NCBI GenBank assembly: GCA_000002435.2
Contig: CM018791.1
Direction: 5' to 3' (one strand)
Source: Giardia intestinalis
Lineage: Eukaryota
Length of the DNA stretch: 64,000 nt
The position numbers were made by a program, and so were the translations under genes. Shown here piece by piece: positions 1 through 64,000 of the stretch; within the stretch, counting starts at the first letter, position 1, and every line of letters starts with the position of its first letter. The notes beneath the pieces were generated by a model that was not told where the DNA came from, searched no databases, and saw only the letters and a list, made by a program, of their open reading frames with translations.

Positions 1-1064
1 TTTCTTCTAATAACCTTTGATGCATAAGGGATCAGCATGTTTCCCAGGACAATGATCTTCACAACTGCCACGAGCACTAGGGAGGCAGTATAAAGGATCA
101 TGATTACAAGAACGCCAAATGGCATGATGTACTCCTTAGAAAAGGGATCCCTGTATACCAAAGACATGACATAGTTGTCTTGTAGTAAGATGCAATCCGT
201 ATCGACTGCCGTACAGGTACCATCGAAGAAGAACACAGAAACAATGGAAACACCAAATGACAGGACCAATATAACGCCCACTGTGAAGAAAATGGTGGAC
301 GCTGCCCACCGGTAACGGGATGAGTATGAGCCCTGCTGCTTGTTTTGCTGTCCGATAAGGGTAGGCGATATCCATAAGCAGTATAAGTAGTAAAAGGGAG
401 AAAAGACTCCTGGTTTTGTGTGAAACTCAAAGGGCACAAGGGGAGCTGGGGGAGGGTCATGTCTGTAGCTGTGTACATATCCAGTCCTACGCCAATCTCC
501 ATAGACTACGCAAACACACAAGAAAACGATGATGAAAAGAAAGCCAGCGACGGCACACCCAATTGTAAGACCGTGAAGGGTTCCCCGAGGCAAGAGAGTA
601 AACGGAAGAATAACGACAATGCAGTACAACAACTTAATGAGTATATAAACTATGGGGTCGACCTTTTGAGTAAGCTGGCTGAGCTGTGCATACGCACCAA
701 GGGTTTGGTCAACTAAGGCTAAAATCTCTGGGGCAGGAAGGTATGTAAGCATCGTGCTTATCGCTGCAAAGTGGTAAGCCCAAGGCCTCAAGACACGAGC
801 TAGAAGATCCACAAGCGACGATGACGCCATGTGGTAGGCTGCTTCTGCCAGTACGATCTGCGCGTAAACGGAGTATGCAGCAGACAAAAGCATCAAAACG
901 ACGGAGAGAGGAATCCCTAGTACATGCATAAAGCGTGGTGCCGCAAGGAGTAGGGGCGAAAAGCTGCAGAACAAGATTAGGGTGCTTGCTCCGACATACG
1001 CCTTCACACTCGATTCTCTCATGGGCGCTACACCTGAATGAGAAGCCTCCTTGGCCGTCAGCAT
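1..1064 (-). CDS. Multi-pass membrane protein, amino-acid-transporter-like (AAAP/Aa_trans-like); 3'-partial, the C-terminus runs off the left edge
   Basis: I translated the minus frame by hand. It is open from ATG (1064..1062) to position 1, and the in-frame upstream stop is TGA at plus 1083-1085. The product has about 10 hydrophobic segments (e.g. ...FGVLVIMILYTASLVLVAVVKIIVLGNMLIPYASKVIRR). It is absent from the ORF track because no stop lies inside the window. The divergent A-rich spacer 1065-1178 is shared with the next gene. Confidence 0.55.
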   Translation of the reverse strand, partial: MLTAKEASHSGVAPMRESSVKAYVGASTLILFCSFSPLLLAAPRFMHVLGIPLSVVLMLLSAAYSVYAQIVLAEAAYHMASSSLVDLLARVLRPWAYHFAAISTMLTYLPAPEILALVDQTLGAYAQLSQLTQKVDPIVYILIKLLYCIVVILPFTLLPRGTLHGLTIGCAVAGFLFIIVFLCVCVVYGDWRRTGYVHSYRHDPPPAPLVPFEFHTKPGVFSPFYYLYCLWISPTLIGQQNKQQGSYSSRYRWAASTIFFTVGVILVLSFGVSIVSVFFFDGTCTAVDTDCILLQDNYVMSLVYRDPFSKEYIMPFGVLVIMILYTASLVLVAVVKIIVLGNMLIPYASKVIRR

Positions 1065-1178
1065 GGGTAGGTAGTCTGTCCCTCAGAAATTCTAGTGTTG
1101 GAATCCCTGTGGAGGTAGAAGCAAGAATGAACTTTCGAGTGAAATGGCGAAAATACATTCCAAATAAGAAAGCAGAAG

Positions 1179-3065
1179 ATGGGAAAGGGAACCACGCCTA
1201 AAACGTCCCAAATAGGCTCGGCTGCCGCCAGCCGAGTTACTCCTTCGTCCATGAAGATCTCTCACACAAATATAAAGAGTAAAGCGCAGACCCCGACCTC
1301 GTCCATGACCAAATCTTTGAACAGCACAGGTCAGCGCATTAAGGGGATGGTCAAGTCCCTCTTTGGCACTAAACCTCTCATCCAGGAGGATATGGAGCCC
1401 TCAGGGTCTTCTTCGGAGATGATTCCCTTGCCAACCAAGCCTATACCTGGCAAATCCCAGAGTTCGCAGACAAGTCACACTCCTAGGAGATCAACAAGGC
1501 AGTCCGATGACAAGTCTTCCACGCGTGAGACTGGACCTGCGCCCGTGACCGCTAGTAGCCCCGATGCACAGCAAGCAGAGACCCTCTTTCCTGCGGCGAT
1601 CGCCACGCTTGCCACCATGGCCAACGCAGCACTCGCGCAGGCCCTCACGAACCCTCAGGCGTCTGCAGCCCTGACATCATCACTTATTTCGTCTCAAGGT
1701 CTCTCTACACGGGACTTAGCACTAACGACCTCAAATTTACAGCCGCCTCAACCTAGTATCGAGTACCCAGCCTCCTTTGGGGCTAATTACAATTCCCTAA
1801 GCAAATCTGTGACACAGCCACCTCCGTCTATTAATCAGCCATCTCTGCATCCATCGGCCGCGCCTACAGAGCAAGAGTATGTTATTTTTCCTGCGTCAAT
1901 CATAAACATGTACATGGCCATGAGAAATAAGGGAACAGATGTGGCACAGAGCTCCGTACAGCACGTGAGACCAGCGATGGCAAACTCTTTACCGGTACAG
2001 CAAGCTACAGAGTCTTTTGTGTCCACGAAGCGCACGGTCCACTTTGAGGCTCCATCAAAGGATACAGTTGGCCTCTCCAATTCGACGGGGTCTATAATCC
2101 AAGGAAGCGCCCTTGAGATATCAGCAGGGGCTGCGGAGAAGGAGCCAGCTCCTAAGAAAGTCATCATACGTGAAGATCCCAAGCCCGTGGAGCCTCCAAA
2201 GCAGGATACTAGTGTCGCTGACGCAAAACCAGCTGTTCCCGATCAACCCAAGAATGAACCTTCGAAGCCGACTGGTACGTTTTTGTTTGGAAAGGCAGAT
2301 TTTAGTGTAACCAGTTCAGCTTCAACAGCTAAAGATGGGCAACCGCCCTTAGCTGATTCTGCTTCTACATCCAACACTCAGAACAAGGCTGTTACTTATT
2401 CATTTAAATTTGGAAGCACCTCTGAGGATACGAAGAGCAATACATCCTCTAATCCGCCGGGGCCTGATTCCGATTTGAAGAAGGAGGAGACTGCAACTGG
2501 AGATAGCGCTGCATTCAAATTATCGCAAACAGACAATGTCCCGAAACCTCCATCGAAAGGTTTTGTCTTTGGTGCCCCAGTAGCGCCTGCACAGCAACCA
2601 CCGCCTCCTTCAACTCAGCTAACCACAAAGCAAGAGCAGCCTCCAGAGCAAAAGAAGGATCACCCGGTCTTCTCATTCGGGTCTATGTCTGCATCGACTA
2701 CACAAGGGTTTGGATTTAAACCCCCGGCAGATGAGCCCAAATCGACACCAGTCGCACCTACTGCAGGCTTCTCCTTCACTGCCCCCCAGACGGGCGCTAA
2801 ACAGACAGGTGCGTTTTCCTTCCAGGTATCTACCCCTCCTGTGCAATTTGGAGCGACAGGAAGTAACGCCGCATCATCTACCCAGCCCGGTTTTAGTGGC
2901 TTTGGTGGGTTTGGCGGCGGCTCCTCTAGTCAGTCCGTCTTTGGTGCGGGCGTGTCTCCATTTGGTACACAACCTTCAACGACCGACGGGGCCTCGGGAC
3001 CTCAGGCAGGATCCTTCGGCTCCTTCACCTTCTCTAATCCGTCAATCAAACCGCAGCTCTCTTAA
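1179..3065 (+). CDS. FG-repeat protein, nucleoporin-like (FxFG/GFG/SFG repeats in an S/T/P/Q-rich disordered protein)
   Basis: 628-aa ORF whose ATG is preceded by caaataagaaagcagaagATG. The C-terminal half carries FLFGK, FKFGSTS, GFVFGAP, FSFGSMS, QGFGFKPP, GFSFTAP, GAFSFQVS, GFSGFGGFGGGSS, SVFGAG, SPFGTQPS and GSFGSFTFSNPS separated by polar spacers. This is the classic FG-Nup architecture. Confidence 0.65.
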   Translation: MGKGTTPKTSQIGSAAASRVTPSSMKISHTNIKSKAQTPTSSMTKSLNSTGQRIKGMVKSLFGTKPLIQEDMEPSGSSSEMIPLPTKPIPGKSQSSQTSHTPRRSTRQSDDKSSTRETGPAPVTASSPDAQQAETLFPAAIATLATMANAALAQALTNPQASAALTSSLISSQGLSTRDLALTTSNLQPPQPSIEYPASFGANYNSLSKSVTQPPPSINQPSLHPSAAPTEQEYVIFPASIINMYMAMRNKGTDVAQSSVQHVRPAMANSLPVQQATESFVSTKRTVHFEAPSKDTVGLSNSTGSIIQGSALEISAGAAEKEPAPKKVIIREDPKPVEPPKQDTSVADAKPAVPDQPKNEPSKPTGTFLFGKADFSVTSSASTAKDGQPPLADSASTSNTQNKAVTYSFKFGSTSEDTKSNTSSNPPGPDSDLKKEETATGDSAAFKLSQTDNVPKPPSKGFVFGAPVAPAQQPPPPSTQLTTKQEQPPEQKKDHPVFSFGSMSASTTQGFGFKPPADEPKSTPVAPTAGFSFTAPQTGAKQTGAFSFQVSTPPVQFGATGSNAASSTQPGFSGFGGFGGGSSSQSVFGAGVSPFGTQPSTTDGASGPQAGSFGSFTFSNPSIKPQLS

Positions 3066-3074
3066 GGCGCTTAG

Positions 3075-3707
3075 TTAAGGACGACACACTGGTGGGCTAT
3101 ACTGCTCATGAATGCCTTTGTAAAGGGAAAAAAGCTTACAAAGGAAGTGCTTTTCACTTCTATCAGAATCTTTGGGGTCTCCGGATGTTTCTACGATGCG
3201 GTTAGTGAAAAAGCGCTCTAAGTTCACGTTGTAGCGGGCGCTATAGCAGTGTGCTTGACAAAGCATATCTATCTTATCGATAACGTGGGCTGCACGCGCA
3301 AGCGGAGAGTGAGCATCTTCATACATTGTAAACAGCTCTTTATAGAGTGCTCCCATGCGATGGAGACCAGAGTTGCAGAGGAGTAGTACCAGTTCTCTCA
3401 TAGCTGAAGCCTCTTGCATACGCTTTTCGGCGGCAGAGACCTTGCTCAGAGACTCGGGAATAATGTCACCGACGATAGACTCAGCCAAGTCGTGAAGGAG
3501 CATCATACAAACAAGACGTGTGCGCCTCTGCGGATCTAAGCTCACTGAGGAATCGAGGGCTACACAGGCCGTGGCGTAGCTGTGGTCAGCGACAGACTCA
3601 ACACAGCCAATTTCGGGATGGAGTGTCCAGCCAGTTCGTGGCAGGCAGCAGAGCCGATCCAGTAAAGCGTAAAAAGCCAAAAACGACTGCACACGGGAGG
3701 AGAGCAT
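3075..3707 (-). CDS. HD-domain phosphohydrolase, HDDC2/YfbR-like (5'-deoxynucleotidase family)
   Basis: Motifs PRTGW...PESVADHSYATACVAL and HDLAESIVGDIIP match the H...HD...D metal-binding signature of HDDC2. The ATG at 3707 is preceded by gttaagaaATG. Its stop lies 9 bp from the stop of the convergent FG-repeat gene. Confidence 0.8.
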   Translation of the reverse strand: MLSSRVQSFLAFYALLDRLCCLPRTGWTLHPEIGCVESVADHSYATACVALDSSVSLDPQRRTRLVCMMLLHDLAESIVGDIIPESLSKVSAAEKRMQEASAMRELVLLLCNSGLHRMGALYKELFTMYEDAHSPLARAAHVIDKIDMLCQAHCYSARYNVNLERFFTNRIVETSGDPKDSDRSEKHFLCKLFSLYKGIHEQYSPPVCRP

Positions 3708-3746
3708 TTCTTAACAGGCTCTGCCTGATTTGGTTTACTCCCTCGT

Positions 3747-6700
3747 TCAGCAGCGAGCTGCCTTTAAGAATTGTCTGTATATGTTACTCGTACGCACAAA
3801 CGTTATGGAGTGCATGCTATAAAGGTAAGCTTCTAAAAGCCTTGCTCGTTCCCTAATAAACTCCGGCTTCCAGCCGCCCAAAGCGTAAGGCCTGTCGGGT
3901 GGGATGTCAGGCAAAGTCGCTGCAGGATAGGCCGCAGAGATTGCCGCGTGAAGCTCCTTGACCTCCGAAAAGCGGCAGCTTATGTGGAGCCTCCTGCCGT
4001 CCATGCCCAGCTCAATGTAGTAACTAATGAAGGGTCGCGACCCAGAAATAATAACAGTGCGGTGGCTCAACACCTTGACATAGAAACTGGAGCATGACGA
4101 GGTGTCGACGAACAGGGATACATGTCTGCCGCTATCCCTATGCTTGTTGCTTCTAACTATGGACGATGCAGCTCCATGGCCACTCCTTCTAATTGCACTC
4201 AGTGTCTGCACAGACGGATCATACTCAACAGAATCGGATTCTCTCTCTAGTTGAGCCTCGATGTTGTGCCGTAAAGCCTGAAGCTCCTTGTCGCGCCTTT
4301 CACGAAGGCGAATCTCACGCATCAGCTCTCTATCCAAAAGAAGGCCACTATTAGTTGTGTCTATCGCAGAAGACGTCGTAGAGTTGGACTCTATCTGCGA
4401 ATTGACAGCGAAGCGTTTCCTCTCTGCCTCAAGTTTTTGGTACTCACGGTCAGCTTTGCGATTGGCCCGTTCAATCTCCTTGTCCATCCGCAACTTCTCT
4501 TCGGCTAAAAGACGCCGCAGCTCTTTCTCTTCCTGCCGTTTCTTCTGCTCCTCAATCTTTCGAAGTTGCTCTTCACGCAATTTCTCTGCCACGGCGATGT
4601 CTTCGCTGTGAGAGGACTCTGTTAGAGATGATACGGTTGTAGACGTCTCGCGCTCCATAGGCTCCTTCTTGTCCTTCTGCTGCTTCTTAGCAATCTTCTT
4701 ATCTGCACGACGCGTCTCGGTAGTGGATTTGATGGTGGAGTGGGGCTTAGACGAAGAAGTGTCTCCGTTAATCTTCTGTGGCTTTTCTGCTGGTGCGTCT
4801 TTAGTTTCCTTAATGAGGTCGGGCTTCTTCTTGATTGCGCTAGTCTTCTTTTTGTCTGCTTCATGCTTCGGTTCCTTCTCAGGCTTCTCAAGCTTCTTCT
4901 CCTTCTTCTGCTTGGCAGCATGATGCTTTTCCTTGGCATGTTCATCCCTCTGATGCTCCGCTTTATGCTTGGTATGTGATTTGGGAAGATGCTTTGGTGG
5001 AGTGTGTAGTTCTACAACAGGTGTATTCAGCCTATCAACATACAGGCTATCACTATCCTCATTATCGACGACCAAACTTATCGCAGGAGTATCAAGCCTG
5101 GATACAACCAAAGAGTCCTCCTGCACTTCTTGTTCTGTACGTAGAGCTGCATGGCCTGTCTCGTCCTCAAGCCCTTGAGGCTCTTCCTCTTGGCAGTATA
5201 GGTCCTCCTCGGCCTGGCGCAGCATCTCCTCCTCTTCACGTCGCGCCTGCTCAAGCATCTCTGCCTCTTTGCGAGCCATTTCAATATCAAATTCATCCAG
5301 CGTCTCTTCCGGAAGCTGAAGTACCCCTTCCGGTGTAGGCTCATATTCTTGTTCGTGGACCGACACCTGCTGTTCAATATAAGGCTCTTCTTGGCATACA
5401 TCAGAAGATTGTGCTAGCCCAAACGACCCATCGAGAACGTCAGGAGTTGCGACACGATCAACAACCAAATCCTCAGAAGGCAATAGCAGGCTCTCTGGCC
5501 CATGCGAGTCAGGTGGGGCAAAGTCGTCCGGAGTACTATCACAAGGAGTGACCTGACGATGGACCGAGCTTGCACAGCTATGTTCCTCTAGGGCTGGCTG
5601 TCCCCATTGAGATATCTCGCTTTTGAGTTCATCAATAAGGTCACTGTCTTGTATTCTCTCGAATGAATCCGATTCAGTCTTGTTAGAAATGTGCTCCAGA
5701 GGTGGAGCTGTCTCCATATCAGGCAAGCTCTCCAGGTCCTTGATCTCAGGGGTGTGTACTACCGCATCCTCAATGATAGCCTCCGCCTCACGAATGCTTC
5801 GTTCTGTCTCCGGGTCTGTTTGCAGTCTGGAAACAACATCCTCAGATACGTACTCATCAGCGTTGGAGAAGCTTCGCAAAAGCTCTACCTCCTGACTGCA
5901 TTGCGGTTCCTCGCTCAGGACCTGCTGTAAAGACTCGTCACAAGGTAGAGCCATGCTTATCTCCTCGCGGCTCTCAATAGGTACTAGCTGTTGTGGTTGT
6001 ATGTCCCTGAAGACTCTGTCCGCTCCAACAGCTGCGCGCAAACGCAGAATCTGATCTATGACCAGCATCTTCCTGACTCTGCGGAGATGCTCGAGCAGAG
6101 CTGCTGAGTCTTCTGCTTGAGCGGGGTCGACGACCTCTGGCCCTTGAGCAAAGGCTGTCTGAGGACTGGGGTCAATGGGGACTGAATCAGAAGGCGTAGG
6201 TACCCTGGAGACGCATATCGGAACGGCTGAGATGTCATTGTCTGAGAACGGCATAACTGGAGTCACATCAGAAAAGGCAGCCAAATCTGGGGCAGGTGCC
6301 TCACTAATTGCGGCAGGCGTCGATGGCGCATCATCAAAGCCAAAGAAGCCGAAAGCATCATTAGGCTCGATAGCGTCGGGGACCTCAGCGGCGCCATCCG
6401 CAAGGTTAGCCCCAAAGCCGAACATTTCATCCGGCTGCTCTGCAGGAGGGTCATTGGTGTTTGTTGGTTCGAGCATGTATTGTGGCTGGACATCATCGTT
6501 GTCGGGATTCTCGGGCCTAGGGGCCTCATCCTTACAGGTGTCCACGGGCTGGTCTTGTGGCTCATCATCAATAGGCCCTGCCTCCAATTTGGGTTCGTCG
6601 TTGTGCAGTTCCTGAGGATCATTGTAAGCATTATCTTCTGGCAAGCCATAGGCATATGCGTATGGGTTGGAACCATCACCGGCCACGTAAGGGGCGCCAT

Positions 6701-6824
6701 AGTAGTCCATGTCCGCGGCCATTGCGTAGGGGTTCTGGTGGTCACCAGTGGTCTCGTCCTGGCTCGTCCCGTAGTCCCCCCATCCATAGGCTTGGTATCC
6801 GCCCTGCTCCTGATCACCGTCCAT
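3747..6824 (-). CDS. PX-domain protein with an acidic N-terminal region bearing (D/E)MFGF and DAFGFFGFDD motifs, long coiled-coil and Lys-rich segments, and a C-terminal PX domain
   Basis: C-terminal PX signature CRFSEVKELHAAISAAYPAATLPDIPPDRPYALGGWKPEFIRERARLLEAYL (R-F-S-E ... LP ... P ... RR..LE.YL). The track start at 6881 is GTG (plus cac). I place the start at the first ATG, 6824, behind cttaaaaaaATGg. QPDEMFGFGANL and NDAFGFFGFDDAP motifs lie at about 6331-6427. Confidence 0.8.
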   Translation of the reverse strand: MDGDQEQGGYQAYGWGDYGTSQDETTGDHQNPYAMAADMDYYGAPYVAGDGSNPYAYAYGLPEDNAYNDPQELHNDEPKLEAGPIDDEPQDQPVDTCKDEAPRPENPDNDDVQPQYMLEPTNTNDPPAEQPDEMFGFGANLADGAAEVPDAIEPNDAFGFFGFDDAPSTPAAISEAPAPDLAAFSDVTPVMPFSDNDISAVPICVSRVPTPSDSVPIDPSPQTAFAQGPEVVDPAQAEDSAALLEHLRRVRKMLVIDQILRLRAAVGADRVFRDIQPQQLVPIESREEISMALPCDESLQQVLSEEPQCSQEVELLRSFSNADEYVSEDVVSRLQTDPETERSIREAEAIIEDAVVHTPEIKDLESLPDMETAPPLEHISNKTESDSFERIQDSDLIDELKSEISQWGQPALEEHSCASSVHRQVTPCDSTPDDFAPPDSHGPESLLLPSEDLVVDRVATPDVLDGSFGLAQSSDVCQEEPYIEQQVSVHEQEYEPTPEGVLQLPEETLDEFDIEMARKEAEMLEQARREEEEMLRQAEEDLYCQEEEPQGLEDETGHAALRTEQEVQEDSLVVSRLDTPAISLVVDNEDSDSLYVDRLNTPVVELHTPPKHLPKSHTKHKAEHQRDEHAKEKHHAAKQKKEKKLEKPEKEPKHEADKKKTSAIKKKPDLIKETKDAPAEKPQKINGDTSSSKPHSTIKSTTETRRADKKIAKKQQKDKKEPMERETSTTVSSLTESSHSEDIAVAEKLREEQLRKIEEQKKRQEEKELRRLLAEEKLRMDKEIERANRKADREYQKLEAERKRFAVNSQIESNSTTSSAIDTTNSGLLLDRELMREIRLRERRDKELQALRHNIEAQLERESDSVEYDPSVQTLSAIRRSGHGAASSIVRSNKHRDSGRHVSLFVDTSSCSSFYVKVLSHRTVIISGSRPFISYYIELGMDGRRLHISCRFSEVKELHAAISAAYPAATLPDIPPDRPYALGGWKPEFIRERARLLEAYLYSMHSITFVRTSNIYRQFLKAARC

Positions 6825-6973
6825 TTTTTTAAGATACAGAGGCAAAAGGCATCGAGGGGCGGCACTGCGGTCGTGTTTCACTTATTTTCCCCCGGCTGTG
6901 CGGATTCCTCTGTGGCAGCCACGCTACACTAGAGTATTCTTTAACAGTCCACAGGACTCCATGTGGGAAAAAA

Positions 6974-9157
6974 ATGTCTTCACGGTTCACTGAGACGAGT
7001 CGGTATGCTAACGACCGAATTGACATTGCGTTTCGCGATGATGTTTCATTGGATGATCTTGAGGAGCATACCATGTCCCTCCGTATTGACGACGATCAGC
7101 ATGCAACTCTGGGGTCTTCAACAGAAGAGTTTTCTCAAGTGACTGTAATAGACCTCTCCAGCATCGAAGCTAAGCGCAGGAGCAGCCTGCTGAGCGACTT
7201 TAAAATTCTTCAAGATCTGCACACTCGGCATTTCCTTAAATACAAAGAGTTATATTTCGACAAGACAAATAGTACACTATATATAACGCACGAAAAGGTT
7301 CTCGACATGCCTTTTGAAAGCTATATGAACAGTAAGGTCCGAGAACATGGAGACATTCCAGAGCAGGACATCCTCATTACCCTTGTTCAGCTTCTTGCCA
7401 TGGCTCGGTACCTCTCATCTTTGAAGCTTAGCAACCCCGAATGGGTGCGGTACATCTTCCTGCCCGCACACATCTATGTCTCAGCGATGGGCATCCTAAC
7501 GTTTGACTACGCAGCATGTTTTGAAAAAGCCCTGGCAAAGACCATAAGTGAAGACGTATACGAATGTCTTGCCCCAGAGTTTCTTGTTGAGCCATGGGGC
7601 TCTTCTCTACGGACATATAACTTCGACATCACTGGGACTCTGTCCTCAGGAGTTCTCCGCGATAGTGACAGAACCACGCCCCAGGATCAGAGTGTCGTAT
7701 GCGCATACGACAACATCATAGACACATATAGTGCGCAGGGAGGTGGCTCGCTCTTACGAGGGTGGGAGAGGCTGCAGTCATTCGACGAGCGGTCGCTAGT
7801 GTGGTCCATTGGATATCTAGTCTTGAGCATGTGTATTTATAGCAGGCGTGAAGCCCAATGTCAGAGCTCTCAGGCACCCCAGGACATTGCGTCTATGAGT
7901 AGTCAATTGAAGGTAGATGGCATGACAGCCGATGAATCTATTCCATCCCTTGTAGCTATCGGTTTGATGGAGAAGGTGGAGGAAGATACTTTCGCCCAGA
8001 CGACTGCGAAGCACGGCCGCGATGGGGACGCAGTCACAGCCTTTCTTCAGCAACGAATAGAGGATGGAAAGCGTCACAGCTATCTAGCTGAGACAAGGTA
8101 TATAGAGCTAGACAATAGCGTACCGCAAGAGGTTTGCGCCATCCTTGACCAATATGACTTGCGTAGCGTGTATTCATTGGCACTCATTGACTTCATTGGA
8201 CGGGCGCTGAAGGCTAGTGTGGAGGTACGCCCCCTTGTGAGTACACTTATCTCTGAAGAAGTGTTCTTTAATGCTCTGTCCGACATAGCGCAATTCTTGG
8301 AGTACCGCGACTCTCACGGCAACACGCCTCTCCATTTTGCTTGTGCCTTTGGGTGTGATTCGTTTATTTATGATAAGAGGAACACGCTAGTATACGCTAA
8401 GATGGGCAACGATAACATGCAGTCCGGCTCAATGATAGCAGCGTACATGGGCCATACCAAATGTCTGGAGGAGGTGGTCAAATATGAGTATAATTGTCGT
8501 GATGGTTATGGGAGAACTGCGCTCATGCTGGCCGCGTCTCAGGGCCACGTGGAGTGTGTGCACCATTGCATCATGGAGGCTAAACAAGTTGATAACAGCA
8601 ACAAAACAGCAATGATATATGCGGCAGAAAACGGCCATTGGGAGGTGGTGGAGATTCTCGCGCCCTTTGAGTCAGGGCGCCGCCCGGACAATGGTGAGCC
8701 TGCCATCTGTGTTGTGGCTCGGAAGGGGTATGCACGCTGTCTACGAGGCCTGCTAGACACAGAGCAGGAGTTTTTGCCTGAGGTGCTGCGAATAATTACA
8801 TCGCACCCGGCTGCCCTTGGGTTGAAGGAGCTTTCTGATGAGGCCTTGGTGAAGAGTGCGTCCGGTAACATCGTTAAGAACACGAGCTCACCATATTATG
8901 GCGAGTCATTCCTTAAGCCCGAACATTGCAGCTTTGTAGAATTCAACCCTCGAGACACTGATGACGAGCGTGCAAGGAAAGTCCGGGGATTGTTTCTTAT
9001 TGTCAAGACCCACTGTCGAAGGGTGAAGCTGATGCACCAGTGGGAAACAGAAGAAGAGTTCGTTCAAAAGGTCCTGGACGGACGGAACGTAAAATACTCA
9101 GCAACAAATTCCAGTCAGAATCTTTCAGAAATATCCAGCATGTACATTTCGTTTTAG
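6974..9157 (+). CDS. NEK-family pseudokinase with C-terminal ankyrin repeats (Giardia NEK/21.1-type)
   Basis: The ATG is behind gggaaaaaaATG. Kinase-like subdomains are degenerate: there is no GxGxxG, HRD or DFG, while ...SEDVYECLAPEFL and WSIGYLVLSMCIY resemble subdomains VIII-IX. Ankyrin repeats include GNTPLHFACAFG, GRTALMLAASQGHVECV and KTAMIYAAENGHWEVVEILAP. Confidence 0.75.
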   Translation: MSSRFTETSRYANDRIDIAFRDDVSLDDLEEHTMSLRIDDDQHATLGSSTEEFSQVTVIDLSSIEAKRRSSLLSDFKILQDLHTRHFLKYKELYFDKTNSTLYITHEKVLDMPFESYMNSKVREHGDIPEQDILITLVQLLAMARYLSSLKLSNPEWVRYIFLPAHIYVSAMGILTFDYAACFEKALAKTISEDVYECLAPEFLVEPWGSSLRTYNFDITGTLSSGVLRDSDRTTPQDQSVVCAYDNIIDTYSAQGGGSLLRGWERLQSFDERSLVWSIGYLVLSMCIYSRREAQCQSSQAPQDIASMSSQLKVDGMTADESIPSLVAIGLMEKVEEDTFAQTTAKHGRDGDAVTAFLQQRIEDGKRHSYLAETRYIELDNSVPQEVCAILDQYDLRSVYSLALIDFIGRALKASVEVRPLVSTLISEEVFFNALSDIAQFLEYRDSHGNTPLHFACAFGCDSFIYDKRNTLVYAKMGNDNMQSGSMIAAYMGHTKCLEEVVKYEYNCRDGYGRTALMLAASQGHVECVHHCIMEAKQVDNSNKTAMIYAAENGHWEVVEILAPFESGRRPDNGEPAICVVARKGYARCLRGLLDTEQEFLPEVLRIITSHPAALGLKELSDEALVKSASGNIVKNTSSPYYGESFLKPEHCSFVEFNPRDTDDERARKVRGLFLIVKTHCRRVKLMHQWETEEEFVQKVLDGRNVKYSATNSSQNLSEISSMYISF

Positions 9158-9254
9158 CAGTGATAGAAGTGCAGTGGCTGGACTGAACAGAGACTCCCCA
9201 GTTTATGGTCTCTGAGTCACCACAAATTAAGCTTGCGCTTGGATTTATTTTTTA

Positions 9255-10556
9255 ATGATTTACCTGGACAACCAGGCCACTACGGCTATCGACCCCCGCG
9301 TGTTAGCTAAGATGGTCCCGTACATGACCACAAACTTTGCTAATGTTCACTCTACGCACCGTCTGGGGCGCTCTCTCCGAAAGGTTGTTGAGAAGGCCAG
9401 GGAGCAGGTTGCCGGGGCGATAGGTGCCGCGCCCGGGGAGATCATATTCACTAGCGGTGCAACAGAGTCTAATAATATTGCGCTCAAGGGGGTTTGTCAC
9501 TTCTACGGTGATGACAAGCCGCATCTAGCAATTTCCCGGATCGAGCACAAGTGTGTCCTTGAGTCCGCGCGGAAGCTGGAGTCAGAGGGATTTAAGCTTC
9601 ACTGGATAGATGTAGACGACGAGGGACTTGTCAAGTTGGACCAGCTCCAGGACCTCCTGAAGACCTACTACGACCCCGAGGAGGAGGAGTCGAAGGTGGC
9701 CATTGTGAGCATCATGGCTGCGAACAATGAGATTGGGACCATCCAGGATTTGGGGGCCATTGGTAAGGTCTGCGAGCAATACGAGACGCTGTTTCACACC
9801 GATGCAGCGCAGGCCCTCGGCAAGATACCTCTGGATGTGGTCAGAGACAAGATTGATCTGATGAGTCTCTCGGGGCACAAGATTTATGGGCCCAAAGGCG
9901 TGGGTGCCTTGTACATAAAGAGAACCGATGAAAAGAGAGTCCACCTGGACCCCGTGTTCAGCGGGGGCGGCCAAGAAGGTGGGATCCGTAGCGGAACTCT
10001 CCCAGTTTTCCTGGTGGTTGGTATGGGTGAGGCGGCAGAGCTTGCACAGAAGGAGATGAAGAAGGACGCCCTCCACTACAAGAGCCTCTTTGAGATTGCC
10101 AGGGAGAAGCTGCTCTCCCTTCCTTCTGTGAGGCTTAATGGGCCGTTTCCAGAGGACGCGATTCTAGCAGACAAGACAAAAGGCGCTCAAAAGTCTCAGA
10201 AGAAGGAGCCCTTCAGTAAGAAGCGCATTCTTAACAACATGAACATCAGCTTTTTCGGGGTAGAAGGGGAGTCTCTGATGCTTGGATTGGATGATGCCAT
10301 TTGCATGTCCAGCGGAAGCGCCTGCACGTCTCAGTCCCTCGAGCCCAGCCATGTTCTGTTTGCGCTAGGGCTGGACCCAGAGTTTGCTCATACGGCTGTG
10401 CGACTGGGGACATCACGATTTACTACGGAGGCAGAGTTCCGCCGGGCATGCGATCTCATAGCGAAGCAGGTCGCCCATCTCAGGGATCTTTCGCCTCTCT
10501 GGGAGATGACTCAGAAGGGGATCGATACAAAGAGCATAGAGTGGAAGCATGACTAG
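9255..10556 (+). CDS. iscS: Cysteine desulfurase IscS/NFS1 (Fe-S cluster assembly; mitosomal in Giardia)
   Basis: PLP-lysine region SGHKIYGPKGVGALYIKR, active-site loop MSSGSACTSQSLEPSHVL, and full-length class-V aminotransferase-like organisation. ATG behind ttattttttaATG. Confidence 0.9.
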   Translation: MIYLDNQATTAIDPRVLAKMVPYMTTNFANVHSTHRLGRSLRKVVEKAREQVAGAIGAAPGEIIFTSGATESNNIALKGVCHFYGDDKPHLAISRIEHKCVLESARKLESEGFKLHWIDVDDEGLVKLDQLQDLLKTYYDPEEEESKVAIVSIMAANNEIGTIQDLGAIGKVCEQYETLFHTDAAQALGKIPLDVVRDKIDLMSLSGHKIYGPKGVGALYIKRTDEKRVHLDPVFSGGGQEGGIRSGTLPVFLVVGMGEAAELAQKEMKKDALHYKSLFEIAREKLLSLPSVRLNGPFPEDAILADKTKGAQKSQKKEPFSKKRILNNMNISFFGVEGESLMLGLDDAICMSSGSACTSQSLEPSHVLFALGLDPEFAHTAVRLGTSRFTTEAEFRRACDLIAKQVAHLRDLSPLWEMTQKGIDTKSIEWKHD

Positions 10557-10561
10557 CATGC

Positions 10562-11332
10562 TCACACCACTTCACCACCTTCATTGTCTGATTCATTGGC
10601 AAACGTAGCGAATCCCCTAATGGAGCCCAGTAAGCGAAACTTCGCCAGTGACGTCTCGTTGACCCCTAAAATCTGTCCGTGGTCAGTATCCTCGTTCATT
10701 AGAAGGCGGATTGTGTGGGAGCTCACCGTTTTCTTGCTGGAACCAAGCGCCCTGCGTTCATATTTGTTAAGATTGGACGCCAGCGCAGCCAGTTCCAGCT
10801 TTTCTACAGAGGGGGGTGAAGCAGCTGCGGATGTTGCGTCTTCGCATAGTAGGGGGTAGCAGCGATATGGCTGCAAGTCCATGGATAGCTCCAGTCGTAC
10901 AACCTCTCGGCTGAGCATCCGCATGTAGTCACCGGCCCCGACTGGTTTGTTGCCGGTCATGAGGGGGCTTGCGTATGAATAAATTGGAGCTTGGAGTAGG
11001 AAGACCCGCCTAGGGGAGGCTATCGATGAGCCAAAAATGAGCGCGACCGTCACGTAGAGGCGGGAGGTCCGCAACGTGGGGAGGAGCCTCTCCACTGTCT
11101 CTGCGAGGCGGCCTCTGCAGGAGCGCAAGGAAGCGTGAAACTGACGCATTTGCCGCCCGACAGCCCTATCGGTTGAAGGTATCTGCCCCGCCGCCTCCAG
11201 AGCTGGATCGATCAGGACAGGAACCTGGCCGGTCACATATAGCAGGTATGCTGTCAAGCTGGCAACCAGATCAGGATACACTTCCGCGGGTATCGCGTTT
11301 TTCAGGGGAAGGGTGCTTGTGTGCTGGTCCAT
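10562..11332 (-). CDS. Hypothetical protein
   Basis: The track ORF begins at a GTG (11401). The first ATG, 11332, sits behind tttattctatttcATGg. No recognisable domain. It converges on iscS, with stops 5 bp apart. Confidence 0.4.
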   Translation of the reverse strand: MDQHTSTLPLKNAIPAEVYPDLVASLTAYLLYVTGQVPVLIDPALEAAGQIPSTDRAVGRQMRQFHASLRSCRGRLAETVERLLPTLRTSRLYVTVALIFGSSIASPRRVFLLQAPIYSYASPLMTGNKPVGAGDYMRMLSREVVRLELSMDLQPYRCYPLLCEDATSAAASPPSVEKLELAALASNLNKYERRALGSSKKTVSSHTIRLLMNEDTDHGQILGVNETSLAKFRLLGSIRGFATFANESDNEGGEVV

Positions 11333-11894
11333 GAAATAGAATAAACTCAGACAGAGCAGGATAGGGACAGGGACTAGGTTCCTTGCGCGGAGCAGCTGCA
11401 CGTGGCCAGGCTAGGATGGAGGGCAAGAGAAGGAGATGGCGTTACTTGTGAGAATCCTAACCGCAGCGCTCAAAATGCTATGTGTAAAGGGAAGGCCTAG
11501 CCATTCGTGTGGCACAGTCCTCGGACATCAGGATCCTCTGGAGCAACAGCCCATCCACATGTAAACTATGCTCGAGCTGTTCTATCACCACACAAAGTTT
11601 TTTGAGTAGTAGGTGTCCACGATTGAAAAGCGCGATGCCATATTTCTTCATAAATGCTATCACTGTACGGTGATAAAACGGGTATAATAGTGCGTGGTAA
11701 TGTCACAAGTGCTACATAGTTCTATGTTTACAGGAATATTTATTCGGAGCTTGGAAGTTTGTTACAATATTTATCGAAGCATTCCTCCGTCAGGTAGCTT
11801 AGCAGGGTTGGACTTAAGGATTGTGGTCTTGGTGATTCCGCTTAGCAGTGTATAGGCTTCCAATAAAGGAGTGTAATTTTATATAAAATCGCGG

Positions 11895-13943
11895 ATGATT
11901 AACACTTTGCTATATTTGAGCTTATCGTCAGCAGCTAACGTTGAGACGGAACCCCTGCGCAACTCGCCCTATCAGAACGGATTTGGGATAAGCTGTTCGT
12001 CGTCTGTAATGATAGCAGACTGCCAGCAGATGAAGTGTCTTCCCACGGGGCGGTACATTACGGTTTGCTCCTTGTGTAGGACAGGATTGGTCCCCATAAA
12101 TGGGGTGTGCGTCAATCAAACTACTGCGCATGACTACGGAGACATAAGTGTCTGTCAAAAGAATGATGAAACAAATCCCACCCATTGTATCTCTTGTTCG
12201 AAGAACGGGTCCTCCAATAATTATTTTCTCTTCTACGGAGGATGCTATCTTGCTACCCGGTGGCCTGGTAATAGCTATTGTCTGTCGGCATCTAATGGAG
12301 TTTGCACCAGTTGCAACACCAACGCCAAGATGGTCTTCACCAATCCTAACACTACCGCACAAGAGAAGTGCATCCTCTGCTCAGACAACATCGGCTTTGG
12401 TGGTTCAAAGGGTATCCAGGGCTGTGCGGATTGTATGAACAGAAACTCTGCTGGTTCCACGGACATTCAGTGCTTGCGCTGCAAGGCTTACGATACTGCG
12501 CCAATTGACGACGCGTGCATACCCTTTGGCCGGCACACCTGCGCAGATGGGCACTGCACTCGTTGTTACAAGACTCACATTTTCCATCTGGGCGGCTGCT
12601 TTACACGGGGAGGGCCGCGAGCAGAGGCTGTCTGTGCTAGCAACAACCAGTTTGAGATAGGCGACTATTCGGCATGCAAAGCCTGCGTCAACACCAGCGA
12701 GGCGCCAGACCAGGGGAACTGTAAAAAACACTCTGAGCAGAACAAGTGCACGAAGAGCTCGACTGGAAGTTGCTCAGATTGTCTTCATAGCAACCCCGGT
12801 TCAACGTTCCTATTCTATGGGGGCTGCTATGATGCGACTGATGTTCCCGGAAGGCTGATCTGCAGTACCTCAAGCGGAGGCTCTTGTACTAGTGTCGTTA
12901 ACAACTCAGGTGTATACTTGAACGGTAGGGCCTGCTACTTTTGTAATGACACAGCTAACGGTGGGATCTCCAACTGCCTCACTTGCTCTTATGAATCCAA
13001 CGCGGTGGTGTGTAGCAGATGTGGCTCTGGCACTGCTAGGTCGCTAGATGGAAGGGAGTGCCTTAGCGACTGCGTCTTTCCACTGAGAAAGTATTGCAGT
13101 AATGATGTTTGTATTTGTGAGTGCGAGGTAGGTCATTACCTCAGTGGTAACACCTGCTTAGCGTGCCACGAGTCCTGTGCCTTTTGTACAGGGCCATCGG
13201 CGGACCAGTGTGAGGCGTGTACGCAGGGCTGGCTTTGGCGGTACGATGAGAACAATCACTTGACCTGCGTTGGCGTTGACGGTTGCGGGGACGGGTTCTA
13301 TCCGGACGTGGCCGAGTCTGCCTGTATGCCGTGTGATATTAACAGGTGCAAGACATGTGTGAAGCAAAGCAACGTGCTCTGTACCGAGTGCTCTACTGGA
13401 TACATCTCACTGAATGAAACTGTGTGTGTTGATAGCTGCGCAGGAGAGTATATGGAACCTAGCGCCACGGGAGCCAGGCGCTGCATTTGCCAGGAGGGAT
13501 ATACAAAGAACGCCGACAGTTCCAGGTGTGTACCGGTGCATCCGTGCCCCTCCGATACCAGTGGGTGTAGCAGGTGCGACAGCGCTGGGTACTGCATGAA
13601 GTGCACGAACACTGATCATGTCATTCAGCTGGGCAGAAAGTCCTGCACTAGCGAGTGTCCTCTCAATTCGTCGCCCCTGTACGAATACATATGTGTGTGC
13701 AACGAGGGGTCTGTTCTAACCAATGGTACGTGTACTATCGTGCCCACCACGACCAGTGGGGTGCCGGTTACGACAATGATTATCGCAATTGCCGTTATCG
13801 TTATCGTCGTGATCGTGGGTGTTCTCGTTGGGGTTTTGTGCTGGTACTTCCTGCGCAATAAGAGAAAGCGGTCGATTCGTCCACGCACTGTCTCCAAAAT
13901 GTCCGAGAGTATGGGGCTCGTGGGCTCAGTTGACGACTTTTAA
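11895..13943 (+). CDS. High-cysteine membrane protein (VSP-like, CXXC-rich type-I membrane protein without a CRGKA tail)
   Basis: N-terminal signal peptide, dozens of CXXC pairs, GGCY motifs (LFYGGCYLAT, LFYGGCYDATD), one C-terminal TM (IIAIAVIVIVVIVGVLVGVLCWYF) followed by a ~30-aa basic tail ending ...GSVDDF rather than CRGKA. ATG behind ttttatataaaatcgcggATG. Unusually long 5' spacer of about 560 bp (11333-11894). Confidence 0.85.
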   Translation: MINTLLYLSLSSAANVETEPLRNSPYQNGFGISCSSSVMIADCQQMKCLPTGRYITVCSLCRTGLVPINGVCVNQTTAHDYGDISVCQKNDETNPTHCISCSKNGSSNNYFLFYGGCYLATRWPGNSYCLSASNGVCTSCNTNAKMVFTNPNTTAQEKCILCSDNIGFGGSKGIQGCADCMNRNSAGSTDIQCLRCKAYDTAPIDDACIPFGRHTCADGHCTRCYKTHIFHLGGCFTRGGPRAEAVCASNNQFEIGDYSACKACVNTSEAPDQGNCKKHSEQNKCTKSSTGSCSDCLHSNPGSTFLFYGGCYDATDVPGRLICSTSSGGSCTSVVNNSGVYLNGRACYFCNDTANGGISNCLTCSYESNAVVCSRCGSGTARSLDGRECLSDCVFPLRKYCSNDVCICECEVGHYLSGNTCLACHESCAFCTGPSADQCEACTQGWLWRYDENNHLTCVGVDGCGDGFYPDVAESACMPCDINRCKTCVKQSNVLCTECSTGYISLNETVCVDSCAGEYMEPSATGARRCICQEGYTKNADSSRCVPVHPCPSDTSGCSRCDSAGYCMKCTNTDHVIQLGRKSCTSECPLNSSPLYEYICVCNEGSVLTNGTCTIVPTTTSGVPVTTMIIAIAVIVIVVIVGVLVGVLCWYFLRNKRKRSIRPRTVSKMSESMGLVGSVDDF

Positions 13944-14244
13944 TTCTATTGTTCGTCTCTTTTTGTCTATGTAAATTAATCTCTGCGAGCCCAGACAGTA
14001 GTAGCAAGGGCTCGTCTAAAGGTCCTGTTGTCTGAGCATTGATCGGCCACATGTAATGCTGGATTTACTCGTCAGCTATCTGCCTCTGTGAAGTGTCAAG
14101 CTGAGTTGTAGCTAGTTGTAGATAAATAGGCTTCATATACCTAGCCGGTCGCTGCCTCAGAGCCTTTCCAAAAGGCCTCAAGAGAAAGACCTTCTCATTG
14201 ACAGGTACTGATAGAGCAAATCGTTTCTTACCGCGAAAGCAAAA

Positions 14245-14544
14245 ATGGATGATCTGGACGTCGATTTCAACATGATACCCGAGGATGCTAAGAACCTGAG
14301 CGCATGCTCAAAGTGTCACTACGTAATGGAGAACCGGCAGTGGCGCTCGATCGATGGATGTCCAAATTGTAAGGAAGAGCGCGACACCCTCCGATTCCAA
14401 GGTGCAGTCGCTCTTCTTACCATGAACGACAAAGATTCATACATTCTTAGGCTTCTCCGAGCTAATTACAACGCTGAGCCAAGGATACCGGGGATATACG
14501 CCATCACGCTAGTAAGGCGTGCGTCTGCCGAAGAAGACGAGTAA
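14245..14544 (+). CDS. SPT4: Transcription elongation factor Spt4 (DSIF small subunit, zinc ribbon)
   Basis: 99 aa. CxxC...CxxC (LSACSKCHYV ... IDGCPNCK) followed by FQGAVALLTMNDKDSYI and IPGIYAITLV, which align to the Spt4 segments FDGIIAMMSPEDSWV and KPGVYAVSV. ATG behind gcgaaagcaaaaATG. AGTAAAT overlaps the stop. Confidence 0.65.
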   Translation: MDDLDVDFNMIPEDAKNLSACSKCHYVMENRQWRSIDGCPNCKEERDTLRFQGAVALLTMNDKDSYILRLLRANYNAEPRIPGIYAITLVRRASAEEDE

Positions 14545-14556
14545 ATGATAATCTGT

Positions 14557-15285
14557 TCACGTGCCGTGCTCTTGGTGATATTCCTCTATCTCTTGGTTCG
14601 TCAGTAAAGGAATGCTCGCCCCTCCAAGGGTCATTGAAAAAGACGAAAGGTCAATCATCGCCCTGTACATCGAGAGCGCGCTCATCCCAATAAGCGTGTC
14701 GCAGACAGAGTCCAGGACTGCAAAGTTCATCGGTAAGAAAATATCTCCACACTGCATCAGGCAAATGTGGATTCTTCCGAGCATCCGAGTCGAGCCCACC
14801 CCAATCGCGCGCCCCGCATAACGGGTATCTATGTGGCCCTCTAGCCCACACGCACGCGCTGTTTTGCGGCCCATGGAGTTGAACTCTGCGCCCGTGTCGA
14901 TAACGCAGACGACCGGAGTCCCATTGATGGAGACGCGGATGTACAGAGATGGAACCGCGTTGACTAGGAGTCCTGGATAGTACTTGTTGATCTCAATGAG
15001 GTCCTGGTACACCTGCTCCGGGACCCCCGTCTGTTCCTGGGAAGAGGTGTCCCCGGATATACTGTAGAGCAGTGTAGACTTTTCCGGGATGCTTGAAAGC
15101 ACGGTCTCATCCCGGAGAACGCGGCCCTTGAACCAGAGAGCTGCCCCGGGGCCCGGTGGCGCGAACCCGTACTCTGACGCCAGGTGTGCGAGCAGCTGCC
15201 CCGCGCGTGCCCGCACATCGACAAGGGCCTCCACAGCAACGTCTTCTGCGAGCCGGACGTGATAAAGGAGCGCGGGAGGGGCCAT
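14557..15285 (-). CDS. DDI1: DDI1-like aspartyl protease (ubiquitin-like N-terminus plus retropepsin RVP domain)
   Basis: RVP core VCVIDTGAEFNSMG (D-T-G-A) and flap/dimer segment IGMSALSMYRAMIDL. The N-terminal ~94 aa of the track ORF (14557..15567) is R/S/P-rich, overlaps the peroxiredoxin gene and has no support. The start is reset to the internal ATG 15285 (MAPPALLYHVRL, UBL-like). Confidence 0.75.
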   Translation of the reverse strand: MAPPALLYHVRLAEDVAVEALVDVRARAGQLLAHLASEYGFAPPGPGAALWFKGRVLRDETVLSSIPEKSTLLYSISGDTSSQEQTGVPEQVYQDLIEINKYYPGLLVNAVPSLYIRVSINGTPVVCVIDTGAEFNSMGRKTARACGLEGHIDTRYAGRAIGVGSTRMLGRIHICLMQCGDIFLPMNFAVLDSVCDTLIGMSALSMYRAMIDLSSFSMTLGGASIPLLTNQEIEEYHQEHGT

Positions 15286-15331
15286 GGCGGTGTCCGAAAA
15301 ATACGAAAGGGACAGAAATTCACTACACCAC

Positions 15332-15937
15332 TTACTTCTTGAACGTCTTGGAGAAGTACTCCTTCTTCTTCTCGGGGTCGGGGATGATAGTGTCGTTCTT
15401 CTCGGGGGTCCAGCCGCACGGGATGACGCCGCCGGTTTTATCAGCGTACTGGAAGGCCTGGACCAGGCGCATGGCCTCCTCCACCGAGCGACCCACTGGA
15501 AGATCGTTGATCGTGACGTGGCGAACGACGCCCTTGTCAGAGACGATGAACATCCCGCGGAGCGCAATGCCGGCGTCCTCGACCAGAACGCCGAAGTCGC
15601 GGGCCATCTTGTGGTTCGTGTCGGCGAAGAGGTCGCACTTGCACGTCCCGATGCCGCCCTCGTTCTGGCCCTGGAGGCACCAGGCGTAGTGGCTGTAGAC
15701 GGAGTCCGTCGAGCCGATGATGATCTCCGCGTTGCACTTCTTCTTCAGCTGCTCAGCCAGATTCGAGAAGTGGATGATCTCCGAGGGGCAGACGAAGGTG
15801 AAGTCGAGCGGGTAGAAGAAGACAATCAGGTACTTGCCCTTGTAGTCAGAGAGCTTGCGCTTGGCGAACTTAAGCTCAGGGGTGACGACGTCGACCTCGA
15901 AGTCGGGGCAGGGCGTGCCGGGGATGGGGACGGGCAT
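15332..15937 (-). CDS. Typical 2-Cys peroxiredoxin (thioredoxin peroxidase)
   Basis: FYPLDFTFVCPSEI peroxidatic-Cys motif and resolving-Cys region GGVIPCGWTP. The start is reset from the track's 16030 to ATG 15937, behind aaaattaaaATG. About 200 aa, as expected for Prx. Confidence 0.9.
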   Translation of the reverse strand: MPVPIPGTPCPDFEVDVVTPELKFAKRKLSDYKGKYLIVFFYPLDFTFVCPSEIIHFSNLAEQLKKKCNAEIIIGSTDSVYSHYAWCLQGQNEGGIGTCKCDLFADTNHKMARDFGVLVEDAGIALRGMFIVSDKGVVRHVTINDLPVGRSVEEAMRLVQAFQYADKTGGVIPCGWTPEKNDTIIPDPEKKKEYFSKTFKK

Positions 15938-16185
15938 TTTAATTTTTACCGAGTCCTGTGATATATTGTAATAACCAGAACTCGAGCTTGTGGAAATAGA
16001 AAAAAGATGACACCACCGGCAGTCTGGCAAAAGTCTAAGACTTTGCTATCCAACAAATCACCAAAAGAAGGACACTCTTTTTGACTGATAGTTTTTTCAA
16101 ATGAGGAAGGAGGTTGGTCTGTGTGCGACTGCTCTCACTCTGCTGGCGACTTTCGTCCCAGTCTATAGCACATGTATTTTAAAAA
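15938..16185. promoter_or_regulatory. Divergent intergenic region with A/T-rich initiator-like tracts abutting both ATGs (peroxiredoxin on minus, 16186 gene on plus)
   Basis: aaaattaaaATG (minus) and catgtattttaaaaaATG (plus). Giardia Pol II initiates within such A/T tracts a few nt upstream of the ATG. Confidence 0.45.
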
Positions 16186-19100
16186 ATGTTCGGCTATATT
16201 ACTTGTGCAACCACAGGCATCGTGTTAGATCGCCTTAAGACCGCAACGCATGTCGAGCTGCACTTCTGCATTCGCTCTTGCACAGACCCACCTAACATAA
16301 TGGCCACCTCGCCCACGGTCTTCACTCCGCTCCAGCTCAAGGACAAGCGCAAGGGCGTATACACACCAAAGATCACTGATATCACGCTGCCCATACCCCT
16401 ACTAAGCGATCTGGATGCACACGAGCTTTGTATCTCCGTTCTTCTTGCAGAGGTTGCTAAGGATGGCACCACTGCATGTGCAGACCTAGTGCATGTGTGC
16501 TCCAGAGCCACACTTGCAGAGATCCTGGCTGGCCGAACTGTAGAAGAAACAGCTCCTTTCAGCAGCCCAGCTGCTTCACCCTGCACAGACCATATTAAAC
16601 TGTCGCTCTCCTACCGCAAGCCGCTGAGAAAGGCAAACAGTGCAGCGTACGAGTGTCTACGGCTCGACACGCTCTTTATTCAATTAGCCGATATTACGCT
16701 TCCCCTCAGCAAGAGAAGCTATCTAGATGAGCAGCGGCTGTGTCTCCGTGTGTGTACCCAGACGTATGCATCGGAGTTCCCACTAGCTGAGCTTCCCAGG
16801 GATCACTCTACTAAGAGGAGCTACCAGCTGGCCTCTCCGGTACCCATTTCCATTCCCTACTCTCCTGTGATAACCTTTCAGGTTGTCTTTTTGTATAGCG
16901 TAACAGTCTCTGAAACATTTTTCCGGCTGAACGGTCTCCAGGTAGGATCGCCCTCTGCCAATTCCCACAGCTTTTGTGATTACGTGCCTATCTTTCAGTG
17001 CTCAATCAGCAGCAAGAAGAATTTATATAAGTATCAGTCTTTTGGTGTTCCGCTCTCCCTCTGCTTTCCCCCGAGTCTTATATCCTCTGACTTGGTGTCC
17101 TTTTATGACGTCATCTGTGCGTCCCTTCAATTGGCTGCAGACTCCACTCACAAGAAGGCTCCCCGGAGCCTCACAGACCTCTTAGGACACCTTAAGGAGG
17201 CTGTTATCCCACACATTTTTGAGGGCATCTTTCTGCGCGGTGAAGACATAGCCGATGTCTTTTCTCCTTACAGATCTACGATCACTCTCACAAACCATTC
17301 AAAGTCTGACTCTGCCCGCTTCAAGGCTTACGAGAAGATTCTTCAGTATGCAGGTCTCACTGACACACTGCTGGCAGCTGTCGGAAAGGACTGGACAGAT
17401 CTGGCCGTGAGAGTGGGGACAGAGGTTGGTTTTTCACAGAATGTTGCACAGAACAAGATTCTGTTCGTCGCCACTTTTCTTTTGGACATGTTTGAGCCAT
17501 ACTCTTCGTCTGCAGCAAAGCGCAACGATACCATGTACCCTGACTCCACATCAGTATCGACGCCAGGCCTCTCCGAGTCATCTTCTTTCCAACGCTTTGA
17601 GTCCCTTAATTGTGCGTCGCGGGCCCGTGACATGCTCTATGCGTTTTCGTCTAAGCGGCAGGATAAAGATGCGGCAGCCTCGTGTCTCACGATTCTTCCA
17701 ATTGAGTTTTCCTTAGCAAATGCATTAGTATCCAATAAGGTGTGCATTTACACCATCAACTTTTCCGAAGATGGCACAGATGCCAACCAAACCTTTCATG
17801 ACGCTGCCCCCATAGTCATGTCAAAGCCCGAGCTATCTGGGAGCAATCGGGGTCTCTGGCAGTTCACTTTGGAGGAAAGAAGAGATAAGGCGCAGATGAT
17901 AGCTGTCGGGCCTGTACTTAGCGCTACTCAATCGAAGGTGTCCATAAACCGCGTTCTGCTAGGATGTAAGAACAACGCAGAGCTCACCTTTGCTAACTAT
18001 CTTTGGATGCTGCCGCAAGTCCTCTTTCTTCCCGATTCTGTTTCCTCCCAGCAGATGATCCGCGATCGCGTAACAGCGTTCGAAAAGTGCGTCCTTATAG
18101 CATGTCTCTATGACTTTGAGACCGGCGCACTCCTTGCCCGTGGAAGCCTACGATTAAAGAATGTCACTGATACCTTTATTTCAGCCGCAACATCTGATCT
18201 GGACGTCGAAATAAAGCTACGGTGGTTCTATGAACAGGAGTTTTCATCATCCGTTAAGGGGGTCGAGGACACGGTTACATTTTTAGCAAGTTGCTACGGG
18301 TTTCTGAAGGAGTTGGAGCCTGCTGGTTCTCCGCATCAATCTACTCATACCTCAGCGAATGTATCCATCTGTGGCAAGAACAGTGCATGCCTGGTCACCG
18401 CTGAAAACTCTAATAGACCGACGTCTGCGCCTTCCTCTATCCACGCAGAGGCTGCCAACTGTTCGCTGGTGCGCGAAAATTCTCCAGACTGCCCCGAAGA
18501 CTTAAGTACTATTGAGTATGTTCGAGCCCAAGCGGAACCCCGACAATTCACAGAGCGGAGCGAGATAGTGAGCCAGGATGACAAGGGACTACGCACTCCT
18601 CGACTCTTATCAGGAAAGGAGATAGAGATTATTGACGGAACTATTACGTTTCAGCTTGCACCCAGTCAGAGGCAAAGTACATCAGGACCGGTCTGTGGCA
18701 TCCCTAACAACACGAAAGACGAGATAGGTGTACTCAAACAATTAATACATACGTTGCGGAAGGACCTAGATCGGCTCACTCCCAAAACCTTTAGACAAGC
18801 GGTTGCTGCAAGCCCCTCGACATACGCTGGCCTAGAGCATCCGATTTCGGAGGATCTGCGACGGAAAGTGGAGGTCTCCACCGGCTTGGTGATGCAAGAG
18901 GAAGGCACCACATATGAATTATGTCAAACAATAGCTGAAAAGTTGGATCGAAATATCCTAGCATATCTGTTAGTGGATATGGTCAAGCAGAATGTCCAGC
19001 TAAGTAAGGAGCTTGATGGTACCAGAGACAAGATCGATGTTTTGGAGAGCGCCTGTACTACAAATGGTGCGGCGCTATCTAAATTGAAGGCCCTAGTACT

Positions 19101-19491
19101 GGAGCAGGAGCAACTACTTCAATATATGGAAGCGCAAAGCAAAAAGTCGATCCATACGTCAACAGAGTCAGCAGAAAGGCTTATTGCCGTTGAAAAGGAG
19201 AATGCACGGCTCACTGAAATCTTACGGGCCGTTACAGCTTCTTTGGGTAAGGATGGTGCTGCCAAGGTCATCTCCATCTCAAGGAACCCCGCAGGGTATA
19301 CCCGAGCACAGTCATCTCCATCGCTAGATGACGGAAGAAGTGGTGTGTTGCTTAGCGTTAAGCTACCGCCCGGAAGATTGCCTCCGTTGAGTCCTGACCC
19401 AGAAGCCTTGTCTCCGCATGCTGCCAGCAAAGCTTCTAACGTTGCGAAAAGAAAGAGTCCCAGCCAGGCCGTCATCCTTTCGCGGTCCTGA
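16186..19491 (+). CDS. Hypothetical large protein (1101 aa) with a C-terminal coiled-coil segment
   Basis: Long uninterrupted ORF whose ATG lies behind a textbook A/T initiator. Coiled-coil-like heptads run ~18900-19250 (LKALVLEQEQLLQYMEAQ...). No recognisable catalytic motif. Confidence 0.6.
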   Translation: MFGYITCATTGIVLDRLKTATHVELHFCIRSCTDPPNIMATSPTVFTPLQLKDKRKGVYTPKITDITLPIPLLSDLDAHELCISVLLAEVAKDGTTACADLVHVCSRATLAEILAGRTVEETAPFSSPAASPCTDHIKLSLSYRKPLRKANSAAYECLRLDTLFIQLADITLPLSKRSYLDEQRLCLRVCTQTYASEFPLAELPRDHSTKRSYQLASPVPISIPYSPVITFQVVFLYSVTVSETFFRLNGLQVGSPSANSHSFCDYVPIFQCSISSKKNLYKYQSFGVPLSLCFPPSLISSDLVSFYDVICASLQLAADSTHKKAPRSLTDLLGHLKEAVIPHIFEGIFLRGEDIADVFSPYRSTITLTNHSKSDSARFKAYEKILQYAGLTDTLLAAVGKDWTDLAVRVGTEVGFSQNVAQNKILFVATFLLDMFEPYSSSAAKRNDTMYPDSTSVSTPGLSESSSFQRFESLNCASRARDMLYAFSSKRQDKDAAASCLTILPIEFSLANALVSNKVCIYTINFSEDGTDANQTFHDAAPIVMSKPELSGSNRGLWQFTLEERRDKAQMIAVGPVLSATQSKVSINRVLLGCKNNAELTFANYLWMLPQVLFLPDSVSSQQMIRDRVTAFEKCVLIACLYDFETGALLARGSLRLKNVTDTFISAATSDLDVEIKLRWFYEQEFSSSVKGVEDTVTFLASCYGFLKELEPAGSPHQSTHTSANVSICGKNSACLVTAENSNRPTSAPSSIHAEAANCSLVRENSPDCPEDLSTIEYVRAQAEPRQFTERSEIVSQDDKGLRTPRLLSGKEIEIIDGTITFQLAPSQRQSTSGPVCGIPNNTKDEIGVLKQLIHTLRKDLDRLTPKTFRQAVAASPSTYAGLEHPISEDLRRKVEVSTGLVMQEEGTTYELCQTIAEKLDRNILAYLLVDMVKQNVQLSKELDGTRDKIDVLESACTTNGAALSKLKALVLEQEQLLQYMEAQSKKSIHTSTESAERLIAVEKENARLTEILRAVTASLGKDGAAKVISISRNPAGYTRAQSSPSLDDGRSGVLLSVKLPPGRLPPLSPDPEALSPHAASKASNVAKRKSPSQAVILSRS

Positions 19492-19547
19492 AAATGGCGT
19501 CCACACGCTCTGCAATGATGTTCGATTAAATATGTAAGTAAAACTTT

Positions 19548-21347
19548 ATGTCTAATAGGTTTACCACCCAGACGGTGTTGGACTCCGTCCTCAAGAGCCG
19601 GGGCCTGTCCAGCTCAGACACGGAAATGCATGAACTCCCTGCTAGGTGGTCAGCAGTGGCGTCACACCTGTCTTCTTTTTTGCAGTGCGAAAATAACCCG
19701 CTGGAGTGCTACACAGCGATGTATGAGGCGGTCATAAGCCAGCCATGTCTCTCCTTCGAGCAGGACTGCCAGTGTGGGTCGTGCTCAGAGCGCGTGACGG
19801 AGTTCTTCCATTTGGGACCTTGTTCTCACAAGCTCTGTAAAGCCTGCCTCAGAAAGATGTTTGACCAACTCAATGATGAATGTCTGGTCTGCAATGAACC
19901 TATTAGAGAGCTCGCCTTCTGCAAACAGCCTGGCTCCATGCCTCCTCCACCGGCGCTTGTGCCGCCGCCTCTTGCTCTTCCTACCAAGGCCACCCCTGCC
20001 CCTGCACCCGCCTGCGAAGAGTGCCCTGTCTTTGCTTCTATTCTTAAAAAGAATGGTCTGCCACCAGACACGTCCGGAATTGTCCATGGATACAAGAAAA
20101 TCAAACAGATTAATTTACTGGAAGATGACTACATATCGTCTCCTCCTACGGGACAGACCCTTATTCCGGAGGAGGACTTGATATACCTCAGGGACTATAT
20201 GAAGTTTCAGTTCCTACACTTCTTCGAGGAAGTCGATGCCAGCGAGACTATCTTTTGCGCATGGAAGGGCGGCGACGCGGCTGAGCACCAACTCGAGTGT
20301 CCTCTCCGCGAAGATACGTGCAAGAATAAGGCACTTGGTTGCAGCTTTATGCAGCCATACATCATTGTAGCGTATCACGGGATAAACTGCGAGAATATAT
20401 GCCTCTACGAAAGTCAGCCGTGCCCTCTATGCAATAAGACAGTACTGAACAAGGACATGTACACCCATGAGGTCACTTGCTCTAAGAAGCTCATAGAAGA
20501 GCATAAGGAGAAGGTCAAGTCTTCGCAGAAAGAGTACATCGCTGGGGCTCAAGCTACTTTCGCTGCTGAGGCCTCCAAGGAAAACTCTCCTATGAAGAGC
20601 GCGTCTCCCAACAATCCGAATAGCAATCCAAGCATCGTCTCTCCTGAGAACAGGTCCGATGATGACATCAAGGGTATCACGATTAGGGATGCCTGCGAAA
20701 ACATGAACGTGCTGGGAGAGATGTATTGCGACCTTGTGACAGCTGCTCGCCCAGATATATACTCTAGCACCTCCAGCGCTGTCAACTCTTCTACTGACGT
20801 AAGGGGAAGCAGGGAGCTTTTACGCGATCCAACGGAGATTGTTGTGATAGGGCCTGCTGAGCTCTCACCTGAACAGGTCAAAGACATAAAAAGAACCAAG
20901 TCTCCCAAGTCTCCGAAGAGGTCTGGTGCATCGGAAAAGAACGATAACTCGAGGAAAGAAAGGAAGGGAACATCAGAGGCGCGTGTCTTATCTTACGAGG
21001 TCTGCTCCACTGGGTCTGGCCATCCGTTTGTGGTCTACAAGATCGAGCTCCCAAGCCAGGACGGCGGAGAGAGCGTAGTCATCCATAAGCGAATGAAGGA
21101 GATCAAGGCGTTCCACAAGCGCCTGCAGCGCAACTTTCCAAGTATCACGCTGCCCAAGCTTCCGCAGGACAGGCCTTGGGCACTCGGAGGGAACAAGCTT
21201 AAGTTTGTTCAGGAGCGCTCCAGACTTTTGGAGGCATATTGTGGAGACATCAATCACAATGCGATGATATATAAATCGAGGATTTATAAAGACTATATTA
21301 ACGAGCAATGCGCTTATGTGCCGATCACTTATGCTCTTAAAGAGTAG
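19548..21347 (+). CDS. RING-finger + TRAF-type zinc-finger + C-terminal PX-domain protein
   Basis: RING-like CQCGSCSERV...GPCSHKLCKACL...CLVCNEPI (about 19764-19908). TRAF-ZnF-like CPLREDTCKNKALGCSF...INCENICLYESQPCPLCNKTV...HEVTC. PX domain YKIELPS...KRMKEIKAFHKRLQRNFPSITLPKLPQDRPWALGGNKLKFVQERSRLLEAYC. ATG behind taagtaaaactttATG. Confidence 0.8.
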   Translation: MSNRFTTQTVLDSVLKSRGLSSSDTEMHELPARWSAVASHLSSFLQCENNPLECYTAMYEAVISQPCLSFEQDCQCGSCSERVTEFFHLGPCSHKLCKACLRKMFDQLNDECLVCNEPIRELAFCKQPGSMPPPPALVPPPLALPTKATPAPAPACEECPVFASILKKNGLPPDTSGIVHGYKKIKQINLLEDDYISSPPTGQTLIPEEDLIYLRDYMKFQFLHFFEEVDASETIFCAWKGGDAAEHQLECPLREDTCKNKALGCSFMQPYIIVAYHGINCENICLYESQPCPLCNKTVLNKDMYTHEVTCSKKLIEEHKEKVKSSQKEYIAGAQATFAAEASKENSPMKSASPNNPNSNPSIVSPENRSDDDIKGITIRDACENMNVLGEMYCDLVTAARPDIYSSTSSAVNSSTDVRGSRELLRDPTEIVVIGPAELSPEQVKDIKRTKSPKSPKRSGASEKNDNSRKERKGTSEARVLSYEVCSTGSGHPFVVYKIELPSQDGGESVVIHKRMKEIKAFHKRLQRNFPSITLPKLPQDRPWALGGNKLKFVQERSRLLEAYCGDINHNAMIYKSRIYKDYINEQCAYVPITYALKE

Positions 21348-21426
21348 GGTGGCCGCTCGGCTGTGGAAAGAATATTCAATTTGACTGGCGGAAGACCGGC
21401 AGTAAATTACTTTAAAAACAATCGCC

Positions 21427-23535
21427 ATGGAGGAGTTTTTTGGGTTTTCAGACGCGCCGGTTGCTCCTGGCCACGTCTCCGAGGAGGCTCTGTTCTTTGG
21501 CTTTGATGACGCCTCCGCTAACCAGCCGCAGCCCCCCGTCTCCATTCCATTTCCAGTTATCAACCAAGTCGCGACCATCCCAAGGTTTCAGGAGTTCCAA
21601 GAGTTCCAGGAGTATGACTCGCCAGAGCTTCGGGCAGCCAGGCAACCCAAGTTCCTGGATCCAGCACTATTTGTGGGCCCTGGGAGAGAGGACGTCATTC
21701 ATGATGTGGTGATAGATGAGGCAAAGTACGACTTCGGCTACGACCTTGACTACCTGCGAGAAACCACAGATGAGATGAAGACCGAAGAGGACGAGGAGGA
21801 CATAATAAGTAGGCTTCCCTACGGCTTTTCCTCCAACTACACATACAAGGACGATATGGCAGATCTTATGCGTAGCAGCCCTGTGAAAGACATTGTTCTC
21901 CCCCGGGTTGGTGTCACTGTAGAGTGCTCCGACAGTGACATGGAAGCAGAATTCAACCGTCTGCAAGCTATAGACTTCAACGAGAAGCGCAAGGACATAG
22001 AACAGATGCTTCGCATTCGTAGAGAGCAGGAGCACCAGAGAAGGCAAGAGGAAGAGCAAGAACGACTGCGGCAAGAGGCCCTTAAAGCTCAGAGCTCAGT
22101 TCCATCCCGGATCCCCTCTATTCCGGCCGCCGCCCCATCTGCCACTATTGCCTCTGATAGAGCAGTCGGACCTGCTGCCGTTCCAAGCCTTCCTCCCCTG
22201 TCTCAGCCAATGGTTGACGTTGCTCCGCAGCCAGAGCCCCAGCCAATTATGGATCTCCTGATAGCTCCAAAGGCAGTGGAGGCGGTGTATGCCCCGTTAC
22301 AAGCTACCCCTGTACAGCCTATCCATACCCAATCTTCCATTTTAGTGCCATCAGCTCCACCAGCGGCTACTCTGGCCCCTCAAGTATGCTCTATTGAGCA
22401 ACCTCCCTCAGAGGATCCTCAGCTAGAGGAAATGTTCGGATTCCAGTCACAACCCGATATTAGTTACTCCCCAGAAGTCAAGGATCTAGATAAGATAGAG
22501 CCAGACTTGACCGCAGATCCTGCCACAAATCCGGTTATCGTGGACCAGCCTGTCTCAAAGTCGTGGAGCGCAAGAGGATCGATACAGCAGCAGCTAGACA
22601 ATCTACAGAGCGAAATAAAGCAACTAGAGCAAGACTCCATGTTTTCTAAAGAAGATAGAAAGCGGAGCAGACACGCAGAAGCCCGTAAATATCTCGAAAC
22701 CAGAACATATACAGACAACTACGACGTTTTCAGACCGTCGCACCATCTACAGAAGTACTATGCAGCGAAGAAGCCAAAACCAAAGCCAAAGGAAACCATT
22801 TATTCCCCATACTCAGAGACGGAGCTATCGAACCAGCGCATGCAAGTGCGAGCAGAGCTGGAGGCTCAGAAGCACAAAGAGCAGCGGGAGCGCAACTACT
22901 ACGAGAAAATTGAGATCAAAAGGCTAACAGCCATGTACTCCAAGCTCGAATCTGAATTAACCGTCAAAGCCATCAGTGAGGAGCTTGCACAAGAAAAACG
23001 TCAGGAATTTGAAAAGTACTTCAAGAGCGCGTCCCTCCTTGAAAAGAGCTCTGACATGTACACCAGCACACACGATGATAAGACCATACGCATACAGGTA
23101 TCTGAGCATAACGCTTTGCATCTCCCCCGGTCCCTCTTCTTCACCCCTGATGGGAAGTATAAAAACTACGTTAGATACCTGGACTATAGGAAGGTTTTCG
23201 ACCGCTTCACGCACACGCAGGTCCTTATGTTCATATTCGCGGTGTCCTCGCAGGAGCGAAAGTTGAAGTGCATTTCCAAGACTTACGAGGACTTTCATGT
23301 CCTTCACAAGGAGCTTGTGGGGGCCTTCGGGTACTCAGCAGTACCTGGGCTTCCCTCCTTCCGATCCATGAACATGGGTGGCGGTAGACATGAGGTCATT
23401 CATGACACTCAAAAGAGACTAACCAAGTACCTGACTGAAATCAACAACGTCCAGGCTCTGCGCACATCCGCCATCTACAGGAGCTTCCTCAAGCACCAGG
23501 ACCTCAACTTTTTCCAGGGGATGCATCGCCACTAG
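21427..23535 (+). CDS. PX-domain protein with N-terminal acidic FFGF motifs (MEEFFGFSDAP, LFFGFDDAS, EEMFGFQSQPD) and a central coiled coil
   Basis: C-terminal PX-like segment KTYEDFHVLHKELVGAFGYSAVPGLPSFRSM...QKRLTKYLTEI. ATG behind tttaaaaacaatcgccATG. Second gene of a head-to-tail run of three. Confidence 0.8.
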   Translation: MEEFFGFSDAPVAPGHVSEEALFFGFDDASANQPQPPVSIPFPVINQVATIPRFQEFQEFQEYDSPELRAARQPKFLDPALFVGPGREDVIHDVVIDEAKYDFGYDLDYLRETTDEMKTEEDEEDIISRLPYGFSSNYTYKDDMADLMRSSPVKDIVLPRVGVTVECSDSDMEAEFNRLQAIDFNEKRKDIEQMLRIRREQEHQRRQEEEQERLRQEALKAQSSVPSRIPSIPAAAPSATIASDRAVGPAAVPSLPPLSQPMVDVAPQPEPQPIMDLLIAPKAVEAVYAPLQATPVQPIHTQSSILVPSAPPAATLAPQVCSIEQPPSEDPQLEEMFGFQSQPDISYSPEVKDLDKIEPDLTADPATNPVIVDQPVSKSWSARGSIQQQLDNLQSEIKQLEQDSMFSKEDRKRSRHAEARKYLETRTYTDNYDVFRPSHHLQKYYAAKKPKPKPKETIYSPYSETELSNQRMQVRAELEAQKHKEQRERNYYEKIEIKRLTAMYSKLESELTVKAISEELAQEKRQEFEKYFKSASLLEKSSDMYTSTHDDKTIRIQVSEHNALHLPRSLFFTPDGKYKNYVRYLDYRKVFDRFTHTQVLMFIFAVSSQERKLKCISKTYEDFHVLHKELVGAFGYSAVPGLPSFRSMNMGGGRHEVIHDTQKRLTKYLTEINNVQALRTSAIYRSFLKHQDLNFFQGMHRH

Positions 23536-23611
23536 CGCTGAGGACTACTTCCTCATGTAAACTTCTTTCTGCGGTTTTTTAAAAGGCGCCTTAAAAAAAA
23601 GTGTCTGACGG

Positions 23612-26600
23612 ATGGAGGACATTGCCTACACCGACGGATACGCTGCGCAGTACGGAGATAATTATGCATATGATGGGTATGGCTATGGTGGTGACCTGGC
23701 TGTGGGAGATTACAATCCGTACGGAACGGACTATGGTTATGATGCAGGAGGCTACGACTATGGTGCCGGGTACGGTGGGTATGGGAATCAAGAGACTGGA
23801 TATGGCGATCAGACATATGGATATGGTGAGCCTGCTGAGCAACCGCAAGACAGTTTATCGCTTAAGCTGGACGAGCCGAAGCCGTTTACTGAGCAAGACG
23901 ATGGGAGGTCCCTCGTCGTCCGTACTGATGCGGCGTCTGTGTCCATGGATCCTTTTAGTGCGCCCATAGATACAGTGACAGAGCCCATAGGTTCACAGAC
24001 GCACACGAGCTCCGCTTTTCCACCTGTCTCTCAGGACTTGCTGAACTCTATCAGGGTCCAGCAAGAGACTAGTGGAAACCTGAGTAAGTCTCCAAGCAAA
24101 ATCTCAAGCAGGCCTGCCTCTGCTAGACTTGACGAGCTTGATAAGGTAATCGAAGAAGATGCAGAACAGCTTAATAGGGAGGCCAAAACAGATACTCACG
24201 TTACTGGTGCTGCCCCCGATACTAGCGATATGTTTGGCTTTACTGACCAACCGGCGGCACCAACAGCTACCGAAGAGCCTGTCGCAACTGCTGGTGACGA
24301 CATGTTTGGATTTGGGCTAGAAAGTGACGCGCACGATGCAACGGTTCAGCCCCCAGTTGAAGATGCAGGGCCTGCTCTACCTGATAAAGAAGCTCCCTCC
24401 ACTGAGGCCGAAGACGATATGTTTGGCTTCGCCACATCTCCTCAGGAGACCATAGCCAGCCCTCCAGCAGGCTCCACCGCCCCTGCTGCTGAGCCTGTTG
24501 ACGACATGTTTGGCTTCACCGATCCTGCCGTCGAATCAGCGGCTACTGCAGAGCCAGGAACAATGGAGGGCGATGATATGTTTGGATTTGGCCCCTCAGA
24601 AAGCACACCTAAAGATCCTGACACTGATGCATCTGCAGTAGCTAAGGATGTAACGGTGGACGCTCAAGATGCTGCCGATGATATGTTCGGTTTTGATGGA
24701 GCGGGCTCCCCTGCAGAGGCTCCTGCACAATCAACCGAAGCAGTAGCAAGCCCAGTTGCTGACTTGGAGACGGACAGCATGTTTGGCTTTGATTCTCCGC
24801 CAGCCCCAGCAGATAATACTACTACTGTGCCTGTGGATGATTCGGCGGATGACCTGTTCGGATTTGGGCCTTCCACTTTAGATGCACAAGGTGAGCCCGC
24901 CCAAGATGCTCAGCCAGATATTCAAGATGTGGCACAAGTCTCCGCTGACAGCATGTTTGGCTTTGACTTGCCAGCTGATGCCTCGGCAACTGTGGAGCCA
25001 TCAACTACCGGCCTTGCTACTGAGAAGCCAGAGGATTCTCCTGTCGATGACATGTTCGGCTTTTCTCCAAACGAAGCAGCAGCTACAGCCAAGTCAGATG
25101 AGGATCAAGAGATAACGCCGGTGAACACCAAGACTTTAGACGAACCATTGTCAGTAGCAAATGATTACACCCAACCAACAGCTGGGCCCTCAGATGACAT
25201 GTTCGGCTTTGGAAACAGCGCAGATCTTCCTCAAACAGATTCTGTACCCCACTCTGGAGCCACGGCTGATAGCATGTTTGGATTTGACTCTGTACCAGCA
25301 ACAGGGGCCTCGGTAGAACCACCAACAGAGACGCCAGAGCTTCACGACGCATCTCAGACACAACCTACTTTGGACATGCCAACAATTCCAGAGCACATCC
25401 CAACTATAGAGGATAACCAAACGGACCTGTCACATGAGAGTCAAAATGAGAGTCAAGTTGCAAGTGAAGAGTCTGATCAGCTAAGAGAGACCAATGAGAC
25501 GCTGGAAGGAGAGGAAATGAATAAGGAACTGGCACAAGAGCCCGCTGTAGAGGATATGTTTGGCTTTGGGGATGCATCAGCGCCAGTGGAGGATTCCTCA
25601 ACAGAAAAGGCCACTGAAAGCCACCCAACTGAGCCACCTAATTTAGCAGATCTTCCACCTCCTGTGTCTGCATCATCACTGCTTCCCGTGCAGACACTTG
25701 AGTCTGCGAAGCAATCCGCAAGAGCTGCAACTACCCCAGTGGCCGATATGGCCATTGATATAGATTCTATGATCTCGGCTGCACTAGTTCCACAGCAACC
25801 CTCCCCCGCTCCTGAACAGAAGGTCGAGGACCAAGTTCTTGACGAATCCTCGCCTAACGTGATAACTGCAGAGCTTCCTCCCATTGTTGTGAAGGGATCT
25901 TTAGAAGAGGCCAACGACAAGTCTGCCGCAGAGTCGCAACATGAACCAGTAGAGCTCTCGGAGGACCGTGACCTCAGTAAAGATATCGAGCTGGTTGCTC
26001 AAGATCCTCTACCGGCCGAGGAGGATACGCAGGATATTTTTGTTGAGCCAGCTGTGCCAGTTGAAGCTCTAGAAAGGTTGGCGATCAGCGAAACGTTCAT
26101 CAAGCTCCAGGAGGAGCTTCAATTTACATACCTGATGCCAGAGCCTAACCGCGAAGAACTAGACAAGCTCCAGATGACTGATCATGAGCAGCAGCTTATT
26201 CAACTTAAGGACGAAGCGGAGCGGCTACAGAGAGAGAATAAGGTGCTCGCAGGCAGAAGTGCGGCTCCCAGGCATCTCCACCCTAACGAGTTTGATAGCA
26301 AATCTATCTCAGTTAGCTTCTTCGAGGGTCTTCTGAATGAGCCCACCCACAGTGATGGCATATCCCTAACGACTGGGGAAGAGCTTCGGCTCTTGGCGAT
26401 TCTGGAGCAGGGAGACTACGAAGCACTTGATGCTCTTCACGGCATGTCTCCAGAGGAGCTTCAGTTAATGGAGCAACGAGAACGCGAGTTCAATTTGAAG
26501 CTCAAGGAACTCACCGACCGCCGAGACGAGCTGTTGTACAAGGATGATACGGAGGCTTTAAAACTCATTGAGGAAGAGATCTGGGCCTTTGTAGACGCTG

Positions 26601-29047
26601 AGGAAGAAAAGAAAATGCGCATCCAAGCGGCAGACGACCTTTTGAAAAAGCGTGCTCAGGAGGAAGAGGACCGACGTCGTGCTGAGATAGAAGCAAAGAT
26701 CAAGGAGGAGCAGGATCGTGTTGCAGAGGAGCGCCGACTCCAGGAAGAGATGATAGCGCTCCAAAAGAAGCAGCAGCAAGAGTATGCAGAGCAGGAGACT
26801 AGGAAAGCAGATCTTCTCCGTGAGGCCATGGAAAAGGAGCAACTAGAGCGAATTGAGGAGGAGCAGCGCATAAAAGCAGAGGCACGACGACGCCTAATCG
26901 ACGATCTGGAGGCCACAGCTGAACGCGCAGCCGCCGAGGACCGGATACGGGTTAAGGCTGAGTTGGAAGAAATGGCCAGGATCAAAAAGGAACTGGAGGA
27001 GGCTGCCCGGACGGCCAGCGAAGAGAAGCGAAAGCTTCTTCTACAACAGAAGGAGCAATTGGAAAGAGAAATGGCCGAGACAGCAAGACGACACGAGGAA
27101 GACGTGGCGCGTAGGCACAAGGAGCTGCAAACTCTTCATGAGGAGCGGCGGAAGATGCGCGAACAACGCTTAGCCAGCTCAGAACCGATGGATGAGCTTC
27201 TTCGCGAAGATGGCAACGATGCCTCTGCCGATCCGTTCTCATATGCGTCTCTGGACATTGAGCGCAGAATCAGGGAAATGAAAGCCCAGTTAGAGAAGGA
27301 GATGACCGAAAAGATGGCCCTAGAGCACGCTGACCTCAATGCTCTAGAGCAGGAGTTGGCTGCTAAGAAGCTGTCGACCTTACAAGCAGAACGACTCTTA
27401 AGCACGGCTGCAAGCGATACAGTGGCACGGCTCGATAACGAGGATCGTCTCTTTAACGAAGCAATGGATGCCAAGCGCCAGGAGCTGCTTCTTTTGAAAG
27501 AACAGTATGGACTCGTGCGTCACCAGAACGAAAGTCAGCGCGCCTTGCACCTAGAGGAGCAGAGAAAGGCTAAGAAGTTAGCGAGGTTAGTCGAACAAGT
27601 TGCCGAGCTAGCCGAGAAGAAGCACAATTTAGAAAGAAAGATTGCCCATGGAAACAAAGAGTTTCACAAGAAAGAGAGCAAGCTGGTGGCTTCTAACAGC
27701 AAAGGCGCACTCAAAGCGTTGAGAAAGGAGCACGCTAAGGAGCACGAGGCGTTGGAGACGCAGCTCTCTAGCGTCTCAGAGCAGTTACGCAGAGCAAAGA
27801 AGCAGCTCAAGGTACTTAACCCCCAGGGAGAGACTTCTGATATGGACCGATCTCTTAGTGTCAAAGACTATTTGCGCTCCACAGATCGGAGTGAGAAAGA
27901 GCAAGAAGTGTCCGCTGCAGATAAGGACCATTCCCAGCCGCGTCTGTCCGTCTTCGAGGGAGGCTCTCTTGGCCAACCTTCGTTGGTAAGCGGCCATGGA
28001 ATTGGAACAGCGATGTCAACAGGTGTGGACCACGGAGATGGAGGGAGAAAGCAACATGCATCCAGTGACTTGCCTGTAGCGCTGCAGAAGCTGAGAGAGG
28101 AGCACGCTCGCAGGCTTGAGAAGATTGAGCAGCGACGAGCAGCCTTTGCTTCGGAAAGGGAGCAGCTTCAAGCCCAGGCACACGCGCTCGAGGCTCAGCT
28201 TTCCAAGCCCGTCAACGTTCCTGATTCTAAGCTACGCACCAGAGAGCAGCGCAAGCAGATCATTTTCGCAGAGATGAATAGAATGGAAAAGCTGTCGAAG
28301 GCACACATGGTTGAAGTTAAGCCTCAGATCCCAGAGAAAACAATCGATGACATTCTTAACGAACGCCGCAAACGACACGGGGAGGAGCGTGAGCAACTAA
28401 AGAACATGGCAGTGCGCTTTACATCTGCGTACGATCGGCATTCCCGGGTCTCTGTTAACATGGACAGCAGCGACGACGAATGGAATGACCTAGCTGCACG
28501 GACCTCCTCACGTTATGCAGATATTTCTGCTAAGCCACGCTCGATGCAGGCGCAGGTCCGCCAATTTGCATCTGATCGGATAGATCCTGCCTTCAATAGC
28601 TACATCGAGGCCCCTGTGCGACCTGGCTATGAGTCCTCTCTCCTCTCGTATGTGAAGGTGAGCTCTGACCCTACTACGTGCCACCCGACCAAGTTTGTGG
28701 CTCGGCTCACTGCACACACCTGGTGCATTGAGCAGAAGAGCAAGCCGTATGTGGTCTATACGTTTACAATCAGCACAGAGAAGGGTGTCTTTGAAGTAGC
28801 GAAGCGCTTCTCTGAGCTGCGTGAGCTGGACAAGGCGCTCCGTCGCGTTTTCCCAACAGTTACTTTGCCCAAGTATCCGTCGTCTATGGGAGGGAAGTTT
28901 ACTGATGAACAACTGGAGGAGCGGAAGCGGCTCCTTGGGCGCTATATGAGCCAGCTGAATCAGATCGCGGTCATTAGAACAAGCCAGGTGTACAAGGAGT
29001 TTATACAGATGAAGGTGAGACACGATATCCTTGTATATCACCGGTGA
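23612..29047 (+). CDS. Large PX-domain protein (1811 aa): acidic disordered region with 13 (D/E)(D/S)(M/L)FGF motifs, about 700 aa of E/R/K-rich coiled coil, and a C-terminal PX domain
   Basis: PX domain YVVYTFTISTEKGVFEVAKRFSELRELDKALRRVFPTVTLPKYPSSMGGKFTDEQLEERKRLLGRYMSQL. ATG behind ttaaaaaaaagtgtctgacggATG. Repeats counted directly (see the repeat feature). Confidence 0.85.
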   Translation: MEDIAYTDGYAAQYGDNYAYDGYGYGGDLAVGDYNPYGTDYGYDAGGYDYGAGYGGYGNQETGYGDQTYGYGEPAEQPQDSLSLKLDEPKPFTEQDDGRSLVVRTDAASVSMDPFSAPIDTVTEPIGSQTHTSSAFPPVSQDLLNSIRVQQETSGNLSKSPSKISSRPASARLDELDKVIEEDAEQLNREAKTDTHVTGAAPDTSDMFGFTDQPAAPTATEEPVATAGDDMFGFGLESDAHDATVQPPVEDAGPALPDKEAPSTEAEDDMFGFATSPQETIASPPAGSTAPAAEPVDDMFGFTDPAVESAATAEPGTMEGDDMFGFGPSESTPKDPDTDASAVAKDVTVDAQDAADDMFGFDGAGSPAEAPAQSTEAVASPVADLETDSMFGFDSPPAPADNTTTVPVDDSADDLFGFGPSTLDAQGEPAQDAQPDIQDVAQVSADSMFGFDLPADASATVEPSTTGLATEKPEDSPVDDMFGFSPNEAAATAKSDEDQEITPVNTKTLDEPLSVANDYTQPTAGPSDDMFGFGNSADLPQTDSVPHSGATADSMFGFDSVPATGASVEPPTETPELHDASQTQPTLDMPTIPEHIPTIEDNQTDLSHESQNESQVASEESDQLRETNETLEGEEMNKELAQEPAVEDMFGFGDASAPVEDSSTEKATESHPTEPPNLADLPPPVSASSLLPVQTLESAKQSARAATTPVADMAIDIDSMISAALVPQQPSPAPEQKVEDQVLDESSPNVITAELPPIVVKGSLEEANDKSAAESQHEPVELSEDRDLSKDIELVAQDPLPAEEDTQDIFVEPAVPVEALERLAISETFIKLQEELQFTYLMPEPNREELDKLQMTDHEQQLIQLKDEAERLQRENKVLAGRSAAPRHLHPNEFDSKSISVSFFEGLLNEPTHSDGISLTTGEELRLLAILEQGDYEALDALHGMSPEELQLMEQREREFNLKLKELTDRRDELLYKDDTEALKLIEEEIWAFVDAEEEKKMRIQAADDLLKKRAQEEEDRRRAEIEAKIKEEQDRVAEERRLQEEMIALQKKQQQEYAEQETRKADLLREAMEKEQLERIEEEQRIKAEARRRLIDDLEATAERAAAEDRIRVKAELEEMARIKKELEEAARTASEEKRKLLLQQKEQLEREMAETARRHEEDVARRHKELQTLHEERRKMREQRLASSEPMDELLREDGNDASADPFSYASLDIERRIREMKAQLEKEMTEKMALEHADLNALEQELAAKKLSTLQAERLLSTAASDTVARLDNEDRLFNEAMDAKRQELLLLKEQYGLVRHQNESQRALHLEEQRKAKKLARLVEQVAELAEKKHNLERKIAHGNKEFHKKESKLVASNSKGALKALRKEHAKEHEALETQLSSVSEQLRRAKKQLKVLNPQGETSDMDRSLSVKDYLRSTDRSEKEQEVSAADKDHSQPRLSVFEGGSLGQPSLVSGHGIGTAMSTGVDHGDGGRKQHASSDLPVALQKLREEHARRLEKIEQRRAAFASEREQLQAQAHALEAQLSKPVNVPDSKLRTREQRKQIIFAEMNRMEKLSKAHMVEVKPQIPEKTIDDILNERRKRHGEEREQLKNMAVRFTSAYDRHSRVSVNMDSSDDEWNDLAARTSSRYADISAKPRSMQAQVRQFASDRIDPAFNSYIEAPVRPGYESSLLSYVKVSSDPTTCHPTKFVARLTAHTWCIEQKSKPYVVYTFTISTEKGVFEVAKRFSELRELDKALRRVFPTVTLPKYPSSMGGKFTDEQLEERKRLLGRYMSQLNQIAVIRTSQVYKEFIQMKVRHDILVYHR
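24227..25567 (+). repeat. Array of 13 in-frame copies of an acidic (D/E)(D/S)(M/L)FGF(T/G/D/A/S) motif, with spacing of about 25-40 aa
   Basis: SDMFGFT, DDMFGFG, DDMFGFA, DDMFGFT, DDMFGFG, DDMFGFD, DSMFGFD, DDLFGFG, DSMFGFD, DDMFGFS, DDMFGFG, DSMFGFD, EDMFGFG. The nucleotide core ga(t/c)ga(t/c)atgtt(t/c)gg(c/a)tt is itself conserved. Spacers are Ala/Pro/Glu/Asp/Ser/Thr-rich. Confidence 0.85.
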
Positions 29048-29053
29048 ATTGCG

Positions 29054-30175
29054 TTACGTCTCGTGTGACACGGACGTCTCTGGCTGGGAACCCTTCTGGG
29101 CGTATGAGACTTCACAAGTGGACTCATTGTCTTGTGCCTGGCAAACTCTTGAAAAAGCGGGAGTGTCGAGGGCCTTTGACTCTCCTGCCGTTGCGCGTGT
29201 GCTCATATACAATTCAGAGAATGAAGGGGCGTTGTAAATTGACGTTGTCTGGGGGTGTCCTGCTTCGGTGCGTTCATGGCGTCGCTGCGGTCTGTCAGGG
29301 CTGTTCAAGCTGGAGCCATCCCCGAGAGATGATTCGGCTGCTCGCCAGGGTTTGGCGGCAATGGAGGGCAAGACACCGACCGGCTTCTGGTGGACCATGG
29401 AGTCGCTGAGCATCTTGGTAGAGCTACCCGTGGACTTTGCCGAGCCAGACATCATTGTACGGGTGACTGACCTCTTCGGGGTCTTGTATATGAGCTTGAT
29501 CGGGCTTTTTCCGGGGGACGACATGCTCTGAATTGCCATCATCGATTCGCTCTTACTGTACTCATGCATTATCTCCGAACGGAAGTCGCTGAATTCCTGG
29601 ATGCTCTGCAGTGCAGGCTTTTCTGTGCACATGAGCATCGCCGGCGCCCGCGTGTTGAAATATTCTTCTTCCAGCTTTGCGATTGAGTGGGTAGGCTTAA
29701 TATTGGGAATAGGGACTTTCCGGGTAGGGTTGCTTGTAAGCTTAGTGCTTCGCGCCCTTTTCTCAGGATTTTTGCTCTGAATGGCAGCTATCCAGGCAGC
29801 AGTCAACTCTTGCTCTTCACGCATTCGCCTCTTCACAGCATTCATGGGCGAGCCTGTCTTGGAGTTGAGATCACAGTAATCGATGGGACGCTGTTGAACA
29901 AGAAGCCGCGCCTGGCTATACTCCCCCGCTCCCTTGGTTATCTCAGTTATCTTGCGGTATACGCGCTTATTTTCCTTATCTACCTGCCGCGCATTTTCGT
30001 GCTCCCGAAACGGGATGTGGTTGCTGGTGAAGCGACTGATGTGAGTATATTGTTTGGGGGCTGCGTTATCTACAGACGGCTTCAGTCGTGCCAGGCGCTG
30101 CTTATCCTTAAAGTCGCGCTCTTCTCGCCACTTCTTATCAAGAATTCGAGACGCCGTTGGAATGGCACGATCCAT
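29054..30175 (-). CDS. Hypothetical basic (K/R-rich) protein
   Basis: ORF 29054..30196. The ATG at 30175 (MDRAIPT...) lies behind cctaaaaATGg and is preferred to the ATG at 30196. No recognisable domain. Its stop lies 6 bp from the stop of the convergent PX gene. Confidence 0.5.
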   Translation of the reverse strand: MDRAIPTASRILDKKWREERDFKDKQRLARLKPSVDNAAPKQYTHISRFTSNHIPFREHENARQVDKENKRVYRKITEITKGAGEYSQARLLVQQRPIDYCDLNSKTGSPMNAVKRRMREEQELTAAWIAAIQSKNPEKRARSTKLTSNPTRKVPIPNIKPTHSIAKLEEEYFNTRAPAMLMCTEKPALQSIQEFSDFRSEIMHEYSKSESMMAIQSMSSPGKSPIKLIYKTPKRSVTRTMMSGSAKSTGSSTKMLSDSMVHQKPVGVLPSIAAKPWRAAESSLGDGSSLNSPDRPQRRHERTEAGHPQTTSIYNAPSFSELYMSTRATAGESKALDTPAFSRVCQAQDNESTCEVSYAQKGSQPETSVSHET

Positions 30176-30358
30176 TTTTAGGACTACAAAAAGCATTTAC
30201 CCCAGTGGGACATAGTTATCAATATATGCAACCAAGATATGCATCAGCAGGCTGTGTGTCTAGAGTAGTAGAAACTTGCAAGTGACAGAGTTGTCAGATC
30301 CCTCTGCCCCTGATAGATTTTAGAATCAATCAATGCTACAGATCTACTGCGGCACGCA

Positions 30359-33175
30359 TTAACTACGCACACTGGAAGGATGCATATAAGACTTAGCAGC
30401 ATATCCTGTATTGTAGGGAGGGTTTGATGGTGCCGCGTATAAATTATAGATGTTGTCATCTCCTGGACCCTGCAGAACATTTCCCACACGAAAACTGAAG
30501 GCTGGCTGTTTATATGAAGGATGAGGGATACGCGAAACGTGGCCCTCCAAGTTGGTTGTTGGTGGAAGATATGGTCCAGATGCTGTGGCCATCTGAACTG
30601 TGGATTGATGTACGGGCTGCTGCATTCCGTAAGAGCTATTGATCATGTTGCGAATTGGGTTGCTGGAATCTGGAGGCTCTATGTGGTGACTCTGGTCACC
30701 AAGAGAGTTACGTGTGGGTACACCTTGAGAGGACGCCATCTGCTGTGGAGAAGCAGGCGCATTGAAGGATGCTTCCACGTAAGAGATATTAGAGGCACTT
30801 GCAAAGCTACCTCCGCCTCCTCCTTGAGCATAGCCCCCAGAGACTCGTCTTCCAGCTGTCGGTAACAATACCTTCGTGGGCGAATTGCCAGCCAGCACAG
30901 ATGGGTCCGCTAGCAGAGAGACAGTGTCTGTTCCATAACTGTTAACATTGCTATCGATACTGGCTTCTATAATTGTATCTGTAGAAAATAAGTGAGGGTT
31001 GTGTTGTCTGACGCTGACAAACCCTTTAGACGGGCCCACCTTCACGAGAGCTCCCCTACCATTATCCTGCCTGACCATGTTCTGCGGAAGTGCCTGCTGG
31101 TTTCGAGAAGGTGAGCTGGTGACGTTGGTTGCAGCCTGTAGGGGTGAATGTGGGGAAATCGTTCGAAGCGGAGATAAAGATGAATCTCTCACAGTGTCCA
31201 CCTCAAACAGAGTCGGACTCACTCTTAGTGGAGATGACTGTATAGGTGAAGCAAGTGACTTAATTGTTGGAGAGTTTCTTGACCCTGCATCTGAATTCAT
31301 CATAGAACTTGCCAGAGGCTCTGTGTGTTGGAAGGCAGGAGAATTGCTGTAATCCTTGGCCAGGTCGTCATGCTCTCTAAAAAGATACTCTTGTTCGGGA
31401 TCCTGCTGCTGGCTCTTACTTGGGAGATCTACGTTGGGTTCATCTATTAATCCTCTCCACGGTGGAAGCTGCTTGACCTTTCCTGGCTTTGAGGGTAGTG
31501 TCAGTGCTTGAGATTTAGAGGTCCTCGTCTGCCTGATTCCCTGGCTTGAAGACCTGTGCAAGCCGTTTGGATCTGCATCTGCGCCAGTGTCATCATCATA
31601 CGATGCTACTGGCACCATGCTCCGTCTCTCAGCAGACTTTTGAGAGGCACCCTTTCCTTGCCTTTTCTCCTTCTCTGCTCCTCCTAAGTGCTCCTTCTGA
31701 CTTGCTATTATGCCCCGCGCTTGAGTTAAGAGTGCATTCTTATTGGATACTTCTGCTCGAAGCTTGTTGATCGTATTCTGCAAGTCTAAAACTTTAGACT
31801 CCTGTCTCAGCAGATCCTCCTGCATTACCTTGTACGATTTTTCCAGTTGCATGTAAGGAATCAAGTGTGGACTGGGGACTTGCTTGTTTTTCGCCTCGTC
31901 CAGCTCTGACAGTAAGCGCGTGCATCTCTTTTCTGATTCAAGTAGTTGGTCCTGCAGGAACACAATTTGCTTGTCTTTTTCAAGGACTTCCTTGGTGTCC
32001 TTCTTCTTCTTAGCTTGTTTCTTCTTACCTTGATCATCTGGAGCCGGTTGTGCAGCTGACTGGTCTGTGCTACTATCCTTGACTGCAGTAGCATGACTAT
32101 GTGCCAAAATCTGCTCGAGCTCATCTATTCTTAGCTGTTGCTGGGAGATCAAAGTAGCTGCTTTATCTAGCTCGGCTCTGCTGACTAGCTCGGCCTCCTG
32201 ATCCTTCGTCTTTGGTCTACTTTTAGAAACTTTAGCCGCCTCGCCAGCAGCTTGCAGTTGAACCAAGAGGCTTTCATTTTCCTTGCTTTTTAAATCCAAA
32301 TCGACTGTGAGCTTATTAAGCCTCGCCTTCAGGTCCAAGATCTCTTGCTCCATTAGTCCAGGATCTTTGTTGGATGACGTTAGCTCGGCACCCATAACGG
32401 TTACTGTGTCTGAAAATGTTACGCTGTTACTGCGACCAGGCTCGTTGCGTCTGCCAACCGACCCTTTGCGTGAGGTAGATATGGAGCTCTTCCTAACATC
32501 TAGAGACTCCGGTATCTGCTGTTCCTCTGTATGCTGTGCCTCACTTTTGGCCTCCTCAATGATACGCAGTTGCTCAGAAAACTTCTCGGTCGCCGCTATT
32601 GCAGATCCATATTTCTGTAATAATTTCCAACACTCTCCGCAATCTATAAATATAATATTATTCATTACATTCTCTAAGAATTTTGCTATTTCTATTCGTC
32701 CAAGGCGATGGGCCTCTTCTAGGACGGGGTATATCTGCTCTGGTGAGGGTTTGAAGTACAAGACAACGCACTGAACGCACTCTAAGGAATTTCCCTGCAG
32801 CGCATGCTCTAAAAGCCCATATCCTTTCGCATCAGTTTCAAAATCTGAGTACCTTACCAACAGTATGGCCGAGGAGAGCGCCTTAGCAGAGAGAGCTACC
32901 ATGAGAGGGGTTTCACCGTCTTTATTTTTCAGCTCTGCCTCATGCTCGGCTAAGTACTGTACAATGTCTACGTTGTTAGCTTGAGCTGCTATGTGTAACG
33001 CATAGTTTCCTAATGCATCGGGTTTCCTCTTCCACCTCTCCATATTCATCCTAACCCCAAAGGCGTCGCCCATACGCGCAGCCTTTATAAGAGGACTGTC
33101 CTCAATTTTCTGCTCTCCTCTGTATGGCCCGCGCGCTCTTCCAGAACGCCTCGGCGGTGAATCGTCAGCGTGCAT
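30359..33175 (-). CDS. Ankyrin-repeat + coiled-coil protein (protein 21.1-like) with an S/P/Q-rich C-terminal tail
   Basis: N-terminal repeats GNYALHIAAQANNVDIVQYLAEHEAELKNKDGETPLMVALS. Central heptad-rich segment (LKARLNKLTVDLDLKSKENESLLVQLQAAGE...). ATG behind ctaaaaatagcacgtttactgATG. Confidence 0.75.
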   Translation of the reverse strand: MHADDSPPRRSGRARGPYRGEQKIEDSPLIKAARMGDAFGVRMNMERWKRKPDALGNYALHIAAQANNVDIVQYLAEHEAELKNKDGETPLMVALSAKALSSAILLVRYSDFETDAKGYGLLEHALQGNSLECVQCVVLYFKPSPEQIYPVLEEAHRLGRIEIAKFLENVMNNIIFIDCGECWKLLQKYGSAIAATEKFSEQLRIIEEAKSEAQHTEEQQIPESLDVRKSSISTSRKGSVGRRNEPGRSNSVTFSDTVTVMGAELTSSNKDPGLMEQEILDLKARLNKLTVDLDLKSKENESLLVQLQAAGEAAKVSKSRPKTKDQEAELVSRAELDKAATLISQQQLRIDELEQILAHSHATAVKDSSTDQSAAQPAPDDQGKKKQAKKKKDTKEVLEKDKQIVFLQDQLLESEKRCTRLLSELDEAKNKQVPSPHLIPYMQLEKSYKVMQEDLLRQESKVLDLQNTINKLRAEVSNKNALLTQARGIIASQKEHLGGAEKEKRQGKGASQKSAERRSMVPVASYDDDTGADADPNGLHRSSSQGIRQTRTSKSQALTLPSKPGKVKQLPPWRGLIDEPNVDLPSKSQQQDPEQEYLFREHDDLAKDYSNSPAFQHTEPLASSMMNSDAGSRNSPTIKSLASPIQSSPLRVSPTLFEVDTVRDSSLSPLRTISPHSPLQAATNVTSSPSRNQQALPQNMVRQDNGRGALVKVGPSKGFVSVRQHNPHLFSTDTIIEASIDSNVNSYGTDTVSLLADPSVLAGNSPTKVLLPTAGRRVSGGYAQGGGGGSFASASNISYVEASFNAPASPQQMASSQGVPTRNSLGDQSHHIEPPDSSNPIRNMINSSYGMQQPVHQSTVQMATASGPYLPPTTNLEGHVSRIPHPSYKQPAFSFRVGNVLQGPGDDNIYNLYAAPSNPPYNTGYAAKSYMHPSSVRS

Positions 33176-33255
33176 CAGTAAACGTGCTATTTTTAGAATT
33201 TAATCAACTAGCAGCAGCAGAAAGCGGGCGTTCTGGGAATAAGTTTACACTAAGA

Positions 33256-36200
33256 CTAATGGTATAACAACGATAGACCAGTGGTGCACAATAGGCGATA
33301 AAATATAAATCCTAAATCCTCAATCCGTTGAAAAATCAAGGAATAAACTGTTGGTTTAGACCCTTTTATAATGAACAACAATGTGTTATCTGTCAAAATG
33401 GGGGTGAACTCTATCTCATAAGGAAGCCTCTTCACGTCTTTACACGAATAGACCAGCCGCTTATTGTATTTGAACGAAAAGAGCTTGCCATTATAAGTAA
33501 CTATAGCCGATCCTTGCTTCAGAGAGCCGTCCTCCTTGCAGTCACAGTCTACCCTGTAAGCTTTATCCGCACACACCCTCCTCCACATGAGGAGAGAGAT
33601 GTCCTTGTCCGATGCCCCTATTATTGTTGCATCTATCAGCCTGTCAACCAGGTTGGTTGCTCCGAATGACCCATCGGCTCGCACAATGACCCTGAGACTT
33701 GAGCCCAGGTCAAACGGGGTCACGCGGTAGACGAAAAGCTGGCAATAATCAAGCAGCTTGACGGGATTGAGCTTTATGAGCCCGGACTCGAAGAACACTC
33801 CATCTGCATAGGAACGAACTATAAAGACACTCATCCCTTGGTCTATAGCACCGTACACTTCAAACCCTAAGACGTCACCAACGACGTATGCCTCCTTCGT
33901 TACCCTCAGGCCAGTCACGTTGTTCTTAAAGGCCATCTCATTCTCAAAAGCGCGCGCACCCTTAACCGTCTCACTTGCTGACGACCCTCGATAAGATGGT
34001 GTAAGAGTGTTAATGGAAAGCTCGTGCTCTATGCTGTTGCGAACGGGTTCTAGATTCACCGAAGTAGACTCCAGAGGCTGAGCCACATAACCCTTTCGCG
34101 AGTCCAGCAGCTGGCTAAAAGACTGCGAGACAGAATCCAGCGATCTGATATCTGTGTTGTTGCTTTCGTTGGATGGAGCAATGGTAGGTCCTGGCATTAT
34201 CGCTGGCTCAATCCCGGAACACTCTGATTCTCGTTCGTGTGGGCCTTTCTCCATATTCTGCAGCTTGGTGGGCTGTGAGGGAATGCAGACAGCATTTCTG
34301 TCACCCAGTTCCTCCGATTCAACAACCACCTCTGTGCTTTCCACTAGGTCACTGTACAGAGCAGCTGGGTTAATAGAAGTTATAGGTATCTCTATTTCTC
34401 GCACACAAGTTGGCAGATCAAGTGGTTGGGGAGAAATAGCGAGTTCCGGAATAGACTCAGAGGTGCTCAACTTGTCGGATACCCGAGAGGGCTCAGAAGG
34501 CTCGCTGTTGGTGATGTTAGCGCTCTGCCTACTGCTTCTGCGCCTTTCCGGCCGCTGAATGTAGATATCATGCGCTATGTTCTGTGTCATATCCATTACT
34601 TCCACGGTCGAGGACGTCATATGGTGAGTCCCTAGCCTACTCCGGTTCTGGTTGTTCTGATGGACAGCCGTGTTTGTCATGACAACTATGGGACTCAAAA
34701 TACCCTTAGATGTAAGGATGTGGTCTCTGGCGGAGTTGCTAACTAAATCCTGATAGGACATGGGCCTGGAGCTGTTCTGAACGTTGTCGTCTGCGTCTAG
34801 TGAACAGTTATCTATGCAGCTGCTGGGAAACTCAAATTGTATTCTATCTTGCTTAACCTTTACAGCCGTAGAACCAGTGTGATCAGCGGGTTCATGGAAG
34901 GTGGTGTAGGACTCAGTGTAGTTGCTCTCCTGGAGAACAAGGCTCTTCGGGACTTCTGACGCACGCGACTGGTCAATCCGTGAGAGACGCTGCCGCGAGG
35001 CGATAATGTTCTTGCCCACGTCTCCATCCTCGGAGACATCTAGACTATTAGTGTCTGTTTTGGAGTCGTTGTACGCATTGATCATTACCCTAGAGCCTCT
35101 AGATGCATGCGGGTGAATGGCATTTAGCACAGTTGCTGGCTGCGAGATTTCTAACTTGATTCGGGATGAGTGTGGATCTGCGGCTGCGCTCGGTGCATTC
35201 TGGGCATCGAACTTTCCTGAACTCACTGCCAGCCGAAGCTGGTGGGCGATTTGCTCTAGGGCGTCTCGATTTTGATCGTCAGAAAACCGAGCTGACTTTT
35301 TGCCTGGATTCAAGGCAGCAGCCGGCGCAACATCTCCACCCCGGTGTTCCATATTCTGCCAAAGAGGTGATTGTGCCCCCGTCCGGTCAAAGTAGCCACC
35401 TCTAAAGGGAACTTTTTGGGAGGTAAATTCAGAGGTATGAGCTACCTTTGGCCCGTGGCTGTCATCATAATTGCAATATTCCTTATTTAAATTATGTGGT
35501 GGCGTAAAGGAACGAGGGTTCGTCCCTCTGGTCTCATGCCTCGACGAAGTAGAGCGGGCGCGTGGCGTCCTGGAAGAATTACGGCGCATGCTGTTAACAT
35601 AGAACTCTGCTCGGAGCGTCTTTTTCAACAAGGGGACTGCTGACATCGCGCTCTGATTATCCGAATACCGCTCTGCATCGTTGATGGGCACCGGATAAAG
35701 CAGTACTTCGCATACAATGAGAATAGACCCATATAGACGATACTGCTCTATAATAGAGCTCCTCAGATCAAAGACGCGGTCATTGTCGAACTCGGGAATG
35801 TATACTCTTTCGTTATCATCGAGTTCTTGGTACCAGTAAATTTCTAAATCAATTGGCACCAGAGACACTATGTTAAGCAGCGCATGTGAGGTATCGACCT
35901 TTTCCAATGCGCAGGTCTTGATGATCTGTTCCTCCTCGACGATAATCCGTGTGGATAGAAGGACAAACTTCTCTCCTATAACTCCATGATAGCTCACAGG
36001 GACTATCTCTGTTCTGAGAAACATATTTGCGTCGCAAAGTGCGGGCAAATACTCGCAAATGGAAGGCTGATCTGTCACACTGCCTTGTTTTATCTGCTCT
36101 AGCACACACGAGCAGGCGTCCGGCACAGCAGAGCATAGACACTGATCTTCAGAGTCATCGGAGATGCAGCTTTCTGAGACTGTGTTGTTCATGTACAGGT

Positions 36201-37989
36201 TCTGGCAAGTGCTGCACACACTCGCGCACCTGTACCATGTCACGGTGGTGTCACCCTCCTCTCCACCTGAATAGCTGTACCTTAGATTGATTAGCTTGCC
36301 GACTTGGAGGTTTTTGGACGCTAGCAAGAAGTTTGCAGAGCGTATGGTGGGCCGACAGGAGATAATTGGAGGAGAGGCTATGTGCATTTCGAGCTGGACA
36401 GATCTTATGTTTGTCATCATTGTCTTTGTGCCAAAGTTATCCTGCAAGATAGACATGAGGATATTCTGGTGCTTGCTCTGCTCCAATTGCGTTCCAGCAT
36501 GACGGTACACGTTCCCTGCTGCCCGTTGTGCTTGTGAGGTTCTTTCCTCTACTCTTATGAATGCGATGACATAAGTATTGGAAAGGAGTGAAGCCGGTAA
36601 TACAAAGTCAAAGCTGTAAGAAACCAGTGAGGAGCCATCAGTACCCATATATCCTCCATGCGTAGCAGCGTACGAGCCTGGCCTGGACAGCCTAGAGATA
36701 GACGATGACCTGGTTACATGGCTATCTTCGTCTCTCCCCGCTCCAGAGTCGATTCGCTTGTGTACCCCATGAATCAGCTGTGGAGGGCAGCCAAAGCAGG
36801 TGTGATAGAAAAGGACCTCGACAAGCTTATACTTAGAAGACAGTAGCACAACATGAAAAAAGCACTGACTATTCTCGATATATACTCCTTGAGAGCTATC
36901 ACTGACACTCCCTTCTGGTTGCACAAACCCTGCTCTGAGAATAGGAAGGACAATCCCCTGTTTGTGGAGGAAGCGGGAACAATAGGTCTTAAATTGTAGT
37001 GAGCTAATGGAGCTGTTTGGGCGCTGTAAGTACTCGACGCCCTCATCAGAAATCCACGCTGACAGACCGTGAAGCACCCTGTACGGAAGAGTGCTATCCA
37101 CCTCTGCAAGGAAAAGGTCTTCTGTGACCATCCGTTGCTCTAATAGCTTGTGTGAGCCTAGCATGGCATTGGATTCGAAGGGCCTCGGGGCTGCATCTCC
37201 TCCCGCAAGAAGATGCCTTCCTGTTTTGAGGCTTATCCAGCTGGAGTATCTTGTCATGATATCAAGTGTGCTCATTGAGTTGACGCTGTTTATTCGTCTC
37301 TCTTGAAAAAACAGGGACATAATCGACATTGCTGTACAAAGGCTATCATCACAGACTGCCAGCAAGGTATCGGAATCGTCTGTCTCCCCGTCTGCGGTTT
37401 CCCCCAGCAATGGGGAAGGAAGGATGCTCTCTAGATTGTTTCCAACAGCACTAAAGATCTCTAGATTCTTCAGTTTTGCAAAGGGAAATTGGATAAAATT
37501 CTCCAATCTGTTATAGTTCAAGCTGAGAAAGGTCAGCTTCGGGGCATCTGGAAAGTGTGCCCATGAGGAGATAAGATTGCCATCTAGATGAAGGGAAATC
37601 ACATTGGGAAGAAGGGGCAACTCAGCAAAGTTCTTGAGCTTTGAAGCTGTTATAGAGAGATGCTGTACTCGCTGGAATGGCTTGAGGAGCGTGACTAGAG
37701 AGGCAAATTCGCAATCTAGCATGTACAGTGACTTAATCTTAGTGCAGGAGCTAGCCTGGAGTACAGCACGGACAAACTCCCGAGTCAGTGTCTCCGTGAA
37801 CCCTATAGACTTAATAAACAGGGTCACAGTGGTCGGCGGTATGTTCATCAAGGCATCGCGATCAGCGTCGACCTTGTGGAGTTTCTGGGTTGTGGGAAGA
37901 GACTCTATCATGGAAATAGTTTCAGTGAAGCTTTGCGGGGCGAAGAGAGAGACTCTTGTGTGGTGTGGGGCCTCTCCATTCATTATCAT
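33256..37989 (-). CDS. Large leucine-rich-repeat-containing protein (about 1577 aa)
   Basis: N-terminal LRRs (LPNVISLHLDGNLISSW..LTFLSLNYNRLENF..LKNLEIFSAVGNNLESI). The track start at 38010 is TTG. The first ATG, 37989 (MIMNGE), lies behind caaaaattacacactgATG. The rest has no recognisable domain. Confidence 0.7.
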   Translation of the reverse strand: MIMNGEAPHHTRVSLFAPQSFTETISMIESLPTTQKLHKVDADRDALMNIPPTTVTLFIKSIGFTETLTREFVRAVLQASSCTKIKSLYMLDCEFASLVTLLKPFQRVQHLSITASKLKNFAELPLLPNVISLHLDGNLISSWAHFPDAPKLTFLSLNYNRLENFIQFPFAKLKNLEIFSAVGNNLESILPSPLLGETADGETDDSDTLLAVCDDSLCTAMSIMSLFFQERRINSVNSMSTLDIMTRYSSWISLKTGRHLLAGGDAAPRPFESNAMLGSHKLLEQRMVTEDLFLAEVDSTLPYRVLHGLSAWISDEGVEYLQRPNSSISSLQFKTYCSRFLHKQGIVLPILRAGFVQPEGSVSDSSQGVYIENSQCFFHVVLLSSKYKLVEVLFYHTCFGCPPQLIHGVHKRIDSGAGRDEDSHVTRSSSISRLSRPGSYAATHGGYMGTDGSSLVSYSFDFVLPASLLSNTYVIAFIRVEERTSQAQRAAGNVYRHAGTQLEQSKHQNILMSILQDNFGTKTMMTNIRSVQLEMHIASPPIISCRPTIRSANFLLASKNLQVGKLINLRYSYSGGEEGDTTVTWYRCASVCSTCQNLYMNNTVSESCISDDSEDQCLCSAVPDACSCVLEQIKQGSVTDQPSICEYLPALCDANMFLRTEIVPVSYHGVIGEKFVLLSTRIIVEEEQIIKTCALEKVDTSHALLNIVSLVPIDLEIYWYQELDDNERVYIPEFDNDRVFDLRSSIIEQYRLYGSILIVCEVLLYPVPINDAERYSDNQSAMSAVPLLKKTLRAEFYVNSMRRNSSRTPRARSTSSRHETRGTNPRSFTPPHNLNKEYCNYDDSHGPKVAHTSEFTSQKVPFRGGYFDRTGAQSPLWQNMEHRGGDVAPAAALNPGKKSARFSDDQNRDALEQIAHQLRLAVSSGKFDAQNAPSAAADPHSSRIKLEISQPATVLNAIHPHASRGSRVMINAYNDSKTDTNSLDVSEDGDVGKNIIASRQRLSRIDQSRASEVPKSLVLQESNYTESYTTFHEPADHTGSTAVKVKQDRIQFEFPSSCIDNCSLDADDNVQNSSRPMSYQDLVSNSARDHILTSKGILSPIVVMTNTAVHQNNQNRSRLGTHHMTSSTVEVMDMTQNIAHDIYIQRPERRRSSRQSANITNSEPSEPSRVSDKLSTSESIPELAISPQPLDLPTCVREIEIPITSINPAALYSDLVESTEVVVESEELGDRNAVCIPSQPTKLQNMEKGPHERESECSGIEPAIMPGPTIAPSNESNNTDIRSLDSVSQSFSQLLDSRKGYVAQPLESTSVNLEPVRNSIEHELSINTLTPSYRGSSASETVKGARAFENEMAFKNNVTGLRVTKEAYVVGDVLGFEVYGAIDQGMSVFIVRSYADGVFFESGLIKLNPVKLLDYCQLFVYRVTPFDLGSSLRVIVRADGSFGATNLVDRLIDATIIGASDKDISLLMWRRVCADKAYRVDCDCKEDGSLKQGSAIVTYNGKLFSFKYNKRLVYSCKDVKRLPYEIEFTPILTDNTLLFIIKGSKPTVYSLIFQRIEDLGFIFYRLLCTTGLSLLYH

Positions 37990-38113
37990 CAGTGTGTAAT
38001 TTTTGCACAATTTGGCTCTTTTGTGAGATATTAAGTGATAAAAGTTTCCTTTTTTAAGATCAAATTCTGAACTAAAGGATACAGATTCTGAGCAAAAATT
38101 AGCAGGCTTTAAA

Positions 38114-39244
38114 ATGAGCGATCCGACTATCCATGACGCTTACGACTTCGTGGCCATCTGCGGCGCAGGATCCTTTGGGAAGGTACACAAGGTGCGCTCA
38201 AAGGAGGATGGCCAGATTTACGCATGCAAGGAGATTAACTATGCTAAGATGAGCTCCAAGGAGAAGGAACTTCTGGTTTCCGAGGTCAACCTACTTCGCA
38301 AACTAAATCACCCCAACATCGTCAAGTACATCCGCAGGTACCAGGACAAGGCGGCTACCCTAATCTACATAGTGATGGATTACTGCAGTAAAGGCGACCT
38401 GTCCGACTACGTCAAGATGCACAAGAAGACAAACCAGTATATTTCGGAAGACAAGATCTGGTCTATCTTCGCCCAGCTTCTGATAGCCCTTGATTACTGC
38501 CACTCTCCAAACAAGCCCGATAGCTCTGGGGTTGGCAGGGTCATCCACCGTGATCTCAAGACGGCCAACGTCTTTCTTTGCGAAGACGGGTCAATCAAGC
38601 TGGGGGATTTCGGGCTCTGCCGCGTTCTGGAGCAGAGCACCATGGCGAAGACAAACGTCGGCACACCCCTTTACATGGCGCCAGAGCTTTTGGAAAACAA
38701 GTCGTACACAGAGAAGGTTGACATTTGGTCATTAGGCTGTATCATCTACGAGCTCTGCGCCCTCCAGCCCCCTTATGTAGCTACGTCTCTCGACTCCCTG
38801 AAGGCAAAGGTGAAGCGTGGGGTGCGCCCCTTCGTGCCCAACCACTTTAGCCCTGACCTGCGAAGGATTATTGACATGATGCTCATCAAGGAGCCCGAGA
38901 AAAGGCCATCCACCACCGAACTGATTCAACTGCCTGTCATAGCAAAGCTTTTACAGGGCTTGGCATACGATCCCGCCAGAAACTGTCGAGGTCTTCAGCG
39001 GGTCGAGCAGATGACCCCCGTGGACCGTGCTATGGGCGGAAACCTCCGTGCTCCTTCCCGCGGAATGGCTCCACCACCATCTGCAGGCTACAAACCAGTG
39101 AATGGCAGGTATAGTGATGGTGATTTGGATGCGTGGGAAGATCGTCTGAAGGAGCGGGAGGCAGCACTGGCCAATTGGGAGGATGCCATATCTGAGAAGG
39201 AAACGAATCTGAAAGAGCGTCTTGCTAAGGCCGGTTTGAGGTAG
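38114..39244 (+). CDS. NEK-family serine/threonine protein kinase (catalytically intact)
   Basis: GAGSFGKV (G-loop), ACKEI (VAIK Lys), HPNIVKY, VIHRDLKTANVFL, KLGDFGLCR, GTPLYMAPE and DIWSLGCIIYEL are all present. ATG behind ggctttaaaATG. Confidence 0.9.
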   Translation: MSDPTIHDAYDFVAICGAGSFGKVHKVRSKEDGQIYACKEINYAKMSSKEKELLVSEVNLLRKLNHPNIVKYIRRYQDKAATLIYIVMDYCSKGDLSDYVKMHKKTNQYISEDKIWSIFAQLLIALDYCHSPNKPDSSGVGRVIHRDLKTANVFLCEDGSIKLGDFGLCRVLEQSTMAKTNVGTPLYMAPELLENKSYTEKVDIWSLGCIIYELCALQPPYVATSLDSLKAKVKRGVRPFVPNHFSPDLRRIIDMMLIKEPEKRPSTTELIQLPVIAKLLQGLAYDPARNCRGLQRVEQMTPVDRAMGGNLRAPSRGMAPPPSAGYKPVNGRYSDGDLDAWEDRLKEREAALANWEDAISEKETNLKERLAKAGLR

Positions 39245-39311
39245 GCGGCTGATTCTTTGTCACTGGGGCATGTTCTTCTTTGTCTGTCGTCAGGACAGAA
39301 TTCAACAGTGC

Positions 39312-39330
39312 AGTGAATTAAAAAACTTAA
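39312..39330 (+). promoter_or_regulatory. A/T-rich initiator-like element directly upstream of the USP gene ATG
   Basis: agtgaattaaaaaacttaaATG. The same architecture recurs at nearly every gene start in the window. Confidence 0.45.
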
Positions 39331-41772
39331 ATGCTGAGACCATGCGAAGGGCATGTGGCCTCCACTGAGTGCGCGTACTGCTTCTTGAACAGGTACAATA
39401 GCCAGGGGCTCTACCTCTGCATGCACTGCAACTTCTGCGCCTGCCTGGATCACGTTAACATTCATCAGGAAAAGACCGGTCATGTGCACTATTTACATAT
39501 CCTTTATACCCTCAAGAACAAAGAGGGGAACATAACTGCACGTGATAGGGTGGACATGCTGCTTAACAACAAGAACGAAGAGATTGTTAATCTTGAGACG
39601 AAGATTTATCAGTTTCCCGGTAGACAGGCTGTGCTATCTGTCCCCGACGAAATGATGGACTGCTACCTTTTCTTACTTGATGGCGAGGACGACCCTGACA
39701 GAACGTTGCTTAAAAAGAAGCCAGGCGCGTCTCTATCATCCCTATCCGACCACGCCCAGGTCTACGATCAACTAGCTTCTTCATGCGAGCATGTGATTGA
39801 GATACTTACCTCTCAACCGCCTGCGTATAGAGCTCACCACAACTGCTTCTCATCATGTGCAAGTTGTGACGTGTCAAACAACCTTTGGCTCTGCCTGTAC
39901 TGTGGCCACGTTGGCTGTGGGCGCGCTCAGGCATATAGTGAGCTGGGCGGGAACGGCCATGCTCTTGCACACTATGAGTCGAACTGCGATCATTGCGTGG
40001 CTCTAAAACTCTCATCTCTCAGTGCATCTGTTTGTGAAGCATACTGTTACAACTGTGATGTATCTATCGATTCAATCTTTACTGTGCCAGACATGAGATC
40101 TATGCTGCAAAGCTATCTAGAGTGCACATATGGTCACGATGTTGCTGATTTAATGAATCGTACAGATGGGGCCTGTCTGTCTCTTCAGCAGCAAACGGAG
40201 AGGGTAGACGAGTTGATAGATAGATATGGGCTTGCAAAAAGTATGCAGAGTTCTCAGATCTCGCTGTTGGGCGTGCTCTCTGGCTTTAGAAATACCGGCA
40301 ACACGTGTTATGCTAGTGCTGTCGTTTCATGTCTTAGAGCGGCAGGTGTCTTTCCCAGACGGACCAAGGAGCTCGAGATTGAGGCGCTCAATCACTATCA
40401 CACGTGCAGTTTGTTAGATCCCATCGACTGCTCCATCTGCCAACTGTATAGGCTATACGTTTGGGGATTTCGCACAATAAACTACAGTGCCACAGATCTC
40501 CTGGCCCATGGATACCTGGAGAATGACCTGCCATACTTTATCATGTATTCAGACCCCCACATCACTCCTTTGATCAGATTGCTTACGCCATACTTTGCCA
40601 CTGACGAAAATGTTGGGTTTCAGCACGATTCAGCTGATTACCTCAACAATCTATTAGACTTTTTCGACCACCATAGACCTGATCTAGTTAGAAAGGTGAC
40701 TCTCCCCGCGATGAGGCGTGAACTAAGGTGTGCATCGTGCATGGGACACGTTTACAAGCCAGAAAATCAGCACGAATGGGGGATCTCCTTGACATGCTCT
40801 CTCTTCGACACCGTTACAGAATGCGAAGTGGGAGCAGAGGTGTCGATGCAGAGCTCTCTTAGAAGCGAGATAGGGGGCTATGCTAGTACGATAGATGGAT
40901 TGCGCTGCCCTCTGTGCTCAGCCATCAACGTATGTGGCGAGGTGCCGAAGCTATTGCTGTCATCGTCATATCTCGCCAAGACCGAGAGCGCCTTTCCAGA
41001 AATACTGATCGTAAAAGCAATTAGGCAGTATTTTGATGTATCAAGGATGCGGTCATATAAACTTTTGACTAGATTGATAGACACTGACAAAATCAAAATC
41101 AATTTCTTAGTTAGTACACATACAGAAGAAGACGAAGAGAAGTGCAACACCGAAGCGTGGAGACAAGCCCTGGTGGCCATGGAATCGGGAGCCATGATCC
41201 CAGGTGTTCAGCAGAACCAACGTACAAATGTGGATGAACAACTGAGTGCCATGATGGACATGATGGTCGCAGACAGAAAGACATGTATGAAGGCTCTGAG
41301 ACAGTGCAACGGGGATATAAGATTGGCAGTGGATGCAATACTCAACAACGAAGTGGCAGATGATGATCAGCACGATGCACATCACGAACTTCCCCTTCCT
41401 CAGGCTCCAGCACCTGCGATTGCGAAAGAGAGAATTGCAGAGGCAGTGCACAATCTTCGTCAAGAACAAGAGATAGACTCAGCAATGAACGCAGCAGGTG
41501 TGTCCTATGCAGAAAGAGATGCGATGAACCTTACATACAAATTGGTGGCCTTTGTGCTACACCGGGGAACAGAGCTCGACAGTGGGCACTATCTCGCCTA
41601 CGTGCGAGCCAGCTTATTTTCGGAGGAGGATCTTAGCGAGATGCAGGTGCGTGAGCTTGTCAACAGAGACCAAGATTGGATGGTTTTCAACGACGAAGAG
41701 GTCACTCTTACACAGGATCCCCCGGTGCAAATGGCATACATATATTTCTATAAGAGGATGGCTAAGTGCTAA
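39331..41772 (+). CDS. Ubiquitin carboxyl-terminal hydrolase, USP5/isopeptidase-T-like (ZnF-UBP x2 + USP catalytic domain + UBA)
   Basis: Cys box GFRNTGNTCYASAVVSCL. His box YKLVAFVLHRGTELDSGHYLAYV. ZnF-UBP CLYCGHVGCGRAQ...HALAHYE. UBA-like TCMKALRQCNGDIRLAVDAILNNE. Confidence 0.85.
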   Translation: MLRPCEGHVASTECAYCFLNRYNSQGLYLCMHCNFCACLDHVNIHQEKTGHVHYLHILYTLKNKEGNITARDRVDMLLNNKNEEIVNLETKIYQFPGRQAVLSVPDEMMDCYLFLLDGEDDPDRTLLKKKPGASLSSLSDHAQVYDQLASSCEHVIEILTSQPPAYRAHHNCFSSCASCDVSNNLWLCLYCGHVGCGRAQAYSELGGNGHALAHYESNCDHCVALKLSSLSASVCEAYCYNCDVSIDSIFTVPDMRSMLQSYLECTYGHDVADLMNRTDGACLSLQQQTERVDELIDRYGLAKSMQSSQISLLGVLSGFRNTGNTCYASAVVSCLRAAGVFPRRTKELEIEALNHYHTCSLLDPIDCSICQLYRLYVWGFRTINYSATDLLAHGYLENDLPYFIMYSDPHITPLIRLLTPYFATDENVGFQHDSADYLNNLLDFFDHHRPDLVRKVTLPAMRRELRCASCMGHVYKPENQHEWGISLTCSLFDTVTECEVGAEVSMQSSLRSEIGGYASTIDGLRCPLCSAINVCGEVPKLLLSSSYLAKTESAFPEILIVKAIRQYFDVSRMRSYKLLTRLIDTDKIKINFLVSTHTEEDEEKCNTEAWRQALVAMESGAMIPGVQQNQRTNVDEQLSAMMDMMVADRKTCMKALRQCNGDIRLAVDAILNNEVADDDQHDAHHELPLPQAPAPAIAKERIAEAVHNLRQEQEIDSAMNAAGVSYAERDAMNLTYKLVAFVLHRGTELDSGHYLAYVRASLFSEEDLSEMQVRELVNRDQDWMVFNDEEVTLTQDPPVQMAYIYFYKRMAKC

Positions 41773-41908
41773 TCTACGTGACGCAAATCCCTTGGGCACA
41801 CTTTCGCCCACTTCGGATTCGGTCCCGGGCTCAGTTCCGCGCTCACCTGTAAATTCCTTTTAATGTTTTTGCAATACGTCCCAGGGGGGATAAATATACT
41901 CTGGACCC

Positions 41909-43519
41909 ATGGACGAATACCTATCCACCCTCACTGTGAGCCGCATGCTCACGCCCCACTCGGCCATTGTCACCCCGCAGAGCAGCCTGGACAAGTACAT
42001 TCTCCGTTGTCTCCCCGCGTCTTCCCTGGACCCTGAGGTTCTCAAGAATGTGATGTCGGACGTGGGGTTTGTTATCCGGGAAAAGTGCCATTGGATGGTT
42101 CAGTGCTTTGTGGAAAAGCTTGTCGACGATGACACGCGGATGGATCTGAGCACGGACAGCCGCAACTATTACGTCCTCACCGAGTGTTATGCCTCTGACT
42201 CTCTTCAGGCCCTTGTTGTCACGAGAGACAGAGTCAAAAAGCCCTTTACTGAGGACGAGATAATACAGACCCTCTTACAGCTCATTATGCCCGTTGAGTT
42301 CCTTATGAAGATTGGGTGGCGTGACAAAAGCTTCTTTAAGCACGTCCTCCACCCTAATCGTCTCCGTGTGAGCAACAACGGCTTGATATCCCTCGATATC
42401 TGCCATGCCATTGTGTCCAGCAAGATCGTCCTCGAACAGTTTCGTGACGAACAATCTTACATGCCACCTGAGGCCATCTTCAGCAACGCTTCTACATATG
42501 ACGAGAGAAGTTTCATCTGGACAATAGGCTTTATTCTCTTTAATATGATGTGCTCCGGATACTCCTACGGGGAGATCAACTTCAGGGACGTGACTCACAA
42601 ACCAGATTATGAAGGTGACACAGATGATGAAGGTAACGAAAAGTCTGAGAAAGAACGCATAGAAGGCATGGACATGTATCTCTATGTTAGCAAACGATTG
42701 AATACAGAGCTTTCGAGGTACTACTCCAGGCAGCTGAGGGAGATAATAAAGACGATGCTTTCTGCATACTACGGTGAAAGGCCCACCATTCTGAACATCT
42801 ACGCCCGCCCCTTCATCTTTTCACACATCATGGACGTATACAAAATGAGGGGCGAGTTCTCTGTCGAAGGAGGGACGCCTCTGATGGTTGCAGCACGCAT
42901 CGGAGACATGCACTACATTACCCAGTGTGCCTCGCAGTTTCACATCCAGGACACCAAGGGAAGGACTGCTCTTATGTTTGCAGCTGCCAATGGGTGTGCG
43001 CAGGCCTGCGACTATCTCATCCCGCACGAGTCCAGTCAACGGGACTATAAAAAGTGGACAGCGCTTATGTATGCCGCTGCAAATGGGCATGTCAACTGCG
43101 CCAAGCTCCTTTATATGCACGAAAACGGTCTTTGCAATGTCGACAATGATACCGCGCTGATTATTGCTACCGAGCGGAACCATGTGGAGATAGTTGATTT
43201 TCTGGCTCCATTCGAGTCTGGAAGGGAGCGACAAAACGGGGAAAGCGCTTTGGTTGTCGCGGCATGGCACTGCTATCCGCGATGCGTTGCCCTACTCATG
43301 CATACCGAAGCTCCCCGCTATGCGGAGAGGGCGCTCAAGGCCGTCACAGACCCTCTATGCATAGGGTCCGAGGCCAAGAAGCAGGTTATTATAGCAATGC
43401 TCACGGACTATCTCGGCGCGAAGGTCCTGCCCCTTAAGTATATCAGTGAGCCGCGCGAAGAGTTCCTCACAGAGAACATAGGGTTACTAGCGCAGACAAA
43501 TTCGTTACACATACTCTAA
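41909..43519 (+). CDS. NEK-family pseudokinase with C-terminal ankyrin repeats
   Basis: Degenerate kinase subdomains: SYMPPEAIFS in place of the GTPxYMAPE motif, SFIWTIGFILFNMM in place of the DIWSLGCIIYEL-type subdomain IX; no HRD or DFG. Ankyrin repeats include GRTALMFAAANGCAQACDYLIP, WTALMYAAANGHVNCAKLL, DTALIIATERNHVEIVDFLAP. Confidence 0.75.
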   Translation: MDEYLSTLTVSRMLTPHSAIVTPQSSLDKYILRCLPASSLDPEVLKNVMSDVGFVIREKCHWMVQCFVEKLVDDDTRMDLSTDSRNYYVLTECYASDSLQALVVTRDRVKKPFTEDEIIQTLLQLIMPVEFLMKIGWRDKSFFKHVLHPNRLRVSNNGLISLDICHAIVSSKIVLEQFRDEQSYMPPEAIFSNASTYDERSFIWTIGFILFNMMCSGYSYGEINFRDVTHKPDYEGDTDDEGNEKSEKERIEGMDMYLYVSKRLNTELSRYYSRQLREIIKTMLSAYYGERPTILNIYARPFIFSHIMDVYKMRGEFSVEGGTPLMVAARIGDMHYITQCASQFHIQDTKGRTALMFAAANGCAQACDYLIPHESSQRDYKKWTALMYAAANGHVNCAKLLYMHENGLCNVDNDTALIIATERNHVEIVDFLAPFESGRERQNGESALVVAAWHCYPRCVALLMHTEAPRYAERALKAVTDPLCIGSEAKKQVIIAMLTDYLGAKVLPLKYISEPREEFLTENIGLLAQTNSLHIL

Positions 43520-43536
43520 ATTGTAGTAAATTTTGC

Positions 43537-43959
43537 ATGAGCGCTGTTGCTCCAAGTGGCTCTGAAATGGTCGTCGAGTCTCCGGATGAGCAGAGCCACG
43601 CCAGCGCGTCTTCCTCCTCCGACGACTATACCAGCGGGACGACTACTGAAAGCAACGAAGAGGAATCCGAAGAAGATAATGAGGAAGAAGAGTCTGAAGA
43701 CGAAGACGAAGAGGATGAGTCTGAAGAGGATGAAGATGAAGAGGAAGAGGAAGAGTATGAAGAAGAAGAAGAGGAGGAAGAAGAGGAAGAGGAGGAAGAG
43801 AGCGAAGAAGAGGAGACGTCCGAGGAATCTGAGGAGGAGACTGGGGAGTCTGAGGAGGACGAAGAGGAGACCAGCGAGGACGAGGAGCAGTCGGCGCAGA
43901 GCGCGCTCGGCCGGTTCCTCGCAGAGCACAGCCTTGAAAGCGGGAGCGAGCCGGAGTAA
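43537..43959 (+). CDS. Small highly acidic protein (poly-Glu/Asp/Ser low-complexity)
   Basis: 140-aa ORF behind gtagtaaattttgcATG. About 70% of residues 40-115 are E/D. AGTAAAT overlaps the stop. The coding support is mainly the initiator and the polyA-signal-like motif. The encoded GAA/GAG tract also generates spurious ORFs on both strands. Confidence 0.45.
   Translation: MSAVAPSGSEMVVESPDEQSHASASSSSDDYTSGTTTESNEEESEEDNEEEESEDEDEEDESEEDEDEEEEEEYEEEEEEEEEEEEEESEEEETSEESEEETGESEEDEEETSEDEEQSAQSALGRFLAEHSLESGSEPE
43660..43900. repeat. GAA/GAG-rich purine trinucleotide tract (encodes poly-Glu on the + strand)
   Basis: Visible runs gaagaagaagaggaggaagaagaggaagaggaggaagag. It explains the mirror ORFs 43516..44097(-), 43626..43997(-), 43643..44068(-) and 43547..44011(+). 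Confidence 0.7.
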
Positions 43960-43960
43960 A

Positions 43961-44043
43961 TGCCAGCTGTGGGGTTCGAACCCACGCGGTCTTGCAACCA
44001 ATGGGACTTGAATCCATCGCCTTAACCACTCGGCCAAACTGGC
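43961..44043 (-). tRNA. tRNA-Leu (anticodon CAA), class II with a long variable arm
   Basis: Reverse complement reads GCCAGTT-TG-GCC-GAGTGGTTAA-GGC-G-ATGGA-TTCAAGT-CCCAT-TGGTTGCAAGACCGC-GTGGG-TTCGAAC-CCCAC-AGCTGGC-A. Acceptor 7 bp with one G-U pair. D-arm typical of Leu/Ser tRNAs. T-arm GTGGG/TTCGAAC/CCCAC. U33 and purine37 flank CAA. There is one A31-C39 mismatch. CCA is not encoded. Confidence 0.75.
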
Positions 44044-44119
44044 GCGCCCGCGCACACACACCAGACACGCACTTTCTGGCGTACTCTTATTTTTCACTCT
44101 GTCAGAGATTGTGTGTTTA

Positions 44120-47100
44120 CTACCCGATCAGCGCCAATGCAAGGCTCAGCCGCCTGCGCATCCCCCCGCTGAGCTGACGCGCCTGCCGGTCCAAGACATC
44201 GTAGAGATAGACGAAGGATGCAAGCTTCTCAACGACATTCTTCTCGTCCGCCTTCGAAACGCCGTGTAGACGCGCAAAGAGCGTCAGGTGATCCCGGACG
44301 CTCAGAATGGGAATGTATGCGTCATGCTGAGGACAGAGCCCGATGGATTTGTATATCTCGCTGGGGTCTCGGCGCACATCCCACCCGTTTATGATTACCG
44401 TTCCTTTTGTGGGCTTGATGAGCCCCGTCATCATGGATATGGTCGTGGACTTGCCAGCCCCGTTACTTCCCAGAAACGCAAAGCATGTGCTGCGCGGAAG
44501 GTGGAAACTCACGTCTCGGACTGCCACAAATGCAGGTGGATAAAATTTCTGCAGGTTGCATACAATCACAGGAGTAGTGCTCCTAATTCCATTATACATG
44601 TACTGTCGCTCTGCCAGCACGTCAATGTCCATTTCGGCCTGGCCCGTCCGGACTGCGTAGTCGCGACCGGTGCGCGGAGGGGGCAAAGCCTTCTTCCGAT
44701 GTGTTGGCATAGCATTCAGCTGAACATTGATTGGAGGACGAACGTAAGTGGAGGAGTCAAGGTAAGTTCCATCTGTTTCTTCTTCGATCCCACATCCAAC
44801 CAGGGAACCGGGGCTCGTTTGGCACCGGCACCCTTCAACAGAGTCTGCTTCCAAGGCTGATATGCCAGTGATTGTGGAAACATCGGTGAGCATCGTAGCC
44901 GTGGCTAAGAGTTGGTCGGTGCTTTCAGGAACTGCTTTAGTCAGCACAAGCCGTGTGCTCGCGCTGCCATTTGTAAGCTGCGAATCGCGTGCGATCGACA
45001 CTAAGTCAGCATTGTTAAGGTTAAATGTAGAAGCACCATTGGAAGACTTGCTCCTCTTACAACAACAGGTAAATATGAAGTTCCAAGGAAGAGGCACGCC
45101 GTTAGATTCTCTGGGAATGATGTAATCGAAATATATTGTCAGGAGGAAAAAGATTGTGCCCTCAACCCACATGCCAAGGATAAGCCATCGCATGGGGGAG
45201 TTCATGAAGCTCTTGAAGTCCTGTGCGCTCCAGCCCACAAAACCCAAGATTGCTGCGAAGCTCATCATGGGGGTGAAAAAGTACCACCAGAGAAGGTTTT
45301 CTGTCTGCACCTCTCCTTCTATCATTAAAACAATGGCGAGTACGATAATCAAGATATTTCCGACGAGTGTTGAGAGCTGAGTATTGGGGAAGAACAAGGA
45401 GAAGAGGAACGCCGTTGTGAGTTGTCCGTATGCTCCTGCCGTGAAGACCAGCAGAATCATGCCGAAGTCCATTTTCCTAAGCAGGCTGAGCTTGAAAACA
45501 AAGTAGCCTAGCACCACCATAACGCTATATACCAGCACCGCAAAGCAGAGTTGGTATATGAAGTTAGCGCACCAGTATAGCCAGGTAGGCACGCCGTTTA
45601 GCTTGAACATCTGTCGAAGACCCTGTTGACGGTCCAGAACGACGGGGAACATGTGCATTGGGACCATGCTCATGCATGCAAGGGCTAGCATAATAAGTGC
45701 AAGCATCACCTTCATCTTGTCCTCGCCAGAGGTTATGGGGAAGGTCCAGACCCAGTCCCAGGGCTGTAATCCAAAGCGAATATTGATAGACGTGGCAGGG
45801 CTTGTGTACGAGGCAGCAGGGCTTATACCATAACTTGCGCGTGCAATGGCCTCGACTAATCTGGCGTGCACTTCATTGTGGATGGTTATGGCCCGCGTAT
45901 CCAAAAGCGATGTCTCCTCAATAATAGATGGCGCTTTTGCAGGCGGGAGAGTGATGGATGAATTGACTGATGTTCCGGGCATACTCATTATATCGTTAAT
46001 CCCAAACTCTTTTGCCCGCTGCACGATCGACGTCGTATTAAACCTTAACCGCAGAGTCAAGCGTTTATAAGGATAGTTTCCTAACTTAGCAGGTAAGTAT
46101 GAGTGAATAACGGGTCTGAGTACTTTGATCCCTCCTGTTTCTGAGTACGATTCCGCTGTATCAAACTCCAGAACAGCCAAGGGCACCTTGCTAAGTACGT
46201 AATTATAACACTGTTGTATAGTAGCCAAATCGGTAGGATCGACGTACACTCTCTTGGTAAGGTTGCCACACTCGACAGGCTCGCTGTAGCAACGATCATA
46301 GTACACGGTTCCCTCTGGCCTAGGTATCCCCCCGCTGCGCTGAATGTATAAGAGTTCGTCCAGTAGGGTATCAATTGTGTCATACTTAGAGTATCCATTG
46401 ACAAAGTAAAAGTCGGGCTTTAGCTGAAAGTCGTCCGAGATAGTAGTAGTTGATGTGTACATAGGTACGGCAAGGGGCTTCACAGAGAAGTAGTCAAGGT
46501 AGTTTGTCCCTCCACTTGTAGAAAGATCGGTGAAGAGGCTGTCGAACTTGGTGCTCATGAAGGACGACATGGCCACGCTTACCTGGTTCTTGATCGACGA
46601 ACTTACGGGAAGGCCCATTACTGTGAAGACCTTGTAGTCCACAGAAGAAAACGGAATGGTGGTATTATTGACAGTTAGATTGTAAGAATACACCATTCGA
46701 TGGCCGCGCAAGGCGTCTTGGAGGACAATGGTCTCATCAATTCCGGACCCAAAGCGCCCTGTCTTATCGAAGACATATATCCTTCCTGTACCACCGCGCC
46801 TTTGCATCATGTTACTATAACGAATGCTCTTGGTCCCTAAGTCAGTTCCATTAGGCAAGAGGTCAGGAACCTCTGACTCAGAGATGGTACCTCCTCCAAG
46901 CCAAATGATCGGCTGGGAGTTGACCTTGCCTATGAACCTCTCGCTAGCAGGACAGGCCATTGGCTCCCCAAAGGTATCATAGCCATCGCAGTCCTCTATG
47001 TACCCGAAACCCCCAAAGCTCTTGAGCATGCGGCAAACAGTGCATATGGAATCAGATCGACTCGCTACTCTCTGTGCGAGGGAGTTCAGAAGCCCCATTA

Positions 47101-50100
47101 GCCAGGGAACAAATACGTCAGAGAGGATCCACCCCAAGATAATAAGAAGAACCGGGAGGAAAAACACGGAGAATATCCCCATCTTCGTGGAGGCATCGTA
47201 CCGATACATCTTCGTCAGGAGCGCAGTGAAAACACGCGGCCGGACTCTCCGCGGGTTTAAAATTTCGTTAATCATTTCCGGGGTAAACTTCTCGATGCGA
47301 ATCTCCTCTCCATTTATCAATGTATCATGCGCTTCGGCGTCAGTGTACTTCAGAAGCGCAGGGTCACTCATATCGCTGTCAACACTCACATCAGTAGCAT
47401 GCTGTGGCAACTGTTGGTCCTCCCCGAGGGCGCTTGATCCCTGATTTGGCAGCTTGTTATCGATGTTCGAGGGAGAAGTGTGGTCCAGAGTAGAGGAAAG
47501 GTTTGCAAGTTCCTTTATGTTGACACCCTGAAGAGCATCCTGCTGGCTGGTATACTTATCCATTTGAGAAAAGACGCCTGCTTGGTAGATTTTTCCTAGC
47601 TTAATGAAGACTTCCTCTAGAGTCGTGCCCTCTAGCTGATAATCTGCCACGAGGGGCCCTAATGACCCGAGTCTATTATCCCCAAGGCTCAAAGAGCCAA
47701 CCGAAGGTATGTCACGAACAATCTCCTGGGAGTTTTCATCAAGTGTATGCCTTCCCGTCTTATGTGTCTCCACAAACAGGATAAACCCAGGCAGCGCATA
47801 CTCAGCCATTAAATTGACAGAATATACCAACGATTGGCCTGTTTGATTTATCAGACCAATGCGTGGCTGTGATTTTTCACGTAAAAAGTCAGCTGTGTCC
47901 GTCGTCTTGGTAACATACTCGATTTCTGGATACGATTGCTGCAGCCAGTATTTAACTAGTTCGGACATAACATTCGCTGCCTTTGTTGAAGAGGCTATGA
48001 TGGTGAACTGATAACCACTTCCGTAGAGCCTCTTGAGCTCTAGAGAAGTGCCAGAGGCGATGACCTTTCCACTAGACATGATTGCAATCTCGTCAGATAG
48101 GTAGTCAACCTCTGTCATATCATGAGAAGTCAGCAGGATGCCCGGGGGTGGCCGATGAATTCGCTTAACGTGAAGATCCTTCCCCTTGGCGCTCCCAGTA
48201 ACAACGGGAACATTCATGTGATTGCGGCTTGTCTTCTGGATCGCGCTCCAGACGATTCTCTTAGTTTCGGGGTCAGTCCCTGTTGTGGCTTCATCAAAAA
48301 GGAGCAGCTTGTGGTATCCACACGTGGCGATGGCAATGCAGAGGCGCCGCTGCATGCCGCCAGAGAATTTCTTACACGGCTTGTCACGATATTCGTAAAG
48401 AGCCACTTGTCGCAGGTGTTTCTCAACTAACATAGGTATTTCAAACTCAGGGATGTTGTGAAGTAAGCATACGAGCTTAAGATGCTGAACCGGAGTGAGC
48501 CCGGGCCAAAGTGTTGTGTTGTGCTGGGGGCAGACCCCTATTTTGCGACGTATGTGATTCATCTGATAAAGAATAGAGTAGTCGTCGATCCAGCCGTTAC
48601 CTATGCAGGGATTGCGAGCCGAGAGAGGGGATTCTAAGAGGTTCTTGGGCGGTTTGTCGGGATGCAAAGACCCAATGATGCAATTGATTGACGTCGATTT
48701 CCCAGCCCCGTTTTGGCCAAGAAGGCCAAAGATCTGTCCGTGGCAGATGCGAATTGTAAGCCCCCGGACTGCATAGTGATACTTGCCAACCTTATTCTTG
48801 TCTTCCTTCGACCCACTGCAGGCTTTGCGGACAAACGTTTTCTGCAGGTGGTGTGTAACTAAAACTGTGTTCTTAAGATTGCTAGCTGTCATAGTATGGC
48901 GAAGCACAGACGAGACCTTGGAGTCCAAGGGAAGTAGTGAGCGCAGAACGGCCTCAAACACAGAGCCTGGAACAGGCTGTCGACCTGTGAGGAAGTCAGA
49001 TTCGCCCTTCTGTCGTCTAGCTTTCCTGAAGCAAACGCAGCAGAGGCTCTCAGTCCCGTCAGGCTGCTGTGCCGTTGCACGGAAGGTATGCGGAGCACGT
49101 TCCAGCACGTCTCCAGTAGCGTCCACGAGTGGAAGATACTCGTCATCCAGGCTATAATCCACTGTGTGTGCGTTGGTTATACCAGCCTTCTTATATGCGT
49201 CACGCTTGGCTAAACGTCGACGATAGCGGCTTTCACGATCATCCAGTATGCTGCTGAGAGAGTACCCTTCACCAGATGTACTCCAATAGTCCTTTGTAAA
49301 GAGCTGCCATGGTTTTCTGCAGAGGCTTGAGTGACTCGGAACGGCCTCAGAGACAAACCACGTGATCAGGAAGTACAGGATAGTGTCCAGCAGCATAAAC
49401 ACAAGATAAACTACCGGTGGAGGAGCCCTGTATGTGCAAATTGATTGTTTATCGACTGGCTGATTGAGGCATGGGGACGACTCACCGCGAGTGAACCAGG
49501 TTGAAAACGTCCACGGGTTCTTCGGAGAAACCAGCTGCATCTCAAAGGTTCTCGGATTGGCATCGGAGGTGGGCATAGCGGTCTCAACCATCTGTAGAGT
49601 TGTCTGAATAATGGGGGTAAAGGGAAACAGAAGTTGAAGAAGAAATGCCCCAAACTGGTTTATGAATGTGGGATCATAGATTCTCTCAGGGGTTGTCATA
49701 GTGAAGACCATTGTCTCAACAAACGACCCGGCGACCATTACAAAACCAATGGACATCCCTAGCTTAATAGTACCAAGAAAAGAACTGAAGAAGAGCCCAA
49801 ACATAGTTATCGTCGCCGCAGCCATAATATTGAAAACTAGAAATGATACAGGGTCAATCCAAGGATATACGTCTGTTCCTCCAGGCATCATATATGCAAT
49901 GATGAAATAAGGAAGCCAGGTTATCATGAAAATGAGCAACTGGAATGAGAATTGGGCGAGAATGTATATGCAATCGTTAACGCCCATGAGACGGAGAGAC
50001 TCGAACCTGCCTGAATCCTTCTCTGCAATAGAATTGCTCAGGGAGAGAAGAAACTGCATTAGAAAGACGGTAATTACGAAGAACTTGCTCATAAACTCAT

Positions 50101-50884
50101 CTGGAAGACGAGGATCATCGTCACGACCGAAAAACGGCAGCTGAGTCAATCGCGGATTGAAGTCCACGCCTATTCCTTCTGAGACAAGAAGGATAGCTCG
50201 GCCCAGCGCCATCTGAACTCGAAGAGGCACCGTTGCTGCCATGCCACGTGATGCAGACATGGAAACCTGGTCCCGCAGGTAGAAGGCATAGAAATTTGGA
50301 AATGCAAGCAGAGTCTGGTTATAGTTGATCAGGATAGACAGGTCACTGAGGATTTCCTTGTCGGATGAGGGAACTGTTTGTCCACCAGAGGTGCCACTGC
50401 CCTGCTTCTCAAACGGAGCATCGAAGCCAATCATAAAAGTAAAGTGTTTAGGATCTTGCCGCAGGGTGTTCTCTGCTTCGACCCTGGTGCTGAAGCCCTG
50501 GAGGTCAGTGTCAAAATCCAGCCCCGACTGCTCGGCCACTTTCTTCATCACTTTTCTCACGTATGGATTATCTGGGTAGAAGCCTAGAGTCTTGCAATTG
50601 CGTGTCTGATCAGGAATTAACGTCCCGAAGCCATAGCGGCCGTTGGCATCGTCAAGGACAAAGCACTTGGGCACCCTCATGTCCTCGTCTGGCCAGATAG
50701 TAGGTTTGAGATTATCAGATGATTGATAGTAGGCAACCAGAGGATTTAAGTAGAGTACAAGCACAAGGATCAGAGGCAAAGCAAAGCGTAGGAAAAGTAT
50801 CAGCCAGCCCCCCTGGATCATGTCCACATATTGCTTGAAGATGATGGCCCTGTATTGCGACGTGTATAAAGAGCGCGTCCTCAT
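44120..50884 (-). CDS. ABC transporter, ABCA-like full transporter (TMD-NBD-TMD-NBD) with NBD2 truncated after the signature motif
   Basis: NBD1 is complete: GLLGQNGAGKSTS (Walker A), FSGGMQRRLCIAIA (signature), LLLFDEATTGTDP (Walker B), TSHDM (H-loop). NBD2 has FLGSNGAGKSTT and LSGGMRRRLSLALALIG, then a stop. No Walker B, D-loop or H-loop follows. ATG behind ggtttaaaaaatttgtcggcATG. Confidence 0.9.
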   Translation of the reverse strand: MRTRSLYTSQYRAIIFKQYVDMIQGGWLILFLRFALPLILVLVLYLNPLVAYYQSSDNLKPTIWPDEDMRVPKCFVLDDANGRYGFGTLIPDQTRNCKTLGFYPDNPYVRKVMKKVAEQSGLDFDTDLQGFSTRVEAENTLRQDPKHFTFMIGFDAPFEKQGSGTSGGQTVPSSDKEILSDLSILINYNQTLLAFPNFYAFYLRDQVSMSASRGMAATVPLRVQMALGRAILLVSEGIGVDFNPRLTQLPFFGRDDDPRLPDEFMSKFFVITVFLMQFLLSLSNSIAEKDSGRFESLRLMGVNDCIYILAQFSFQLLIFMITWLPYFIIAYMMPGGTDVYPWIDPVSFLVFNIMAAATITMFGLFFSSFLGTIKLGMSIGFVMVAGSFVETMVFTMTTPERIYDPTFINQFGAFLLQLLFPFTPIIQTTLQMVETAMPTSDANPRTFEMQLVSPKNPWTFSTWFTRGESSPCLNQPVDKQSICTYRAPPPVVYLVFMLLDTILYFLITWFVSEAVPSHSSLCRKPWQLFTKDYWSTSGEGYSLSSILDDRESRYRRRLAKRDAYKKAGITNAHTVDYSLDDEYLPLVDATGDVLERAPHTFRATAQQPDGTESLCCVCFRKARRQKGESDFLTGRQPVPGSVFEAVLRSLLPLDSKVSSVLRHTMTASNLKNTVLVTHHLQKTFVRKACSGSKEDKNKVGKYHYAVRGLTIRICHGQIFGLLGQNGAGKSTSINCIIGSLHPDKPPKNLLESPLSARNPCIGNGWIDDYSILYQMNHIRRKIGVCPQHNTTLWPGLTPVQHLKLVCLLHNIPEFEIPMLVEKHLRQVALYEYRDKPCKKFSGGMQRRLCIAIATCGYHKLLLFDEATTGTDPETKRIVWSAIQKTSRNHMNVPVVTGSAKGKDLHVKRIHRPPPGILLTSHDMTEVDYLSDEIAIMSSGKVIASGTSLELKRLYGSGYQFTIIASSTKAANVMSELVKYWLQQSYPEIEYVTKTTDTADFLREKSQPRIGLINQTGQSLVYSVNLMAEYALPGFILFVETHKTGRHTLDENSQEIVRDIPSVGSLSLGDNRLGSLGPLVADYQLEGTTLEEVFIKLGKIYQAGVFSQMDKYTSQQDALQGVNIKELANLSSTLDHTSPSNIDNKLPNQGSSALGEDQQLPQHATDVSVDSDMSDPALLKYTDAEAHDTLINGEEIRIEKFTPEMINEILNPRRVRPRVFTALLTKMYRYDASTKMGIFSVFFLPVLLIILGWILSDVFVPWLMGLLNSLAQRVASRSDSICTVCRMLKSFGGFGYIEDCDGYDTFGEPMACPASERFIGKVNSQPIIWLGGGTISESEVPDLLPNGTDLGTKSIRYSNMMQRRGGTGRIYVFDKTGRFGSGIDETIVLQDALRGHRMVYSYNLTVNNTTIPFSSVDYKVFTVMGLPVSSSIKNQVSVAMSSFMSTKFDSLFTDLSTSGGTNYLDYFSVKPLAVPMYTSTTTISDDFQLKPDFYFVNGYSKYDTIDTLLDELLYIQRSGGIPRPEGTVYYDRCYSEPVECGNLTKRVYVDPTDLATIQQCYNYVLSKVPLAVLEFDTAESYSETGGIKVLRPVIHSYLPAKLGNYPYKRLTLRLRFNTTSIVQRAKEFGINDIMSMPGTSVNSSITLPPAKAPSIIEETSLLDTRAITIHNEVHARLVEAIARASYGISPAASYTSPATSINIRFGLQPWDWVWTFPITSGEDKMKVMLALIMLALACMSMVPMHMFPVVLDRQQGLRQMFKLNGVPTWLYWCANFIYQLCFAVLVYSVMVVLGYFVFKLSLLRKMDFGMILLVFTAGAYGQLTTAFLFSLFFPNTQLSTLVGNILIIVLAIVLMIEGEVQTENLLWWYFFTPMMSFAAILGFVGWSAQDFKSFMNSPMRWLILGMWVEGTIFFLLTIYFDYIIPRESNGVPLPWNFIFTCCCKRSKSSNGASTFNLNNADLVSIARDSQLTNGSASTRLVLTKAVPESTDQLLATATMLTDVSTITGISALEADSVEGCRCQTSPGSLVGCGIEEETDGTYLDSSTYVRPPINVQLNAMPTHRKKALPPPRTGRDYAVRTGQAEMDIDVLAERQYMYNGIRSTTPVIVCNLQKFYPPAFVAVRDVSFHLPRSTCFAFLGSNGAGKSTTISMMTGLIKPTKGTVIINGWDVRRDPSEIYKSIGLCPQHDAYIPILSVRDHLTLFARLHGVSKADEKNVVEKLASFVYLYDVLDRQARQLSGGMRRRLSLALALIG

Positions 50885-50984
50885 GCCGACAAATTTTTTA
50901 AACCGGTTTATGATAAGCTGAGCAACATGAAAGCCTTTGCTATTTACTATAAATTTACCTTCTGTGTTTTTCTAAGTATAAATG

Positions 50985-52421
50985 CTATATTTTTTCAGTT
51001 TTGTCAAAACACGAGAGCTTCCCCACCTGCGGTCTGTAAGTACGGAGCTCCTTACGTAACGTTTGTATTATAACCATGAGCTCATCTATTTCGTCCTGGC
51101 GTTTATCAAGCTCCAGTTTTGCTAAGTTAAGTTCGTGACCTAGTTCGACAACGACGTCAGCATTTGCACCTGCGCCTGCGGCTCCTCTCGAAGTCCTGGC
51201 ATTGCTTGCGTGCTTCTTGCTTAAGTTTTGGGCTGGCAAGATCTGAGAAGAATCCATAGACGATCCTCCTCCAAGTGGTCGATGTGGGAGGTCAGAAGTC
51301 GTAAGAAAGACTGTATCGTAGACGCTTGACGCTGCTATGCGCTCCTTCATTTCTTTGATAAGATTCTCTTTTCGCTCTAGTTCCTTGCGGAGGTCAGATA
51401 CTTCTGCCGTAAGCTGCATAATGCTTACCTGAGCGTCTTGATCTGATACCGTGGCCTCTATCGCCAATTTCATGGTCTCATTGTCAGTAGCCATTCGCGC
51501 CACCTCGTCGTGCAGCACCCTGGCCAGAGACTCCAGCTGAGAGAGCCTGTTCTTAGCCTCTTCGAACTCCAGCTCCTTGTCTAGTGCGGCGATCTTGATC
51601 TCCTCTTGGTCGCGGGAGTCTTTGAAGTCCGAGGTAGAAGTAGAGGGCGCAAAGATTGCATGCTTCTTTCGTAAACTTTCAACGAGTGAAAGAATGGTTC
51701 CTGTTTTCTCGATGGCTGGCTGGAGAAGTGTGTCCGCGAAAGCCGTGTCTGCGAGGGGGTACCCCAGGTCATCGTCCAACTGAATCGATCTGTAGAGGTC
51801 ACAGCCACTGAGGGCACCTATGTCGACGCAATATCGTAAGAGATATGCTGCAATCTGATAGTGACCATATGCAAGGCTAACCATTATGCACGCTTTAGTG
51901 TATGAATCCCGCCAGTTCACCTTGTGCTCGACGATGTACTTCACTGTACATAGAAGGCCGGTGGTGAGTGCATGAAAAAGGACTTTCAAGTGTGCGGTGG
52001 CGAACTTAATGTACACATCTTGCGAAAGAATCGGTATAAAGTAGTTAAACCCCTCTGTAACGTCACGCACAGCTGTTTTGGCGTCTGCCTTCTGCGATTC
52101 TTCAGGCATTTCAAACGGCTGGAGGATGTAGAAGGCTTTAAGGCTATCGTTTTCAATGGCTATCATGCACGCTGTCTGCCGGTTTGCATTAACAATGGTG
52201 GCTTCGTCAGCTGCAAGAATTCCTATCATGCGTAGGTCGTTATTTCTTGTTGCGGCGATTAGGGCAGTGTTCAAGAAGGCATCTTGAACACCCTTAAGCC
52301 GCTGCTTGTGGCATTCTATGAATTCATAGTTACGGGACTCCACGGCCTGGAACCACTCTTCCACCAATGCATCCTTAGAGCTTGACCCGAGGTACGAGTC
52401 CAGGTACTTGAGTGCACCCAT
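50985..52421 (-). CDS. Ankyrin-repeat + coiled-coil protein (protein 21.1-like)
   Basis: The track start at 52604 is GTG. There is an upstream in-frame ATG at 52481 in poor context. The ATG at 52421 (MGALKYL) lies behind cattttaaaattgagttttATGg. Ankyrin repeats (FLNTALIAATRNNDLRMIGILAADEATIVNANRQTACMIAIEND) are followed by a long heptad region (LDKELEFEEAKNRLSQLESLARVLHDEV...). Confidence 0.6.
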   Translation of the reverse strand: MGALKYLDSYLGSSSKDALVEEWFQAVESRNYEFIECHKQRLKGVQDAFLNTALIAATRNNDLRMIGILAADEATIVNANRQTACMIAIENDSLKAFYILQPFEMPEESQKADAKTAVRDVTEGFNYFIPILSQDVYIKFATAHLKVLFHALTTGLLCTVKYIVEHKVNWRDSYTKACIMVSLAYGHYQIAAYLLRYCVDIGALSGCDLYRSIQLDDDLGYPLADTAFADTLLQPAIEKTGTILSLVESLRKKHAIFAPSTSTSDFKDSRDQEEIKIAALDKELEFEEAKNRLSQLESLARVLHDEVARMATDNETMKLAIEATVSDQDAQVSIMQLTAEVSDLRKELERKENLIKEMKERIAASSVYDTVFLTTSDLPHRPLGGGSSMDSSQILPAQNLSKKHASNARTSRGAAGAGANADVVVELGHELNLAKLELDKRQDEIDELMVIIQTLRKELRTYRPQVGKLSCFDKTEKI

Positions 52422-52437
52422 AAAACTCAATTTTAAA
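52422..52437. promoter_or_regulatory. 16-bp A/T-rich spacer between divergent ATGs; candidate minimal bidirectional initiator
   Basis: Minus ATG at 52421 and plus ATG at 52438 are separated by aaaactcaattttaaa. Confidence 0.4.
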
Positions 52438-54393
52438 ATGTCCACCGCCCGTTCGGAGTGGTTCGCCGCTGTATACAGCATGGACCATAGAAAGTTGCGG
52501 ACAAATCTCCAAAAGTATAAGCAGAGCCGTGACGAAAGTGGCTTCACGGCGTTGCATATTGCAGCAATGTACGGTGACCTTGAGGCCGTCAAAATCCTTG
52601 CCACGGAAGAAGCCGGATTACTGTCAGTCAGTGGCGAGACAGCGTTATCACTTGCAGTGAGGAACAGGCACCATAAAGTCGTAAGCTATCTAGCTGAAAT
52701 GGAAGGCAGAATTTTACTTGGCGACGGCCGTTCTGCGCTGATTGTGGCCATAGATGTTGCAGACCTCGACACCTTGCGTATGCTGGTACCGTACTCATTG
52801 AACTCAAGTCTTCCAACTAACGAGGATGCTCCAGACGGGCCTGCCACGGTCTTTCAGTACCTGGTTTCTATGGATTTTCACACCCTTATACCGCTCTTTG
52901 CTGAGAATATCCAGTTGACTGAGGCAGACTTTCTTCGGGGCCTGGAGATTGCAAAAGGCCGCACTACAAAAGGCTCCGAGCTTTGCAGAACTTACTTAGA
53001 GCAATATAAAGACTTACTTTTACGGCCAAAGTGCTTGAATTGTAATTCCTTAGCCTGTAAGGTTTCCCAGTTAGAAACTGACTTGAAGAATGCAGAGTCC
53101 TTGCCCAGTGCACTGAAGAATGAGATTGTGCAACTGAAGGCGGTGCTGCTGCGGAGAAACTGCTCAGTTGGTAAGTGCCTAGGGTGCAAGGCTGTGTTGA
53201 CAAGAGCAGGCCCAGACGTCCCATGCCAGGTGTGCAGCTTTGCTCCTGGCCATACTGTGCGAGTGCAGACAGATGGTGGAGTTTCTTTGACGTATGAAAA
53301 ATTAAAAGAGGCGCTCGATTTTGCCCTAGCGGAGAATTTGAGCCTTAAGGCAAAGTTGAATGTGGATGATAGCATTACCGGCGCTACTGGCCTAGATCCA
53401 ATAAGAGCACTGGCCAGCATATCGAAGAGGCTGTCGTTAGAGGACAGAGCTGGCCTGTCAGAGGAAAACCTGACGTGTCTGCTGGCTGCAGTTCGTTCAC
53501 TAGTTCAGCAGGTCAAGGATACTGGTGGAGGCACAGAAGAGTCGCACCGGTTATTGGAGTCTTCCGACTTGTCTAAGATATCGCTGACATCTGGCACCAC
53601 TCCACATAGCTCTCCCGTGAATAGGCACCAGCCAAGCCCCAACGCAGCAGCATTGAAGGGTTCAGAAGCTACAGAAGATGCTGAAATGACCCTCCGGTCA
53701 CTACTGAGGGCCTTGGAAGATATTCGATTTGGGTACCCTACTGCACTCATGCGAGCAGCAATGGAAAACAAGGTGGATCAAGCAAAGCAACTTCTTTTCC
53801 AGGCAAATTTGCGGGACAAGGACGGGAAAACAGCCTTAATGTATGCTGCAGAAAGCGGGCATACAGACATAGTCAATCTTCTCCTTGATAAAGAGGGATG
53901 TAAGGGTGATAATCAGGGTCGTACTGCACTGATGTATGCCGTAGCGGCCAAGTCATATGAGTGTGCCAAGGTTCTATCTCTAAAGGAGACAAAAATGATT
54001 ACCAATAGCAAGCATAGGCACAAGGGAACAACCGCGCTCATGGTCGCAGCGCGTGCTAACGATGTGGAGCTGGTAAAGATTCTGATGGACAAGGAAGCCA
54101 ACCTAACGCGCGATGACGGCGTGACGGCCCTTATGCAAGCGGCCCAGGCTAACGCATGCGATTGCTTGCGTCTACTTGCTCCCAAAGAAGCCGGAAGATG
54201 TACAAACGATGAGTTTCTCTACGGGCACGGTTACACAGCGTTAATGTTTGCAGCGAGTAATGGGAACTTAGACTCAGTTAAGGTCTTGGTGCATCAAGAG
54301 GCCACAGCCAGGCTTGCAGACGGTCGGCAAGCGATAGACTTAGCGAGCGATAAGGCTGTCATCAATGAGCTTGCTAAGCACATGCCTAAGTAG
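52438..54393 (+). CDS. Ankyrin-repeat protein (protein 21.1-like) with a central coiled coil and a C-terminal ankyrin block
   Basis: The track start at 52408 is TTG. ATG 52438 lies behind ctcaattttaaaATGtcc. Repeats include GFTALHIAAMYGDLEAVKIL, GKTALMYAAESGHTDIVNLLL, GRTALMYAVAAKSYECAKVL, TTALMVAARANDVELVKILM, GVTALMQAAQANACDCLRLL, YTALMFAASNGNLDSVKVLV. Confidence 0.75.
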   Translation: MSTARSEWFAAVYSMDHRKLRTNLQKYKQSRDESGFTALHIAAMYGDLEAVKILATEEAGLLSVSGETALSLAVRNRHHKVVSYLAEMEGRILLGDGRSALIVAIDVADLDTLRMLVPYSLNSSLPTNEDAPDGPATVFQYLVSMDFHTLIPLFAENIQLTEADFLRGLEIAKGRTTKGSELCRTYLEQYKDLLLRPKCLNCNSLACKVSQLETDLKNAESLPSALKNEIVQLKAVLLRRNCSVGKCLGCKAVLTRAGPDVPCQVCSFAPGHTVRVQTDGGVSLTYEKLKEALDFALAENLSLKAKLNVDDSITGATGLDPIRALASISKRLSLEDRAGLSEENLTCLLAAVRSLVQQVKDTGGGTEESHRLLESSDLSKISLTSGTTPHSSPVNRHQPSPNAAALKGSEATEDAEMTLRSLLRALEDIRFGYPTALMRAAMENKVDQAKQLLFQANLRDKDGKTALMYAAESGHTDIVNLLLDKEGCKGDNQGRTALMYAVAAKSYECAKVLSLKETKMITNSKHRHKGTTALMVAARANDVELVKILMDKEANLTRDDGVTALMQAAQANACDCLRLLAPKEAGRCTNDEFLYGHGYTALMFAASNGNLDSVKVLVHQEATARLADGRQAIDLASDKAVINELAKHMPK

Positions 54394-54420
54394 ATAGAAC
54401 TTTTTAGCGTACAATCTAGC

Positions 54421-56982
54421 TTATTGATTGTTTTTAATAGCGTCCTCAAATTCCAAAATACTTTCTCCAATCTCTTTTTGATAAGACAGAAGTTGCGCAT
54501 AGAAGTGCTGTTGCTCAGAGGATGGGGGACGTAGATGGTCCTTTATCCCCTTGCAGAGAACACCAGAGTCGGCTGCTCTGCTAATAAAAGAGCAGAAATC
54601 TTGTGACAGCTCGCATAGATAGCGAAGCATTGCACTTATCTTATCGTCCTTCATGAAGAACTTAACAACTAGGGTGCATAGGAAGGTGTTCATTAGATCA
54701 TTTGCGTGCACAAAACCTAGAAGTTTTCCGTCATTGGCGTCTTCCTTGTAGCATGCCTGTGAGATTTGTGTTATGTTGGTCATGAATTCAGATATTTTAG
54801 GCCCAAGGTGGCGGACTTCTAGAAAGAAGAACAGACGATCAAAAAAGAGAAGGAGTTGTGTGATAGTGTATGGTATGAGCTTTATGGTCAAGACTTGGAG
54901 CCCAAAGGCGGATGGCTCAGTATACTTTGGTGCGAGCCTGAGTCCTATGCTATTTCTTCCGTACGCTTTAGTAAGAACAGCCGATGAAGATGTCTTTCGC
55001 AAGCACAAGAGGTACGTAGACTTTATAACACTCTGGGTGTACTTGAGTGAGAGTAGTACCTTGAACATTTTGGATAACAGCTGAATATAATGGGGAGATA
55101 AAAGAAGCCCGATGGTGTTGTCGCAGGAGTACTTCAACACGAGGAGGCGGAGGATGGGGTTGTTGATGGCAAGAAAGTGCTTTGAGTATCCCTCAAGCTT
55201 GCTATGCTGGAGATGAGGGTACACTGAGAGCTCTGGGTCGTAAAAGGGCTGCCTCATCGAACGCTTACGTCTGTACCTGAACTGTTGGTCCATTGGGAGC
55301 AGCTCTATCTGCTGAGGAGTCAAGAGCCGCTCTTCCTTGTGATCTCCATCATCCTTGCCATGCTTGTACAGGAAGCGGTCGGCAATGAATTCGTGTTGGG
55401 GTCTATACTCTGTGTAGATTAATTCAAAGAGGCCCAGGAGCTCCTTCTGCTCGTCATAGACCGCCATATCGTTGGCTGCGAAGTCGTCTACAATGAATTG
55501 TAGCATCTGGTAATCTACTGACTCCGACGTTTCCACACCATCTTGGCTTGGAGCAAAGATAGGAGCTTCTCTGGTACCAATCTTTTTCTCACAGAAGTTC
55601 TCAAAGTCTAAGGAAACAGCGGGTGTGTACCTATAACAGAGGCTGAAAGCTTTCTCCAAAGCTATGTTAAATGCACGAGTCATTAGCCGGGTCGTTGTCG
55701 GTGTCTTCAAAGCACGCTCCGCACCATCGCATATGCATTGTGCAACATCAGCCTGCCTCAGGAAAGCTATCTCGAAGAGCATCTTGATGTGATTGAGAAC
55801 TCCGTTTTGTAAGAGGTGTATCCAGAGAGACTGGCTCGATAAGCATAGCAATCTGCTAAGACATCGGTCAAAGCTTATGCGATCGAACACTTGAAAGTCC
55901 TTGAGTGCTATTATGTTGCGTAGCTCATCCAGTAAATGCCTGGATTCGCGGTTGACCCCAGATATTCTACCGCACCTAGCTATCATAACAATCTGCTTGG
56001 CATGATCTGATTTAAAATAGATAGGAAAGTGATTCTTTATCAAGGAGCATCCTGGAGCTACAACCGCAACATACGTGGGAGGAGACAGTCGATCGAGAGC
56101 GGCTGTGTAGCACTCTGCATCAAAGCGGAACAGAAACTCCTTGAGCTTACTATCTAACACATTCTGATTGCATGCATCGTCTCCAAGGTCCACCGGGACA
56201 GCAAAAAATTCTGAATAGGGGTCATTCAGATATCCATCTGATAAAAACGAGTATACCATAGATGCAACTTCCTGGGCCACAGGTCGAGTGATGCGAAGAA
56301 TGGAATCATCGTAGTCCTTGCCATGTTTGCCGAGGAGGTTCAAAAGATAGTTATAGAGATGCATTCCACGGATGAGCACGGGCGTTTTGTACTTATCACG
56401 GTCATTTTTTTGTGAAGCAAGATTGTCAATGGATTGCTTGTGGAGTTGATTGATAGCTGAGAGGATTGAGACGACGTACCTGACCTCGTGCCGAACCTTT
56501 ATGCAAGTTTGCAGATAGAGTGTTCTATCGGCTGGGTTCTGGATCCAGTCTTCAAACAGCGACGCCACATGAAGCCGAGAGGAGGTAGTGAGGTCAGAAA
56601 GCCCCTGGGCAAATGCGCCAAGAATTCTGCTTGGGATTCCCTCCTTATACGCTGCTGGAACAGAGGAGAAGAAGGACCGCAGCTCCACATCGACACAGAT
56701 ATCAGTGGTGTGGGACAGCGTGCCATCCACTACCGCGGCATATAAGAGGGAATACGCGTCTATCATGAAAACGGCGTGCCCTACCTCAAGGAGAAGCTGT
56801 AAATAAGACTGATCTGCTTTGAACAGTGGAAGGAGGTCTGTGTTTATACTAAATTGCTTAAGCCCATGGTTCACCACAGGCGATGGAATGCCGCATGTTG
56901 CAATGAAGATATCGGGCACGTGCTTCTCCAGAATGTGCATAGTTTCGTAGGGACCAGTTGTAGTGGAGCCAAGGGCCGACAT
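54421..56982 (-). CDS. Hypothetical large protein (about 850 aa), mostly alpha-helical with no confident family assignment
   Basis: The track start at 57033 is GTG. The first ATG, 56982, is used here, and 56940 is an alternative. I considered but could not confirm a resemblance to the gamma-tubulin-complex (Spc97/98) family. Confidence 0.5.
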   Translation of the reverse strand: MSALGSTTTGPYETMHILEKHVPDIFIATCGIPSPVVNHGLKQFSINTDLLPLFKADQSYLQLLLEVGHAVFMIDAYSLLYAAVVDGTLSHTTDICVDVELRSFFSSVPAAYKEGIPSRILGAFAQGLSDLTTSSRLHVASLFEDWIQNPADRTLYLQTCIKVRHEVRYVVSILSAINQLHKQSIDNLASQKNDRDKYKTPVLIRGMHLYNYLLNLLGKHGKDYDDSILRITRPVAQEVASMVYSFLSDGYLNDPYSEFFAVPVDLGDDACNQNVLDSKLKEFLFRFDAECYTAALDRLSPPTYVAVVAPGCSLIKNHFPIYFKSDHAKQIVMIARCGRISGVNRESRHLLDELRNIIALKDFQVFDRISFDRCLSRLLCLSSQSLWIHLLQNGVLNHIKMLFEIAFLRQADVAQCICDGAERALKTPTTTRLMTRAFNIALEKAFSLCYRYTPAVSLDFENFCEKKIGTREAPIFAPSQDGVETSESVDYQMLQFIVDDFAANDMAVYDEQKELLGLFELIYTEYRPQHEFIADRFLYKHGKDDGDHKEERLLTPQQIELLPMDQQFRYRRKRSMRQPFYDPELSVYPHLQHSKLEGYSKHFLAINNPILRLLVLKYSCDNTIGLLLSPHYIQLLSKMFKVLLSLKYTQSVIKSTYLLCLRKTSSSAVLTKAYGRNSIGLRLAPKYTEPSAFGLQVLTIKLIPYTITQLLLFFDRLFFFLEVRHLGPKISEFMTNITQISQACYKEDANDGKLLGFVHANDLMNTFLCTLVVKFFMKDDKISAMLRYLCELSQDFCSFISRAADSGVLCKGIKDHLRPPSSEQQHFYAQLLSYQKEIGESILEFEDAIKNNQ

Positions 56983-57040
56983 CGGTGGAGTAGACAGACC
57001 TTGAAAACTAAAAAGTGAGCCTTTGACGCCCACCCATAGA

Positions 57041-57661
57041 ATGCTGCCAATGAGCTATGCACTTCCAGACGTGTTTAGCTTGCAGTTCATAACTCAGGTG
57101 TCGAAGTACGAGGAAGGCATGCCTGTTTATTTTCAGTTATTTGCAACCTACTCACTGATAAGCGTGAAGGCTCTTGCTATCCTTCACACTCTCCATACCG
57201 AGTATCCAAATGTCTTTGTCGCCGCGGTTTCTTATGATTCCTCTGACGTGGTCCGGAGTGTCATTAGAGCCCACTCCGCTCTCAAGCGGATCAATGTATG
57301 CGTAGATAAGCACTCACAGGTCAAGGCTTTTGCTAAAAACAGAGGGGTCACTGGCATTCCAACTGCGTTTGTCTTCGATGGTAACGGCTCCATCGCGTGG
57401 GAGGGATACCCCACCGGCAGCGGGCTCCACGGGGTTCTCCGCAAGCTTAACCAAATACCTGTCCAAGTTCCTTGTCTCAGCACAAGCACAATACAGCCTC
57501 CAAAGTTCTTCAATCCAGAAATGACGAATTCTAGAAAGGATTGGCGTCTCCCCGGTGGAGGAGTCAGGACCGGAGAGATAGACCCCAACGCTCTTACAAA
57601 GAGCACCCGGCACGTAAAGCAGTCAGAAGAGGCTCGCGTTAAGCGAAGCAAGCGGCCTTAG
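57041..57661 (+). CDS. Thioredoxin-fold (TlpA/ResA-redoxin-like) protein lacking the CxxC active site
   Basis: NVFVAAVSYDSSDVVRSVIRAH...VKAFAKNRGVTGIPTAFVFDGNGSIAWEGYP parallels redoxin segments VVLGVSVDD...KFLKEN and AKAYGVRGIPTTFLIDKDGKIV. The position of WCGPC reads ATYSL, with no Cys. The track start at 57023 is TTG. ATGs at 57041, 57050 and 57119 are all possible. Confidence 0.4.
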   Translation: MLPMSYALPDVFSLQFITQVSKYEEGMPVYFQLFATYSLISVKALAILHTLHTEYPNVFVAAVSYDSSDVVRSVIRAHSALKRINVCVDKHSQVKAFAKNRGVTGIPTAFVFDGNGSIAWEGYPTGSGLHGVLRKLNQIPVQVPCLSTSTIQPPKFFNPEMTNSRKDWRLPGGGVRTGEIDPNALTKSTRHVKQSEEARVKRSKRP

Positions 57662-57690
57662 TATGTTTTGGAATGTAAAGACCGATACAC

Positions 57691-60072
57691 TTAATTTACT
57701 GATAGATCTAGACCGTCATTTCTACTTTTTATGTACTTATCATGATTTTTCTCTAGAACGCTTTGCACATAGGTAACGAAGTCTGGAGAATCTGTAAGGA
57801 ACCGTATCAAGGCAATCTGACCGGCGTCCTCATCCACAGGTGGAGGGCTTATGTTAGATAGTGAAAGAGGATAGGCTAGATCTTGTTTAGTGTCTATATC
57901 CTTGTTCCTATAGTAGCCAGCCAGCCGCTCTTTGTAGAGTCTCCAACACGTGTCGTTGCACCGAAGACTCACCCTCAAGAGCGTCTCGCAAACCAGGTTA
58001 AAGAATGGATTTCTGTTTTTCTTGAGGGACAGTGATGGTAGAAAGGCGAATAACTTACTGTCCAATATCACCCTCTTGAATAGGTTCGCGGAGTCAGTGG
58101 CGAAGATAATGATAGAACTGAGGATTCGTGTAGCGTAGTGTTTTATAATAGTCTGTTGACCTGTTGTGATGCTAAAAAGCATGAGTTGAAGTGTGAGCAA
58201 CGGGTTTTTTCCGTTTTCTGGGGGAGGAAATGCGCATGCAAAAATGCTAAGGGGAGATGGAGAGATGATTCTCCCCTTTATCAGATATGTCTCACAAAGA
58301 TCTATGGACTCTGGACATGTTGTACTTATTGTACCCAAGTACGGAATGTGTCCACAGTAACGGTAATCGAATCTGGCATTCTTAGTTAGGCTGTCTCCAT
58401 CAGCATATAAAACTAGGGCTTCTGTTGAAGCGCTGTTGGTGGCAAGATAGAGCATCTTTCCTATGTCATCGAGAATGCAGAATACACTGGCAAGATGCTT
58501 CATTGTCACGGATATGCGTGCCAGGTAACTAGAATCAAGTCGCCCTGAGACCATCCTTGGCATATGGTGTTGAAGAAACTGTGCCAACAGTTCTATGTAC
58601 GCATCGTATATGGGAACAAGCCCCGTCTCTACTTCACTTGGAAACAGTGCTTGACCGAGCCTGATGCTTCCTATTCCAGATCGACCACCGCTTCTAGCTG
58701 TATCTGCTGACTTAGAATGGCCGTCTGTGCGTGTAGTTTTCTCCCCTGATATCGCTATAATCGCCAACTGTTCAATAATACTGTGTAAAGAGAACCTTGC
58801 AGACGAGCCCTTGCTATCGGTATCGACACTAATGCTATCGTACCTTGATTCATCAGTGCCAAGGACTTCGGCAATGTAAAGCCTTGGAGCACGTAGAATC
58901 ATGCTAACAGAGGTAGAGGAAAACGTACACATGAGCTTAAGAGTATGAAGTGAAGACATACACAGCAGCTCCGGTGAGAACAAGATGCGGGCAACAGTTG
59001 GAAGATAGCGCGCGATCGATCCTATCAATAGAATACTCCCGCTGGCCATAATCTGGCAGAGGAGTTCCACTGCATTCGCTAGCACATCCTCTGTGATAGG
59101 AGAGACGCCACTCAAACGTGCCTTGTGATTGTTCAGCTCGTCCACTTCCTGTTGTGCACCGTTCCTGGCTTGCCCATCTTTTACGGGTCCTGCACACAAC
59201 CAAGTAGACACCTCTACGAAGCTTACTAGAGGAGAATGTAACGGATTGGATGGACATGGAAAACTCTGTGAGGCTTCAAGCAGGTCTTTTGGTAAAAGAT
59301 AATAAAATACAATATCCATAAAGTATGTAGCTAATAGAAAATCATTAATCTTTGTGGCAACGGACTTAGCTACTGGCGAGCATTTGCAAAGTAGAGAGCC
59401 TGTAAAATTATTGACATACGCTATATCAAGTAGCATAAAAAAGGGATTCAAAGGGATGCAAGTGCAGTGAACAGAATTGACAGTAACTGCATATCGTCTC
59501 GTCAACTCATCTAAGAGAATCTCTGTGCCGGTATTCGTGTTTGCTATATATTCCAAGGACAACATCATAGCATCCAGACTATCCATATACCGATTTGTTA
59601 CTATATATCTTTCCTTGAGAGATTTGGCCTCTGTAACGGTCTTCGTGATATAGTCAAGGGCCGTGAACATGGCGTCAAAGAAGAGAGACTCAGGGGCCAT
59701 CAGAAAAGAGAACAGGCTACTCTTAGATCTCCCTTCAGTAATTCTTTCTGATGCCTTAAGAATCAAAAGGGCACTTCTGGCTTCTACCGTATCCTTGATG
59801 TGCTCTCCACATATTTGGACTACCCCTCCACATAAGCAGAGAGGGATCATTGTTATGGCCGCCACCAGATCAATAACGCTCTCTTTAGTTGCAAATTTGG
59901 AGAAGAAGTTGCCGGTCTTTATGCTGACAAGTCTTTCTATGGCAGGAACAGAAAGAAGCTCCTTCACCGTCATTCTCTGAAGCCCGCCAAAGGTGGGTAC
60001 TTGGAGGTACGCTTTGGCTTCTCCAACAATACAATAGCCGCTCTCTATCCGATCGGGCTCCTTTTGCGGCAT
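57691..60072 (-). CDS. Hypothetical protein (about 793 aa)
   Basis: The track start at 60105 is TTG. ATG 60072 lies behind catctcaaaaATGcc. No recognisable domain. It is 19 bp downstream of the stop of the next minus-strand gene. Confidence 0.55.
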   Translation of the reverse strand: MPQKEPDRIESGYCIVGEAKAYLQVPTFGGLQRMTVKELLSVPAIERLVSIKTGNFFSKFATKESVIDLVAAITMIPLCLCGGVVQICGEHIKDTVEARSALLILKASERITEGRSKSSLFSFLMAPESLFFDAMFTALDYITKTVTEAKSLKERYIVTNRYMDSLDAMMLSLEYIANTNTGTEILLDELTRRYAVTVNSVHCTCIPLNPFFMLLDIAYVNNFTGSLLCKCSPVAKSVATKINDFLLATYFMDIVFYYLLPKDLLEASQSFPCPSNPLHSPLVSFVEVSTWLCAGPVKDGQARNGAQQEVDELNNHKARLSGVSPITEDVLANAVELLCQIMASGSILLIGSIARYLPTVARILFSPELLCMSSLHTLKLMCTFSSTSVSMILRAPRLYIAEVLGTDESRYDSISVDTDSKGSSARFSLHSIIEQLAIIAISGEKTTRTDGHSKSADTARSGGRSGIGSIRLGQALFPSEVETGLVPIYDAYIELLAQFLQHHMPRMVSGRLDSSYLARISVTMKHLASVFCILDDIGKMLYLATNSASTEALVLYADGDSLTKNARFDYRYCGHIPYLGTISTTCPESIDLCETYLIKGRIISPSPLSIFACAFPPPENGKNPLLTLQLMLFSITTGQQTIIKHYATRILSSIIIFATDSANLFKRVILDSKLFAFLPSLSLKKNRNPFFNLVCETLLRVSLRCNDTCWRLYKERLAGYYRNKDIDTKQDLAYPLSLSNISPPPVDEDAGQIALIRFLTDSPDFVTYVQSVLEKNHDKYIKSRNDGLDLSVN

Positions 60073-60091
60073 TTTTGAGATGATCCGAGAT

Positions 60092-63000
60092 TTACTTTTG
60101 GTCAAATCTGTCTGTACTCCGATCTGTGTAGCCTCTCGTGAGCGAGCCTGAGGACTGTGGGGCCCGGCTTGTAAATGACCCGGACTCTGGATACGGAGAG
60201 TCTGTACGGCTTATGGGCAGCCCGTCATAGCTCCTGGTGGAGTGCATCGTTGAGTCAGGGGTTCCATATGAAGTAGTGTATAATGCTTGTGAACTGTTAT
60301 ATGAGTTCCTACCCAGACCTCTTGCTGAATAGTATTGTGTGCTTGTTCCACTCGGTCCCACTACTGTCGTACTTCCGCGTCGCGGTTGCTCTGTTCTAGA
60401 ACTAGATTGGAATGTGGCGCGGCGTTCCTTTATCGACGAGTCGAACAATCTGTCAGATATTTTCCCCTGAATGTTGCTGTTGGTGACGGTGTACATCATG
60501 GGAGGCGAAACTTTGTCGGGATATTGTCTTTCTAATGGCGAATAGTTTTGAGGATTAGTCATCCTACTATTGTAATCCAGGCTTAGCGATGAAACCAAAG
60601 GCTGTTGCTTGGGTGGTGCTGTATTGGGGCTGAATCTTTCTACGTCATCGTTGGCAGCAAATACGCTCGACACAGGAGCACCAGCGAAAGTCTTCGAAGA
60701 TGGTAAGACCTCTGTCTGAGATAGCTGCGGAGTAGCTTCTCCTCGCATCTCAGTCTTTTCGTATCGAGGCCTTAGCTGTCTTGATGGCCCTAGGGTTGGC
60801 GGAGCCGTACTAGGACCTGCGGCAGGAGCAGCAATGGTGGCTGTAGGCCCAGAAGGTGTTCTTGCAGGCTGCGCTGAAGTCGGCTGAGAGCTTCTTTTAC
60901 CTTTAGCATCTCTCCTTTTTGGTAGAGGAGTGCTTGCGCGCCAGTTCCTAGACCTTTCCGAACCAGTCTCCTGTCCTTGCCGGGCAGCAGTCATGCCCCC
61001 TGTCTGAGGAGAAGATTCAATAGGGCTACCTCCAAGCACTGGTGAAGCAGCCTTTGCAGCCACAAGCTTCTGCATAAATTGCTTGTGGTTGAAGTCATAC
61101 GCAGCAACTTGTAAGGAGTGAAGTTCTAGCACATTTTTAGAGTAGATTACTAACCCCGAGTCCTTGATGAGTGTGTCAACAAGCTGCGACCTGGTATCGT
61201 TTGGACTATTTTTCTGGAACACAGCAAGACCAGACAGTGCAGTAGCCAGAATAACCTGATTCTCTGTTTGATAAATGCCTTGCAGTAGAGGGAGGTTTGC
61301 CAAGCGGCGAGAAAGGATGTGTGTCTCTGTGGCACCTGTCGATATGTTGATTAACCCTTGGACGATTCCCTTGCAGAAGCAATAAAAAGAGGTTCGACGC
61401 GGCGCAGGAATGTACGTCATCTCACTAAGGGACTCGCTTAATCTGGATGATTGCAGAAGAAACTTAAATAGTATGGGGCTATAATAACCTAGAATTGCAG
61501 TGTTGAGAAAGATTTGGGCAACCGCTGAATGAAGGATGGAGTTGTGTGGATTAGATCGCGCCAGCTCTATAAGGTTCCGATAGGACCCCGTGCGCTCTAA
61601 CTCAAAGCAGATTTTAAGCATTATATTCCTAGTGATTGTCTTTTCAGAAGCGAAACGGGCTGGAATACTGTAGCCTGTGATATTGGGGTTTACGGATCCT
61701 GATAAGAAGCAATTCAACAGCTTAACGAGGTTAGAGTCGGTTGGGGTCGACCCAAATACCCCATAAAAAGAGTCATTTGTGTTCATTGGAGTGGACCGTA
61801 CGGTCAATAGAAGTGCAAACGTTTTGAGAATTATCAAAAGTTGGGCTGTGACAGTTCCAGAGCGCAGACAGCTAGATAAAATATTCGAGAAGGAAACGAC
61901 AGCCTCTAGGTAATACTGAAACAGAGGGTTAAGCGGCTTATCCTTGTCGTCCAGCCAAGGCGTGCTAGTTGAAGATGTTGGCTTGTTGCTCTTCGAGCGA
62001 CCCCTGAGGTCAATATCAGTCGTCACACCAAGCGGTTTCTTAGATGCCAAGTCAGGTGACACCAGGGTGGGGTTGGCTTCGGCATCTTGCAGAAGGACAC
62101 AGAAACAAAGCACAGTGAACAGCCCCAGCTGCTTGAGACGAAGGCTGTACGTCACTGGTGTGCTTGGGCTGGTGATGGTCGCTACATCAAAAGTGCACTT
62201 TATGCAGTCTGGCGCTATCGTCATCAAGACCGTCCTCTGAAGAGGCACCGGGGCCGAAAGTAAAAAACCCATTAGAAACTCAGCAGAGGAGAGAGCCAGC
62301 GAGTGCTCCATTCCTCGCACTTGATTCTGTCCATAGATAAATCCCATAAGAGTATTAAGCAGCCGCTCCTTCACTAGTGCATTACGAATCGTAGTTATAG
62401 GAGCAACTGTTCCAGAGTAACTAGGAGTAGTTGAAAGTGTCTCGGATAAAATGGTAAAGACCTCTGAATAATGCATTGCAGACAATAAGCGTTTGAAGAA
62501 AGAGATGTTGATAGGCTGAAGAAAAGTCGACAAAACGATATCTTGGAGATTTCCACACCTGATTAGGGTGATAATAATAGACCTAAGGCATTCTAACACC
62601 GATAGATCCTCTTTAGAATATGAGCTAACAGGGAACCCTCGCTCTGTAGAGCCTAGAATCATCAGAGGCAGGGTCAATAGTGCAGGGACAGAAGGAAGAG
62701 GCTGCAAGGCTGACGGAGTTGCGCGGCCCAGAGAGTCTATCATGAGATTGGCTAGATTAATTCGTTGCTCCACCGGAATCTGATTTGTCCACAGCTGCAG
62801 TTGTGTCTGTTTAGTAAGTATCCGCCACTCATTGTAGTACCTCTGAGCCCTGTCGTCAGACAAAGGCCCGAGAAACACAAATTCCGCCATAAAATTAACG
62901 TTTCCCTGTTGTAGTAGAATACTGAGGGGCACCATGCTAGCATCCAGTCCTCCACTAGGAGAGCTTCTTTCTAAGAGCGCACGCAAAAAATCAGTGCCCT

Positions 63001-63172
63001 TTTTGAAGTCGTCCCTATCTGTGAAAGGACGTTCTTGTTTGTTCAATCCCAACGTGGGGGATATAGCATGTGCTTGTGAGGCAGGAGCATCATAGGTGCT
63101 CCAGTATGTGCGCTGTGTCCCCAAAACCTTTCGTCTTGAGGCTATGTCGTACGCTATAACGGGAAGTCTCAT
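60092..63172 (-). CDS. Hypothetical protein (1026 aa): helical N-terminal about 700 aa plus a long S/T/P/Q/G-rich disordered C-terminal tail
   Basis: ATG 63172 behind ctgtgaacaaaaaaaattgcgtttgtgaATG. The C-terminal about 300 aa (about 60092-61000) is low-complexity (TPSGPTATIAAPAAGPSTAPPTLGPS...). Confidence 0.6.
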   Translation of the reverse strand: MRLPVIAYDIASRRKVLGTQRTYWSTYDAPASQAHAISPTLGLNKQERPFTDRDDFKKGTDFLRALLERSSPSGGLDASMVPLSILLQQGNVNFMAEFVFLGPLSDDRAQRYYNEWRILTKQTQLQLWTNQIPVEQRINLANLMIDSLGRATPSALQPLPSVPALLTLPLMILGSTERGFPVSSYSKEDLSVLECLRSIIITLIRCGNLQDIVLSTFLQPINISFFKRLLSAMHYSEVFTILSETLSTTPSYSGTVAPITTIRNALVKERLLNTLMGFIYGQNQVRGMEHSLALSSAEFLMGFLLSAPVPLQRTVLMTIAPDCIKCTFDVATITSPSTPVTYSLRLKQLGLFTVLCFCVLLQDAEANPTLVSPDLASKKPLGVTTDIDLRGRSKSNKPTSSTSTPWLDDKDKPLNPLFQYYLEAVVSFSNILSSCLRSGTVTAQLLIILKTFALLLTVRSTPMNTNDSFYGVFGSTPTDSNLVKLLNCFLSGSVNPNITGYSIPARFASEKTITRNIMLKICFELERTGSYRNLIELARSNPHNSILHSAVAQIFLNTAILGYYSPILFKFLLQSSRLSESLSEMTYIPAPRRTSFYCFCKGIVQGLINISTGATETHILSRRLANLPLLQGIYQTENQVILATALSGLAVFQKNSPNDTRSQLVDTLIKDSGLVIYSKNVLELHSLQVAAYDFNHKQFMQKLVAAKAASPVLGGSPIESSPQTGGMTAARQGQETGSERSRNWRASTPLPKRRDAKGKRSSQPTSAQPARTPSGPTATIAAPAAGPSTAPPTLGPSRQLRPRYEKTEMRGEATPQLSQTEVLPSSKTFAGAPVSSVFAANDDVERFSPNTAPPKQQPLVSSLSLDYNSRMTNPQNYSPLERQYPDKVSPPMMYTVTNSNIQGKISDRLFDSSIKERRATFQSSSRTEQPRRGSTTVVGPSGTSTQYYSARGLGRNSYNSSQALYTTSYGTPDSTMHSTRSYDGLPISRTDSPYPESGSFTSRAPQSSGSLTRGYTDRSTDRFDQK

Positions 63173-63261
63173 TCACAAACGCAATTTTTTTTGTTCACAG
63201 AGCTAGAGCAGCAGCATCCAATAGCCGCACAACCTCCTAGCAAGCATCACACAGAACACGT

Positions 63262-63675
63262 TTATTCATGCTGAGTAAACTCGCTGGCTGGGAGGGTTTG
63301 CACTAGGGCGCGGATCCCGCCCTTAACCAGATAAACGGGCTTCTCCGGAAAGGCTGTCTGGATTGCATGGGCCGAGCGGTGGGCGCGCCTGCCGGATGAC
63401 CTACAGTAGACAAAGCACGCTGGGGTGTCCTTGAATTGGAGGACAGTGTCCGGATTAGCGTCGATCGTGTTGACAGGGACGTGCATACTGCCATTGAGCA
63501 CTCCGCCGTCCTGACCAAAGTCAACATCTCTCACATCGATGACTGCGGCGCCAGGGTGCTTCTCGAGGGTGCTCTTGAAGGCAGCGGCCTCAATGCTCGT
63601 GAACTTGTAGTCTTCACTCATTTGAAATACTTTTGCGCAGGAGAAACATTGAAGTGTAAATCTAAGTTTTTCCAT
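63262..63675 (-). CDS. Rhodanese-fold Cdc25/ACR2-like protein with a CX5R active-site loop
   Basis: 137 aa. AVIDVRDVDF...FVYCRSSGRRAHRSA places Cys-x5-Arg (C-R-S-S-G-R-R) at the rhodanese/Cdc25 catalytic-loop position. ATG behind gtgtaaattATGg. Confidence 0.6.
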   Translation of the reverse strand: MEKLRFTLQCFSCAKVFQMSEDYKFTSIEAAAFKSTLEKHPGAAVIDVRDVDFGQDGGVLNGSMHVPVNTIDANPDTVLQFKDTPACFVYCRSSGRRAHRSAHAIQTAFPEKPVYLVKGGIRALVQTLPASEFTQHE

Positions 63676-63721
63676 AATTTACACATGGAGATAGACTGAT
63701 TCGAGAGCAATTAATTGACAA

Positions 63722-64000
63722 TTAGTTGAAATAGTCTGTCTTATTCTTTTGTCTAATCATCTGCCTAAGACTTGTGTTCGACGATGTGGTGCTGGTTGGC
63801 TTAATCGGAGAGTGGTCAGCAGGCCCGTGCCCCGATATAACGTCCCGAAGCTCGACAGACATCGACATTGGGTGTGGCGAGTTAATCCCTGAGGAGTATA
63901 CTTGAAAATTAATGTTGTTAGAATCAATATCCGACGCCTTGGCAGCATCCTCTCCCTGCATGTTTCTCCGCGGTATCTGGTCGGTGATGCTCCCGCGGCG
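63722..64000 (-). CDS. Possible 3' end of a minus-strand gene whose N-terminus lies off the right edge of the window
   Basis: ORF 63722..63961 has no strong start context inside the window. The reading frame may continue to the window end. Weak. Confidence 0.2.
   Translation of the reverse strand, partial: RRGSITDQIPRRNMQGEDAAKASDIDSNNINFQVYSSGINSPHPMSMSVELRDVISGHGPADHSPIKPTSTTSSNTSLRQMIRQKNKTDYFN

Follow-up and report, generated by a model that had tools for sequence, protein, structure and literature searches.

The joining of a phosphoinositide (PIP)-binding domain to a disordered region that carries many copies of a short motif is a long-known adaptor design, found in AP180, epsin and Eps15. 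Clathrin boxes follow the pattern L-Phi-x-Phi-[DE], as in ELM; the gamma-ear/GAE pattern is aromatic-G-[PDE]-aromatic with an acidic flank, the LEDGF IBD/TND-binding motif is FxGF, and the PHear domains of NECAP proteins bind aromatic-acidic motifs. The spacers of FG nucleoporins are typically polar or basic. Giardia has a strongly diverged clathrin heavy chain and a putative light chain without detectable sequence similarity to canonical light chains, and its clathrin occurs in static assemblies with lineage-specific clathrin-binding adaptors and no coated vesicles. In AP180, the degenerate clathrin-binding motif D(L/I)(L/F) is present in eleven copies in a disordered region beside the lipid-binding domain (PMC5004861).

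The PXD family of Giardia has been described as species-specific (PMC4954726). Links of GlPXD1, GlPXD2 and GlPXD4 to the clathrin heavy chain (GlCHC) and AP2 are already published, and the remaining statements of this paragraph come from that report (PMC7058353). GlPXD2 localises to peripheral vacuoles and coimmunoprecipitates with GlCHC and AP2, which agrees with the statement in the initial annotation that Giardia PX proteins reside at the clathrin-associated peripheral vacuoles. In these experiments, which used cross-linking so that direct and indirect contacts are indistinguishable, the GlPXD2 signals are reciprocal and strong with GlCHC, AP2 alpha and AP2 beta, strong but one-sided with AP2 mu and sigma, and weak and one-sided with the putative clathrin light chain Gl4259. 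Among the PIP binders, Gl4259 is pulled down by GlPXD1 and GlPXD2 alone. Reciprocal, strong partners of GlPXD1 are GlCHC, GlCLC and AP2 beta, and GlPXD3 gives reciprocal, strong signals with GlCHC and AP2. GlPXD4 pulls down GlCHC strongly, gives a weak, one-sided signal with AP2 beta, and interacts reciprocally with GlPXD2. The GlPXD2 interactome also includes GlNECAP1 at low stringency and the SNAREs Gl5785, Gl14469 and Gl10013. Overexpression of HA-GlPXD2 causes clathrin- and PI(3)P-positive vacuoles to cluster and produces large membranous clusters.

The window analysed here is a 64,000-nucleotide stretch of Giardia intestinalis contig CM018791.1 (GCA_000002435.2); the features discussed are collected in Table 1. 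Exact-sequence lookup identified the array-bearing ORF as XP_001710121.1 (UniProt A8B344), which is listed as GL50803_16595, GlPXD2, in Table 1 of PMC7058353.

Table 1. Positions in the window of GlPXD2, its sequence features and its PX paralogs
Feature	Position (nt)	Strand	Basis
GlPXD2 gene	23612..29047	+	ORF, 1811 aa
GlPXD2 acidic Tyr/Gly-rich low-complexity N-terminus, aa 1-75, with one NPY	23612..23836	+	Sequence reading
DPF tripeptide, GlPXD2 aa 113-115, outside the MFGF array	23948..23956	+	Regex
Array of 13 [DES][DS][ML]FGF, GlPXD2 aa 205-652	24224..25567	+	Motif scan
Array copies 1-7	24224-24241, 24296-24313, 24413-24430, 24500-24517, 24572-24589, 24677-24694, 24773-24790	+	
Array copies 8-13	24848-24865, 24947-24964, 25046-25063, 25193-25210, 25268-25285, 25550-25567	+	
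Predicted alpha-helix, E/R/K-rich rod 1, GlPXD2 aa 947-1187	26450..27172	+	AlphaFold
Second DPF, GlPXD2 aa 1207-1209, loop between helical rods	27230..27238	+	Regex
Predicted alpha-helix, rod 2, GlPXD2 aa 1217-1402	27260..27817	+	AlphaFold
PX domain, phosphoinositide-binding, GlPXD2 aa 1724-1799	28781..29008	+	Pfam PF00787, E 1.3e-13
GlPXD1 gene, GL50803_7723, A8B343, three motif copies	21427..23535	+	Pfam PX
GlPXD1 motifs EEFFGF; ALFFGF; EEMFGF	21430-21447; 21487-21504; 22426-22443	+	
GlPXD3 gene, GL50803_16596, A8B341, RING + PX paralog	19548..21347	+	Pfam
GlPXD4 gene, GL50803_42357, A8B322, DEMFGF and fused DAFGFFGFDD	3747..6824	-	Pfam PX, E 2.1e-10
GlPXD4 motifs	6414-6431 and 6336-6362	-	

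The C-terminal PX domain proposed for this protein is present, scoring 51.7 bits against a gathering cut-off of 21.6 (Pfam PF00787). Its nearest solved structures are the PX domains of SNX27 and SNX17 (PDB matches), and the recombinant domain has been reported to bind PI(3)P and PI(4,5)P2 in vitro (PMC7058353). GlPXD2 thus resembles the sorting nexins in its PI(3)P-binding PX domain and differs from them in that Pfam detected no BAR, FERM, PDZ or other SNX accessory domain. The two E/R/K-rich rods (AlphaFold helices at model residues 67-307, pLDDT ~70-85, and 337-522, pLDDT 75-91) are predicted helices consistent with a coiled coil, and rod 1 retains 81-88% amino acid identity across lineages. 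The second DPF (aligned D327, P328, F329) sits in a low-pLDDT break at model residues 313-332 and is invariant in the ortholog alignment; D113, P114 and F115 of the first are likewise unchanged in four lineages. The majority of columns in the N-terminal 75 residues are invariant in the four-lineage alignment; the AlphaFold pLDDT of this region is <50. The N-terminus of GlPXD4 resembles it.

Exactly 13 [DES][DS][ML]FGF hexapeptides were counted in the GlPXD2 ORF, the number given in the initial annotation. The array ends where it was annotated to end; its start had been placed at 24227, one codon inside the first motif. A spacing of 25-40 aa had been proposed; start-to-start distances measure 24-49 aa from copy 1 to copy 12, and copy 13 follows 94 aa after copy 12. 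The 480-aa array region is rich in Ala, Asp, Pro, Thr, Glu and Ser, as described, and its 26 phenylalanines all lie within motifs. None of 100,000 composition-preserving shuffles of this region reached 13 FGF tripeptides, the best yielding three. When the 27 long ORFs of the window (19,896 aa in total) were taken as background, the strictly acidic form [DE][DES][MLIVF]FGF was seen 15 times against ~0.01 expected from composition. Both results bear out the proposal that the motif exceeds compositional noise. All 15 acidic hexamers, together with the other acid-flanked FGF motifs, are confined to three of the four PX proteins, the 23 other ORFs having none (Fisher p = 0.0014).

The predicted disorder of the array region was upheld by two approaches. 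In the AlphaFold model, residues 192-616 show no secondary structure and have pLDDT <50, apart from slight increases at nine of the motifs, and charge-hydropathy analysis places the region on the disordered side. The net charge is -94 over 465 aa, and the chain contains no Phe, Trp or Tyr outside the motifs.

Absence of the motif from orthologs in other Giardia lineages had been named as grounds for rejecting a functional role; arrays of 13-15 copies were found in three further lineages of G. duodenalis. Sequencing runs ERR3333380/81 plausibly represent assemblages C and D, for which genomes are reported under PRJEB32663 (PMC6939161). Spacer lengths are mostly retained while copy number shifts from 13 to 15. 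Across the 56 motif instances of the four lineages, both phenylalanines are invariant (56/56 each), glycine is present in 55/56 and methionine in 49/56; the acidic flank is D/E at position -3 in 52/56 and D/S/E at -2 in 56/56, and neither Tyr nor Trp replaces a motif Phe in any instance. Among these orthologs, all of them close relatives, hexamers are 88-95% identical and spacers 40-58%. The corresponding dN values are 0.025-0.064 for the motif and 0.28-0.47 for the spacers, as against 0.02-0.06 for the PX domain, a motif-spacer contrast that is somewhat inflated because the aligner anchors on motifs. The dN contrast was used rather than a motif dN/dS, since synonymous sites in the motif codons are saturated (pS >=0.75) and leave the ratio undefined. 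The 13 copies are encoded by 11 distinct 18-mers, Tandem Repeats Finder detected no tandem repeat over the array DNA, and in a self-alignment of that DNA the only matches were the motif cores of 18 nt and an old pair of 90-nt segments (nt 24226-24315 versus 24502-24591, 70% identity). The distinct 18-mers and the lack of a tandem repeat indicate that conservation acts on the protein and not on the DNA, and they rule out that the motifs are alike through recent tandem duplication or gene conversion. These data support the view that MFGF is an iterated short linear motif, selectively maintained in a disordered acidic region.

The motif is shared among PX paralogs, as had been proposed, being present in GlPXD1, GlPXD2 and GlPXD4; a whole-protein scan found no FGF in GlPXD3. 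Both sequences ascribed to GlPXD4 are in place, and a motif profile matches this protein at E 5.9e-5. Three motifs had been assigned to the N-terminus of GlPXD1, where EEFFGF and LFFGF do occur; EEMFGF is present but lies at aa 334-339. All three are kept in two other lineages. The third GlPXD1 ortholog is partial, lacking the N-terminal half, and its middle motif is duplicated.

A likeness to the DPF, FxDxF and WxxF motifs had been suggested. It was not borne out, since the array motifs gave no match to DP[FW], FxDxF, WxxF or [DE]x1-2FxxFxxxR. Also without a match were the gamma-ear/GAE core [FW]G[PDE][FWLM] with acidic flank and, in strict form, the W-box, NPF, LEDGF-IBM, FAM21 LFa and FFAT patterns. 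The array motif does recall the GAE and LEDGF FxGF peptides in that acidic residues lead into Phe, Gly and another aromatic, but it reads F-G-F and not F-G-x-F (GAE) or F-x-G-F (LEDGF); the LEDGF-type motif belongs to nuclear transcription factors, and no AP-1 is reported in the GlPXD2 interactome in the available portion of PMC7058353. With the FG nucleoporins GlPXD2 shares iterated Phe-Gly motifs in a disordered region otherwise devoid of aromatics. Its strongly acidic spacers, its PX domain and its published location at peripheral vacuoles (PMC7058353) set it apart from them. Eps15 and epsin are disordered endocytic scaffolds with acidic-aromatic repeats, and GlPXD2 is like them in possessing two DPF tripeptides and a strong AP2 co-IP; its repeat unit, however, is MFGF and not DP[FW], and both DPFs lie outside the array.

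The resemblance to AP180/CALM covers more of the architecture. Both combine a phosphoinositide-binding domain with a long stretch of disorder, and AP180 and GlPXD2 each carry about a dozen short acidic-hydrophobic motifs at intervals of some tens of residues. Lipid binding falls to a C-terminal PX domain in GlPXD2 and to an N-terminal ANTH domain in AP180, a helical rod of ~700 aa separates array from lipid module in GlPXD2, and no homology was detected between the two proteins. No strict clathrin box (L[IVLMF].[IVLMF][DE]) occurs anywhere in GlPXD2; relaxing the first position to Met (MFGFD) recovers four of the 13 copies. The strict D(L/I)(L/F) motif of AP180 is found in one copy (DLF), and D[ML]F, in which Met is accepted for Leu/Ile, in ten. 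The Giardia motif, (D/E)(D/S)MFGF, is longer and stricter than that of AP180, with Met in place of Leu/Ile and an invariant Gly-Phe tail. This Gly-Phe after D-M-F has no AP180-type counterpart, which counts against a clathrin reading. Single AP180 motifs are weak and function by avidity; clathrin binding by the motif in GlPXD2 is proposed here.

The array is probably a multi-point grip of GlPXD2 on the clathrin coat machinery. By analogy with AP180, the copies may be multivalent peptide ligands whose likeliest receptor, tentatively put forward, is the N-terminal domain of GlCHC. Thirteen (D/E)(D/S)MFGF ligands would be strung along a strongly acidic, disordered tether of ~460 aa. The PX domain would anchor GlPXD2 on PI(3)P/PI(4,5)P2 membrane at the interface of peripheral vacuole and plasma membrane, and the helical rods, of ~240 and 185 residues, would hold the N-terminal half of the protein off that membrane. 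Each MFGF unit could dock weakly, through Met-Phe-x-Phe and the preceding acids, onto one of the folded domains in the clathrin assembly core, the candidate being the GlCHC N-terminal domain, which would be engaged much as AP180 D(L/I)(L/F) peptides bind. The summed weak contacts would give high avidity, so that the static clathrin assemblies would be tethered and cross-linked. GlPXD1 (3 copies) and GlPXD4 (2-3 copies) would present the same ligand at lower valency. Vacuole clustering on HA-GlPXD2 overexpression is to be expected of a multivalent cross-linker. Since GlPXD3 lacks the motif and yet coimmunoprecipitates strongly with GlCHC and AP2, joining the clathrin network does not require the motif.

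Should MFGF instead be a ligand of AP2, through the alpha/beta2 appendages or another surface, GlPXD2 would be an Eps15-like scaffold that clusters AP2. The strong AP2 co-IPs of GlPXD2 with alpha, beta, mu and sigma and of GlPXD1 with beta (PMC7058353) fit this proposal, as does the form of the array, appendage ligands being typically repeated acidic-aromatic peptides in disordered regions. It appears rather unlikely nonetheless, given that MFGF lies outside all four appendage patterns searched and that the motif-bearing GlPXD4 gives a weak, one-sided AP2 beta signal beside a strong clathrin signal. Moreover, the two invariant DPFs of GlPXD2 could by themselves account for AP2 binding, with MFGF then available to bind clathrin.

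The receptor might also be a Giardia-specific or accessory component, namely Gl4259, the PHear domain of GlNECAP1, the dynamin-related protein or one of the SNAREs of the interactome. An apparently Giardia-restricted motif would suit a lineage-specific partner, and the selective recovery of Gl4259 by GlPXD1 and GlPXD2, with GlNECAP1 and the three SNAREs in the GlPXD2 interactome, points the same way (PMC7058353). The Gl4259 signal with GlPXD2 is weak and one-sided, however, that of GlNECAP1 was obtained at low stringency only, and the sequence favours no single candidate. An accessory receptor is considered unlikely.

Alternatively, the motifs could act as aromatic stickers, perhaps with the Tyr/Gly-rich N-terminus, driving condensation at the vacuole/plasma-membrane interface and not occupying a specific pocket, in the manner of cohesive FG repeats or Eps15/Fcho condensates. 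The aromatics are evenly spaced, at 23-49 aa, in a disordered chain that has no others, a conserved Tyr/Gly-rich low-complexity region adjoins, overexpression produces large membranous clusters, and GlPXD2 and GlPXD4, which interact reciprocally, share both the motif and this N-terminus (interaction and clusters from PMC7058353). The strictness of Met-Phe-Gly-Phe, with no Tyr or Trp and with an almost invariant Gly, looks like stereospecific recognition by a pocket, and the charge of the array should strongly oppose homotypic condensation; stickers are quite unlikely. A more elaborate suggestion is something of a long shot: the 13-15 MFGF units would combine with the Tyr/Gly N-terminus into a cohesive meshwork or condensate, FG-nucleoporin-like and anchored by PX, with GlPXD4, GlPXD1 and clathrin as partners. 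The static clathrin assemblies of Giardia, from which no vesicles form, would be built by this meshwork, and it might also serve as a gate for fluid-phase uptake at the neck between vacuole and plasma membrane. If true, it would represent a lineage-specific way of holding a clathrin lattice in place without turnover.

That the array is a neutral relic of internal low-complexity duplication, as the old 90-nt pair and the differing copy number (13 versus 15) might suggest, is effectively refuted by the dN contrast, the spacers having diverged to 40-58% identity around well-kept hexamers at saturated synonymous sites, and by codons that differ from copy to copy and a motif kept in paralogs that otherwise share just the PX domain.

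The initial annotation regarded a PIP-anchored array of this kind as a novel adaptor module. The design of a PIP-binding domain with a motif array, and the clathrin/AP2 link, were already known, and the GlPXD2 array is a lineage-specific variant of that design; the motif class and its assignment to GlPXD proteins look new, and a text search of selected Giardia papers found no mention of the MFGF motif. A strict peptide that three clathrin-associated PX proteins have in common, and that the coat-forming GlPXD3 lacks, provides a mutable handle. If the clathrin terminal domain is the receptor, AP180-style avidity would also have arisen in a deeply divergent eukaryote, with another motif and another lipid module. 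With any other receptor, the array would define an interaction module new to the feeding organelle of the parasite.

A profile search of 1.84 billion proteins detected no array outside the G. duodenalis complex, and deep evolutionary support is accordingly absent. Metagenome DNA was scanned for trios of MFGF codon blocks set 24-34 aa apart; no acidic MFGF array was present among the matches listed (at least 120 loci), which were unrelated 72-nt tandem repeats reading '...TISHVMFGF...' in one frame. Apart from the Giardia proteins described above, the protein search returned one PXD2 fragment and one metagenomic protein (P0037/P0038) that, without a Pfam match, carries three DDDLFGF motifs.

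Within 26 kb, the window contains four of the six PX-domain genes of Giardia: GlPXD4, GlPXD3, GlPXD1 and GlPXD2, the last three arranged head to tail. GlPXD2 corresponds to GL50803_16595, annotated as a 'liver stage antigen-like protein' (Cernikova et al. 2020, PMC7058353). The order of the PX genes is the same in assemblage B, as is that of PXD3, PXD1 and PXD2 in the lineage of sequencing run ERR3333381.

Location of the PX-domain genes and associated sequence elements
Feature	Position (nt)	Strand	Residues (aa)	Details
GL50803_16478	1179-3065	+		hypothetical protein
GlPXD4	3747..6824	-		A8B322, PX-domain gene
GlPXD4 Tyr/Gly-rich start	~6615-6824	-		NPY at aa 31 and 53
GlPXD3	19548..21347	+		A8B341, RING + PX
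GlPXD1	21427..23535	+		A8B343, PX-domain gene
GlPXD2	23612..29047	+	1811 in total	exact-sequence lookup: XP_001710121.1 / UniProt A8B344, G. intestinalis WB
GlPXD2 Tyr/Gly-rich start	23612-23836	+		NPY at aa 35
GlPXD2 DPF	23948-23956	+	113	
GlPXD2 short helix	24032-24073	+	141-154	QDLLNSIRVQQETSG
GlPXD2 motif array	24224-25567	+	205-652	13 hexapeptides
GlPXD2 DPF	27230-27238	+	1207	ADPFSYASLD; low-confidence loop between two long predicted helices

The array of GlPXD2 consists of exactly 13 [DES][DS][ML]FGF hexapeptides with start-to-start spacings of 24, 39, 29, 24, 35, 32, 25, 33, 33, 49, 25 and 94 aa. The surrounding 480 residues are high in Ala, Asp, Pro, Thr, Glu and Ser, and all 26 of their phenylalanines fall within motifs. 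Shuffling this region with its composition kept gave at most three FGF in 100,000 trials, while the window's 27 long ORFs (19,896 aa) have 15 occurrences of the pattern [DE][DES][MLIVF]FGF against approximately 0.01 expected from composition. The array is far beyond chance, as the initial annotation had suggested in distinguishing it from compositional noise. In these ORFs all 15 strict hexamers, and every other acidic-flanked FGF-type motif, belong to GlPXD1, GlPXD2 or GlPXD4 (PX versus non-PX ORFs, Fisher p = 0.0014); the FGF scan found none in GlPXD3. The motifs ascribed earlier to GlPXD1 and GlPXD4 are all present, although the third one of GlPXD1 is situated in mid-protein (aa 334-339) and not at the N-terminus.

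GlPXD2 possesses the expected C-terminal PX domain (Pfam E-value=1.3e-13), the closest solved relatives of which are those of SNX27 and SNX17. In the AlphaFold prediction, very long helices span aa 947-1187 and 1217-1402 (pLDDT 70-91), in agreement with the proposed coiled coil, although the monomer model is silent on oligomerisation. The array region is likewise predicted to be disordered, as proposed: with a net charge of -94 in 465 aa it is classed as disordered by charge-hydropathy, and over aa 192-616 its mean pLDDT is 40, with no predicted secondary structure. Within the array, values of at least 50 occur only at single positions (270, 299, 322-324, 357, 415, 449, 531, 555 and 649) and coincide with 9 of the 13 motifs, a result which is supportive evidence only since the model of aa 1-900 was built on a shallow, four-sequence alignment.

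The best-supported reading is that the motifs may form a multivalent ligand array recognised by some folded domain within the clathrin assembly. The PX domain would anchor GlPXD2 to the membrane, the helical rods would act as a spacer, and the acidic disordered tether would display 13 weak docking peptides to that domain. ORFs 16595 and 7723 are among the interactors of the clathrin heavy chain, GlCHC (Zumthor et al. 2016, PMC4954726). In PMC7058353, strong reciprocal co-immunoprecipitation links GlPXD2 to GlCHC and to both AP2 alpha and AP2 beta, and GlPXD1 to GlCHC, AP2 beta and the putative light chain; GlPXD4 recovers GlCHC strongly in pull-downs, and its interaction with GlPXD2 is reciprocal. 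Clathrin is the one strong partner reported there for all three motif-bearing proteins, though the co-immunoprecipitations were cross-linked and the contacts may therefore be indirect. According to the same source, the PX domain of GlPXD2 binds PI(3)P and PI(4,5)P2, and overexpression of HA-GlPXD2 leads to peripheral clusters of clathrin- and PI(3)P-positive vacuoles, a phenotype which fits a cross-linker. The tripeptide D[ML]F, found in 10 of the 13 copies, resembles the degenerate clathrin-box motif D(L/I)(L/F), of which the disordered region of AP180 has eleven (PMC5004861). Against a clathrin ligand, the motif does not match the clathrin-box pattern in its strict form, its invariant Gly-Phe has no AP180 counterpart, and GlPXD3 joins the clathrin network without it; this protein also co-immunoprecipitates with GlCHC and AP2, and is described as forming a coat of its own around the vacuoles, cytoplasmic to the clathrin foci (PMC7058353).

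AP2 itself is an unlikely receptor in spite of its association with GlPXD1 and GlPXD2. GlPXD2 has two canonical DPF tripeptides away from its array, both unchanged in four lineages; these are candidate AP2-appendage ligands and could alone account for its AP2 binding. The resemblance to AP2-appendage motifs seen in the initial annotation did not hold, the array motif matching none of the AP2-appendage, gamma-ear, LEDGF-IBM, LFa, FFAT or NPF patterns. Still less likely is another assembly component, such as the putative light chain Gl4259 or GlNECAP1; among phosphoinositide binders, the light chain is reported only in the interactomes of GlPXD1 and GlPXD2 (PMC7058353). A clathrin or adaptor ligand remains a reasonable, if putative, assignment for the motif.

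A full-length search with GlPXD2 gave four ortholog clusters of 98, 72, 69 and 67% identity, all at loci syntenic with the window. Assemblage B (GS) accounts for the 72% cluster, and the two most distant derive from runs ERR3333380 and ERR3333381, which may represent dog assemblages C and D. The clusters carry 13, 13, 15 and 15 copies, respectively; loss in other assemblages, named in the initial annotation as grounds for abandoning a functional motif, is not seen. GlPXD1 orthologs of two other lineages retain all three motifs, including the extreme N-terminal MEE[FIM]FGFSD, while a third, partial ortholog (ERR3333380 locus L001, 2-1342) is missing its N-terminal half and carries a duplication of the middle motif (IEEMFGFEPQPEEMFGFQPQ). 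This duplication and the 15 versus 13 copies of GlPXD2 show that motifs are gained or lost as whole units.

The consensus of 56 pooled instances is A-(D45/E7)-(D44/S9/E3)-(M49/L5/V1/I1)-F56-G55-F56-(G18/D18/T12), with Tyr or Trp replacing a motif Phe in none of them. That the motifs are stickers of a condensate scaffold is less likely again than the alternative receptors: the invariance looks stereospecific and the array is highly negatively charged. The likeness of the motif to FG nucleoporins is superficial.

Nei-Gojobori analysis of codon alignments of the GlPXD2 orthologs gave a dN of 0.025-0.064 for motif codons (88-95% amino acid identity), 0.28-0.47 for spacers (40-58%) and 0.02-0.06 for the PX domain (88-95%), the motif/spacer contrast being somewhat inflated because the aligner anchors on motifs. 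Copy counts and residue invariance are independent of alignment, and synonymous sites are saturated in all three regions. The hexamers are thus under a constraint equal to that on the folded PX domain, with spacers about ten times freer, although spacer lengths are mostly kept. A neutral relic of duplication is effectively excluded by this contrast. Tandem Repeats Finder detected no array in the DNA, nucleotide alignment between copies was limited to the motif cores of 18 nt and a single old pair of 90 nt (70% identity), and the 13 copies are encoded by 11 different 18-mers, all of which makes this an ancient repeat maintained at the protein level. Outside the PX domain the paralogs can be aligned through the motifs only, and weakly via the Tyr/Gly-rich N-terminus of GlPXD2 and GlPXD4.

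A 30-position profile built from 17 motif units of the window was compared by HMMER with 1.84 billion representative proteins. Only five matches reached E <= 1e-3: the GlPXD2 representative (E=2e-34, matched over 13 stretches), a fragment of GlPXD2, GlPXD1, GlPXD4 and, as the sole match outside Giardia, a 174-aa metagenomic protein in which DDDLFGF units occur three times. Arrays of the motif thus seem restricted to the Giardia duodenalis complex, at a threshold which single or diverged copies would escape. The metagenomic match (P0037/P0038, 174/230 aa, on ENA contigs of 1.2-1.8 kb) has no Pfam match, and its three D(D/E)DDLFGF[QG] units stand in sequence that is basic and rich in Ser, Thr and Lys. 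Among the matches listed by the DNA pattern scan are many environmental contigs (L022, L023, L025, L031, L035, L038, L042 and others) with 72-nt tandem repeats, unrelated to Giardia, which read '...TISHVMFGFxDNxxQFHGLSGLA...' in one frame.

There is good support for a functional and conserved multivalent motif anchored by a PX domain. The adaptor architecture proposed with it is not new, nor is the association of GlPXD2 with clathrin: AP180, epsin and Eps15 likewise combine a lipid-binding module with a disordered array of weak motifs. GlPXD2 falls outside these families, with no homology detected, and differs in its C-terminal PX module and its motif class. What is new, as far as checked, is a lineage-specific class of short linear motif. 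The Giardia papers text-searched make no mention of an FGF or MFGF motif, and the best 20 of 522 matches to 'MFGF' were unrelated fibroblast-growth-factor papers. Since 'positions of repetitive motifs' are mentioned in the Fig 1A legend of PMC7058353, the repeats may have been depicted by its authors, but its text assigns them neither sequence nor function. While unlikely to astonish a specialist, the array opens direct experiments on how the static clathrin assemblies of Giardia are tied to membranes.

Three other elements were observed. GL50803_16478, without a Pfam match, has a non-acidic GFGF and GFGGFGGG near its C-terminus, apparently an FG element of another, glycine-rich type. GlPXD2 and GlPXD4 both start with acidic Tyr/Gly-rich low-complexity sequence containing NPY tripeptides, most columns of which are invariant across four lineages in GlPXD2. 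Lastly, the first 190 aa of GlPXD2 contain only one element predicted with confidence, a short conserved helix with a DLL tripeptide (block pLDDT ~74).

Follow-up and report, generated by a model that had tools for sequence, protein, structure and literature searches.

An ABCA-type transporter of diplomonads whose second ATPase domain appears to be divided between two genes

Our analysis of GL50803_16592, an ABCA-type transporter gene of Giardia duodenalis, points to the ancient fission of a gene within the part that encodes an ABC nucleotide-binding domain (NBD), with the second domain (NBD2) rebuilt from two polypeptides whose assembly we infer; we give this reading a probability of about 0.7. 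We propose that translation of the large subunit ends at a true stop codon, which overlaps a poly(A) signal and falls in a surface loop before the Walker B strand, and that the rest of NBD2 (Walker B Asp-Glu, D-loop and H-loop), together with the R2 regulatory domain, would be made from an unlinked gene of ~180 aa. The two polypeptides would be translated independently. The soluble small subunit would then dock on the NBD2 stub and complete the RecA-like β-sheet, probably aided by R1-R2 contacts, and docking would restore a catalytically competent ATP site 2.

Results

The window, by which we mean the whole 64-kb stretch of DNA that was analysed, carries the large-subunit gene on the minus strand at 44120..50884, TAG included. 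The product of its 2254-aa ORF is 100% identical to an NCBI G. duodenalis protein, and the name GL50803_16592 comes from an ortholog table and from a 2254-aa entry in the proteome tables. Pfam assigns two stretches of the ORF to ABC2_membrane_3 and two to ABC_tran, and the domain order is TMD1/ECD1, NBD1, R1, TMD2/ECD2 and the N-terminal ~60% of NBD2; as in an ABCA full transporter, a single polypeptide holds two type-V transmembrane domains (ABC2_membrane_3), and an ABC ATPase domain comes after each of them. The initial annotation had described a 2254-aa ABC ORF with a complete NBD1, and we located every motif of that domain (47990..48817, minus strand, from motif coordinates and Pfam): Walker A GQNGAGKST (aa 723-731), the Q-loop, signature FSGGMQRRL, Walker B LLLFDEATTG (aa 860-869) and H-loop LTSHDM. 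The protein is represented by 13-16 peptides in G. duodenalis proteomes and is reported to be up-regulated in two metronidazole-resistant lines (PMC5913674 supplement).

The second ATPase domain is a stub of aa 2104-2254 (44123..44575, minus strand), delimited by Pfam, in which ABC_tran matches profile positions 2-124 of 137 only, and by alignment to ABCA7. It contains Walker A GSNGAGKST (aa 2139-2147; 44444-44470), Q-loop LCPQHD (44321-44338) and signature LSGGMRRRL (44147-44173), and ends ...LALALIG at Gly2254 (codon 44123-44125). The 3′ end of the gene reads ...LSGGMRRRLSLALALIG-TAG-TAA, with the tandem stops at 44117..44122 on the minus strand (TAG = 44120-44122), in the loop before the Walker B strand. 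Both the motifs and the stop agree with the earlier statement that NBD2 ends at this TAG after an LSGGM signature. The comparison with ABCA proteins that had been recommended gives the same end point, since the stub aligns to ABCA7 1752-1942 and then ends; Walker B, the D-loop, the H-loop and R2 are absent by ORF translation, Pfam and ABCA7 alignment alike. Among solved structures the stub is matched by ABCA7, ABCA3, ABCA4 and ABCA1 at E values of 1e-53 to 1e-55, as against 1e-24 or weaker for other ABC classes. ABCA proteins are the nearest solved relatives of both NBDs; instead of their complete NBD2 followed by R2 on one chain, however, the ORF ends after the signature helix. The stub is also the most conserved segment of the protein (99% identity to assemblage B, 75% to G. 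muris, 62% to Kipferlia), a pattern that marks it as functional and as the segment under the strongest constraint.

Between the stop and the gene for tRNA-Leu(CAA) (43961..44043, minus strand, ARAGORN) lies a spacer of 76 nt (44044..44119, minus strand), the length previously reported, without coding continuation, splice donor or cleavage motif. Six-frame phmmer searches with the C-terminal halves of NBDs, in which the Hexamita and Spironucleus flanks were translated with genetic code 6, recovered NBD1 only from the 64-kb window and from ±10 kb flanks across five orthologous loci. The earlier view that the missing 60-90 aa are not encoded downstream is thus upheld as to the absence and revised as to the size: ~180 aa are missing, because the R2 regulatory domain is absent as well. 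The heptamer AGTAAAC (44115..44121, minus strand, by motif match) overlaps the stop codon and fits the Giardia polyadenylation signal AGTPuAAPy (PMC9966554); a second poly(A)-like motif, AGTGAA, is at 44093-44098. Such a motif occurs near 5 of the 23 long-ORF stops in the window, the expectation being 0.011 per site. Several routes to a longer product were rejected. Readthrough or frameshifting would meet the tandem TAG-TAA, with the tRNA 76 nt further on and, in G. muris, a convergent gene 36 nt away; a short cis-intron past the stop, spliced GTAGTAAAC...GACAG/AGT, would meet TAA within four codons; and an 81-aa ORF 23 nt 3′ of the Spironucleus gene, considered as the missing half, encodes an unrelated zinc-finger-like protein.

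The end point of the large subunit is shared well beyond the reference genome. G. duodenalis assemblage A, assemblage B, a third lineage and G. muris all end ...ALIG followed by a stop, which is TGA in the G. muris ortholog (42% identity overall), and the same position was found in the independent assemblies GCA_000182405.1 and GCA_000498735.1 and in a Logan assembly. The Hexamita inflata ortholog ends ...AIIG-TGA, at the same residue as Giardia, and that of Spironucleus salmonicida ends ...IGMM-TGA, one residue before the Giardia stop; TGA is the sole stop codon of both genera. By contrast with these truncated chains, both homologs of the free-living relative Kipferlia bialata have an intact NBD2, ...ALIG/APPIVVLDEPSTGLDP...TTHS.... 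Two of the readings offered by the initial annotation, an assembly or indel artefact and truncation by the tRNA or acidic-gene region, had some appeal in that the tRNA lies 76 nt past the stop and local synteny 3′ of the stop differs between G. duodenalis and G. muris. The first fails because the identical stop occurs in independent assemblies and distant genera, and the second because the truncation is older than the genus Giardia. The tRNA-Leu(CAA) gene has the same position in the G. duodenalis lineages and is missing 3′ of the G. muris ortholog; it is a mere neighbor with no role in the mechanism. The suggested comparison with other Giardia isolates likewise revealed the same stop, with no intact Walker B or H-loop in a continuous ORF. 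Given also the 99% identity of the stub in assemblages A and B, and the detection of the protein by mass spectrometry, the comparative data refute artefact or recent damage, to which we assign practically no weight.

The missing segment is present in diplomonads as a stand-alone protein. With a 191-aa probe from the C-terminal half of Kipferlia NBD2, the top matches were two proteins that start at Walker B: P0291, of 180 aa and at least 90% identical to G. muris TNJ28095.1, and a 251-aa protein of Hexamita inflata. With a shorter Kipferlia probe, of 103 aa, the matches were confined to exon fragments from ABCA genes, those of plants among them; judging from the lengths of the matches, returns of this word-indexed protein search are apparently limited to ~0.55-1.76 times the query length. 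The G. muris protein (GMRT_15159/TNJ28095.1, 180 aa), which begins M-DPQRVIFLDEPTTGLDP, carries Walker B, the D-loop, the H-loop and the regulatory domain, as does the Hexamita protein, and the G. muris start, M-DPQRVIFLDEP, falls one residue after the terminal glycine of the stub. Walker B (FLDEP), D-loop (TGLD) and H-loop (TTHS) are all canonical, with no Walker A or signature of its own. There is no Pfam ABC_tran match in the small subunit, and for this reason it is easily missed by annotation pipelines. Its AlphaFold model (pLDDT 91.6) superposes on ABCA1, ABCA3, ABCA4 and ABCA7 over 163-170 columns with TM 0.72-0.77, and with this model and its canonical motifs the protein looks functional. 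Another candidate partner, a half transporter of ABCA-like type encoded 4.4 kb away from the small gene in G. muris, was rejected, its own NBD being intact.

In G. muris the two loci are unlinked, with the small gene on CM016926.1 and the large subunit on CM016925.1. The small gene begins with an ATG of its own, 5 nt past the stop codon of the upstream gene, and in both G. muris and a close relative an ATG directly precedes DPQRVIFLDEP. The initial annotation had considered that the remainder of NBD2 might be found behind an unrecognised intron; the segment does exist elsewhere, but as a separate gene with its own ATG and not across an intron. The annotated small gene of Hexamita lacks an ATG beside Walker B, and its ORF opens 73 codons further 5′, in AT-rich sequence, which leaves the start uncertain; joining at the RNA level or an intron may operate in that lineage. 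The small-subunit gene of Spironucleus was not recovered in our searches. For G. duodenalis, Xu et al. 2020 (PMC7641422, supplement 2) pair GMRT_15159 with GL50803_12820 (180/178 aa, 'ABC transporter family protein'), flanked in the two genomes by the same helicase and V-ATPase a neighbors, and also pair GMRT_10243 with GL50803_16592. GL50803_12820 is thereby listed as the G. duodenalis small subunit, the sources for this being the ortholog table, its length, its annotation and synteny; it is not among the proteome-table entries of G. duodenalis that were searched. A metagenome scan with the G. muris small subunit found 80 loci, ABCA genes of other eukaryotes at ~35-45% identity, and no Giardia.

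The two pieces fit together. The small protein aligns to ABCA7 1945-2099, contiguous with the stub at 1752-1942, and the G. muris stub and small protein, when joined, give a single unbroken Pfam ABC_tran match of 2-137/137 as compared with 2-124 for the stub alone. The best full-length relative of the small protein is the C-terminal half of NBD2 plus R2 of Kipferlia P0019, at 149 bits (others at most 120), and outside the diplomonads the large subunit, too, finds its best match in P0019. By these alignments the stub and the small protein are contiguous and derived from one ancestral gene. No intron lies at the fission point in either Kipferlia paralog, leaving an intron-mediated origin unsupported: P0019 has a single exon across the site, and in P0020 it is spanned by the exon of aa 2211-2232, with the nearest introns ~10 aa upstream and ~12 aa downstream. 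The pieces are independent genes, the one closed by a stop codon and the other opened by a start codon at the junction, although the Hexamita start is uncertain.

A seamless protein-level junction is also what trans-splicing would give, and Giardia is the textbook example of split genes that lie far apart and are joined by spliceosomal trans-splicing (PMC5224939; PMC10711314). The two loci could be transcribed apart and spliced in trans, as are those for Giardia HSP90, dynein heavy chains and p68 helicase, into one mRNA for a full-length ABCA, with ...CTGATCGG(G) joined to GAYCC...; the Hexamita small gene, without an ATG at the boundary, would suit such a product. All four hallmarks of Giardia trans-introns were tested, however, and none is present. 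The 5′ splice site GTATGT(T) does not occur within 225 nt past Gly2254 in the window or ~290 nt past the G. muris stop. The 3′ splice motif CT[AG]ACACACAG (CTRACACACAG) is absent from the G. muris junction and has no match in the window near the gene; the best acceptor match 5′ of the G. muris small gene, CGGATACACAG, has 2 mismatches, is ~14 nt short of the ATG and shares bases with the 3′ end of the V-ATPase a ORF. The cleavage motif TCCTTTACTCAA has no match at ≤3 mismatches in either 3′ flank, and its 3 matches across the window, against 5.4 expected by chance, are none of them near the gene. Complementarity between the 3′ flank of the first G. muris piece and the 5′ flank of the second reaches 9 nt at the longest, a length equalled in 18% of shuffles.

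The surroundings of the junction also weigh against trans-splicing. There is no shared donor, because the sequence that follows Gly2254 in G. duodenalis, GTAGTAAAC, differs from that after the equivalent Gly codon in G. muris, ATGATGTTC. The boundary itself is marked by a conserved in-frame stop and, on the G. muris small gene, by an ATG, and the upstream stop codon, 5 nt before the small-gene ATG, leaves no space for an intron half. Transcriptome-wide screens gave only five trans-introns (PMC5224939), none of the five published being in an ABC gene (PMC10711314; PMC5224939), and motif mining in G. muris yielded no further ones. We therefore consider a trans-spliced mRNA very unlikely.

Independent translation of two subunits must also be weighed against a stub that works by itself. 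CFTR, TAP, MRP1 and Pdr5 are ABC transporters with one degenerate ATP site. The stub might similarly be a permanently non-hydrolytic half-domain that lends its signature to site 1, the small protein being unrelated to it, with another partner or as a relic; Walker A of Hexamita NBD2, GPNGAAKTT, deviates slightly from GxxGxGK[ST]. Yet a stub whose RecA-like core lacks its central strands, those of Walker B and the H-loop, would not be expected, from what is known of the ABC fold, to fold alone, and Walker A and the Q-loop, which are of no use to a pure signature donor, are invariant in Giardia. Moreover, the small protein keeps all catalytic residues and is the ortholog of exactly the segment missing here, and in G. 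muris the one further ABC gene in its vicinity encodes, as noted, an intact NBD. This makes an autonomous stub unlikely. The initial annotation had offered a genuine asymmetric transporter with a non-hydrolytic site 2 as its first reading: the short ORF is indeed genuine, but a non-hydrolytic site does not accord with the canonical Walker B, D-loop and H-loop on a separate protein. Because these residues, including the Walker B Asp-Glu, are canonical there, site 2 is probably complete, and it is more likely to be hydrolytic than not once the two subunits are assembled.

Discussion

We propose that the large and small subunits arose by fission of an ancestral ABCA gene. The broader form of this proposal, which we favor only slightly, is that the NBD was split before Giardia, Hexamita and Spironucleus diverged, that a soluble ~20-kDa subunit carrying Walker B, the D-loop, the H-loop and the regulatory domain must dock on the ABCA stub for ATP site 2 to form, and that its supply or docking could act as an on/off switch. 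Assembly of the stub with the small protein, ATP hydrolysis at site 2 and a regulatory use of the small subunit are all inferred.

The closest known systems are human ABCA1, ABCA3, ABCA4 and ABCA7, which share the order TMD1/ECD1-NBD1-R1-TMD2/ECD2-NBD2-R2 and are the best sequence matches of both pieces and the best fold matches of the smaller one. In all solved ABCA proteins and in free-living Kipferlia, NBD2-R2 is part of the transporter chain; the diplomonad chain stops after the signature helix, ahead of the Walker B strand, and what follows is encoded by a gene of its own. CFTR, TAP1/2, MRP1 and Pdr5 resemble the diplomonad transporter in having unequal ATP sites and one chain without a full catalytic set; there, however, the NBD fold is whole and residues are substituted, while here the canonical residues are on another polypeptide. 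SMC/Rad50 heads and severed CFTR provide examples of an ABC ATPase domain or transporter built from non-contiguous segments. The SMC/Rad50 halves belong to one chain with the break before the signature motif, in contrast to two genes with the break inside the NBD core, and severed CFTR is artificial and cut between domains, unlike the natural split within the core described here. The term 'split CFTR' is used in PMC2234483.

The ABCA pieces also recall the trans-spliced split genes of Giardia, in that an ancestral gene lies in distant pieces in the same organisms and the split is common to G. duodenalis and G. muris. Those genes have GTATGT, CTRACACACAG, complementary intron halves and TCCTTTACTCAA, where the ABCA pieces instead have a stop and an ATG at the junction. 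If our reading is correct, a genome known for trans-spliced split genes gains a split gene at the level of protein.

In the literature searched, GL50803_12820 and GL50803_16592 are absent from main texts and a split ABC NBD is not described. As far as that literature goes, the diplomonad NBD2 would be the first ABC ATPase domain to be divided naturally between two genes within its catalytic core, and a natural case of fragment complementation, in which a second protein supplies the catalytic core in trans; it would also provide a handle on what site 2 contributes in an ABCA transporter. Rather than a truncated transporter plus an orphan fragment, GL50803_16592 and GL50803_12820 would then count as a single machine of two subunits, and given the reported up-regulation of GL50803_16592 in metronidazole-resistant lines, its subunit composition matters for functional and drug work.

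A truncated second ATPase domain in an expressed ABCA-type gene

The ABCA-type ORF of 2254 aa (GL50803_16592; 44120..50884, minus strand), here called the large subunit, has two Pfam ABC_tran domains besides its ABC2_membrane_3 transmembrane regions. NBD1 has the full motif set. The second ABC_tran match covers only profile positions 2-124 of 137 and reaches the final residue. This NBD2 stub comprises Walker A (GSNGAGKST, nt 44444-44470, minus strand), the Q-loop and the signature (LSGGMRRRL, nt 44147-44173, minus strand), after which the protein ends in ...LALALIG and the minus strand reads TAG (44120-44122) and then TAA. Against solved structures, the final 200 residues align to human ABCA7 1752-1942, up to the last residue of the query, and ABCA7 runs ~200 residues further. 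The ORF, the Pfam boundary and the end of the ABCA7 alignment thus bear out the initial annotation, which described an NBD2 stopping after its signature. Walker B, the D-loop and the H-loop are absent as it stated, but the deficit is larger than it supposed, since the protein also lacks the regulatory domain R2 at its C-terminus. Detection of 13-16 peptides of the large subunit in G. duodenalis proteomes (PMC5913674 supplement) excludes a pseudogene.

A spacer of 76 nt separates the stop from tRNA-Leu(CAA) (ARAGORN; 43961..44043), which lies on the same minus strand as the ABC gene. An almost wholly Glu/Asp-rich, low-complexity ORF of 140 aa (43537-43959, plus strand) ends 1 nt short of the tRNA-Leu gene; at the same spot a 136-139-aa gene with no Pfam match is called in the other G. 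duodenalis lineages.

The position of the stop is shared among diplomonads

The large subunit is 100% identical to an NCBI Giardia duodenalis entry, and the ...ALIG terminus is common to assemblage B (two independent assemblies), a third lineage (Logan assembly) and G. muris, whose ortholog is 42% identical overall. In the DNA alignment the G. duodenalis stop is TAG-TAA and the G. muris stop TGA, with unrelated 3′ sequences. In a wider homolog set, obtained by exhaustive profile search and source look-up, the large subunit of Hexamita inflata ends in ...LSGGMRRRLSLALAIIG and that of Spironucleus salmonicida one residue earlier, in ...LSGGMRRRMNLAIGMM; both genes use TGA, the sole stop codon in their genetic code. 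One metagenomic fragment also terminates, in ...SLIG. Both homologs in the free-living fornicate Kipferlia bialata run uninterrupted from ...ALIG into APPIVVLDEPSTGLDP...LLTTHS... and ~100 more residues. Because Giardia and Hexamita share the same end, with Spironucleus one residue short of it, and Kipferlia is intact, the truncation is a shared ancient diplomonad character, and we regard the stop as almost certainly real and ancient. An assembly or indel artefact, one of the explanations offered initially, is unlikely given the same end in independent assemblies and other genera. Truncation by the tRNA or acidic-gene region is also unlikely, since the G. muris ortholog has the same end without a tRNA downstream, lying instead 36 nt from a convergent Pecanex-like gene.

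No other segment of the large subunit is as well conserved as the stub, which has 99% identity to assemblage B (NBD1, 95%), 75% to G. muris (67%) and 62% to Kipferlia (48%). The NBD2 Walker A is canonical in Giardia, Spironucleus and Kipferlia; Hexamita has GPNGAAKTT, where Ala occupies the final Gly position of GxxGxGK[ST]. The Walker B of NBD1 (equivalent to window position 48278-48307) is LLLFNEATTG, codon AAT, in both assemblage B assemblies and LLLFDEATTG (GAT/GAC) in the window and in ortholog L004, so that in assemblage B Asn takes the place of the Asp that binds Mg at site 1. If this Asn is real, site 1 may be weakened in assemblage B and the split site 2 then more important. The Spironucleus locus (L006) carries a palindromic segmental duplication (14880-16324 and 21785-23229), with copies ~5 kb apart in inverted order around a serpin gene; the duplicated unit comprises a SpoU methylase gene and the three genes 3′ of the ABC gene, which encode proteins of 81, 89 (dynein light chain) and 225 aa.

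A separate gene for the missing half

Neither the window nor the 10 kb to either side of each ortholog holds anything like the missing half of NBD2. When a 5.8-billion-protein collection was probed with the C-terminal half of each intact Kipferlia protein, the top two matches were short stand-alone proteins beginning at Walker B. One, P0291 (180 aa), has the N-terminus MDPQRVIFLDEPTTGLDPVTKRAVW...LTTHSMEEADALAQRIGIM..., and its 90%-identity cluster includes G. muris TNJ28095.1 (GMRT_15159, 180 aa, 'ABC transporter family protein'); the other is a 251-aa Hexamita inflata 'ABC_transporter family protein' with no recorded Pfam domain. In G. muris the small gene sits on chromosome record CM016926.1, flanked by the V-ATPase a subunit and a DEAH helicase, and starts with an ATG 5 nt past the V-ATPase stop; the large subunit maps to another record, CM016925.1. 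A metagenome scan with the G. muris small protein gave 80 loci of ABCA genes from other eukaryotes, ~35-45% identical, and none from Giardia. In Xu et al. 2020 (PMC7641422, supplement 2), the ortholog/synteny table equates GMRT_15159 with GL50803_12820 (180/178 aa, 'ABC transporter family protein'), with like neighbours (helicase GL50803_15930, V-ATPase a GL50803_18470), gives expression values for GMRT_15159, and pairs GMRT_10243 with the window gene GL50803_16592 (2039/2255). A separate gene therefore very probably encodes the missing half in Giardia, as seen directly in G. muris and, by way of the published ortholog table, in G. duodenalis.

The two parts complement each other. By alignment the small protein corresponds to ABCA7 1945-2099 and ABCA3 1555-1719, picking up just past ABCA7 1942, where the stub alignment stops. 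Joined in silico, the G. muris stub and small protein give a single ABC_tran match (2-137 of 137) and an AAA_21 match spanning the junction; alone, the stub matches ABC_tran at 2-124 and the small protein not at all. The AlphaFold model of P0291 (pLDDT 91.6) superposes on ABCA3, ABCA1, ABCA4 and ABCA7 over 163-170 columns (TM 0.72-0.77), a region corresponding to the NBD C-half and regulatory domain. At the domain level, the small protein scores highest against its Hexamita counterpart (242 bits), followed by Kipferlia P0019 over residues 1983-2160 (149 bits), all others reaching at most 120 bits. P0019 is also the best non-diplomonad match of the large subunit, so both proteins trace back to a single ancestral ABCA gene. 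The small protein has canonical motifs, with FLDEP at Walker B, TGLD in the D-loop and TTHS in the H-loop. The proposal of an asymmetric transporter with a non-hydrolytic site 2 thus holds in that the short ORF is genuine, but a non-hydrolytic site is unlikely with the catalytic residues intact on a separate protein.

The Hexamita small gene (L008, 10001-10220) lacks an ATG close to Walker B; as annotated, the ORF starts 73 codons upstream, and this AT-rich extension contains several TAA/TAG codons and is readable only because TAA/TAG encode Gln. The start may be mis-annotated, or an intron may be involved; directly upstream, …ACAATTTATAG before CGT could be a 3′ splice site. At the G. muris small-gene locus, 4.4 kb away, GMRT_15155 (ortholog GL50803_16605; L009 14936-17404) encodes an 822-aa ABCA-like half transporter (TMD-NBD-R), whose complete NBD needs no complementing fragment.

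Two proteins or one spliced message

Giardia is known for trans-spliced split genes, and the transcripts of the stub and small gene could be joined in the same way. None of the four hallmarks listed by Roy 2017 was found, however: GTATGT after the stub, CTRACACACAG ahead of the small gene and the TCCTTTACTCAA motif are missing, and complementarity between the two G. muris flanks is at most 9 bases, matched by 18% of shuffles. Past the last Gly codon G. duodenalis and G. muris have no sequence in common, and the G. muris junction has both a stop and a start codon. The large-gene stop overlaps AGTAAAC, with AGTGAA 21 nt further on; both fit reported Giardia poly(A) signals, which also counts against RNA joining, and the strict motif is ~20-fold enriched at ORF ends within the window. 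Published transcriptome-wide and motif-based screens recovered no more than five trans-introns, and no ABC gene is among their hosts. We favor separate translation followed by assembly of both proteins.

We put at roughly 0.7 the probability that the two assemble into a working NBD2. The chain is cut in the loop that joins the signature helix to the Walker B strand; judged from the ABC fold, a stub by itself would be missing the central strands of its RecA-like sheet and would structurally require a partner, and R1 (large subunit) and R2 (small subunit) could add affinity. Architecture and similarity place the large subunit among the ABCA transporters; the single defining trait that it lacks is an NBD2-R2 complete within its own chain. 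Unlike degenerate-site ABC transporters, the split NBD2 has lost no catalytic residue. The closest functional parallels are SMC/Rad50, whose ABC heads consist of two segments, and artificially severed CFTR. Among the papers covered by our literature search, none reports such a split or mentions either gene in the main text; in databases both genes are called 'ABC transporter family protein'.

Intron-mediated fission is not supported, as the fission point matches no intron in intron-rich Kipferlia: one exon crosses it in P0019, and in P0020 it falls inside an exon (aa 2211-2232), the nearest introns being ~10 residues before and 12 after it. Over the NBD2 signature-to-H-loop exons (L091, 23400-25400), the P0020 gene model rests on a poorly assembled stretch with 893 N and near-duplicate copies of two exons, RRADALSGGMRRR and TIDKAKEHRVLLLTTHN. 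In G. muris, a 417-aa stand-alone gene (L001, 333-1587, minus strand) with AAA_lid_11 and Dynein_C only is a C-terminal fragment of a dynein heavy chain, another large Giardia protein encoded in pieces.
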